From NCBI GenBank assembly GCA_002347365.1, contig DDWT01000033.1, positions 1 through 32,000 on the forward strand: a stretch of 32,000 nucleotides of DNA. Direction: 5' to 3'. The position numbers and the translations under genes are program-made. This DNA is from Actinobacteria bacterium UBA2279 (GTDB taxonomy: Bacteria > Actinomycetota > Coriobacteriia > Anaerosomatales > Anaerosomataceae). How positions within the stretch are numbered: position 1 is the stretch's first letter; each line of letters begins with the position of its first letter. Shown one piece after another: positions 1 to 32,000 of this stretch. Under the pieces are notes generated by a model. It had not been told where the DNA came from, did no database searches, and saw only the letters and a list, made by a program, of their open reading frames with translations.

Positions 1-152
1 CTCGAACTAGGAACTCAAGCGCATCGAGCCAACTTCGCGAGTCATCGGCTACCAGGGGTGTCATCGGGCGCGGCTCATGTGCAACAACGTTGGCCGCAGT
101 CAGAGCCCGCGAACAAGCAGAGCGCCGGTGAGCCGGTGTCCAGAACGGCCGC

Positions 153-2114
153 ATGCCAGCCCCGATGTGGGCATCCCGCGGCCACCGAAGTGAGGTGGCT
201 TGCGTGTTGCCCATAGACGGCCTGATCGTGGCCCCGCCAGGAGTTCGCCCAGAGGCTTGGGTCAGCGCGCTGTCGTCGGAGTCGGCTCCCTTCGCACTTG
301 CACCCGCCTCCAGCCGGGGGTGGTTCGGGGGGCTGGAGATCGTAGCGTGGGCACCTCGATCCATCGACAGCGGACTCGCGCTCTCAGAGGTGACCGACGG
401 ACTTCTCGACTGTCTTTACGGTCCCGGTCCGTGCCTCGGCGTAGCCCTTTTCCCGTATAGCGGCCCGCGACTATGGGCGTGCTACACGGGCGGGATCGTG
501 CGCACCGTCGAAGGGTGGCGCATCTGGGGCACGGTCGATGCGTCAGACGTGCCTGTGTTGGAATCGCAAGTCGCGGCGACGCTTCCCCGCACCGCGTCAC
601 TCGTGAAGTGCCCGCACACCGACATGACGGACCGCGGGTTCCGCACCAGGGTCCGATCGGTCATCGAGGCGATTCTCGCGGGTGACGTGTACGTCCTCAA
701 TCTGACGCGTCGCATTGCCGGGCAACCATCCGCACCACCGTCTGTCGCGTTCGCTTCGCTGCTGTCCCGATGTGGCGCTGACATGGGCGCATTCTGGGCG
801 ACGCCAGAGTTGACGATCGCTTCGGCTTCGCCGGAACGGTTCGTGCGCATCTCGGGCGACTCGGTGGAGGTATGTCCTATCAAAGGGACGCGGCCGCGTG
901 CGCGAGGCGCTGCGGATCGTGCCATGGCCGATGAGCTGCGCACATCGGAGAAGGAGCGCGCCGAGCATGTCATGATCGTCGATCTGGTCCGCAACGACCT
1001 GGGCCGGGTATGCCGCCCGGGATCGGTGACCGTCGATCCGCTGTTCGAGGTGGTGAGCACTCCCTACTGCCACCAGATGGTGTCCTCGGTGACCGGTTGC
1101 CTGCAACAGTCCGCTCCTCTGTCTGCCGTCCTCGAGTCCACCTTCCCGTGCGGATCCGTCACGGGTGCTCCGAAGATCGCAGCCATGAAGGCGATCAGCG
1201 CCCTGGAGGAATCCCCTCGCGCCGCGTACACGGGAGCCCTGGTCGTCGCGATTCCGGGGGAAATGGACTCCTCGATACTCATCCGAACCGCAGAGTACGC
1301 GGAGGGGCTGGTGCGATGGGGGACGGGCGGCGGAATCACTGTGGATTCGGATGCGGCAGAGGAGTGGCTGGAAACGGAACTGAAGGCCTCGCCGTTTCTG
1401 GGAGATGGCGTGCCTGATGTTGCATTGCGGGAGACGTGTCGCGTCGTCGATGGTGCCGTACCGCTTCTCCTACGGCATCTGGCGCGCCTCGCGGCGGGCG
1501 GCTGTGGGCCGACGACGCTCGCATCCGTCCGTGAATGCATCAAGGACGCGATCGAGTGCCAGCGCACTCCGCTGGAGCGGCTGTCCGTGACCGTCGACTC
1601 TGCTGGTCATGCATGGGCGGAGCTTTCCAGCGTGCCGTCTTCCCTTGACGTCGCTGACGGGGTGATCATCACCCCGGTCGTTTCTGAGACACCCGCCTTA
1701 CCATCGGGCGCGGCGAAGCCGATGGAGCGGGCCTTGTGGGACCGCGCGCAGCGGGAAGCTGCCCGGCTGGGCGCCGACCAGGCGCTGCTCGTCGACACGG
1801 ATGGGCGAATAATCGACGGCGCAACAGCCAGCGTCTGGGTTCGCGTTGGCACGAGGTTGCTCACTCCGCCCGCGCCGCCGGCTGTGGACGGCATCGCTCG
1901 GGGCGTTGTCTTCGATCACGCAACTCAGTGCGGCTATGAGGCCGTGGAGCGCGCTCTGACTCTCGGGGATCTCGAGATGGCCGACGAGGTCTTCATGAGC
2001 AACGCGCTGGCGGGGGTCGTCCCCGTCCGAGGTCGATCAGGACGAGCGGTCAGCGTGCTCGGCGACGTGTTCCTAGCGTTGTTTGCTGCGCGTGAAGAGG
2101 GGCCGACTGCGTGA
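153..2114 (+). CDS. pabB: Fused aminodeoxychorismate synthase component I (PabB) and aminodeoxychorismate lyase (PabC, class IV aminotransferase fold)
   Basis: 653-aa ORF. The N-terminal ~420 aa carry chorismate-binding enzyme motifs (SPERFV, PIKGTRPR, EKERAEHVMIVDLVRNDL, FPCGSVTGAPK, YTGAL, GGGIT). The C-terminal ~230 aa resemble the class IV aminotransferase/ADC lyase fold (AAKPMER Lys region, DGRIIDGATASVWV, LLTPP, VDGIARG, ADEVFMSNALAGVVPV). The start codon is uncertain because there is no clear SD. Confidence 0.8.
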   Translation: MPAPMWASRGHRSEVACVLPIDGLIVAPPGVRPEAWVSALSSESAPFALAPASSRGWFGGLEIVAWAPRSIDSGLALSEVTDGLLDCLYGPGPCLGVALFPYSGPRLWACYTGGIVRTVEGWRIWGTVDASDVPVLESQVAATLPRTASLVKCPHTDMTDRGFRTRVRSVIEAILAGDVYVLNLTRRIAGQPSAPPSVAFASLLSRCGADMGAFWATPELTIASASPERFVRISGDSVEVCPIKGTRPRARGAADRAMADELRTSEKERAEHVMIVDLVRNDLGRVCRPGSVTVDPLFEVVSTPYCHQMVSSVTGCLQQSAPLSAVLESTFPCGSVTGAPKIAAMKAISALEESPRAAYTGALVVAIPGEMDSSILIRTAEYAEGLVRWGTGGGITVDSDAAEEWLETELKASPFLGDGVPDVALRETCRVVDGAVPLLLRHLARLAAGGCGPTTLASVRECIKDAIECQRTPLERLSVTVDSAGHAWAELSSVPSSLDVADGVIITPVVSETPALPSGAAKPMERALWDRAQREAARLGADQALLVDTDGRIIDGATASVWVRVGTRLLTPPAPPAVDGIARGVVFDHATQCGYEAVERALTLGDLEMADEVFMSNALAGVVPVRGRSGRAVSVLGDVFLALFAAREEGPTA

Positions 2115-2211
2115 ATCAGTGACGCGGCTAACCCTGAGAGCGAGCGGACAACGCTTGGCGTTGCCGCGCTGTCCGACGCCCGACAACGTTTGCGCCGTCA
2201 CTTGGTGACAC

Positions 2212-2583
2212 CTACGGCGTGATTCGTACCGGGCCCTTGGCGTGCTGCGGCCCCTCGTCTTTGCGTTCAAGCGCGGCCGAGCGGTAGGAGGCGGGCACCG
2301 CGCGCCCGTTGGACCAATCGACCATCTCGGCGTCACAGCGTGCGCATAAGATGATCTCGCCGATACCCACGATTGAGAGTTGCGTCCCGCGCGAGTACTG
2401 CGTGAGCGCGAGCGGGCGCTTCACCAGGTCGGTGCCGCTGCATGTGGTGCACCGCTCGGGCACATCGTCGCGCGTCCACTCGGTGCCGCAGGCGCCGCAG
2501 GTGATGCGGATGCCCTCCGGCAACTGGTTGCCGCGTAGGTCGTCGGTCTCCCCGCAGCTAGGACATGCGATCTCTCGGGCCAT
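2212..2583 (-). CDS. Small cytoplasmic double zinc-ribbon protein (4 x CxxC), function unknown
   Basis: I trimmed track ORF 2212..2808 to the ATG at 2583 (MAREIACPSCGE...), which is preceded by GAAAGGA. It has four CxxC pairs (CPSC, CGAC, CTTC, CARC) and no hydrophobic segment. G/C-rich third positions support coding. Confidence 0.6.
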   Translation of the reverse strand: MAREIACPSCGETDDLRGNQLPEGIRITCGACGTEWTRDDVPERCTTCSGTDLVKRPLALTQYSRGTQLSIVGIGEIILCARCDAEMVDWSNGRAVPASYRSAALERKDEGPQHAKGPVRITP

Positions 2584-2734
2584 AGTGCGGTCCTTTCGGG
2601 ATTCGGTCTGCTCAGTGTATCCGACCGCGCCGTCGAGCGGATTGGCTGCGCATACACCAGTCCGACCTTCGGGTATAGGCATCTCAAGATGGCGACCCGC
2701 AGAAGAGCTCTGTGGGCAGCCGAGAGGGGGGCAT

Positions 2735-3193
2735 ATGAACGCAACAGGTTGGCTCATGACCGTCGGCAGCATGATACCGGCGCTAGTCGTCATGATCGGC
2801 TGCATCATCTTCGCGGCCCGTGCGAAGTCCTGCGCTTCGTGGGGACTGGTGTTTGCGGCTGTGGGGCAGTTCGTGATGGCGGTGGCGCTGCCGCTCTACC
2901 GTCAGATAGGGATCCGGGCGTTGGTCAGGGCTGCTAGCTTCGATATCATCAACCCGCTGACGATCACTGTTGAGGCTCTATCGATCATCGCAGGACTCCT
3001 TTTCGCGGGGTTCCTGTTGGCTGTGTTGCTCGGCAAGTCACGGGCACCCAAAGCGGCAGCCGTTCCGCAACCACCTTCGGCTCCGAGCGTGCAGCCTGCG
3101 CCGTCGGCTCAGCCTTCTACGCCACCACCTGCGCCTGCAACGAGGCAAGCTTCACCGCCGCCACCACCGCCGCCGCCACCACCGGGCAGCTAG
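2735..3193 (+). CDS. Multi-pass membrane protein with a proline-rich C-terminal tail ending in about 10 consecutive Pro
   Basis: I trimmed track ORF 2309..3193 to the ATG at 2735, with SD-like GAGAGGGGG upstream. The upstream part of the track ORF is antisense to the zinc-ribbon gene. Three to four hydrophobic helices (MIPALVVMIGCIIFAA, WGLVFAAVGQFVMAVALPL, LSIIAGLLFAGFLLAVLL) are followed by a P/A/S-rich tail. Confidence 0.6.
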   Translation: MNATGWLMTVGSMIPALVVMIGCIIFAARAKSCASWGLVFAAVGQFVMAVALPLYRQIGIRALVRAASFDIINPLTITVEALSIIAGLLFAGFLLAVLLGKSRAPKAAAVPQPPSAPSVQPAPSAQPSTPPPAPATRQASPPPPPPPPPPGS

Positions 3194-3501
3194 TCGCCCG
3201 CGCTATCCGCTCTTCCTCCCCGCGGAGCCGCCGGTCGCTCCCGAGTCGTGAACGTGCCTACCGGCTGGACGACCACCGGTACGCCCTCGAGCGTGCGTGG
3301 CAGCGTGGTGGCCGGTGCGTCTGATCCCGCAACACCCACGACGATCACGGGGTTGCCATCCGTATCTTGGCCCAGGCCTACCGATCTCACTGCGGCCGAG
3401 GCCATCAGCGCTTCGGTATAGCGCGCCCGGACACTCACGGCGTGTGCGGCGGGGTCATCCGACGTCGCCGAGTTGCCCAGGACACGTCGGATCCAGCTCA
3501 C
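3190..3501 (-). CDS. Small protein homologous to the N-terminal (prodomain-like) domain of the adjacent serine protease
   Basis: 103-aa ORF with a GTG start that overlaps the protease stop as GTGA (3498..3501). A GGAGG lies 9 nt upstream. Third codon positions are mostly G/C. By eye it aligns to protease residues ~12-83 (VRSVGLGQDTDGNPVIVVGV..LPRTLEGVPVVVQPVGTF versus VVATGVGFKVSDGVRTDEVSIVCSV..VPESLNGIRTDVVATGPF). Confidence 0.55.
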   Translation of the reverse strand: MSWIRRVLGNSATSDDPAAHAVSVRARYTEALMASAAVRSVGLGQDTDGNPVIVVGVAGSDAPATTLPRTLEGVPVVVQPVGTFTTRERPAAPRGGRADSAGD

Positions 3502-4496
3502 CGGATACCGACCTCCAGCGCGGAGAAGACGTTCTCGATCTGGTTGAACAGCGTCGTGCTCTCGCTCCCCGCGAACAGCAAGCCGACGATCCTGTTCCGG
3601 TCATCGAGGACGACCGAGCCGCTGTCGCCACCTTCGCTCATGGGTCCTGCCATCAGCTGATCAGAGAAGCGCGCGACCTTGTCACCGAAGTTGACGTCGG
3701 CGGTGACGTCCACCTGCACGATCTCACCACGGGTGACTTCTGTGGTTCGCCCGCTCTTGACCACAGCTGTTCCCAGCTCCGCGCGGGCGATGCCCTCGAT
3801 GCTACCGAGCTCGAGAATCTTGTCGCTCACATAGGTGACATCAAGGGGTGCGGCCAGCGCACAGTCGACCAGGTTCTCGGCCATCGCCGTGCTGACGGCC
3901 CGCAGCCGTGCATCACTTCCCAGCAGTCTTGCGATCCAGTTCAGCATCGCGGAGGAACCCCGGGCGAATGCGCAGGTGCTCTCCTCCTCGGCCATTCGAA
4001 CCGCAACGTAGTCCGCGAGCACGCCGATCGCATCGGCGGGCAGGCGTCCCCCGTCGTAGGGTCCGGGCTGCAGGATAGGATCGCCAAGCTGGGCGCGGTT
4101 CTCGTTTGCGAGGACGTGGTTGTTGGATAGGATGAACGGCTCGCCGTCGCGATAGACGAGGCAGCCGAGGGTACCGGCGGTGATGTCCCGGTGGCCGATG
4201 CTCGCGCCGCCCGGCGCCGGCCTGTACCGCTCGGAGCGTGCCGCCAATGTCCTGAACGGCCCGGTGGCCACGACATCGGTGCGGATCCCGTTCAGGGACT
4301 CCGGCACGAGTTCGTGCGCCCTGAGCTCGGAGCGAGGAACCTTGTGGGTCACGGAGCACACGATGCTGACCTCGTCCGTACGCACGCCATCGGAGACCTT
4401 GAAGCCTACCCCCGTTGCTACGACGTTCGGGCGGGCGAGCAGCTCGTTGCGTGCTGCTCGTAGAACGGGCCGGATGTCGAGCACCCCGTCAGACAT
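3498..4496 (-). CDS. Chymotrypsin-fold (S1-like) serine protease with no signal peptide
   Basis: 332-aa ORF. Catalytic triad contexts are ILSNNHVLA (His), LVDCALA (Asp) and EGGDSGSVVL (Ser). The N-terminus (MSDGVLDIRPVLRAARNELL) is hydrophilic, with no signal peptide or TM helix. The ATG at 4496 lies 9 nt after the GNAT stop, and the SD GAGGGGGAA spans that stop. Confidence 0.85.
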   Translation of the reverse strand: MSDGVLDIRPVLRAARNELLARPNVVATGVGFKVSDGVRTDEVSIVCSVTHKVPRSELRAHELVPESLNGIRTDVVATGPFRTLAARSERYRPAPGGASIGHRDITAGTLGCLVYRDGEPFILSNNHVLANENRAQLGDPILQPGPYDGGRLPADAIGVLADYVAVRMAEEESTCAFARGSSAMLNWIARLLGSDARLRAVSTAMAENLVDCALAAPLDVTYVSDKILELGSIEGIARAELGTAVVKSGRTTEVTRGEIVQVDVTADVNFGDKVARFSDQLMAGPMSEGGDSGSVVLDDRNRIVGLLFAGSESTTLFNQIENVFSALEVGIR

Positions 4497-4505
4497 GGTT
4501 CCCCC

Positions 4506-5051
4506 TCACTCGGTCGCGCCGTAGAGCCTCTCATACTCTTCCCGAGTCATGTCCATCAGCACCAGGTCGTGGAAGTCGCCGCGCAGGAACAGGTGCTCCC
4601 TGCAGCGTCCCGTGACTGTGAATCCCAGCTTCGCGTACAGGTGCGCTGAACGTTCGTTGCCGTCGATGTAGTTGATCTGCACGGTGTGCAGCCCCAGGGT
4701 GTGAAACGCGTAGCCCAGCACCGCGATGATGGCGTCGGCTCCGTAGCCTTTGCCCTGCGCATCCAGCTCGCCGATCAGGATGCCCAGCTCGCCGTTGCGG
4801 TGCAGCATGTTCACCTTGTGCAGCCCGCAGTTGCCGATGTATCGATCGCCATCGCGCGTGCGGATCTCGAAGACGTGGTCGGCATCGGACGCGTCCACTT
4901 GCGCGTACCACGCGCGTTCCTGCTCTCGGCTCACTGGAACGTGCCCGGAAAGCATCCAGGTGTTGATTGCGGGATCGTTGACCCACGCACGGGCCGTCTC
5001 GGCGTTCTGCGCGTCGATCGGCGTGAGGTAGACCTTCTCCCCGATAAGCAT
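4506..5051 (-). CDS. GNAT family N-acetyltransferase (RimJ/RimL-like)
   Basis: I trimmed to the ATG at 5051 (MLIGEKVYLTPI...), preceded by GAGGAGGA. It has the GNAT acetyl-CoA motif (AQGKGYG) and typical RimJ/RimL-like layout (NDPAI..W, NCGLH, HRNGELGILIG, ERSAHLYAKLGF). Confidence 0.85.
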   Translation of the reverse strand: MLIGEKVYLTPIDAQNAETARAWVNDPAINTWMLSGHVPVSREQERAWYAQVDASDADHVFEIRTRDGDRYIGNCGLHKVNMLHRNGELGILIGELDAQGKGYGADAIIAVLGYAFHTLGLHTVQINYIDGNERSAHLYAKLGFTVTGRCREHLFLRGDFHDLVLMDMTREEYERLYGATE

Positions 5052-5134
5052 CGCGTCCTCCTCGGCAACGGATGCACACGAGGGTGACACAACCGACTCT
5101 CGCAGGGAAGGTTTCTCACATTCATCGCACAGTT

Positions 5135-5150
5135 GAAACGTGCACGAAAC
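5135..5150. promoter_or_regulatory. GAAAC-n6-GAAAC direct repeat, a candidate OmpR-family (GlnR-like) binding site in the glnA/GNAT divergent intergenic region
   Basis: GAAAC occurs at 5135..5139 and 5146..5150, an 11-bp period, with palindromic spacer GTGCAC. An inverted GTTTC lies at 5111..5115 and GTAAC at 5174..5178. A TACAGT -10-like hexamer (5161..5166) lies 10 nt downstream of the second repeat. The site is purely sequence-inferred. Confidence 0.3.
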
Positions 5151-5232
5151 ATTCAGGGTCTACAGTCTCCCTTGTAACACGCGACTGACGGGGTACGGGC
5201 CCCGTGCGGCGGTACTTCGAGGAGGAGTCAGT

Positions 5233-6570
5233 ATGGCACCCAAGTTCGACAAGGAGTACGTGCTCAAGACCGTTGAAGAGCGCGGCATCCGCTTCATCCG
5301 CTTCTGGTTCACCGACGTGCTTGGTCAGCTCAAATCGTTCGCCATCGCGGACACCGAGCTCGAGCTCGCGTTCGAAGAGGGCATGGGCTTCGATGGTTCG
5401 TCCATCGACGGCTTCACCCGCATCCAGGAATCCGACATGATCGCCTTCCCGGACCCCTCCACTTTCAAGATCCTGCCCTGGCGCCCCACCGAGGGCGGCG
5501 TTGCCTCGATGTTCTGCGAGATCATGAAGCCCGACGGTACGCCGTTCGAAGGCGATCCTCGCTACGCTCTCAAGCGCAACCTCAAGAAGGCTGCCGACAT
5601 GGGCTTCACGATGTACGTCGGCCCCGAACTCGAGTTCTTCTACTTCGCTGATGAGAACGGCACCGAGATTCTCGACCGGGGCGGCTACTTCGACCTGACC
5701 CCGCTCGACGTGGCCTCCGACCTCCGTCGCGAGACCGTGCTCACGCTCGAGAAGCTGGGTATCGCTGTCGAGTACTCCCACCACGAGGTTGCTCCCTCAC
5801 AGCACGAGATCGATCTCCGTTACGCCGAGGCCAGCGAGATGGCGGACATCGTCATGACCTATCGCCTCGCTGTCAAAGAGATCGCCTACAAAAGCGGCGT
5901 GTACGCCACCTTCATGCCCAAGCCCATCGCGGGCGAGAACGGTTCCGGTATGCACGTGCACCAGTCTCTGTTCAACAAGGACGGCAATGCGTTCTTCGAC
6001 GCCAACGACCCCGATGGATACAACCTGTCGGCCGTCGGCAAGAGCTACATCGCCGGTCTGCTGAAGTACGCGCCCGAGTTCTGCGCGGTCACCAACCAGT
6101 TCATCAACTCCTACAAGCGTCTCGTTCCCGGCTACGAGGCTCCCGTATACGTCAGCTGGGCGCGTCGCAACCGCTCGGCTCTCGTCCGCGTGCCGATGTA
6201 CAAGCCCGGCAAGGAGAACGCCACCCGCATCGAGCTGCGCTCGCCGGATCCCTCGGCCAACCCGTACCTGGCCTTCGCCGTCATGCTCGGCGCCGGCTTG
6301 AAGGGTATCGAGGAAGGTCTGGAGCTGCGACCCGAGGCCAGCAACAACATCTTCGACATGACCGACGCCGAGCTTGCCGCCGCCGGGATCACCACGCTCC
6401 CGGGTTCGCTGGACGAAGCCATCAAGCTCTTCGAGAATTCGGAAGTCATGAAGGAGATCCTCGGCGACCACATCCACAAGTTCTTCGTGGAGAACAAGAA
6501 GGCCGAAGTCAACGAGTTCCGTCTGGCCGTCACCGAGTGGGAGCTTGACCGCTACCTCTCGATCCTCTAG
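5233..6570 (+). CDS. glnA: Glutamine synthetase type I (GSI-alpha-like, about 445 aa)
   Basis: I trimmed to the ATG at 5233 (MAPKFDKEYVLK...), after GGAGGAG. Canonical GS motifs are present (FTDVLGQLKSF, GFDGSSI, GPELEFF, HHEVAPSQHEID, KPIAGENGSGMHVHQS, SYKRLVPGYEAP, NRSALVRVP, RIELRSPD). The position of the adenylylation Tyr reads NNIFDMT, with no Tyr. Confidence 0.95.
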   Translation: MAPKFDKEYVLKTVEERGIRFIRFWFTDVLGQLKSFAIADTELELAFEEGMGFDGSSIDGFTRIQESDMIAFPDPSTFKILPWRPTEGGVASMFCEIMKPDGTPFEGDPRYALKRNLKKAADMGFTMYVGPELEFFYFADENGTEILDRGGYFDLTPLDVASDLRRETVLTLEKLGIAVEYSHHEVAPSQHEIDLRYAEASEMADIVMTYRLAVKEIAYKSGVYATFMPKPIAGENGSGMHVHQSLFNKDGNAFFDANDPDGYNLSAVGKSYIAGLLKYAPEFCAVTNQFINSYKRLVPGYEAPVYVSWARRNRSALVRVPMYKPGKENATRIELRSPDPSANPYLAFAVMLGAGLKGIEEGLELRPEASNNIFDMTDAELAAAGITTLPGSLDEAIKLFENSEVMKEILGDHIHKFFVENKKAEVNEFRLAVTEWELDRYLSIL

Positions 6571-6604
6571 GACGAGCACCGGTAGTCGCCGGAAAGTCAC
6601 TCAC

Positions 6605-6633
6605 GGCGCCGGGCGGATCTTCCGTCCGGCGCC
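6605..6633 (+). terminator. GC-rich hairpin downstream of glnA, a probable intrinsic terminator
   Basis: GGCGCCGG (6605..6612) pairs with CCGGCGCC (6626..6633). An inner CGGA/TCCG extension surrounds a 3-nt loop. The hairpin is followed by the T-containing tract CTCGTTATT. Confidence 0.55.
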
Positions 6634-6667
6634 GACTCGTTATTGCAGACGCGGAGGCGGTAGAATC

Positions 6668-7339
6668 ATGCACATGAAAAAGGTTCTCATAGCGTCTGAC
6701 GATGCGCATACGATCGCATGGCTCCGTGAAGCCATGAGTGCTCTCGACGCCTCCGTGACTGTCTGCAGCGTCGGGGAGCTTAAGTCTCGCCTTATCGCCG
6801 AGTCCATCGATCTGCTCGTGCTGGACGGGGGCCGTTCGCCGGAAGCGGTGGTCCAGCTCGTCGAACAGGCTGCTTCGGAGGGCAATGACCTGCACCTCAT
6901 GCTCGTCATAGAGCCTGAAGCCCTCGCGGAGCTTCGGGTGCCCGTGCACATACCGGCTGACTTCCTGGTGCGTGGCGGCACCTCGGCAGAACTTGTCGCC
7001 CGCATGCGCAAGCTGCTGTGGCCGGGCGAGGAGGTCATGGCGCAGGAAGTCATACGTGTCGACGGTCTCACCCTCAACCTCGCAACGTATCAGGCATACG
7101 TAGGTCACGAGCCCATCGAGTTCACGTATCTCGAGTACGCGTTGTTCATGTTCCTGGTGACGCATCCGAACCGCGTCTACAGCCGAGAAGTGCTGCTCCG
7201 TCGCGTGTGGGGCTCAGACTACTACGGCGGGTCTCGCACCGTGGACGTTCATGTCCGGCGCATCCGCTCCAAGATCGGCGCAGAGGTGGCACGTCGGCTC
7301 GAGACCGTGCGCAACGTTGGCTACCTCTGGAAGAGTTAG
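6668..7339 (+). CDS. OmpR/PhoB-family response regulator with an atypical receiver domain (GlnR-like orphan regulator)
   Basis: The ATG at 6668 lies 10 nt after GGAGG (6653..6657). The receiver keeps DD (res 11-12) and the putative phospho-Asp in LLVLDGG. The conserved Thr/Ser and Lys positions look substituted (LMLVIEPE; FLVRGG instead of a K-P context). The C-terminal winged helix is clear (LTLNLATYQAYV, EFTYLEYALFMFLVTHPNRVYSREVLL..VWG, RTVDVHVRRIRSKIG, TVRNVGYLW). No histidine kinase gene is adjacent. Confidence 0.8.
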   Translation: MHMKKVLIASDDAHTIAWLREAMSALDASVTVCSVGELKSRLIAESIDLLVLDGGRSPEAVVQLVEQAASEGNDLHLMLVIEPEALAELRVPVHIPADFLVRGGTSAELVARMRKLLWPGEEVMAQEVIRVDGLTLNLATYQAYVGHEPIEFTYLEYALFMFLVTHPNRVYSREVLLRRVWGSDYYGGSRTVDVHVRRIRSKIGAEVARRLETVRNVGYLWKS

Positions 7340-7932
7340 GCCGCCGGCCAGGACTTCTGCACGACTCCGGTGAAGCGGTACGAAGCGCCCACGAGCCGCT
7401 CGCACTCACCTTTGATGGCTCTCTCGGCCATGTAGGCACACAGCCCTTTGGGTGTGAAAAACGCCGCAGGCTCACCGACGATACGCTCCGCGATCGCGAT
7501 GAGCCTGATCATGATGTGCGCCTTGTCCAGCTCCAAGATCAACACGGCGCCTCCCGGTCTGACCACGCGTGCCATCTCTCTGACCGAAGCATCCAGGTCA
7601 CGGAAGTGATGGAAGGCGTCGGTCACGATGACCGCATCGAACGCGTCATCTTCAAACGGCATGGCCTCAGCGCTCCCCAAGACCGCGGCGAGCTGGTCTG
7701 ACGGCTCCACATGGGCGATCAGTTCGGGAGTAGGGTCGAGCACGGTCACGTGCGCTGGGAGCGTCTCTGCCAGACGGCGCGCGAGGCCCCCTGCGCCGCC
7801 ACCCAGGTCGAGGACGTGGCCGTCGCCGGGGACGAACGGCCCGAGCCAGCCTGCGATCTGCTGTGTGTCCTCGACTGTCCATCGCTCGCCGTAGCGCTTG
7901 ATGGCAGGTGCGGACCAGTTGAAGAACCCCAT
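7336..7932 (-). CDS. Class I SAM-dependent methyltransferase
   Basis: 198-aa ORF with SAM-binding motif I (HVLDLGGGAGGL), post-I (VTVLDP), and the motifs FDAVIVTDAFHHF and RVVRPGGAVLI. It starts 2 nt after the upstream small gene stop. Confidence 0.85.
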   Translation of the reverse strand: MGFFNWSAPAIKRYGERWTVEDTQQIAGWLGPFVPGDGHVLDLGGGAGGLARRLAETLPAHVTVLDPTPELIAHVEPSDQLAAVLGSAEAMPFEDDAFDAVIVTDAFHHFRDLDASVREMARVVRPGGAVLILELDKAHIMIRLIAIAERIVGEPAAFFTPKGLCAYMAERAIKGECERLVGASYRFTGVVQKSWPAA

Positions 7933-7934
7933 GC

Positions 7935-8153
7935 TCAGCGCCTCTTTGGATAGTGAGGATCGGAGAGCTTGCGTACCGCGTCCTCGCGCATGTCACCTGC
8001 AAGGCTCGAGGCTTTGCCTTTCATCGCCACGAAGTCGTTGGAAGGGCCTGCCCCCTCGCGCTTCTTGCGATTGGCCGACCATGCGATGACCCCTACGACC
8101 AGGATCAACGCGAGCGGTCCCAGTCCGCACGCGATATCCCAACCTGCTTCCAT
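7935..8153 (-). CDS. Small single-pass membrane protein (72 aa), function unknown
   Basis: I trimmed to the ATG at 8153, preceded by GGGGAGGGA. One TM helix (LGPLALILVVGVIAWSA) is followed by a basic tail. It is probably co-transcribed with the methyltransferase. Confidence 0.5.
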   Translation of the reverse strand: MEAGWDIACGLGPLALILVVGVIAWSANRKKREGAGPSNDFVAMKGKASSLAGDMREDAVRKLSDPHYPKRR

Positions 8154-8243
8154 GTTCCCTCCCCGGGACAATGTCGAGCCAGGCGCTACAATGAAGCCCG
8201 GGCCTCACCGCCCGTTCGAATGATGGTACCCGAAAGGACAGGC

Positions 8244-10871
8244 ATGGACCCTCGTACGCTTGCCGTCGTCGACGGCAATAGCCTCATCCACCGGGCATTC
8301 CACGGGCTTCCGCCCACGATGACCGCGCCGGACGGACGTCCCACCAACGCAGTCTTCGGCTTCACATCGATGCTCCTCAAGATGATCGCCGAGTTCTCGC
8401 CGGAGGCGGTGGTGGTCGCATTCGACCTTGGCAAGCCGGCGTTTCGCACCGAAGCGCTCGCGGCATACAAGATCCACCGTCCACCGACCGATCCTTTGCT
8501 CAAGGCGCAGTTCTCGACCACCAAAGACGTCCTGCGGGCACTCGACATCCCTATCGTCGAGGTGGAAGGCTGGGAGGGTGATGACATCCTCGGCACGCTG
8601 GCCGAGAAGGGCAAAGACGCCGGGATGCGCGTGCTCCTCGTCACCGGCGACAAAGACGCGCTGCAATTGGTGGACGATTCCGTCAGCGTGGTGAGCACCA
8701 AGAAGGGCATCACCGACATCGTCATCTACGACACGGCTGCGGTCGTGGAGCGCTACGGCGTCACACCCGAACAGGTCATCGACTTCCTCGGCCTGAAAGG
8801 CGATACCTCCGATAACATCCCCGGCGTCCCGGGCGTTGGCGAGAAGACCGCCGCCAAGCTGCTTGCCGAGTACCACACGCTCGACGCCGTGCTCGAGAAC
8901 GCCGCGGGCATCAAAGGGAAGCTTGGAGAGAGGCTACGCGAGCATGCCGATTCCGCACGTGCGAGCCGTGTGGTCGCCACTATCCGCCGAGACGTGCCGG
9001 TCGATATCGATCTCGACGCTGTGGAGTGGGGGAGCTTCGATCGGGATACGGCAGTTGCCAAGCTCGCCGAGCTCTCGTTCACGTCGCTGATCGGGAGGCT
9101 GCTCGATCTCGCAGTTCCCGCAAAGGGTGCCGCATCTGCCCAAGCTCCAACGAAGGTGCGAATCCTTGAGGGGGTCGAGGCGGACGCCTGGGTGCGAGCG
9201 CTGGTTGCGTCGCCGCCCGGGGAGTGGGTAGGCGTTGCACTCGGCGTGAGCACGGAGTGCCTGTTCGCTGACGAGCGGGAACTGGGGGTCGCCTACGACG
9301 ACGTCGCCGCGCGCGTGATGGGCGCTGTTGCCGATGAGGCGCTGGCCGCGCTGCTCTCCTCCGGCCGCATCGCGTCTGCCGACATCAAAGCGCTGCTCGA
9401 GTCGCCCTGTCCGCCCGGCTCGGTACGCGTGCGAGAGGGAAGCGGCACCGACGTCGCGGATCCTGAGCGCCTGTTCGACTGCGGCGTGGCGGCCTACGTG
9501 CTCGCATCAAACCGCTCGTCTTACGACCTGAGCAGCGTCAGCGCGGACCATCTCGGCAAACATCTGGCCGAGGATGCCGACACCGCGACCCAGGCGCTTG
9601 CATGTGCGGGGCTGGCTGTTGAGCTCGAGGCCGAGCTCGCGTCGACAGACGCGCTGTCGTGCTTCCGTCGCTGCGAGATGGACCTCATCCCCGTGCTCGT
9701 GCGCATGGAGGAAGTGGGTGTGGGCGTCGATCGCGAAGTGCTTGCGGGTCTTGCTACCGAGACAGGCGGCAAGATCAACGCGCTCATCACCGAGATCCAC
9801 GGACTTGCCGGTACCGACGTCAACATCGACTCGCCAAAGCAGCTTGCCGAGGTGCTCTTCGACAAGCTCGGTCTGCCGCCCGGCAAACGCACGAAGACCG
9901 GCTACTCTACCGACTCCTCTGTGCTTTCCGGACTTGCCGAGAGCTACCCCATCGCGGCCCGTATCCTGGAGTACCGCGAACTCGCCAAGCTCAAGTCGAC
10001 CTACATCGATGCGCTTCCCCGGTTGGTGGGCGAGGACGGCCGGCTGCACACCACCTTCAACCAGACGGTGGCCGCGACTGGCCGACTGTCATCCTCGAGC
10101 CCCAACCTGCAGAACATCCCGGTGCGCACCGAGCTCGGGCGCCGCATTCGCGCCGCATTCGTGCCTGCCGAGGAAGGCGATCTGATCGTCTCGGCGGACT
10201 ACTCCCAGATCGAGCTGCGCGTGCTTGCGCATCTGTCGCAGGATGCGGGGCTGATCGAGGCGTTCACCTCCGGCGCGGACTTTCACGAGGCCACCGCCGC
10301 GCGCGTCTTCGGTGGGGAGCGGCACGAGGTCACGCCCGAGATGCGGCGCAGGGCCAAGGCGGTCAACTTCGGCATCGTGTACGGCATCTCCGCGCACGGA
10401 CTGTCGCAGTCGCTCGGCGTTGTGCATGCCGAGGCACAGGGGATGATCGACCGCTACTTCGCTGCGTACCCTGGCGTTCGCACCTACCTGGACGAAACGG
10501 TGGCTGCGGCACATCGTGACGGCTATGCGGTGACGCTGTATGGCCGCCGCCGCCCCATCCCTGAGCTGCGCTCATCGAACTGGAACATGCGCTCCTTCGG
10601 CGAACGCACTGCGATGAACCACCCGATGCAGGGCACCGCTGCCGACATCATGAAGCTTGCGATGGTGGAGGTGGACCGCCGTTTGCGAGCCGAGGGATTC
10701 CGGGCGCGCATGGTCCTTCAGGTGCACGACGAACTCGTCTTCGAAGCGCCTGCCGATGAGTACGAACGGCTGAGTGAGATGGCGCGCGAGGCCATGGCCG
10801 GTGTCGTGGAGCTTGCAGTGCCGCTGCTCGTCGACGTTGGAGCAGGAACGGATTGGGCCAGCGCGAAGTAG
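8244..10871 (+). CDS. polA: DNA polymerase I
   Basis: I trimmed to the ATG at 8244 (MDPRTLAVVDGNSLIHRAFH), after GAAAGGA. It has a 5' nuclease domain (GWEGDDILGT, VTGDKDALQL, LKGDTSDNIPGVPGVGEKTA). Family A polymerase motifs are present (DYSQIELRVLAH, RRRAKAVNFGIVYG, QVHDELVFE). Confidence 0.95.
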   Translation: MDPRTLAVVDGNSLIHRAFHGLPPTMTAPDGRPTNAVFGFTSMLLKMIAEFSPEAVVVAFDLGKPAFRTEALAAYKIHRPPTDPLLKAQFSTTKDVLRALDIPIVEVEGWEGDDILGTLAEKGKDAGMRVLLVTGDKDALQLVDDSVSVVSTKKGITDIVIYDTAAVVERYGVTPEQVIDFLGLKGDTSDNIPGVPGVGEKTAAKLLAEYHTLDAVLENAAGIKGKLGERLREHADSARASRVVATIRRDVPVDIDLDAVEWGSFDRDTAVAKLAELSFTSLIGRLLDLAVPAKGAASAQAPTKVRILEGVEADAWVRALVASPPGEWVGVALGVSTECLFADERELGVAYDDVAARVMGAVADEALAALLSSGRIASADIKALLESPCPPGSVRVREGSGTDVADPERLFDCGVAAYVLASNRSSYDLSSVSADHLGKHLAEDADTATQALACAGLAVELEAELASTDALSCFRRCEMDLIPVLVRMEEVGVGVDREVLAGLATETGGKINALITEIHGLAGTDVNIDSPKQLAEVLFDKLGLPPGKRTKTGYSTDSSVLSGLAESYPIAARILEYRELAKLKSTYIDALPRLVGEDGRLHTTFNQTVAATGRLSSSSPNLQNIPVRTELGRRIRAAFVPAEEGDLIVSADYSQIELRVLAHLSQDAGLIEAFTSGADFHEATAARVFGGERHEVTPEMRRRAKAVNFGIVYGISAHGLSQSLGVVHAEAQGMIDRYFAAYPGVRTYLDETVAAAHRDGYAVTLYGRRRPIPELRSSNWNMRSFGERTAMNHPMQGTAADIMKLAMVEVDRRLRAEGFRARMVLQVHDELVFEAPADEYERLSEMAREAMAGVVELAVPLLVDVGAGTDWASAK

Positions 10872-11046
10872 GGACGGTTGTCGCCGGCCACACCGGCCAC
10901 TCTCAGTGGCGTGCAGCGCAGCTTTCGTGTACTATTCTGAGTCCGTGCGTTTGGGCGGATTCTGCCTGCTCGCACACGTAATGTTGGCCCCCGAGACCCA
11001 TGTATGGACCACAAGCGACCGAGTGTACATGTAGATCGGGGCCCCG

Positions 11047-12453
11047 ATGCTGGAAGGGGCCACCACAGTGGTAGAGAACGACAAAGACACGATCATTGAA
11101 GAGCGCGAGTACACAGATGAGGAGATGCACGCCCTCATCGACGGCACGATCACCGATTTTGACGACGGTGACCTGGTGACCGGAACCGTCGTGCAGGTCG
11201 AGCGGGACGAAGTCTTGCTCGACATCGGCTACAAGTCCGAAGGCGTCATCCCGGCGCGCGAGCTCTCGATCCGCAAGGACGCTGATCCCAAGGATATCGT
11301 GAAGCTCGGCGACGAGATCGAAGCCCTCGTCCTCCAGAAGGAAGACAAAGACGGCCGACTCATCCTGTCCAAGAAGCGTGCCGCTTACGAGCGCGCCTGG
11401 GTGCAGGTTGAAGAGAAGTTCAGTTCAGGCGAGAACGTCGACGGCGAGGTCATCGAAGTCGTCAAGGGCGGTCTCATCCTCGACATCGGCCTGCGCGGCT
11501 TCCTGCCTGCATCGCTGGTCGATCTTCGCCGTGTCAAAGACCTTCACTCCTTCCTTGGTGACCGCCTTGAGTGCCGTGTCATCGAGATGGATCGCAACCG
11601 CAATAACGTCGTGCTTTCCCGCCGTGTCGTCCTTGAAGAGGACCGCAAGCAGGAGCGCACTGAGATCCTTGAGAAGCTCAAGAAGGGTCAGATCCTGCCC
11701 GGCGCGGTATCGAGCATCGTCGACTTCGGCGCGTTCGTCGACCTCGGCGGCATCGACGGTCTGGTTCACATCTCCGAGCTGTCCTGGAGTCACGTGAATC
11801 ACCCGTCCGAGGTCGTCGCAGTCGGCGACAAGGTCGAGGTGCAGGTCCTGGACGTCGACCTCGACCGCGAGCGTATCTCTCTCGGCCTGAAGCAGACTCA
11901 GGACGATCCGTGGAAGCAGCTCGTGAAGAGCTTCGAGATCGGTGCCATCGTCAGCGGCAAGGTCACCAAGATCGTTCCGTTCGGCGCGTTCGTCGAGATC
12001 GGCGACGGCGTCGAGGGTCTCGTGCACATCTCCGAGATGGCCAAGGGCCACGTGGAGACCCCCGAGGATGTCGTGACGGTCGGTGGCGAGGTCCAGACCA
12101 AGATCATGGACATCGACCTGGACCGCCGCCGCATCTCTCTCTCCGTCCGTGCGGCCAACGAGGAGCTCGGCCTGCCGGATGCAGTGCCGGATGACTCTGA
12201 GGACGAGGATGTCGATCAGGCAGAAGTCGTCGCAGAAGACGTCGCGGCCGAAGAGGCCGTCGCCGAGGTAGAGACTGAAGTCGAAGTCGTCGAGGAGCCC
12301 GCGGCCGAAGAGGCCGTCGCTGAAGTAGAGACCGAAGTCGAAGTCGTCGAGGAGCCCGCAGTCGAAGAGGCCGTCGCTGAAGTAGAGACCGAAGTCGAAG
12401 TCGTCGCAGAAGACGTCGCTGTCGAAGAGGCCGTCGAGAAGACCGCGGAGTAG
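11047..12453 (+). CDS. rpsA: 30S ribosomal protein S1 with a repetitive acidic C-terminal tail
   Basis: Four S1 domains are recognisable (GDLVTGTVVQVERDEVLLDIGYKSEGVIP; VDGEVIEVVKGGLILDIGLRGFLPAS; LPGAVSSIVDFGAFVDLGGIDGLVHISELS; VSGKVTKIVPFGAFVEIGDGVEGLVHISEM). An alternative in-frame GTG start at 11068 has a better-spaced GGAAGGGG. Confidence 0.95.
   Translation: MLEGATTVVENDKDTIIEEREYTDEEMHALIDGTITDFDDGDLVTGTVVQVERDEVLLDIGYKSEGVIPARELSIRKDADPKDIVKLGDEIEALVLQKEDKDGRLILSKKRAAYERAWVQVEEKFSSGENVDGEVIEVVKGGLILDIGLRGFLPASLVDLRRVKDLHSFLGDRLECRVIEMDRNRNNVVLSRRVVLEEDRKQERTEILEKLKKGQILPGAVSSIVDFGAFVDLGGIDGLVHISELSWSHVNHPSEVVAVGDKVEVQVLDVDLDRERISLGLKQTQDDPWKQLVKSFEIGAIVSGKVTKIVPFGAFVEIGDGVEGLVHISEMAKGHVETPEDVVTVGGEVQTKIMDIDLDRRRISLSVRAANEELGLPDAVPDDSEDEDVDQAEVVAEDVAAEEAVAEVETEVEVVEEPAAEEAVAEVETEVEVVEEPAVEEAVAEVETEVEVVAEDVAVEEAVEKTAE
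12223..12440 (+). repeat. In-frame tandem repeat (period 57/57/60 bp, about 3.5 units) encoding the acidic tail of S1
   Basis: GAAGAGGCCGTCGC recurs at 12250, 12307, 12364 and 12424. The 23-mer GAAGTCGTCGCAGAAGACGTCGC is identical at 12223 and 12397. The protein unit is (A/V)EEAVAEVETEVEVVEEPA. Confidence 0.9.
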
Positions 12454-12487
12454 GCTACCCCGCCGACTCGCCATAACAAGAGCTACG

Positions 12488-12525
12488 ACGGGGCCGGACG
12501 TCCGATAAGGGCGCTCCGGCCCCGT
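12488..12525 (+). terminator. Hairpin with an 11-bp perfect stem downstream of rpsA
   Basis: ACGGGGCCGGA (12488..12498) pairs with TCCGGCCCCGT (12515..12525) around a 16-nt loop. The T tract is weak (GTGTCATCTCC), so it may be only a partial terminator upstream of coaE. Confidence 0.5.
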
Positions 12526-12547
12526 GTCATCTCCAGGGAGGAACCCC

Positions 12548-13159
12548 ATGTACGTGCTCGCCGTCACCGGTGGCATCGGATCGGGCAAGTCGACCGCCAC
12601 GCGCATCTTTGAGGATCGCGGCGCGATCGTCCTCGATCTCGACCGCATCGCCAAGGAGCTGCTCGAACCAAGCATGCCGCTGTTGGGCCGTATCACCGAC
12701 GCGTTCGGGGACTCGGTAGTGGGCCCCGATGGCCGCATCGACCCGGCTGCGCTTGCAGATGCCGCGTTCGCTTCCGATGAGGCAACGCGCACGCTGGATG
12801 CGATCGTGCACCCGGCCGTCTACACAGTGCTCACAGGGATTCTTGACGCGCTTGCCGTGCAGGCTGAGCCGCCCCGGTTCGTAGTCCTCGACGTGCCGCT
12901 GCTCGCCGAGGCACCGATCTTCCTTGACCTCGTCGACGCGGTGCTGGTCATCTCGGCAAGAGAGGATGCGCGCGTCGAACGTTGTCTGGCAAACGGCATG
13001 ACTGAAGCCGACGTCCACCGTCGCATCGATCGTCAGGTCGGTGATGCCGAGCGCCGGGACATCGCCGACTACGTGATCGACAACGACGCCAGCCTCGCGG
13101 AATTCAAGCACGATATCGTGCGCTTCTGGGATCTGGAGGTGGCGCCGCGTGCCTCGTGA
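12548..13159 (+). CDS. coaE: Dephospho-CoA kinase
   Basis: I trimmed to the ATG at 12548 (MYVLAVTGGIGSGKST P-loop), after GGGAGGAA. Typical CoaE layout follows (VLDLDRIAKELL, IVHPAV, VVLDVPLL). Confidence 0.9.
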   Translation: MYVLAVTGGIGSGKSTATRIFEDRGAIVLDLDRIAKELLEPSMPLLGRITDAFGDSVVGPDGRIDPAALADAAFASDEATRTLDAIVHPAVYTVLTGILDALAVQAEPPRFVVLDVPLLAEAPIFLDLVDAVLVISAREDARVERCLANGMTEADVHRRIDRQVGDAERRDIADYVIDNDASLAEFKHDIVRFWDLEVAPRAS

Positions 13160-13736
13160 GCACGCATTTGCCCCGCACAGGCTGATACTCATCGCCGTCA
13201 TCCTCGTGCTGGCTGTTGCTGCGCTCCTTGCGCTGCGTGGACCCGCGTGGTGGCAGCGGGTGTACTACCCGCTGCGATACGAGACCGCCATCGCTGATGC
13301 ATCGGGCCGCTACGGCGTGGACCCGTACCTGGTGGCTGCGCTCATCAATGCCGAGTCGGGGTTCGACGCTGCTGAAGTGTCTTCCGCCGGTGCGGTCGGC
13401 CTGATGCAGCTCCTCCCTTCGACCGCGAGCGAGCTTGCGCTGGAGTTGGGTGTGGAAGACGAGATCGACGCCGAGCGACTGAAGGACCCGGAGCTCAACA
13501 TCAGCCTTGGCACGCGCCACCTGGCCCAACTGTTACAGCGCTACGATCACACACGTACTGCGCTTGCTGCGTACAACGCGGGGGGCGGCAACGTGGACAG
13601 ATGGCTTGAGCGGAGCGGGGAGACCAGTGTTGGTTCGAGCCTGCCCTTTCCCGAGACCGAAGCGTATGTCGAACGGGTACTCTCGGAAGTGGAGCGATAC
13701 CGAGAGCTGTATCCGACCGCATTCGAGAGCAGGTGA
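13149..13736 (+). CDS. Membrane-anchored lytic transglycosylase (SLT domain)
   Basis: The GTG start overlaps the coaE end by 11 nt. An N-terminal TM anchor (LILIAVILVLAVAALLAL) is present. SLT catalytic region is present (ALINAESGFDAAEVSSAGAVGLMQLLPSTA, AAYNAGGGNV). Confidence 0.85.
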   Translation: MPREHAFAPHRLILIAVILVLAVAALLALRGPAWWQRVYYPLRYETAIADASGRYGVDPYLVAALINAESGFDAAEVSSAGAVGLMQLLPSTASELALELGVEDEIDAERLKDPELNISLGTRHLAQLLQRYDHTRTALAAYNAGGGNVDRWLERSGETSVGSSLPFPETEAYVERVLSEVERYRELYPTAFESR

Positions 13737-13739
13737 CCG

Positions 13740-15806
13740 GTGGCCGATCTGCGTGTCGTATCCGAGTTCGAGCCTGCGGGTGACCAACCCAACGCGATAG
13801 AGCAGTTGGCTGAGGGCGTCCTGTCCGGCATGCGGGACCAGACACTTCTGGGTGTGACCGGCTCGGGCAAGACGTTCACGATGGCGAAGCTCATCGAGCG
13901 CGTCCAGAGGCCAACGCTCGTGATGGCGCCGAACAAGACGTTGGCGGCCCAACTGGCTTCCGAGCTCAAAGACTTCCTGCCGGACAACGCGGTCGTCTAC
14001 TTCGTGTCGTACTACGACTACTACCAGCCTGAGGCGTACGTTCCAACGACCGACACGTTCATCGAAAAGGACTCCTCGATCAATGCCGAAGTCGAGAAGC
14101 TGCGGCATGCCGCTACGGCCGCACTGCTCTCTCGTCGCGATGTCGTCGTGGTCGCCAGTGTGAGCTGCATCTACGGGATCGGTTCGCCCGAGGACTATGC
14201 CGGACTCGCCGCGTTTCTGACAGTGGGCGAGACCTACGACCGTGACAAGCTCATCCGCGACCTGATCGAGATCCAGTACGACCGCAACGACTATGACCTC
14301 ACGCGCGGTACGTTCCGCGTTCGCGGGGATGTCCTCGACGTGTTCCCGCCGTATGCGGACCATCCCATTCGGGTTGAGTTCTTTGGTGACCAGATCGATT
14401 CGATCGCCGAGTTCGACCAAGTCACCGGCGAAGTGACGGTGACGTTCAAGTGGCTGCCCGTGTGGCCTGCCACCCACTACGTGACGGCACCCGCCAAGCT
14501 CGCGGTCGCGCTCAAGACGATTCGTGCCGAGCTACAGGAGCGCCTTGCTCAGTTCAGAGCGGAAGGCAGACTACTCGAGGCGCAGCGCCTGGAGATGCGT
14601 ACGAGCTACGACCTCGAGATGCTTGAGACGATGGGGTTCTGCTCGGGAATCGAGAACTACTCGCGTCACCTTGACGGGCGTGCTGCGGGCGAGCCGTCCA
14701 ACACCCTCATCGATTACTTCCCGGACGACTTCTTGTGCATCATCGATGAGTGCCACGTGACCGTGCCGCAGATCCGCGGCATGCACGCGGGCGACCGCTC
14801 CCGGAAGGTGACCCTGGTCGAACACGGGTTCCGGTTGCCAAGCGCCCTGGACAACCGACCGCTCAACTTTGATGAGTTCCGGCAGCGCGTGCATCAGACC
14901 GTGTTCGTCTCGGCGACGCCGAGTGAGTGGGAACGCGGCATCAGCGAGCAGATCGTCGAGCAGATCATCCGGCCCACCGGCCTGGTGGACCCACAGATTC
15001 TAGTGCGGCCGACGAAAGGCCAGGTGGACGACCTGATCGCTGAGATCCAAGACCGCGTGGAACGCAACGAACGCGTCCTGGTCACGACGCTCACCAAGAA
15101 GATGGCCGAGGACCTCACGGAGTACTTCTTCGAGCACGGCATCAAGGTCCGCTACCTGCACAGCGACGTTGCCACCCTTGAACGCATCGAGGTGTTGCGG
15201 GATCTGCGGTCGGGGACGATCGATGTCGTCGTGGGCATCAACCTGCTCCGCGAAGGTCTCGACCTCCCAGAAGTCTCTCTCGTGGCGATTCTCGACGCCG
15301 ATAAGGAGGGCTTCCTCCGCGACTTCCGTAGTCTCATCCAGACGATCGGACGTGCCGCACGCAACGTCTCCGGGCAGGTCATCCTCTACGCTGACAGGAT
15401 GACCGACTCCATGCGGATGGCGATCGACGAGACCGACCGTCGCCGGGCGATCCAGGTGGCGTACAACACCGAGCACGGAATCGAGCCTCAGACGATCCGA
15501 AAGGCGATCCACGACATCGCACAGTACGTGCGCGAGACGGACGCCGGTCTTGAGCCGAGCGTGCACGTGGCCGAGGAGCTCGCCAAGATGCCGCGCAGTG
15601 AACTCGCACTCATCATCTCGGCGATGGAAGAGGACATGCACGGCGCCGCCGAAGCGCTCGATTTCGAGACCGCTGCGCGCATGCGCGACCAGGTCGTCAA
15701 GCTGAAGGCAGAGGTGGAGTCGACTACCACCGATGAGGTGCTGTCGCGGCTCAAGCAGGGCGCGCGCAAGGGCTCCGCTCACGGAGTGAAGAAGCGCCGG
15801 CGCTAG
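13740..15806 (+). CDS. uvrB: Excinuclease ABC subunit B
   Basis: 688-aa ORF with a GTG start 3 nt after the slt stop. Motifs seen: [10 protein letters not shown] Walker [48 protein letters not shown], and a C-terminal UVR motif ([11 protein letters not shown]). Confidence 0.95.
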
Positions 15807-15827
15807 TCCGCGACCGGGAGACGCGTG

Positions 15828-16493
15828 CTAGTCGGCGATGGCGACCATCTCGACGCGCGTTGCGACGCCATTCTCGACAGTCACCTTCCACATGTCGGTC
15901 ATGGCGCCAGGAAGCGCGTCCCAATCGCCATCCGCCCACTCCCTGAGCTGTTCCGCGTTCGCCGCAACCATCGACAGGGCCTCCACGCCGCCTGTCGCAT
16001 ACCGGATCACGGCTGTGTTCGCCAAGGGGACTCCGATGACTCCCGGGTCCTCATTGACATACAGGATGCCATTGGACGGCACTGCCAAGCCGTGGTCGTT
16101 CGCGTATTTCGTGGCCTCTGTACCGGAGTAGATCTGGAACAGATCGAGCGCCAGGTTGTAGGTTCCGGCCGATGCCGATACTGACGTCACGTACGCATAG
16201 CTGACGTAGCTCGACGCGGTGGTTTCCGGCGGTCCGGCGGGCACGACGGGGGCATCCTCGACATCTTCGGTGGGCTCGTTGAGCGCCGGCTCCTCCGCCG
16301 GCGGCGTGATACTCGCCTCGAGCGCATCGAGACGGTTCTCAGTCTCCGCCAGGCGATCTGCAGCGGCGCGTGCCGAGAAGTACCACGCCGCTCCCATTCC
16401 GATGAGCGCGACCGCAAGCACCGCGGCGACTATGGCCGGGATCGGCACCGACCGTTTACGGGTTGCGGCAATGGCGGGGTCCTGCTCGGTCAT
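15828..16493 (-). CDS. Single-pass membrane protein, paralogue 1 of 3 (TM + coiled coil + acidic/Pro linker + unknown C-terminal domain)
   Basis: 221-aa ORF with SD GAGGAGA. It has a TM helix (IPAIVAAVLAVALIGMGAAWYF) and a coiled-coil stretch (ADRLAETENRLDALEASI). The C-terminal domain is similar to the two upstream genes (YNLALDLFQIYSGTEATKYA..PSNGILYVNED..WKVTVENGVATRVE). Confidence 0.65.
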   Translation of the reverse strand: MTEQDPAIAATRKRSVPIPAIVAAVLAVALIGMGAAWYFSARAAADRLAETENRLDALEASITPPAEEPALNEPTEDVEDAPVVPAGPPETTASSYVSYAYVTSVSASAGTYNLALDLFQIYSGTEATKYANDHGLAVPSNGILYVNEDPGVIGVPLANTAVIRYATGGVEALSMVAANAEQLREWADGDWDALPGAMTDMWKVTVENGVATRVEMVAIAD

Positions 16494-16538
16494 GATGTCT
16501 CCTCTACAGCCTGCGGGATGGAATTGGCGGCGTGCGTT

Positions 16539-17201
16539 CTACGGAACCCAGAAGTGCTCGATGTTGGTGATCGTGCCACCGACGATGGTGATGTAGTAGA
16601 TCGCTCCCCGGTAGTAGCTTTGGGCGCCCCAGCGATTGACGCGGAAGTCGTCGAACGTGATCGTGACGTCGCCCATGATGTACCCATCCATGGGATCTGC
16701 CGCGGGCGAGTCGTGCATCAGCACGGCGCATGTGGCGGAGACGGGGAACGTGCGAAGCTTCGGGTTGTCGTTGACGACGTAGTAGTCGTTGGGCACCGGT
16801 GTCTCGTCTCCGTGCGCCGCCGCTGCGGCGTTCGCCTCGGCTCCGCCGAGCACCTGCACGTAGTCGATGACGATCTGGTAGCCCCCACCTGATGCGGAGT
16901 CGATGGACTTTATGATCCCCGGGAAACGGCCGTCATCCGCGGTCGACGGCGAGCTTGTCGGCGCCGGCTCCTCGGGTCCGGAGGACTCGACTTCTTCCAT
17001 CGGCTCGGAGGTGGGCGACTCAGCCGGCGCGCTTGATTCGAGGCTGGACAGCGCGTCTTCTGCCTCGGCCAGCTTGCTCTCGGCCTCGTCCAGCGAGGGT
17101 TTGACGATGAGATACCCCACACCAACGCCTGCAGCAAGGACCACGAGTGCGGCGACTACCAGCACGGCGATGGTCTTCGGGCTCTTCAGATCGAAAGACA
17201 T
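16539..17201 (-). CDS. Single-pass membrane protein, paralogue 2 of 3
   Basis: 220-aa ORF with SD GGAAGGAGA. It has a TM helix (IAVLVVAALVVLAAGVGVGYLIV) and a coiled-coil stretch (LDEAESKLAEAEDALSSLES). The C-terminal domain reads YQIVIDYVQVLGGAEANAAA..PVPNDYYVVNDN..YYITIVGGTITNIE. It shares the 13-nt start context AGGAGACATCATG with paralogue 1. Confidence 0.65.
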   Translation of the reverse strand: MSFDLKSPKTIAVLVVAALVVLAAGVGVGYLIVKPSLDEAESKLAEAEDALSSLESSAPAESPTSEPMEEVESSGPEEPAPTSSPSTADDGRFPGIIKSIDSASGGGYQIVIDYVQVLGGAEANAAAAAHGDETPVPNDYYVVNDNPKLRTFPVSATCAVLMHDSPAADPMDGYIMGDVTITFDDFRVNRWGAQSYYRGAIYYITIVGGTITNIEHFWVP

Positions 17202-17215
17202 GATGTCTCCTTCCG

Positions 17216-17917
17216 CTACGGCTCGTAGTAGGGGTCGCGAGGCTGTTCTTCGATAGCGACCAGCCTGCCTTCCTCGACCGTGAACCAGTAGTGCCTGCCG
17301 AGAAGATGCGAGCTGTCCTCGTCCATGTAGATGGCGTCATAGAACTGACCGAAGGAGACGTGCTGTGGCGTCATCGAGGGGCCGTAGAAGCCGATCGCAG
17401 GCATGACAGGGTACGTGTACATCGTGATGTCTACGGCTCCCGCTCCGCCGGGTGAGATCTTGAACGACGTGATGGCGACGCCTTCGTCGCGAACGTACCA
17501 GTAGTCCGGATCGTAGTAGTCCTGGTCGCCCTGGCTCGTCAGATAGGTGAGTGCTGCATTCCCGGTGAGGAAGTCGGCGGTGTCGATATCAACCCAGAGG
17601 TCTTGCCACGTCCCGCCGCTCTCATCCCGGATGCCGCGTAGAGCTCCGAACACGTGATCCGCCGGTTCGGACTCGGACGGGGGAGTGGGCTTCTTCTCAG
17701 TGGGTGTCGCCGGAACGACCGTGGGAGCGTCTTCGGTGGCGGGTGTCGCATCGCGAGACGCTGTCAGGGTCGTCTCGGAAAGCTTCGGCTCGATCTCCGG
17801 CGAGTTGCCACCGCCGGTAAGAAGGACCACACCCGTGACGATTCCAGCGACCACCACGACTGCGGAGATGCCGATCGCAAGCTGGATCTTCGTGTCCAGA
17901 CCCCTCCACCACTCCAT
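17216..17917 (-). CDS. Single-pass membrane protein, paralogue 3 of 3 (more divergent)
   Basis: I trimmed to the ATG at 17917 (MEWWRGLDTKIQLAIGISAVVVVAGIVTGVVLL), after GGGGGGAA. A Pro/Thr/Glu linker follows. The C-terminal domain reads WQDLWVDIDTADFLTGNAALTYL..YWYVRDE..YWFTVEEGRLVAIEE. Confidence 0.6.
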   Translation of the reverse strand: MEWWRGLDTKIQLAIGISAVVVVAGIVTGVVLLTGGGNSPEIEPKLSETTLTASRDATPATEDAPTVVPATPTEKKPTPPSESEPADHVFGALRGIRDESGGTWQDLWVDIDTADFLTGNAALTYLTSQGDQDYYDPDYWYVRDEGVAITSFKISPGGAGAVDITMYTYPVMPAIGFYGPSMTPQHVSFGQFYDAIYMDEDSSHLLGRHYWFTVEEGRLVAIEEQPRDPYYEP

Positions 17918-18061
17918 GGTTCCCCCCTGACACAGACGCTCGAGTTTGTGGCTCGCACTTACATAGTACTTCCCACTATCGCCGTGTTCCACAGAGGTAC
18001 TCCTCTGAAGGGCGTTGTACACTTATGGGGGTGATTGTGAACGCGGAAGGAGCGAGGACTC

Positions 18062-18994
18062 GTGGCGACGGTAGTGGAGTGCGCGCAGCTCACCAAGTAC
18101 TACGGTAAGACACGGGGCGTCGAGGATTTGACGCTGAGCGTGCCTGAGGGCATGGTCTTCGGCTTTTTGGGTCCCAACGGCGCGGGGAAGACGACCACGA
18201 TCCGATGTCTTCTCGGCATGCTGAAGCCCACAGCCGGGGAGTCCCGCCTGTTCGGTGAGCACGTGACACTCGACGGCGCGAACCTGCGTCGGAGGATCGG
18301 CTACGTGCCCGGCGAGGTCAAAGCCTACGACAAGGAGACCGGGCGCTGGCACATCGACTACGTCTCCCAGCTGCGCGGTGGCAAGGGCGCGCTCACCGAT
18401 GAGCTCCTCCAGCGAATGGAGTTCGATCCGAGTCGCCGGGTCAAGGAGCTCTCCAAGGGCAACAAGCAGAAGCTTGCACTCATCCTCGGCCTCATGCACG
18501 ATCCGGAGCTGCTCATCCTCGACGAGCCCACGTCCGGGCTCGATCCGCTCAACCAGGAGACGGTGTTTTCCATCATCGAGGAGCGTGTCGCGGGCGGGGC
18601 GGCCGTGTTCCTATCGAGTCACATCCTCTCCGAGGTCGAACGTATCTGCGAGCGCGTCGGTATCATCCGCAGGGGCCATCTGGTTGCCGAGGAGGACGTG
18701 AGGTGTCTGCTCGACAAGCGTCTGCGGGAGCTCAACGTGACATTCACCGATCCGGTCGATGCTGCGTTTCTGGCTGATGTCGACGGTATGAGCCGGATCA
18801 CGCTCACGGGGCCGAACACCATCAACGCTCGTGTGAAGGGTGACCATCTCGACGATCTGATCAAGCGGCTTGCCACCAAGCCCGTGCGGGACCTGAGTAT
18901 CGAGCACGCGAGCCTGGAAGAGGTTTTCATGGAGTTCTACCGCGACGAGGAGAACAGCGCGGAAGAGACACCGGCCGAAGGGGGCGCGGAGTGA
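18062..18994 (+). CDS. ABC transporter ATP-binding protein (ABC-2 exporter type)
   Basis: The GTG start lies 9 nt after AAGGAG. Motifs seen: Walker A GPNGAGKTTT, Q-loop, signature LSKGNKQKL, Walker B LLILDEPTSGLD, H-loop SSHIL. Confidence 0.9.
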   Translation: MATVVECAQLTKYYGKTRGVEDLTLSVPEGMVFGFLGPNGAGKTTTIRCLLGMLKPTAGESRLFGEHVTLDGANLRRRIGYVPGEVKAYDKETGRWHIDYVSQLRGGKGALTDELLQRMEFDPSRRVKELSKGNKQKLALILGLMHDPELLILDEPTSGLDPLNQETVFSIIEERVAGGAAVFLSSHILSEVERICERVGIIRRGHLVAEEDVRCLLDKRLRELNVTFTDPVDAAFLADVDGMSRITLTGPNTINARVKGDHLDDLIKRLATKPVRDLSIEHASLEEVFMEFYRDEENSAEETPAEGGAE

Positions 18995-19791
18995 TGAGCT
19001 GGACGATCCTTCGCGCCACACTTCAGCAGCGTCGCACGGCGCTCGCCTGGTACATCGGCAGCCTTGTCGCGTACTCCTGGATGATGGTCTGGTTCTATCC
19101 CAAGATCGGTGGCGGCGAGTATGCGCAGCTCATCGACAGCATGCCTCCCGAGGTCATGCAGATCATGGGCGGTGGCGATATCTCGTTCGCGTCGTTGGGT
19201 GGGTTCTTCCAGACCGAATACCTCGGTCTCATGTGGATGCTGATCGTGGCGTCAGCGGTACTCATCTTCACGAGTCGCGCGTTCGCCGGGGAGATCGCTG
19301 ATGGGACGATGGAACTCGTGCTGTCGCAACCGGTCTCTCGCGTCAAGCTGGCGATCACGCGCGTCGTCGCTCTGGTTGCGTACGTGTTGCTGCTTGCGGC
19401 GGCGACATTCGTGCCCATCCAGGTGTTCGGCCCCACCTACGACATCAACCTGAGCGCCAAGGTCTTCTGGCTGCTCATGGCATTGGGAACGTTGTTCATG
19501 CTCGCGGTCGGCGGCATCGGCATGCTGGCGAGTTCGGCGTTCCGCAGCGGCGGGAAGGCCTCAAGCATCGCTGCAGGCGTCCTCGTGGTCATGTGGGTGA
19601 GCGATCTCATCTCGAACTTCTCGGAAGTGGCCGACTTCTTCGGCCCGGTGAACCTTATCAGCGAATGGCAGCCGGGCAAGATCATCAACGACGGCACCGC
19701 GCCGGGAGAGGTGTGGTGGCTCTACGGGATCGTCGCAGTCGTCTCACTCGTTGCATGCGTGTTCGTGTTCTCGCGCAGAGATGTCGCCTAG
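18991..19791 (+). CDS. ABC-2 family transporter permease
   Basis: The ATG overlaps the ATPase stop as ATGA. The 266-aa protein has about six hydrophobic helices and no soluble domain. Confidence 0.75.
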   Translation: MMSWTILRATLQQRRTALAWYIGSLVAYSWMMVWFYPKIGGGEYAQLIDSMPPEVMQIMGGGDISFASLGGFFQTEYLGLMWMLIVASAVLIFTSRAFAGEIADGTMELVLSQPVSRVKLAITRVVALVAYVLLLAAATFVPIQVFGPTYDINLSAKVFWLLMALGTLFMLAVGGIGMLASSAFRSGGKASSIAAGVLVVMWVSDLISNFSEVADFFGPVNLISEWQPGKIINDGTAPGEVWWLYGIVAVVSLVACVFVFSRRDVA

Positions 19792-19802
19792 GGGTGTCAG
19801 GC

Positions 19803-20639
19803 GTGAAGCTGTCACTACGTTCGAAGATCGTGCTGTCGAACGGGGTCGAGATGCCCCGGTTCGGGCTGGGCACGTACAAGTCCGCAGAGGGCGCCGAGGT
19901 ACAGGAGTCGGTGCTCTCTGCGCTCGAGATCGGCTATCGCAGCATCGATACGGCATCGCTGTACGGCAACGAGGAAGGGATAGGAAAGGCGCTGCATGGT
20001 AGTGGTGTGTCCCGCTCAGACGTGTTCCTGACGTCGAAAGTGTGGAACGAGGAGCAAGGTTATGAGGGTACACTCGCCGCACTCGATCGGAGTCTGACGC
20101 GCCTGGGCACAGACTACGTCGACCTCTACCTTATCCATTGGCCTATCCGACGCACGCTTGAGCCCACATGGCGTGCGATGGAACACGCCCTGATCTCAGG
20201 CAAGACGCGGGCGATCGGCGTGTGCAACTTCTTGCAGCACCATCTGGAGGCGTTGCTTGCGGTATCGACTGTGGCACCGATGGTGGATCAGTACGAGTAC
20301 CACCCGAGGCTACAGCAGCCATCGCTCAAGGGTTTCTGCGACGCACACGACATTGTTGTCGAGGCGTGGGCGCCACTCATGCGCGGCAGGGTGAACGACG
20401 TCAGGACACTGCGGGAGATCGCTCACGAGCATGGCGCCACACCGGCACAGGTCTCCCTTCGTTGGCTGTTGCAGAAGGGCGCGATCGTCATACCAAAGTC
20501 CGTGCATGCCGAACGGATCCGCGAGAACGCCGGCGCGCTCGCCTTCGAGCTGAGTGATGCCGAGATGGCGCGCATCGACGCGCTCGACGCGGGGACTCGC
20601 CTCGGGCGAAACCCCGACACGCTGGCATGGGAGGCCTAG
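19803..20639 (+). CDS. Aldo/keto reductase (2,5-diketo-D-gluconate reductase-like)
   Basis: I trimmed track ORF 19593..20639 to the GTG at 19803 (VKLSLRSKIVLSNGVEMPRFGLGTYK); the upstream part overlaps the permease gene. AKR motifs are present (GYRSIDTASLYGNEE, LFLTSKVWN, YVDLYLIHWP, IGVCNF, IPKS..ERIREN). Confidence 0.9.
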   Translation: MKLSLRSKIVLSNGVEMPRFGLGTYKSAEGAEVQESVLSALEIGYRSIDTASLYGNEEGIGKALHGSGVSRSDVFLTSKVWNEEQGYEGTLAALDRSLTRLGTDYVDLYLIHWPIRRTLEPTWRAMEHALISGKTRAIGVCNFLQHHLEALLAVSTVAPMVDQYEYHPRLQQPSLKGFCDAHDIVVEAWAPLMRGRVNDVRTLREIAHEHGATPAQVSLRWLLQKGAIVIPKSVHAERIRENAGALAFELSDAEMARIDALDAGTRLGRNPDTLAWEA

Positions 20640-20657
20640 ACGCGAGGTCGCGTGTCG

Positions 20658-20680
20658 GTATACTCAACGTATGAGTAAAC
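20658..20680. promoter_or_regulatory. Imperfect 9-5-9 inverted repeat (candidate ArsR/SmtB operator) overlapping a TATACT -10 box and the repressor start codon
   Basis: GTATACTCA-acgta-TGAGTAAAC spans 20658..20680, with 8/9 arm matches and a perfect core TACTCA/TGAGTA. TATACT lies at 20659..20664. TAGACG lies at 20637..20642 with a 16-nt spacer. The ATG at 20671 starts 7 nt after the -10 hexamer. Confidence 0.45.
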
Positions 20681-21060
20681 GTTCAGATGAAGCTGCAGCC
20701 TGCGGGCCCGAGTGCGACGCGATGATCGTCGATGGCGCCGCCGTTGCCGCTGCATCGGAAGCGCTTCCCGATGATATCTGCGTCGCGGCCCTGGCGGCCG
20801 TGTTCTCGGCGCTGGGCGATCCGACGCGCGTCCGCATAGCGCTTGCTCTGCTCGGCAGAGAGCTGTGCGTATGTGACCTCGCCGCTCTCGCGGGCATCTC
20901 TCAGTCTGGCGTAAGTCACCAATTACGGGTGCTGCGCGACCTGCGTGTGGTTGCGTATCGTCGAGATGGCAAGCGTGCGGTGTACCGGCTGATCGATGAC
21001 CATGTCCGAGAGGTGCTCGAGCTGGGACTCGCACACGCGGCGGAGTCCGAGACGGGATGA
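20671..21060 (+). CDS. ArsR/SmtB-family metal-sensing repressor (CadC-like)
   Basis: I trimmed to the ATG at 20671 ([15 protein letters not shown]...). It has a winged HTH ([42 protein letters not shown]). Both metal-site signatures are present: N-terminal CxxxC plus CVC, and DxH-x10-H-x2-E ([17 protein letters not shown]). Confidence 0.9.
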
Positions 21061-21064
21061 GTGC

Positions 21065-23431
21065 ATGACGGAGCACGTGACACGCGAATTCGATCTGTCG
21101 GGCTTGCTTGCGACTCCGTACTACTGCCTGGGGTGCGCGGGTCGCCTGTGCGGTCGTCTGGAAGGCATCGAGGGCGTCGAAGGCACTGACTGCGATATCG
21201 CGGGCGGCTCGGTGAGAGTCACGTTCGACCCGCACAGGGTTTCGGAAGACGCTATTGAGCGTGCGCTGATCGAGCTTGCCCGAGAGGCGTCCGAGTCGGT
21301 CAGCCACGCCGTGTACACCCTCACCGGGCTTGACTGTCCGGATTGCGCTCGCACGGTCGACCGCTCGGTCGGCTACGTGGATGGTGTCCTCTCGGCGTCG
21401 CTGAACTTCGCGAGCGCTACCCTTCTGGTCGAATTCGATCCCGCCCACGATCCCCGGGACGCGATCGTGGCACTCGTCCGTGGCATGGACTACGGGATCG
21501 CACCCGTGGGAGAGCCTGCAGGGACTCAGGAGCCGCTCGGCTGGTGGGCGGAGCACCGCGCGAGCATGCTTGTGGTCGCGTCCGGCACGTTGCTGGCGTT
21601 CGGCTGGGCCCTGGGACACACGGGGCTGCCGGAGTACGTGTCGGTAGCGCTGTTGTCGGGGTCGATACTGACCGGTGCGATCCAGCCGGCTCGTCGGGCT
21701 ATGGGCGCGCTCCGTGCCCGCACGCTGGACATGAATGTGCTCATGACCCTCGCCGTCGCGGGTGCGGTGGTTTTAGGTGACTTCACCGAGGCGGCCACGA
21801 TCTTCTTCCTGTTCGCCATCGGCGGATGGCTCGAGGCACGGTCGCTTGCCAGGACGAGACGCAGCATCAAAGATCTCATGGCACTCGCTCCTGACCGCGC
21901 ACGCGTGCGCCGGAGCGGGAGCGAGGCGCTCGTCGAGGTGCGAGATGTGGCCGTCGGAGAGACCGTCATCGTACGGCCGGGTGAGCGGATCCCGCTCGAC
22001 GGCACCGTGGTGCGCGGCGCATCTGCAGTGGATGAATCTCCGGTCACCGGCGAGCCGGTACCCGCCGAGAAGGGCGTCGGAGATGATGTGTTCGCCGGGA
22101 CACTGAGCACGAGCGGCCTGATCGAGTTCACGACCACGGCGACCGCGACCAGCTCGACGCTTGCGCGAGTGGTCGAACTCGTCGAAGAGGCGCAGGCAAG
22201 GAAGGCCCCCGTCCAGCAGCTCGTCGACCGCTTCACGCGCGTCTACACGCCCGCCGTCATCGCGCTTGCGGTGTTCCTGGCGATCGTGCCACCAGGCCTG
22301 GGCGCGCTCGGTGTGGCCGGTCTGGGCGACTGGAGCACGTGGTTCTACCGGGCGCTTGTTCTCCTCGTGGTGAGCTGCCCCTGCGCGCTCGTGATCTCCA
22401 CACCGGTGGCGGTCGTCTCGGCGATCACCGCGGCGACCAAGGCTGGCGTCCTCGTCAAAGGCGGCGCCGTGCTCGAAAACGCCGCGCGCGTGGGAGCGAT
22501 CGCGTTCGACAAGACCGGGACGCTCACCGTGGGCAAGCCGGTCGTGACGGAGATCGTCGCGTTCGGCGATCTGGAGCCAGGCGAGCTTCTCCGGACAGCC
22601 GCATCGCTCGAGATCGGCTCGGGACATCCTCTCGCCCGCGCAGTGGTACAAGCCGCCGGCGATGACGCGCGGCTGAGTGATCTCGATCGATTCGCCGAGG
22701 TACCCGGTCAGGGTACGCGCGGTACCATCGGCGGTGTAGAGCATCTGGTGGGCAGCCCGTTTTTCGTCGAGTCCGAGACTACGCCTTTCGGTGGCGACGT
22801 CACCGAAGCGCAGCTCAGACTCGAGGGTGCCGGCATGAGCGTGTTGGCGGTTGCGCGCGACGGTGTCGTTCTCGGGCTGATCGGGCTGGCGGATGCCGTG
22901 CGCCCGCAGGCGAGACAGGCACTCGCCCGGCTGCGACGGGAAGGTATCACGCAGCTGATCATGCTCACCGGCGACAACGAACTCACGGCTTCGGCTATCG
23001 CTGCGGATGTCGGCGTGAGCGAATACCGCGCCCGACTACTGCCCCAGGACAAGATGGAGGAGGTGGAGGCCCTTGCGGCCCGGTACAGGATCGTCGCGAT
23101 GGTGGGGGATGGCATCAACGATGCACCGGCCCTGGCGGTGGCGGGTATCGGCATTGCGATGGGCGCTGCGGGAAGCGATACGGCGCTGGAGACCGCTGAT
23201 GTCGCGCTGATGTCAGACGACCTTCACGCGCTTCCGGGCCTGTTCCGTCTCGGCAGACGGACGTTGCGCGTGATCCGGCAGAACGTGTGGTTCTCCGTAG
23301 TGGTGAAAGCGGTGGTTCTGGTTGCAGCAGTGTTCGGCTACGCGCCTTTGTGGCTGGCGGTGTTCGCTGACACGGGTGTCTCGCTGTTGGTGATCGTCAA
23401 CGGCCTGCGTCTGTTGCGGGTGAAGGTATAG
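21065..23431 (+). CDS. Heavy-metal translocating P1B-type ATPase (Zn/Cd/Pb class by motifs)
   Basis: I trimmed to the ATG at 21065, 4 nt after the repressor stop. It has two N-terminal HMA-like domains (CLGC, CPDC). Motifs seen: [39 protein letters not shown], and a TM8-like [17 protein letters not shown]. Confidence 0.92.
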
Positions 23432-23490
23432 GAGCAAACGGGGCGGATACCGCGTAGCGGCGAGGCCCACGATGTCTGGGGGGAAACGAC

Positions 23491-23835
23491 ATGAGCGACG
23501 ATGTGATGCGATTCTTTGCGGCGTGGATGCTCACGCATGAGGCCGCCGATGAGGGTCTCAAGGCAGCTGTGGAGCGTGGAGACAGCGGGGGGCCGGAGGG
23601 CATGTCCGGCGGTCCGGACGCGTTCGTGGATGGCCTGGCCGCGATGGTGGCCGAGGAAAAGGAGAAGCTCAAGGCGGAGCTGGAGGCACGCGCTCGCGGA
23701 GAAGCGCCGGACTCGGGGGACGCCACGGACCCTGCTCTCGAGGAGATCCGCTTCGAAGTGGGCGAGATTCGCGGCAGGATCGACAACCTCGAGTCGATGC
23801 TGGAGACCATCCTACGCAAGCTCGACGGACGATAG
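23491..23835 (+). CDS. Small acidic coiled-coil protein, function unknown
   Basis: 114-aa ORF with the ATG preceded by GGGGGGAAA. It has a heptad-like C-terminus (EEIRFEVGEIRGRIDNLESMLETILRKL). It lies 9 nt upstream of the kinase gene. The overlapping 387-aa antisense ORF is Ser/Arg/Ala low-complexity and I rejected it. Confidence 0.5.
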   Translation: MSDDVMRFFAAWMLTHEAADEGLKAAVERGDSGGPEGMSGGPDAFVDGLAAMVAEEKEKLKAELEARARGEAPDSGDATDPALEEIRFEVGEIRGRIDNLESMLETILRKLDGR

Positions 23836-23844
23836 GGGGCTTCC

Positions 23845-25203
23845 GTGGCCTCACGTCGTACCAACATAGCGCTCGTCTTCATCAAGCACGGGCTCGCTGC
23901 AGTGCCCGCCGCGGCATTCGGTCTCGCTCCTGCTGCGAGGCGTCGCTCGGCATTCGCGCGTCGCTGGCGGCTGGCGTTCGAGGAGCTCGGCCCGGCATTC
24001 GTCAAACTCGGACAGCTCATCTCGGTGCGCCCCGACGAGTTCTCCGAGGAGCTCGTGGCCGAGATGCAGCGCATGCAAGACGCGGTCGCTCCGCTTCCCG
24101 CCTCGGCCATCAGACGGGTCATCACCGAGGAGTTCGCCGCAACGCCTGAAGAGCTGTGGGCCGATTTCGAGGACGAGCCCGTGGCCTCGGCTTCCATCGC
24201 GCAGGTGCATCGCGCAACGCTCGCAAGACCGTACCGGCCCGTATGGGGCGAGGAGCTGCCCGCAGGCACGACCGTTGCCATCAAAGTGGTGCGGCCGGGT
24301 GCTGCCGATTCCATTCGCTCCGACATAGCGGTCGCCCGCCGACTGGCCGAGCGCGTCGGGCGCCTTGGTCTGGCCAGGCGTTTCGACCCCGTTGCGCTGC
24401 TCGACGAGTTCGCGGACACCGTTGCCCGGGAGCTCGATCTCCGCCGCGAAGGTCGCTTTGCGGACCGGTTCGCATTCGATTTCCGCGATGACGACCGCGT
24501 TGTCGCTCCCCGCATCGTCTGGCCGCTCTCCAGCCGCCGGGTAGTCACGATGGAGTACATGCACGGGTGGCGCCTGACCGACCTGGAAGAGGCGCGCGCG
24601 GCGGGCGTGGACTGCTACGGTCTCGCCGTCCATGGCGCCACCGCGTTCATGCGGCAGGTCTTCGTCTACGGGCGGTATCACGCCGACCTGCATCCCGCGA
24701 ACCTGTTCGTCACCCCCGACAACAAGATCGCCTACCTTGATTTCGGCATCGTGGGCTACCTCACTCCGGAGGAGCGCATGAACATCACGCAGGTTATGGC
24801 CGCGCTCGTCTATCGCGATCCCGAACGCGCGCTTACCTACTCGGCGAAGTTGGGCGTGGATGTGCCTGCCGAGAAGATAGGAGTGGTTCGCGCGGGGTTG
24901 GCGGATTTGCTGGATGGAACGCTTCGCGAGGACGGGACGCGCGACTTCCGGCACTTCGGACTGGGGTTCTTGCGTCTGCTTGGAGCCAACGATGTCCGCA
25001 TCCCGGCGGGGTACGGGTTGCTCATCAAGTCGCTGGCCACGGTGGAAGGCGTCGCCCGCGCGCTGTACCCCGAGATCGATATCGTACAGACGGCGCAACC
25101 GTTCACAACCCGGATACTCGGCAGGGCGATGGGGGACCCGGCACGGCTTCGGGAGCGGATGCCGGCGGCGATACGCGCGGCGCTACGCGAACTCGTCGCC
25201 TGA
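23845..25203 (+). CDS. ABC1/UbiB-family atypical protein kinase
   Basis: 452-aa ORF with a GTG start after TAGGGGG. Motifs seen: FVKLGQLISVRPDEFSEELVAEMQRMQD, ASASIAQVHRA, AIKVVRPG, ELDLRREG, and catalytic HADLHPANLFV..YLDFG. Confidence 0.85.
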   Translation: MASRRTNIALVFIKHGLAAVPAAAFGLAPAARRRSAFARRWRLAFEELGPAFVKLGQLISVRPDEFSEELVAEMQRMQDAVAPLPASAIRRVITEEFAATPEELWADFEDEPVASASIAQVHRATLARPYRPVWGEELPAGTTVAIKVVRPGAADSIRSDIAVARRLAERVGRLGLARRFDPVALLDEFADTVARELDLRREGRFADRFAFDFRDDDRVVAPRIVWPLSSRRVVTMEYMHGWRLTDLEEARAAGVDCYGLAVHGATAFMRQVFVYGRYHADLHPANLFVTPDNKIAYLDFGIVGYLTPEERMNITQVMAALVYRDPERALTYSAKLGVDVPAEKIGVVRAGLADLLDGTLREDGTRDFRHFGLGFLRLLGANDVRIPAGYGLLIKSLATVEGVARALYPEIDIVQTAQPFTTRILGRAMGDPARLRERMPAAIRAALRELVA

Positions 25204-26022
25204 CGTATCCAGAGTTAGTTCGTCGTTGCACAGGGCATCGTTCATGCTGCCTGTGCGGTAGCCTTCGAGGTCTTGTGCAGCGAAGGTGAACCCGGCTGCT
25301 TTCACGGCCGCGGAGACTGCTTCGCGGAGTTCCCACGCATGCTGCATCTCCTCAGGTTCGACCTCCACGCGCGCGACGTCTCCATGGGCGCGTACGCGGA
25401 ACTGACGGATGCCGAGGTCGCGGATGCTTTGCTCGGCACGCCCCACGCGCTCGATTCCGTCTTCGGTGATCGGCGTACCGTAGGGGAAGCGGGTAGCCAG
25501 GCATGCCATCGACGGCTTGTCCCACGTTGGTAGACCCAGCTCCCGTGAGAGCGTGCGAATCTCTTCCTTGTGCAACCCCACTTCCAGCAGGGGACTTGCG
25601 ACACCGTACTCACGGGCCGCCCGTCGTCCGGGACGGTGGTCGGAGGCATCATCCGCGTTGCTGCCATCGAGCACCCATTTGATGCCTCGGGCATCCGCGA
25701 CCGTCCGGAGCAGTCCGAACATCTCACTCTTGCAGTAGTAACAGCGGTCAGCAGGGTTCATTCGGAAGCGCGGATCGGTGAGCTCGTATGTCTCGACCTC
25801 GAGCAACCTGAGCCCGAGGTCCCGCGCTGTGGCTCTGGCGCCTTCGATCTCCCCGGCAGTGTGGACATCGGAGATCGCGAGCACGGCGAGGCAACGCTCG
25901 CCGAGGACGACATGAGCTGCAAATGCGAGGAGTGTGGAGTCGACCCCGCCGGAGTAGGCGATCAGGGCGCTGCCTAGATTTTGGATGCGATTCCGAAGAT
26001 GATCGTACTTGCGAGTCAGCAT
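25183..26022 (-). CDS. larE: PP-loop ATP pyrophosphatase, LarE-like sulfur transferase (TIGR00268-type)
   Basis: I trimmed to the ATG at 26022 (MLTRKYDHLRNRI..), after GGGAGAG. It has the PP-loop SGGVDST, plus CYYCK and SMACLATRFPYG. The 3' end overlaps the convergent kinase gene by 21 nt. Confidence 0.75.
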   Translation of the reverse strand: MLTRKYDHLRNRIQNLGSALIAYSGGVDSTLLAFAAHVVLGERCLAVLAISDVHTAGEIEGARATARDLGLRLLEVETYELTDPRFRMNPADRCYYCKSEMFGLLRTVADARGIKWVLDGSNADDASDHRPGRRAAREYGVASPLLEVGLHKEEIRTLSRELGLPTWDKPSMACLATRFPYGTPITEDGIERVGRAEQSIRDLGIRQFRVRAHGDVARVEVEPEEMQHAWELREAVSAAVKAAGFTFAAQDLEGYRTGSMNDALCNDELTLDTSGDEFA

Positions 26023-26146
26023 GTCTCTCCCATGCAGGTTCGTCAGTAGCGCGCATTTGCCGTACTTCATCTTGCCATGCGGAGCGCGGGCGTCAACAAT
26101 CGGCTTAAGGGTATGCACCTGATAGTCCACAAACGGAGGTGCACTG

Positions 26147-28138
26147 ATGTCGGACCGGCATAACGGCGACCCCACGATCGAGCATCTGTCTGCAGAAGGC
26201 GGCACGTTTCAGCCGTCGGAGGAGTTCGCAGCGCGTGCGGTCATCAACTCGAAAGAGGCGTACGCCGAAGCCTACCGTCGATCTCTCGAAGAACCCGAGG
26301 CCTTCTGGGATGAGATGGCGAAAGCTGAGCTCGAGTGGATCGAACCCTACAAGCAAGTCATGTCCGGCGGTTTCGCCGACCTGGACTACACCTGGTTCAA
26401 AGGTGGCACGCTCAACGTATCCGCCAACTGCCTCGACCGTCATCTCAACACCTGGCGCCGTAACAAGGCCGCGCTGATCTGGGAGGCGGACGACGGCCAG
26501 AGCCGGACCTACACCTACCAGCAACTCCACTATGAGGTCAGCAAGTTCGCAAACGTCCTCAAGAAGAAGGGTGTGGAGAAGGGCGACCGGGTCGCGCTGT
26601 ATCTGCCGATGATCCCCGAGCTTGCGATCGCGATGCTCGCGTGTGCCCGTCTGGGCGCTATCCACTCCGTCATCTTCGGTGGCTTCTCGGCCAGTGCACT
26701 TCGCGGCAGGATCCAGGACTGCGGAGCGCGACTTCTGATCACGGCTGACGAGGGCATCCGGGGTGGACGCAAGGTCGCTTTGAAGGCCGCCGCCGACGAA
26801 GCGTTGTTCGAGTGCCCGAGTGTGGAGGCCTGCATAGTCGTGAGACGCGGCGCCGGCGACGTGGACATGGAGCCGGGTCGTGACACCTGGTGGCATCAGG
26901 AGATATCGGCTCCCGAGGTCCGCAAACCCTGCCCGCCTGTCGAGATGGATGCCGAAGATCCGCTCTTCATCCTGTACACTTCCGGATCCACCGGCAAGCC
27001 GAAGGGCGTGCTGCACACGACAGCGGGCTACCTGCTGTACTCGGCACTGACCTTCAAGACCGTCATGGACTACCGGGACGAGGACGTGTATTGGTGCACC
27101 GCTGACATCGGGTGGATCACCGGTCACAGCTACATCGTCTACGGGCCCCTGGCTGCAGGCGCGACGTCGCTCATGTTCGAAGGCGTGCCCACCTACCCCG
27201 ACCCCGGGCGCTTCTGGGCGATCGTCGAGAAGTACCGTGTGAACATCTTCTACACCGCTCCCACTGCGATACGCGCACTCATGAGGCACGGTTCGGGATG
27301 GCCGGGACGCTACGACCTGACCAGCCTCCGCCTGCTCGGCACGGTGGGTGAGCCGATCAACCCTGAGGTCTGGTCGTGGTATCACCAGACGATCGGTGCG
27401 GGCGAGATCCCTATCGTTGACACGTACTGGCAGACGGAGACGGGCGGCTTTCTGATCACGCCGTTCCCGGGAGCAACACCGCTCAAGCCCGGCTCGGCGT
27501 CATGGCCGTTCTTCGGCATCGAGCCGGAAGTCGTTCGCGAGGATGGCAGCCGGGCCGAACCTGGCGAGGGCGGCTATCTGACCATCAAGCGACCGTGGCC
27601 GGGCATCTTGCGCGGCACGTGGGGCGATCCTGACCACGCGCGCATGCGCGAAGTCTACTTCGAGCGTTTCGCCGGCCGATACTTCACGGGTGACGGCGCA
27701 AGAGTCGATGCCGAAGGGGACTACTGGTTGCTGGGACGCGTCGATGACGTCATCAACGTCAGCGGGCATCGCCTGGGTACCGCGGAGGTCGAGAGTGCGC
27801 TCGTCAGTCACGAGGCCGTGAGCGAGGCCGCCGTTGTGGGGTTCCCGCACCCCGTCAAGGGCGAAGGTATCCATGCGTACGTCGTGCTCAAAGACGGTCA
27901 GCTTGAGAGCGATGATCTGGCGACCATCCTGGCGGGTCACGTCCGCAAGGTGATCGGGCCCATCGCGAAGCCCGACCATATCCAGTTCGCCCACGACCTG
28001 CCCAAGACCCGCTCGGGGAAGATCATGCGCCGCATCCTGCGCAAGATAGCTGCCGGTGAGCGGGATATGGAAGCGTTCGGCGATCTGTCGACACTTGCTG
28101 ATCCCAAGGTGGTCAGAGACTTGTTGGCCGGTATCTAA
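26147..28138 (+). CDS. acs: Acetyl-CoA synthetase (AMP-forming)
   Basis: 663-aa ORF with the ATG after ACGGAGG. Motifs seen: [77 protein letters not shown]. Confidence 0.95.
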
Positions 28139-28202
28139 GGCAGAAGCCCGAGCAGTCCTGAGACGAGACGCTCGGTCACAGGGCAGCACTCCTTGGACCC
28201 AT

Positions 28203-28246
28203 CACCCGGCTTACGTTCCCGTCACATTGGGAACGTAAGCCGGGTG
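28203..28246 (+). terminator. Perfect 18-bp stem / 8-nt loop hairpin between acs and the cytochrome c gene
   Basis: CACCCGGCTTACGTTCCC (28203..28220) pairs perfectly with GGGAACGTAAGCCGGGTG (28229..28246). The loop is GTCACATT. It is followed by GTCTATTCTGG, a weak T tract. Confidence 0.5.
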
Positions 28247-28295
28247 GTCTATTCTGGCGACCATCGCTCCTGGCATGCGATGAGGAGGCGGCATT

Positions 28296-28880
28296 ATGAA
28301 GCATGGTTGGTTGATCGGGTTCGGCATACTGCTCCTGCTCGTGGGAGCGGTACTGGTGGTCATGGTTCTATTCGGCGGAAGCGCCCTCCGTGGTGTCTGC
28401 CCCTGGTGCGGGCAGAGCGCCGTGGACGCACCCGTGACATCGCCGAGGGGCCCTATGGGTGGGCTGCCGGGGAACGACACTGCTCAACCGGGTGCCTACT
28501 CTTCGAACGGTGAGCAGATCTTCTTCTCCGGTGTCGGGCATAACGGACTCATCGGGAGAAGCGCGACGTTTGGACCCGGGATGATGGGCGGCACCGGTTG
28601 TGCAAGCTGTCACGGCGCCGACGGCGCGGGCGGACAGTTCGTGATGATGAGGCGTACGTATGATGCGCCCGACATCACGTATGCAGCGCTCACCGCGCCG
28701 CATACGTCACACGAGGGTGACTCCGAGCCTGCCTGGACGGAGTCGGACATCAGGGCTGCGATCCGGGATGGCATCGAACCCTCTGGTGACACACTCGATC
28801 CGATCATGCCGCGCTGGAACATGGACGATCAAGACATGGCCGACTTGATCGGCTATCTGAAGGAGCTGAGCGCACAATGA
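28296..28880 (+). CDS. Membrane-anchored monohaem c-type cytochrome (class I)
   Basis: The ATG follows GAGGAGG. It has an N-terminal TM anchor (WLIGFGILLLLVGAVLVVMVLF), a single CxxCH (CASCHGADG), a distal Met candidate in PIMPRW, and a class-I-like end (DLIGYLKEL). An extra CPWC lies just after the anchor. Confidence 0.75.
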   Translation: MKHGWLIGFGILLLLVGAVLVVMVLFGGSALRGVCPWCGQSAVDAPVTSPRGPMGGLPGNDTAQPGAYSSNGEQIFFSGVGHNGLIGRSATFGPGMMGGTGCASCHGADGAGGQFVMMRRTYDAPDITYAALTAPHTSHEGDSEPAWTESDIRAAIRDGIEPSGDTLDPIMPRWNMDDQDMADLIGYLKELSAQ

Positions 28881-29131
28881 TGAACGGCGGTGGCTTCTAC
28901 GGCGGATTGGGTGCAGGCGAGCTGCTCGTTCTGCTTTTTGGTGTAGCGATCCTGATAGTCGGCGTGGTTCTCATCGTTGCGTGGTTCACGCGCTCGGGCG
29001 GTCATGATCACGGTGTGGGGACGACTCCCACTGAAGCGGATCGCGCACTCACGGTAGCGCGTGAACGGCTTGCCCGTGGCGAGATCACGAAAGAGGAGTA
29101 TGAGGAGATCATGCGGGTGCTGGCGCCCTAG
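28877..29131 (+). CDS. Small membrane protein with a C-terminal SHOCT domain
   Basis: The ATG overlaps the cytochrome stop as ATGA. It has a TM helix (LLVLLFGVAILIVGVVLIVAWF). The SHOCT-like end reads LTVARERLARGEITKEEYEEIMRVL. Confidence 0.7.
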   Translation: MMNGGGFYGGLGAGELLVLLFGVAILIVGVVLIVAWFTRSGGHDHGVGTTPTEADRALTVARERLARGEITKEEYEEIMRVLAP

Positions 29132-31371
29132 CCGCAGCGCTCCCTGATGCCCATGGCGAGATGGCCGAGAAGCCCCGGGTCTCGTGGCGCTTCTCCATCG
29201 GCGTCGGTGACCAGGAACGTATCGTTCGCCATGCCATCCTGCACAAGCGCGCGTGCGCGGACGATAGTCAATCCGGCGCGTGTCATCTCAGTCGCAATGT
29301 CATGGAGCAGCCCGACTCTGTCCGGCGCGGTCACTCGCACGCTGGTGATGCGTGCCGAGCCCGTGTCCGACTTGACCGTGATCGGAGTATCGCATTCGCC
29401 GTTCGCGTAGTGAGCGCGGCGCTCCTCGAGTCGTGTTTCGAGCGCGAGGTTGCCGGCGAGTGCGGCGCGGAGTTCTCTCTCGAGTCGATTCCATGTGGCG
29501 GGATCCACGCCGGCTGCAGTGGCCGAGGTCACCACGAAACTGTCGAGGACGACGCGTCCGACCGCGTGCGCTTCTGCATCCATGATGTCGAGCCCGGCGA
29601 GTGTGATGCACCCGGCGATCGTTGCGAATATGCCCGCGCGATCGAGTGCAGCGACAGTGAGGCGATAGGTGTCTGACACGGGTCCCGAGGTCACGCGCAC
29701 CGCAAGCGGCGCACCCGACACGCCGCGGTTCATTGAGTCCACGAGCGTGGCCTCGGCGATGACGGTCGCACAGTCGCGATCCACGAGGTAGCGGTAGTGC
29801 ATGGCCCGAACGACGGAAGCGAGTGGAGAACCGAACGGCAGAGCTTCCAGCGCCTCGATACGGATCAGCTGCGCACGATCGGCGATAGTCGCAGCTCCGG
29901 GTTCGGTCAGCGCGATACTCGCGGCGCCGACAAGGCCGCCCACCAACGCCGCGTGCCAGCGTGACCAGGCTCCGGGTCCTGTGGCCATGCTGTCCGCGGC
30001 GGTCAGGACGTAGAGCAAGCCAAGCGTGACGACGTCGCCGACTCGCGCCGCGACATCGAGAACCACATCGTCATCCTGTGTGTCGGAGGTGGCCGCCGTC
30101 TCCGCGAGAAGCAGGTGCTCCCGCACGAGAGTCTCTGTAGTTCTCGTATCGACGTCATCGAAGGTCGCCATCCGGGCGAACATGGTTGCTGCGGATACCC
30201 CTCGTTGGGCGTGACCTCCTCCCGGTGTCGCCTTCCCCGCATCATGCACGAGTGCGGCCGCCAGAAGCGGGCGCCGTCCTTCCGGGTCGCGGAGAACTCG
30301 GGCTGCAAGCGGGTCCTCGTCCCCGACGCTGGGGACCAGGGCAGCGGCGCGCAGCATGTGAGCGCCGACCGTCAGTCGGTGGCCGAGTCCGGGCCTGCGA
30401 AGGGTCATCAATTCCGACATCCCGGAAACCAATCTGTCGAACTCACCACGAAATGCGGCGCGCTCGAGCGCCGGAAGACTCACGGTCCCCTCATCCAGGG
30501 CCGAGAGCAGGTCGGCGGCAGTCCAGCCCGATGGCGGTTCCAGGTCGTGATCACCCCGGGCATCGCGCAACAGCATATCCACAGTCGCCAGTGCGGCATG
30601 CATTGAACTCGTCCCCGACTCGGGGGCGATATCCAAGGTGAAGCGCGAGCTCTTGCGACGCAGGGTAGCTTGCACCCGCCACCGCCCGCCCGTGATCGTG
30701 TCCTGCGCGTCGCACAGCGGGTCATCGTCTTCGCGGTCAGGTGCGGACACGCGGTGTCGGACCGCACCCTCTCTGATCGCCGCGCGCCACACGAGCTCGT
30801 CGATGTCACGCTGTCCGCCGATGCCCTCCTTGAGGTCGGGTTCGAGGTGGTACGGGGAGCCCGGTCTGTTGCGCGCCGACAGTGCTTTCAGCACCTGGTT
30901 CTGGTGTCTGCGTGCACGTCCGGCGATTTTCGCCAGAACCGCTTCGGCATACGCCAGGTCGCCCGCAAGGGGTCTACCGGTGAGAGACGACGTCAGTATC
31001 TCGAGAGTCTGCGTGCACTGCTTCGCGTGGTCCGAGCGGGAGCGAACCTGTTGCCCTACCTCGAGACCGGCGTCCCATAGCGGGTATAGAAGCCGTTCGA
31101 CGTACGGTTTCAACTGTCGACCCGAGACCTCAGACAGGATGAGCAGATCGATGTCCGAATGGGGGAGCAAGCGAGACGCGCCGTATGCTCCGAGCGCGAC
31201 GACCGCCCATTGCCCCGGGCACGATGCGAAGGCCGCCTCCGCAAGAGCGGAGACGGCCTCGTCTGTCACTTGTGCAAGCTCCCGCGCGGCGGCGGTACCC
31301 GGCCGAGCATCAGCGACGATGCGTGCGCGTTCCTCGATGAGTGTTGCGACTATCCCGCTCGGCCCGGTCAC
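29128..31371 (-). CDS. glnD: [Protein-PII] uridylyl/adenylyltransferase GlnD
   Basis: 747-aa ORF with a GTG start 6 nt after the glnK stop. It has a nucleotidyltransferase motif (ALGAYGASRLLPHSDIDLLIL) and an HD domain (ALVHDAGK). Two C-terminal ACT-like repeats are present (TVAALDRAGIFATIAGCITLAGLDI; VTAPDRVGLLHDIATEMTRAGLTI). Confidence 0.85.
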   Translation of the reverse strand: MTGPSGIVATLIEERARIVADARPGTAAARELAQVTDEAVSALAEAAFASCPGQWAVVALGAYGASRLLPHSDIDLLILSEVSGRQLKPYVERLLYPLWDAGLEVGQQVRSRSDHAKQCTQTLEILTSSLTGRPLAGDLAYAEAVLAKIAGRARRHQNQVLKALSARNRPGSPYHLEPDLKEGIGGQRDIDELVWRAAIREGAVRHRVSAPDREDDDPLCDAQDTITGGRWRVQATLRRKSSRFTLDIAPESGTSSMHAALATVDMLLRDARGDHDLEPPSGWTAADLLSALDEGTVSLPALERAAFRGEFDRLVSGMSELMTLRRPGLGHRLTVGAHMLRAAALVPSVGDEDPLAARVLRDPEGRRPLLAAALVHDAGKATPGGGHAQRGVSAATMFARMATFDDVDTRTTETLVREHLLLAETAATSDTQDDDVVLDVAARVGDVVTLGLLYVLTAADSMATGPGAWSRWHAALVGGLVGAASIALTEPGAATIADRAQLIRIEALEALPFGSPLASVVRAMHYRYLVDRDCATVIAEATLVDSMNRGVSGAPLAVRVTSGPVSDTYRLTVAALDRAGIFATIAGCITLAGLDIMDAEAHAVGRVVLDSFVVTSATAAGVDPATWNRLERELRAALAGNLALETRLEERRAHYANGECDTPITVKSDTGSARITSVRVTAPDRVGLLHDIATEMTRAGLTIVRARALVQDGMANDTFLVTDADGEAPRDPGLLGHLAMGIRERCG

Positions 31372-31377
31372 TGTCGT

Positions 31378-32000
<623 letters not shown>

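Follow-up and report, generated by a model that had tools for sequence, protein, structure and literature searches.

NARROW LEAF 1 (NAL1) is an agronomically important yield protease of rice, and its domain organisation has been called unique. In the rice enzyme, the ATP-binding domain (ABD) forms an inter-subunit interface with the protease domain, an N-terminal strand (aa 48-53) pairs with one from the catalytic domain and thereby closes the hexameric cage, and ATP-Mg is contacted by residues R120, R122, K123, K139, V140, Q149, L151, D166 and V167 (PMC12012508). The authors of that work also drew the likeness to HtrA/Deg-type cage proteases (PMC12012508). A second point of reference is the pro region of alpha-lytic protease, which is known with either one domain (~76 aa) or two (~166 aa) (bioRxiv 10.1101/2020.08.30.274340) and which is active in cis or in trans (PMC2289522). 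The NAL1 protease family is known; the pairing of such a protease with a small gene across many phyla, which we report here, has not been described before, and a full-text literature search on NAL1 and alpha-lytic protease returned neither prokaryotic relatives nor a link to pro regions.

Locus organization

The window, a stretch of 32,000 nucleotides from Actinobacteria bacterium UBA2279 (contig DDWT01000033.1), carries three tightly packed genes on the minus strand, encoding a GNAT acetyltransferase, a serine protease and a small protein (Table 1). All sequence features described in the first-pass annotation were found at their positions, including the acetyltransferase stop codon 9 nt before the protease ATG and the GTGA in which the protease stop and the start of the small gene overlap. 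The G-rich Shine-Dalgarno-like motif GAGGGGGAA precedes the protease ATG (4496..4494) and spans the stop codon of the acetyltransferase gene. The latter gene may instead start with a GTG at 5090, which would lengthen the reading frame, but the alignment with its relatives begins at residue 1 of the ATG-initiated protein.

Table 1. Positions of the genes, junctions and protein features at the protease locus, in coordinates of the window.
Feature	Position	Strand	Description
GNAT acetyltransferase gene	4506..5051	-	181 aa from ATG; stop TGA 4506..4508
GNAT stop (4506..4508) and 9-nt spacer (4497..4505)	4497..4508	-	Read from sequence
NAL1-family serine protease gene	3498..4496	-	332 aa; Pfam, AF2 and Foldseek
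Catalytic codons of the protease	His127 4118..4116; Asp211 3866..3864; Ser292 3623..3621	-	
Protease cis N-terminal domain, residues 1 to ~88	4233..4496	-	Corresponds to NAL1_N
Protease stop/small-gene start overlap GTGA	3498..3501	-	Translational coupling; read from sequence
Small-protein gene	3190..3501	-	103 aa, GTG start; free N-domain paralogue, 'D-type'
Small-protein conserved core, residues 17-85	3247..3453	-	

A prokaryotic NAL1-family protease

The protease is a prokaryotic member of the NAL1 family, a relationship that the first-pass annotation had raised as a possibility. Residues 12-71 scored 31.3 bits against the Pfam model NAL1_N (PF25608), above its gathering cut-off of 27, and a Foldseek search with the AF2 model (pLDDT 90) placed 34 rice NAL1 chains on top (E 1e-12 to 5e-17, TM 0.61-0.70), followed by SGPB, alpha-lytic protease and L5 of the S1E group (E ~1e-9 to 1e-10). 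The S1E proteases were also reached from sequence, by phmmer with the single protease (Glu-specific protease, 4.9e-4; SGPB, 6e-3) and by a profile search with the protease family (3.8e-7). Trypsin_2 was matched in Pfam with an E of 3e-5. The match to Nal1_C (PF25819) was weak, 14.4 bits and thus below the Pfam gathering cut-off of 26.1, which makes the catalytic domain a distant relative of the plant one. The His127/Asp211/Ser292 triad, previously noted as intact in the window, is invariant in a family alignment of 58 sequences. Clustered at 90% identity, the homologues of the protease number at least 7,936 clusters; the family is strongly conserved, with ~55-60% identity across phyla.

The N-terminal domain of the protease corresponds to the rice NAL1 'ATP-binding domain' (aa 89-172), and its profile matches NAL1 residues 113-157 (E 1.7e-4). 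Four residues of the bacterial protein, K33, K52, D74 and V75, align with the NAL1 ATP contacts R120, K139, D166 and V167 and are invariant in 78 of 78 cis N-domains. The equivalents of R122 and K123 vary among these domains; ATP-Mg binding is a candidate function of the bacterial N-domain.

A free-standing paralogue of the N-terminal domain

The product of the small gene had been aligned by eye with protease residues ~12-83, and profile methods bear out this resemblance as real homology. In hhalign, the small-protein and N-domain profiles matched at 98.3% (E 2.5e-14), with residues 21-95 of the small protein aligned to 8-90 of the protease. An HMM built from small proteins only matched the first ~70-80 protease residues in all 79 loci that hold the protease N-terminus (E 1e-3 to 1e-9); L074 was left out of this count because the N-terminus is missing from the locus. 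With the whole Coriobacteriia clade excluded from the HMM, residues 7-82 of the window protease were matched with an E of 3e-7 and the window small protein with an E of 7e-21; the latter value and the conservation of the small ORF across phyla rule out that it is a non-coding remnant. When the small protein was compared with the protease directly by BLASTP, the only matches were short and spurious, i.e., profiles are needed to show the homology, and the small protein matches no Pfam or NCBIfam family.

The equivalents of K33, K52, D74 and V75, kept in the cis domain, are lost in the free small protein, in which the two ligand loops have disappeared along with the charged residues of the ATP contacts. 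The small protein is, by these comparisons, a paralogue of the protease N-domain that stands free and has a degenerate ligand site. In a neighbour-joining tree, 56 downstream-type small proteins, 8 upstream-type small proteins and 78 cis N-domains were each monophyletic, which suggests that the duplication is old. The number of relatives recovered depended on the search: a word-indexed search with a single small-protein query returned two clusters, an alignment-based search 834 and an exhaustive profile search 5,930 representative clusters. In view of the latter two, the two-cluster result reflects a limit of sensitivity and not absence.

Conservation of the gene pair

The small gene adjoins the protease gene in 75 of the 79 usable loci, a recurrence far above chance. 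These loci come from Coriobacteriia, Gamma- and Betaproteobacteria, Desulfobacterota, Gemmatimonadota, Armatimonadota, Bacteroidota, Planctomycetota, Firmicutes, Chloroflexota and one Methanomicrobiales archaeon. Of 80 loci, 45, spread over many phyla, have a 4-nt NTGA stop/start overlap, so that the translational coupling proposed for the window extends to a conserved pair. In four divergent loci (two Methanobacteriota, Desulforudis and one Firmicutes) the protease has no adjoining small gene; therefore, the partner is not universally required. Among the locus neighbours, we found no third conserved gene common to several phyla, all clusters representing lineage-restricted synteny, and PADLOC returned no matches that would point to a role in anti-phage defence. 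As read from these gene neighbourhoods, the core of the locus is an ancient two-gene module of protease and small gene, not a three-gene one.

Natural fusions of the two genes occur in the order small-N-protease (P0244, P0346) as well as N-protease-small (P0245, P0375), and at the two fusion loci that were looked up, L081 (P0245) and L082 (P0244), no separate small gene was found nearby. Several other candidates were rejected. The 413-444 aa 'fusion' ORFs of L014, L044 and L077 lie in alternative frames and are artefacts that arose because ORFs were called from the first start in GC-rich DNA, and P0308 and probably also P0324 are frameshift or deletion artefacts.

Copies of the small domain were also observed in secreted proteins with 2-5 tandem copies and, as two C-terminal copies, in proteases with a lipoprotein signal (P0241-P0243, P0266, P0360, P0340, P0342).

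The neighbouring acetyltransferase

The acetyltransferase gave a full-length match to cytoplasmic-type GNAT domains (Pfam Acetyltransf_3, E 1.3e-23), and the solved structures closest to it are those of SpeG spermidine/diamine N-acetyltransferases (E 6e-15). It stays below the NCBIfam cut-offs for RimJ (43 vs 190 bits), RimL (19.6 vs 184), SpeG (54.5 vs 218) and also PseH. The RimJ/RimL-like character assigned to it in the first-pass annotation has thus to be given up in favour of a closest similarity to SpeG-type polyamine acetyltransferases.

The same annotation had treated the three genes as one unit in which the GNAT could exert control by acetylation. Such a three-component system, with the protease, the small protein or the substrates being acetylated and proteolysis controlled thereby, would fit the 9-nt gap between the genes, the Shine-Dalgarno-like motif across the stop codon, and the presence of a GNAT gene beside the protease in five related Coriobacteriia MAGs (L001, L002, L004, L005, L007), in two of which (L005 and L007) the GNAT is only ~50% identical to that of the window. 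However, these five and the window are the only cases of adjacency, and in L001 the distance between the two genes is ~590 nt. In the equally close relatives L003 and L006 (protease 78% identical) there is no GNAT and glnA directly adjoins the protease gene, nor was a GNAT found beside the protease in any other phylum sampled. A metagenome scan with the GNAT yielded distant relatives only (at most ~50% identity over short stretches), and 80 loci with such relatives contained no NAL1-type protease, small gene or glnA nearby. As the closest enzymes, moreover, modify small molecules (polyamines) and the RimJ/RimL cut-offs are missed by far, we consider the three-component system highly improbable. 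The restriction of the GNAT to a few Coriobacteriia relatives and its likeness to SpeG place it outside the module and leave acetylation control without comparative support. In one Coriobacteriia sub-clade the gene sits between glnA and the protease/small-gene module. There, it is probably a co-located, functionally independent SpeG-like acetyltransferase, a lineage-specific neighbour that is possibly co-transcribed with the module.

Role of the small protein

For the two-gene module, we lean towards reading the small protein as an accessory subunit in an intracellular, self-compartmentalising NAL1-type protease of the cage type. Observed are the family identity, the paralogy, the conservation of the pair, the coupling and the fusions; from these we infer physical binding and its consequence. 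An S1E-like (alpha-lytic/streptogrisin) catalytic domain would be permanently joined to an N-domain of ~85 residues at the position of a pro region, and through the stop/start coupling the small protein would be made in step with the protease. It may then bind the catalytic domain and add to the built-in N-domain a second lobe that acts in trans, and this binding would control folding and assembly and, through these, access to the active site. The proposal is drawn by parallel with the alpha-lytic pro region in its two-lobed form, active in cis or in trans, and with the NAL1 ABD, which packs on a neighbouring catalytic domain in trimers and in the proteolytic cage. For the bacterial protease a cage is an assumption, because residue 4 aligns to rice residue 93 and the N-terminal strand closing the rice hexamer is therefore missing.

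The AF2 model of the small protein (core pLDDT ~80-87, mean 69) consists of a helix followed by three strands. Its top seven Foldseek matches in the PDB are chains of the alpha-lytic pro region (2PRO/3PRO/4PRO), followed by NAL1. These matches to the pro region are weak in terms of E (0.02-0.08), with a probability of 0.98-1.0 and an rmsd of 2.2-3.5 A over 65-69 columns; within these modest values they agree with the likeness to alpha-lytic-type pro regions suggested earlier from the letters of the sequence. They would also suit a small protein that serves as a consumable foldase/inhibitor in the alpha-lytic sense, i.e., one that folds the catalytic domain, plugs the active site with its C-terminus and is later degraded, the protease being latent until then. 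The catalytic domain is nearest to S1E proteases after NAL1, the alpha-lytic pro region acts in trans as folding catalyst and inhibitor (PMC2289522; bioRxiv 10.1101/2020.08.30.274340), and most downstream-type small proteins have a conserved C-terminus, [KR]-A-[QR], that lies 2-3 residues past the last strand and would suit a product-like plug. In the window, however, an extra 17-residue C-terminal tail that is specific to this genome takes the place of the conserved end. In the solved rice NAL1, the domain homologous to the small protein is not removed and stays in place as a structural element (PMC12012508), and fusions at either end of the protease fit a fixed subunit better than a geometry with the tail in the active site. 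At the sequence level, the small-protein profile found no credible match among PDB sequences, and no Pfam pro-region family was matched. On balance, a consumable foldase/inhibitor appears fairly unlikely to us, and an accessory subunit the better account of the small protein.

Cellular compartment

The protease was rightly described as signal-less: neither in the window nor in 77 homologues with a placeable start was a hydrophobic N-terminus found, and the in-frame sequence upstream, scanned for a hidden signal peptide, contained none. For the small protein of the window, a Kyte-Doolittle scan confirmed the absence of a hydrophobic N-terminal segment (top 11-residue average 0.18) and thus the earlier statement that it carries no signal peptide; its Coriobacteriia orthologues have no hydrophobic segment either. 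For the GNAT, the lack of a signal peptide is suggested by its full-length match to cytoplasmic-type GNAT domains. Among 64 small proteins, 43 exceeded the hydrophobicity threshold. Since five of these (L008, L009, L011, L047, L077) are short forms whose score comes from the domain core, ~38 have a K/R-hydrophobic-small-x-small N-terminus, as called by hydrophobicity and motif inspection, and essentially all of them are from diderm lineages. In Proteobacteria, Desulfobacterota and Gemmatimonadota, the N-terminus of the small partner resembles a Sec-type signal peptide; a wholly cytoplasmic system, the earlier premise, therefore applies to this window and fails as a general rule. Taken at face value, a Sec-like signal on the small protein and none on the protease would place the partners in different compartments in diderms.

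A conserved Met after the signal-like segment corresponds to the start codon of 72-aa forms of the small protein. Of 35 such internal ATGs, 21 have a Shine-Dalgarno-like motif ahead of them; for the overlapping start, the count is 1 of 35. The small gene of Chloroflexota is located upstream, beside a gene for a multi-pass membrane protein of ~226 aa, and the small domain is fused to this protein in P0309, P0331 and P0326. Together with the signal-like N-termini of diderms, the secreted multi-copy proteins and the lipoprotein-signal proteases, these features are consistent with a localisation or adaptor module that is exported, membrane-anchored or made from two starts and either ties the protease to the envelope or works independently outside the cytoplasm, the window form being a derived, cytoplasmic one. 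We deem this unlikely given the manner of the signal calls and the window and Coriobacteriia proteins described above; furthermore, the stop/start coupling and the fusions to a signal-less protease favour a common compartment in at least some lineages.

Evolution and significance

A wider, speculative scenario, in our estimate rather unlikely as a whole, would derive the 'ATP-binding domain' of NAL1-type proteases from an alpha-lytic-type pro region that was kept as a permanent subunit. Prokaryotes would have a split, two-lobed version, the ligand lobe fused to the protease and the degenerate lobe encoded by the coupled gene; the free lobe of diderms would arise from two starts, giving an exported or membrane form and a cytoplasmic one, and that of Chloroflexota would be tethered to a multi-pass membrane protein. 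If true, the module would connect a cage protease in the cytoplasm with the cell envelope, NAL1 as a plant yield gene would have its mechanistic ancestor among prokaryotes, and regulated S1 proteases inside the cell would form a class not described so far.

Returning to the two-gene module with its proposed accessory subunit, our results define a large, conserved prokaryotic NAL1-type family, nearly all sampled members of which have a dedicated, translationally coupled partner gene, as well as a new small-protein family whose members are also found as secreted tandem repeats. They offer a tractable bacterial model for the control of assembly and activity by the NAL1 N-domain and suggest how regulated intracellular proteases may have evolved from secreted pro-enzymes.

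Comparison with known systems

Rice NAL1 (PDB 7Y77, 8HAS/8HAT/8HAU, 8PME-8PN2) is the best structural match of the bacterial protease (E 5e-17, TM ~0.65), with an identity of only ~18%. Both have an NAL1_N domain followed by a chymotrypsin-fold His/Asp/Ser domain, both are without a signal peptide, and four ATP-contact positions are kept in the bacterial protein. In contrast, the plant N-terminal extension (aa 1-88) and the long C-terminal region are missing from the bacterial protease, and no separately encoded copy of the N-domain has been described for plant NAL1 in the literature compared here.

HtrA/Deg-type and other cage-forming serine proteases likewise have a chymotrypsin fold and accessory domains that build trimers or hexamers and control access to the active site. 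The accessory domain of the protease reported here is not a PDZ domain, and HtrA/Deg and other cage-forming proteases are not known to have a separately encoded paralogous subunit.

The catalytic domains of alpha-lytic protease and streptogrisin B (MEROPS S1E) are the next-best matches after NAL1, and the ~80-residue alpha/beta domain N-terminal to the protease occupies the position of the S1E pro region; no match to pro-region families was found at the sequence level. S1E enzymes are secreted as pre-pro-enzymes and their pro region is cleaved and destroyed, whereas the bacterial protease has no signal peptide, the N-domain is retained in its solved plant relative NAL1, and the putative second lobe is encoded by a separate gene downstream of the protease.

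Identity of the protease

The protease encoded in the window is a member of the known NAL1 family (rice NARROW LEAF 1) and a distant relative of the S1E (alpha-lytic/streptogrisin-type) proteases. Its residues 12-71 matched the Pfam model NAL1_N with 31.3 bits (cut-off 27); matches to Trypsin_2 and Nal1_C were weaker. PDB sequence searches led from the N-terminal domain to rice NAL1, and from the C-terminal barrel to Glu-specific protease, streptogrisin B (SGPB) and alpha-lytic protease. The top PDB structure matches of the AF2 model (pLDDT 90) were 34 rice NAL1 chains (E 1e-12 to 5e-17, TM ~0.65); S1E proteases came next, with E ~1e-9 to 1e-10. These matches bear out the kinship with Nal1-like enzymes that the first-pass annotation had raised. 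The catalytic triad is intact, as it had read: His127, Asp211 and Ser292, within SNNHVLA, VDCALA and GGDSGS, do not vary across 58 aligned, diverse homologues. Family members are very numerous and much alike: at 90% identity they form 7,936 clusters or more, mostly of 330-337 aa, and identity is ~55-60% from one group to another among Coriobacteriia, Proteobacteria, Desulfobacterota, Armatimonadota and others.

The three minus-strand genes are arranged as first described, including the 9-nt spacing, GAGGGGGAA across the GNAT (acetyltransferase) stop and the GTGA overlap. A signal peptide concealed by a miscalled protease start was sought in the homologues and their in-frame upstream sequence, and none was found. 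The claim that the proteins lack a signal peptide holds for the two covered by the hydropathy scan, the protease and the small protein, both without a hydrophobic N-terminal segment.

Features of the window around the protease gene
Feature	Position	Strand	Remark
ORF, 653 aa	153..2114	+	apparent fusion, assessed by eye: aminodeoxychorismate/anthranilate synthase component I-type domain + C-terminal aminotransferase class IV (PabC-like) domain
ORF, Cys-rich, zinc-ribbon-like protein	2212..2808	-	
ORF, membrane protein	2309..3193	+	proline-rich C-terminus PPPPPPPPPPGS
Small-protein ORF, 103 aa	3190..3501	-	read from sequence
Small-protein C-terminal tail RERPAAPRGGRADSAGD	3190..3240	-	17 residues (~87-103)
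Small-protein N-terminus MSWIRRVLGNSA	3466..3501	-	MSW[IL]xRxxG conserved in Coriobacteriia
GTGA overlap, protease TGA / small-gene GTG	3498..3501	-	read from sequence
Protease ORF, 332 aa	3498..4496	-	read from sequence
Protease residues 185-196, LNWIARLLGSDA	3909..3944	-	part of predicted helix; insertion between catalytic His and Asp
GNAT stop TGA	4506..4508	-	9 nt before protease ATG (4496)
GAGGGGGAA	across GNAT stop	-	ahead of protease ATG
GNAT ORF	4506..5051	-	read from sequence
glnA (glutamine synthetase)	5140..6570	+	divergent from GNAT
OmpR-type regulator	6545..7339	+	after glnA; atypical receiver domain

The ORFs of the zinc-ribbon-like and the membrane protein overlap on opposite strands; their true starts are probably internal, leaving no overlap.

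A degenerate copy of the protease N-terminal domain

The small protein matched no Pfam or NCBIfam family, and its BLASTP comparison with the protease was uninformative. An HMM built from small proteins only, however, matched the first ~70-80 protease residues in 79 of the 79 loci holding the protease N-terminus (E 1e-3 to 1e-9). An HMM made without any Coriobacteriia still picked up the window's own pair, the small protein at E 7e-21 and the protease at E 3e-7 over residues 7-82, and profile-profile comparison of small protein and N-domain gave 98.3% probability (E 2.5e-14, 76 columns). By these matches the small protein is a free-standing copy of the N-domain, as had been proposed from alignment by eye.

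Two types of small protein were found: a downstream D-type, which includes the window gene and lacks a Pfam or NCBIfam model, and an upstream U-type seen only at Chloroflexota loci (L056-L073). Neither ligand loop remains in the D-type, nor do the equivalents of protease residues K33, K52 and D74; in the U-type the loops and the counterpart of K52 are retained, and Pfam NAL1_N detects this type. In a distance tree, the D-type, the U-type and the cis N-domains each form a clade of their own, so the duplication is ancient.

The tail RERPAAPRGGRADSAGD is missing from all relatives, whose small proteins share [KR]-A-[QR] as their conserved C-terminus. It resembles the protease's domain linker RYRPAPGGAS, and the 3' end of its coding part overlaps the end of the convergent membrane protein ORF. 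The N-terminus MSWIRRVLGNSA is similar to LNWIARLLGSDA of the protease (BLASTP E 0.02), possibly by chance.

Conserved gene pair and natural fusions

tblastn detected a small-protein homologue directly adjoining the protease in 63 of the 80 sampled genome loci, a count raised by the HMM to 75 of 79 usable loci; the small ORF is thus conserved in relatives. The four loci lacking it are divergent (two Methanobacteriota, one Desulforudis, one Firmicutes). Protease and small gene form the conserved, translationally coupled unit, and 45 loci share a 4-nt NTGA stop/start overlap; no other neighbour family common across phyla was found among the loci surveyed. The Desulfonema ishimotonii locus with DENIS_1963 provides an example of the pair from a cultured organism. 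Two proteobacterial loci carry a second small-protein-like ORF on the plus strand (L028, 8768..8962; L037, 8768..8941; HMM E ~1e-11), ~3.5 kb downstream of the pair.

Single-chain fusions occur in the orders small-N-protease (proteins P0244, P0346) and N-protease-small (P0245, P0375). At the two loci examined, those of P0245 (L081) and P0244 (L082), the fusion has no separate small gene next to it. Natural fusions in both orders are classic evidence that protease and small protein work together. We infer, with slightly better than even confidence, that the small protein serves stoichiometrically as an accessory subunit. Bound to the catalytic domain, it would form a second lobe, free of ligand, next to the putatively nucleotide-binding lobe in cis, and would thereby govern folding, assembly and active-site access of an intracellular NAL1-type protease.

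Export signals and membrane-linked relatives

In Proteobacteria, Desulfobacterota and Gemmatimonadota, the D-type small protein has a Sec-like N-terminus (K/R, 10-14 hydrophobic residues, small-x-small) starting from the overlapping NTGA. Signal peptides were called by hydropathy and inspection; 43 of 64 small proteins passed the hydropathy threshold, ~38 with true N-terminal segments and 5 short forms scoring on the domain core. Sec-like small genes lie directly downstream of the protease at L010, L013-L018, L021-L034, L036-L050, L054, L068, L074 and L079. Their protease partner never carries a signal. A conserved Met after the Sec-like segment corresponds to the start codon of 72-aa forms, and of 35 cases, 21 have an SD-like motif ahead of this internal ATG but only 1 has such a motif ahead of the overlapping start; diderm small proteins may exist as exported and cytoplasmic isoforms.

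In Chloroflexota (L056-L073) the order is different: the gene of a ~226-aa multi-pass membrane protein is directly followed by the free N-domain gene, with the protease downstream. In some genomes the membrane protein and the N-domain are fused into a single chain (P0309, P0331, P0326), in which the N-domain would lie on the cytoplasmic face according to the positive-inside rule. Further relatives are secreted or lipoprotein-signal proteins of 2-5 tandem small-protein domains, several with a CxxxxC pair, and signal-bearing (lipoprotein) proteases with two C-terminal copies and no N-domain (P0241, P0242, P0243, P0246, P0266, P0360, P0340, P0342). The domain thus appears to be a wider, unannotated extracytoplasmic family as well, and Sec-like N-termini, membrane fusions and secreted tandem copies suggest that it also acts at or beyond the membrane. 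These same features would suit an adaptor for localisation or for the envelope, perhaps in two isoforms, a role that we consider improbable. In the window's own lineage the Sec-like segment is lacking (highest 11-residue hydropathy average of the window's small protein 0.18), so that protease and small protein should both be cytoplasmic there.

The acetyltransferase and its nitrogen-metabolism neighbours

A three-part system in which GNAT controls the protease had been suggested. Besides the window, just five Coriobacteriia relatives (L001, L002, L004, L005, L007) have GNAT adjoining the protease; in L003 and L006, glnA directly abuts the protease. Neither protease, small gene nor glnA was found near distant GNAT relatives at 80 loci. 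The RimJ/RimL-like assignment also failed: GNAT falls far under the cut-offs of the RimJ, RimL, SpeG and PseH models, and among solved structures the SpeG-type polyamine acetyltransferases come nearest to it (E ~6e-15). We regard GNAT as a lineage-specific neighbour that may be co-transcribed with the protease-small module, and its control of proteolysis as very improbable. That it is tied to its neighbours, glnA and the GlnR-like regulator, rather than to proteolysis is our speculation.

The regulator following glnA resembles GlnR, an orphan regulator of actinobacteria. Synteny of both genes is kept in L001-L007, and GNAT may belong functionally to this nitrogen-metabolism context.

Comparison with alpha-lytic protease and rice NAL1

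The small-protein model (mean pLDDT 69, core ~80-87) comprises helix 17-33 and strands 38-45, 51-58 and 74-81, in the same order as the protease N-domain. Its best seven Foldseek PDB matches are alpha-lytic protease pro-region chains (2PRO, 3PRO, 4PRO; probability 0.98-1.0, rmsd 2.2-3.5 A, 65-69 columns), ahead of NAL1 chains; the predicted parallel is close despite a modest E of 0.02-0.08, in line with the pro-region likeness first noticed by eye. Such pro regions have one lobe (~76 aa, SGPB) or two (~166 aa) and are active in cis or in trans (bioRxiv 10.1101/2020.08.30.274340; PMC2289522). A foldase/inhibitor that is consumed, strictly as in alpha-lytic protease, would fit this fold, yet we judge it unlikely and favour the accessory subunit. 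We found no published description of a conserved, translationally coupled, degenerate N-domain paralogue, nor of the pro-region-like fold predicted for it or of relatives that are secreted or linked to membranes.

The protease N-domain corresponds to the ATP-binding domain of NAL1 (aa 89-172). In NAL1 trimers that domain and the protease domain together make the contact between subunits (PMC12012508). K33, K52, D74 and V75, the bacterial equivalents of the NAL1 ATP contacts R120, K139, D166 and V167, are invariant in 78 of 78 N-domains. In rice NAL1 a plant N-terminal extension supplies the hexamer-closing strand, whereas the bacterial protein is built without that extension.

Follow-up and report, generated by a model that had tools for sequence, protein, structure and literature searches.

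Three Diverged Paralogues of an Uncatalogued Actinomycetota Family Form an Operon-Like Array and May Display Tethered Domains Outside the Cytoplasmic Membrane

Introduction

What is encoded by three consecutive genes whose products share a single membrane helix and an unfamiliar C-terminal domain, and does the exporter gene pair that diverges from them have a part in their function? The question is raised by a 32,000-nucleotide stretch of a Coriobacteriia genome (Actinobacteria bacterium UBA2279, contig DDWT01000033.1), referred to here as the window. The initial annotation described the genes, here P1, P2, and P3, as paralogues with a trace of tandem duplication, left the C-terminal domain without a family, and suggested an extracytoplasmic envelope or surface module with a possible functional tie to the exporter. 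The reading preferred here is that the array consists of three old, diverged paralogues of an uncatalogued family, each carrying a tethered domain on the outer face of the membrane in a binding or sensor role, with P3 and P1 as partners or variants. Taken as a whole, this composite reading is evenly poised between right and wrong.

Organization of the Gene Array

The array and its immediate surroundings comprise the following features.

15828..16493, minus strand: P1 gene, 221-aa ORF; rare "P1" subfamily, with HGLAVPSNGILYVNEDPGVIG in place of the canonical loop motif
16539..17201, minus strand: P2 gene, 220-aa ORF; canonical form of the family, motif complete (HGDETPVPNDYYVVNDNPKLRT)
17216..17917, minus strand: P3 gene, 233-aa ORF; conserved "P3" subfamily (GIRDESGG..W, GFYGP, IEEQPRDPYYEP)
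16386..16442, minus strand: P1 anchor helix, aa 18-36; Kyte-Doolittle 19-residue maximum 2.41, preceded by basic RKR
17115..17171, minus strand: P2 anchor helix, aa 11-29; Kyte-Doolittle 19-residue maximum 2.79
17819..17875, minus strand: P3 anchor helix, aa 15-33; Kyte-Doolittle 19-residue maximum 2.71
15831..16205, minus strand: P1 C-terminal domain, aa 97-221; hhalign against the family profile over aa 97-216, E 1.1e-15
16542..16931, minus strand: P2 C-terminal domain, aa 91-220; AF2 model of aa 88-220 with pLDDT 90.2 and pTM 0.82
17219..17659, minus strand: P3 C-terminal domain, aa 87-233; hhalign over aa 88-225, E 2e-15; AF2 pLDDT 89.8 and pTM 0.85
16491..16503, minus strand: P1 Shine-Dalgarno/start context AGGAGACATCATG, exact 13-mer match
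17199..17211, minus strand: P2 Shine-Dalgarno/start context, same 13-mer AGGAGACATCATG, 14 nt after the P3 stop
17921..17927, minus strand: GGGGGGA Shine-Dalgarno of P3, 3 nt before the P3 ATG; supports the 233-aa start
17918..18061, no strand: 144-bp intergenic region separating the divergent P3 and ABC ATPase genes
18062..19791, plus strand: neighbouring pair, DrrA-like ABC ATPase (18062-18994) and ABC2_membrane_2 permease (18991-19791)

The three-gene layout first described holds in ORFs, sizes, and spacing, with intergenic gaps of 14 nt (P3/P2) and 45 nt (P2/P1). The P3 ATG that follows GGGGGGA gives a protein of 233 aa, while the longest ORF, from a GTG start, would encode 268 aa; the P3 N-terminus M-x-W aligns with P3 orthologues. 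The Shine-Dalgarno sites are strong, no terminator-like site was found between the array genes on the minus strand, and the genes form one operon-like array. The divergent placement of the array and the ABC-2 ATPase/permease pair was also as claimed, with 144 nt separating P3 from the ATPase GTG at 18062; neither a sigma-70-like promoter nor an RNA element (Rfam) was found between 15500 and 18400, this intergenic region included. The array genes are real and under purifying selection. Against orthologues, dN/dS was 0.14-0.23 for P2 and 0.17-0.24 for P3, as compared with 0.05-0.07 for uvrB.

Hydropathy and composition agree with the shared architecture proposed for the three proteins, in which a short N-terminal tail and one transmembrane (TM) helix precede an acidic linker and a domain rich in tyrosine and tryptophan. 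Each protein has a single hydrophobic segment (Kyte-Doolittle 19-residue maxima 2.4-2.8) with basic residues standing before it. The linkers, 33-49 residues long, consist of 59-73% Pro, Ser, Thr, and Glu and have a net negative charge, and the C-terminal domains of 125-147 aa contain 8-11.6% Tyr plus Trp. The coiled coil initially read in two of the proteins corresponds to a charged helical stretch in P1 and P2 of only about 20 residues, which is too short to be called one. A lipobox ([LVI][ASTVI][GAS]C) is absent from P1, P2, and P3, which have no cysteine at all in the N-terminal region.

An Uncatalogued Domain

The C-terminal domain is uncatalogued in the family and structure databases searched, as the initial annotation had supposed. 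Nothing in Pfam-A rose above the curated cut-off for P1-P3 (best E 0.034), and the sensor domains PASTA (PF03793) and PknH_C (PF14032) were not listed for them in a whole-Pfam scan at E<=10. NCBIfam gave nothing above cut-off; its best match, to GspM (E 0.0035), lay in the TM/linker region and reached 17 bits against a cut-off of 60. No significant match was found for P1-P3 in PADLOC or PHROGs, and a Pfam scan of 44 homologues returned no match within the C-terminal domain; in all four collections the sub-threshold matches sit in the TM/linker region. PDB sequences were searched with one protein as query and also with a profile; the matches, among them the lipoproteins LpqN and LpqE, covered the signal-peptide/linker portion only (profile positions 1-88) and were set aside. 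The family motif had no match in a full-text literature search.

The AF2 models of P2 and P3 have the same order of secondary-structure elements at a pLDDT of about 90, and with such confident models it is practical to aim at solving the structure of the domain and screening it for ligands. Foldseek searches with both models against the PDB, and with one against BFVD, gave best matches with E 0.08-0.4 and TM<=0.38, none of them significant. Foldseek is weak on small beta-rich domains, and a known fold may have been missed for this reason. Both models open beta-beta-beta-alpha-beta-beta, an order resembling the OB barrel of binders such as CusF, CcmE, and BOF, and the top Foldseek matches were to OB-fold single-stranded DNA-binding proteins (SSBs). 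This predicted element order is a weak lead on the fold. Neither model reached a TM-score of at least 0.5 or a significant E-value, so that membership of the OB fold is not supported. The P2 and P3 models also have extra strands and helices, and the residues that ligate metal or haem in CusF and CcmE are not retained. The recurring SSB matches themselves (TM<=0.38, E>=0.08, probability <=0.28) were rejected as evidence of fold.

As defined here by profiles A1 and A3, the family comprises 2,413 clusters at 50% identity (E<=1e-10) and is found in 64 of 401 sampled Actinomycetota genomes, or about one in six; its carriers are almost all uncultured Actinomycetota. For a family of thousands of clusters, the searches returned no family model, solved structure, or literature. 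Defining the domain would annotate many envelope proteins now listed as "hypothetical," and would put a name to the outer part of some Ser/Thr kinases, giving a handle on what these kinases sense.

Old Paralogues and Their Subfamilies

P1, P2, and P3 all belong to this one family. By BLASTP, P1 matches P2 (2e-10) and P2 matches P3 (3e-8). Although similarity between P1 and P3 is not significant by this method, paralogy of the three is borne out by profile comparison: with a profile built from 44 distant homologues and free of window sequences, hhalign aligned P1 (E 1e-15) and P3 (E 2e-15) across the whole C-terminal domain with probabilities of 98.5-98.6%. A family HMM used in hmmsearch recovered P2 (E 2e-48), P1 (7e-18), and P3 (7e-15), and these are the only three family copies in the source genome, all within the array. 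The C-terminal motif blocks first picked out by eye correspond to conserved columns of the family alignment.

The copies are old, diverged paralogues and not recent duplicates. The 13-mer AGGAGACATCATG does occur exactly twice (0.04 expected), at 16491..16503 and 17199..17211 as reported. It is private to this genome; start contexts of P2 orthologues read ggagaccccATG, the form in a relative, and gaggagctgccATG. Its interpretation as a trace of tandem duplication is not supported, as the proteins are only 26-29% identical to one another, fall in separately rooted old clades, and show no repeat at the DNA level between their genes; a recent tandem duplication was rejected on these grounds.

P2 is the canonical form, while P3 and P1 represent separate, old, conserved subfamilies. 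The canonical loop, G-D-E-x-P-x-P-N-x-x-Y-x-V-N-D-N-P-x-L-R, consists of columns at least 90% conserved and is complete in P2. It is absent from P1 (HGLAVPSNGILYVNEDPGVIG) and P3 (QGDQDYYDPDYWYVRDEGVAIT), which have their own subfamily signatures instead. Across the family, conserved positions are Gly, Pro, and Ala together with Asp, Glu, Asn, and Arg. The P3 subfamily is one clade (support 100/100) with a long stem and good conservation inside, and its HMM scores P3 at 329 bits; the P1 subfamily (support 100/96) spans two taxonomic families, and its HMM scores P1 at 346 bits; only 5 clusters of this subfamily were found besides. All 12 of the P3 genes found adjoin a canonical gene, with the order of the pair swapped between genera. 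Most genomes of the order have a single canonical copy, and a partner is for that reason not required for basic function.

Proposed Location and Function

An extracytoplasmic location, as put forward initially, is the best reading of the family: in 37 of 251 canonical homologues a lipobox-like motif stands where the anchor helix would be, and some homologues bear the domain outside the membrane on a Ser/Thr kinase. Also in favor of an outer location are an N-terminal hydrophobic segment in 207 of the 251, a vicinal Cys pair inside the domain in 97, and the basic residues before each helix of P1-P3. On the evidence of hydropathy, charge, and the way homologues are anchored, each of the three proteins would be held in the cytoplasmic membrane by its one N-terminal helix with the N-terminus inside, and the disordered acidic Pro/Ser/Thr/Glu linker would carry a compact mixed alpha/beta domain on the outer face. 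Alternatively, the helix could be part of a signal peptide that is cleaved off.

These proteins may be tethered modules for binding or sensing outside the cytoplasm. The family architecture of N-terminal anchor, low-complexity linker, and single C-terminal domain is found in P1, P2, and P3, and domain partners of their homologues argue for such a role, as does the lack of a conserved nucleophile. In three proteins (P0129, L043, and L060) a Pkinase domain is followed by a TM helix and linker and then by the domain; kinase fusions of this kind are rare, with about 3 seen. Other homologues have a cytoplasmic zinc ribbon (PF13240), one TM helix, a low-complexity linker, and then the C-terminal domain. 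The same layout is known from zinc-ribbon-TM-linker-ectodomain proteins of Gram-positives, such as those of the DUF4352 architecture, but the ectodomain of the family is a different one with no Pfam match, and P1-P3 have no zinc ribbon. A parallel in occurrence is offered by the PknH_C-like and PASTA sensor domains, which are found on actinobacterial Hanks-type kinases and also as free lipoproteins. Like these, the family presents a small ectodomain that is TM-tethered, attached as a lipoprotein, or borne on a Ser/Thr kinase; it differs in that no Pfam model, PF14032 and PF03793 included, matches its sequence, and in having no Foldseek match to a solved structure.

Within the array, P2 keeps the conserved polar loop (HGDETPVPNDYY-VNDNP-KLR) and is likely the ligand-binding member. 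P3 and P1 appear to keep the fold with the loop replaced by their own conserved signatures, and most likely either join the canonical protein as partner subunits of a mixed complex or act as variants of different specificity. The paralogues possibly form a hetero-oligomer, a suggestion drawn from co-location only (12/12 P3 genes beside a canonical gene); the deep, well-supported P3 and P1 clades are consistent with it. A more far-reaching version can be offered only tentatively and is probably wrong in some part. It would make the domain a new fold and an extracellular ligand sensor in Actinomycetota, either free (TM- or lipid-tethered) or on Hanks-type kinases, with an obligate complex of P2 and loop-remodelled P3/P1 in this environmental Coriobacteriia order.

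Genomic Context and Alternative Roles

Roles other than sensing were weighed against both the domain and its surroundings. A structural or cell-wall envelope protein, whether it serves as a spacer, binds peptidoglycan or a polymer as an anchor, or inhibits a wall hydrolase, is unlikely, if still worth considering. The long flexible linker would put the domain in the wall layer, the domain is aromatic-rich like carbohydrate-binding surfaces, and throughout the order a gene for an SLT lytic transglycosylase is found two genes off. That gene, however, is located beyond uvrB on the opposite strand and does not occur at loci outside the order, and the domain was not found to resemble any family or fold of the LysM, PASTA, SH3b, PG_binding, MliC/PliC, or Ivy kinds. 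An extracytoplasmic enzyme of a new family is improbable. The motif HGDE...NDNP...R is polar and strongly conserved, but invariance is confined to Asp, Ala, and Gly, and no Ser, Cys, His, or Lys is invariant; moreover, P1 and P3 have no such motif and are still under constraint, and the occurrence of the domain as the ectodomain of a kinase agrees better with binding. Equally improbable is an extracytoplasmic metal-handling protein that works with the neighbouring ArsR/SmtB repressor and Zn/Cd/Pb-type P1B ATPase; a metal would be bound after export by the acidic His/Asp/Glu/Asn loop and, in many homologues, by the Cys-Cys pair. Asp, Glu, Asn, and His are indeed frequent in the conserved loop, in most genomes of the order the gene diverges from arsR and a P-type ATPase gene, and at two loci (L095 and L096) HMA and ATPase genes come after those of ABC-2. 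Outside the order, by contrast, a P-type ATPase within 8 kb was seen at just 1 of about 72 loci, so that a metal-ATPase link was rejected there and the adjacency looks like part of an inherited block (coaE-SLT-uvrB / gene / arsR-ATPase). The Cys pair is absent from P1, P2, and P3, and no metallochaperone family or fold was matched.

The head-to-head arrangement of the window genes with the exporter genes recalls DrrAB-type ABC-2 exporters with accessory membrane proteins. The tethered ectodomains would then be accessory proteins or substrate handlers that receive or present exported cargo under a shared divergent control region, a role even less probable than those of enzyme and metal handler. 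The layout across 144 bp recurs in relatives, the pair stays adjacent through some rearrangements inside the window's taxonomic family, and one array (L095) adjoins ABC-2 genes without uvrB; at three further loci (L088, L093, and L099) the ABC-2 genes are on the other side and convergent. Synteny is conserved to this extent within one taxonomic family, but it fails across the order as a whole, where the pair adjoins a family gene in only 6 of 40 genomes, and in the phylum, where no permease homologue was found within 8 kb at about 70 loci from other Actinomycetota. Each component also occurs alone: seven genomes have the family without a permease homologue (E<=1e-10), two (G099 and G133) keep a permease 61-62% identical without the family, one (G003) has family gene and permease 212 kb apart, and two loci (L077 and L094) have a paralogue pair without ABC-2. 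An obligate link was rejected, the functional tie proposed initially is not supported, and the ABC-2 pair is a lineage-local neighbour and not part of the system. It should not serve to annotate P1-P3 by association.

For the tethered binding or sensor module favored here, genomic context varies by lineage and gives no consistent functional clue. Clustering of ORFs within 4 kb of about 85 loci, noisy owing to the many spurious ORFs of high-GC genomes, yielded no universal neighbour; the neighbours were lineage-specific only (MarR/MFS, methyltransferase, TusA/DrsE, and Ni-SOD). In the order, the family gene has a conserved position beside uvrB.

Gene Organization and Paralogy

The array comprises three neighboring minus-strand genes, of which P1 lies nearest uvrB and P3 nearest a divergent plus-strand ATPase/permease pair (the ABC-2 pair, 18062..19791):

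15828..16493, minus strand, P1 gene, 221 aa
16539..17201, minus strand, P2 gene, 220 aa
17216..17917, minus strand, P3 gene, 233 aa

These coordinates agree with the initial annotation, as do the gaps of 14 nt (P3/P2) and 45 nt (P2/P1) inside the array; on the other side of P3, the divergent ABC ATPase gene (start codon GTG at 18062) begins after a further 144 nt. For P3, the start that gives 233 aa is favored by a GGGGGGA placed 3 nt before its ATG and by an M-x-W N-terminus that matches P3 orthologs in alignment; starts further upstream give the database gene call of 258 aa and the longest ORF of 268 aa. Each protein has one hydrophobic segment (P1 aa 18-36, P2 aa 11-29, P3 aa 15-33) preceded by Lys/Arg, an acidic linker of 33-49 residues (59-73% Pro/Ser/Thr/Glu), and a C-terminal domain, 125-147 residues long, in which Tyr and Trp together make up 8-11.6%. 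No Rfam match or sigma-70-like site was found in the P1-P3 region, nor any minus-strand terminator-like site between the three genes. The stop codons of uvrB (plus strand) and P1 (minus strand) are 21 nt apart (window 15806-15828), too close to fit a terminator for each gene, and a search for terminator-like sites gave none between them.

BLASTP relates P1 to P2 (2e-10) and P2 to P3 (3e-8), in both cases partly via anchor and linker, with no significant match between P1 and P3. The decisive test is profile alignment. Against a profile of 44 distant homologs from which the window sequences were left out, hhalign aligned the whole C-terminal domain of P1 (E 1e-15) and of P3 (E 2e-15) with probabilities of 98.5-98.6%, and by this measure the genes are paralogs, as first proposed. 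They are the only family copies in the genome (2.25 Mb, 36 contigs).

An Uncatalogued Domain Family

The C-terminal domain had initially been described as unrecognized, and it does fall outside the families searched. It has no significant match in Pfam, NCBIfam, PADLOC, or PHROGs, and against PDB sequences both a single protein and a profile matched in the signal/linker region only. AlphaFold2 models of the P2 domain (pLDDT 90.2, pTM 0.82) and P3 domain (pLDDT 89.8, pTM 0.85) have an identical order of strands and helices. Foldseek returned no significant match to the PDB or BFVD (best E 0.08-0.4, TM <=0.38); an OB-fold was considered, as SSB matches recur, but these fall short of significance (TM <=0.38). 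A full-text literature search with three motif strings found no paper. The family is uncatalogued, a set of probable ectodomains whose overall architecture is of a familiar class.

A word-indexed search with P2 retrieved 108 clusters; all of them carry the label "hypothetical", and their C-terminal parts contain no Pfam domain. Profile searching of 1.84 billion representatives yielded 4,266 clusters with an E-value cut-off of 1e-3; 2,413 of them pass 1e-10 and 387 pass 1e-30. Matches in one-genome-per-species collections are almost all from uncultured Actinomycetota, namely metagenome-assembled genomes of Actinomycetes, Acidimicrobiia, Thermoleophilia-type lineages, and Coriobacteriia; when the phylum is sampled evenly, the family is present in 64 of 401 genomes and in 45 of 252 genera. 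Within Coriobacteriia it is nearly confined to Anaerosomatales, with 72 genomes in that order versus 1 of about 108 outside it. The family consensus reads ..DLAxFLTGxEANxAAAxHGDETPVPNDYYIVNDNPKLRT....YWxTxxxGxVxxIEEQYLP. Asp, Ala, and Gly columns are invariant, while further Gly, Ala, Asp, Glu, Pro, Asn, Tyr, Val, Leu, and Arg columns are nearly so; none is a conserved nucleophile.

Three Old Subfamilies

Subfamily HMMs and a maximum-likelihood tree assign P2, which carries the full loop motif, to the canonical subfamily. P3 belongs to a clade with support of 100/100 and a long stem (1.92), well conserved internally (39 clusters down to 42% identity) and marked by the signature GIRDESGG..W / GFYGP / IEEQPRDPYYEP. 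The P1 clade (100/96) is rarer, with five other clusters from two taxonomic families of the order. The three proteins represent old subfamilies, and the tandem duplication proposed earlier, taken as a recent event, was rejected: the clades are old and separate, and no DNA-level repeat occurs between the genes. The 13-mer AGGAGACATCATG, previously read as consistent with tandem duplication, does occur at exactly the two sites reported. It is private to this genome, and P2 orthologs read ggagaccccATG and gaggagctgccATG at its position; it therefore reflects Shine-Dalgarno constraint combined with either coincidence or a limited conversion between the two sites, not a duplication relic.

Approximate NG86 dN/dS values against three relatives, with dS near 1, are 0.14-0.23 for P2, 0.17-0.24 for P3, and 0.05-0.07 for uvrB. 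Copy number within the order ranges from 1 to 4, mostly in tandem, with unlinked second copies in four genomes (G003, G009, G131, and G039). All 12 P3 genes found adjoin a canonical gene. The four other genomes of the genus each carry only P3 and P2, and P1 therefore appears to be an ancient gene that this genome and a few others have kept.

In most genera the canonical gene precedes P3; in the window's genus P3 comes first (window 16539-17917 versus loci L096, L101, L102, L094, and L108). Four-gene arrays, in which two canonical-type genes are followed by P3 and finally P1, occur at L095 (5509-8347) and L098 (G071:C7 about 116600-119330). The P2 clade of the genus joins (100/96) genes at L005 (7965-8618) and L009 (P0017) that have no uvrB context and neighbor RecQ, ADSL, PALP, and patatin genes, a grouping that hints that a canonical copy entered or left this lineage by horizontal transfer. 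In a sister genus, two genomes have a very divergent unlinked second copy far from the uvrB locus (G003:C1:783150-783767 and G009:C5:568-1185; E about 1e-10 to 1e-12).

Genomic Context and the ABC-2 Exporter

The block common to close relatives runs polA, S1, coaE, SLT, uvrB, the paralogs, and then ABC, ABC-2, AKR, arsR, and P-type ATPase genes. The exporter genes encode a DrrA-like ATPase and an ABC2_membrane_2 permease, and no more specific assignment was obtained. Divergent adjacency had suggested a possible functional link between paralogs and exporter. Among 40 genomes from about 36 genera of the order, a family gene adjoins uvrB in 37 (convergently where flanks are visible) and is divergent from arsR and a P1B ATPase in most, but it adjoins the ABC-2 pair in only 6. 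Five of these come from the taxonomic family to which the window belongs; the remaining genome has the pair between uvrB and the family gene, in convergent orientation. Each also occurs without the other: phyletic profiles include seven genomes with the family and no permease homologue at E<=1e-10, and two without the family that encode a 61-62% identical permease, and one complete genome has 212 kb between them. At about 70 species loci outside the order, no ABC-2 permease homologue was found within 8 kb, and a P-type ATPase was within that distance at only one. A weak signal in favor of a link persists in the window's taxonomic family, where L095 keeps the ABC-2 adjacency despite having lost its uvrB neighbor. 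Taken together, rare adjacency, independent occurrence, and absence from the surveyed loci outside the order indicate that the exporter was inserted locally, in this lineage, into a conserved block and is not a functional partner; a functional link is judged very improbable.

Across the order (window 12524-23431; L097-L136), coaE, SLT, and uvrB share one strand and the family gene is convergent with uvrB; on its far side lie divergent arsR and Zn/Cd/Pb-type P1B ATPase genes, with ABC-2, AKR, MFS, and HMA genes as variable insertions between the family gene and arsR. At L095 the array adjoins ABC-2 genes and a 1,362-aa FG-GAP protein stands in place of uvrB. At two loci outside Coriobacteriia (L014 9796-11628; L015 9189-10268) the family gene is followed, 0.7-1.3 kb downstream, by a gene for a DrrA-like ABC ATPase that matches the window's ATPase at E about 1e-40; no homologue of the window's permease was detected there. 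Other neighbors vary by lineage (MarR/MFS, methyltransferase, TusA/DrsE, and Ni-SOD in one group; ADSL, PALP, and patatin in another) and give no help on function.

Location and Probable Role

Among 251 canonical homologs, 37 carry a lipobox in place of the anchor, and the domain of 97 contains a vicinal Cys pair. In three Ser/Thr kinases (P0129; L043 6861-8516; L060 6957-8543) the domain forms the extracellular part, in the layout Pkinase-TM-linker-domain, and other homologs have a zinc ribbon and TM helix before it. The loop built by the conserved residues is polar and contains no nucleophile. These features point to a domain placed outside the cell and engaged in binding rather than catalysis. 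Of the envelope module linked to the exporter that was originally envisaged, the extracytoplasmic location is therefore probably right; the tie to the exporter is not borne out. The favored general description, an extracytoplasmic module that is tethered and serves in binding or sensing, is given an even chance. P2 would be the putative canonical binder, with P3 and P1 as partners with remodeled loops; that the three may form a mixed complex is held more tentatively still.

Vicinal Cys-Cys pairs are absent from P1, P2, and P3 of the window and from the P1 and P3 subfamilies. L047 encodes an ectodomain near-identical to those of the kinase fusions downstream of a frame that is no kinase, which may reflect a frameshift or a separate gene.
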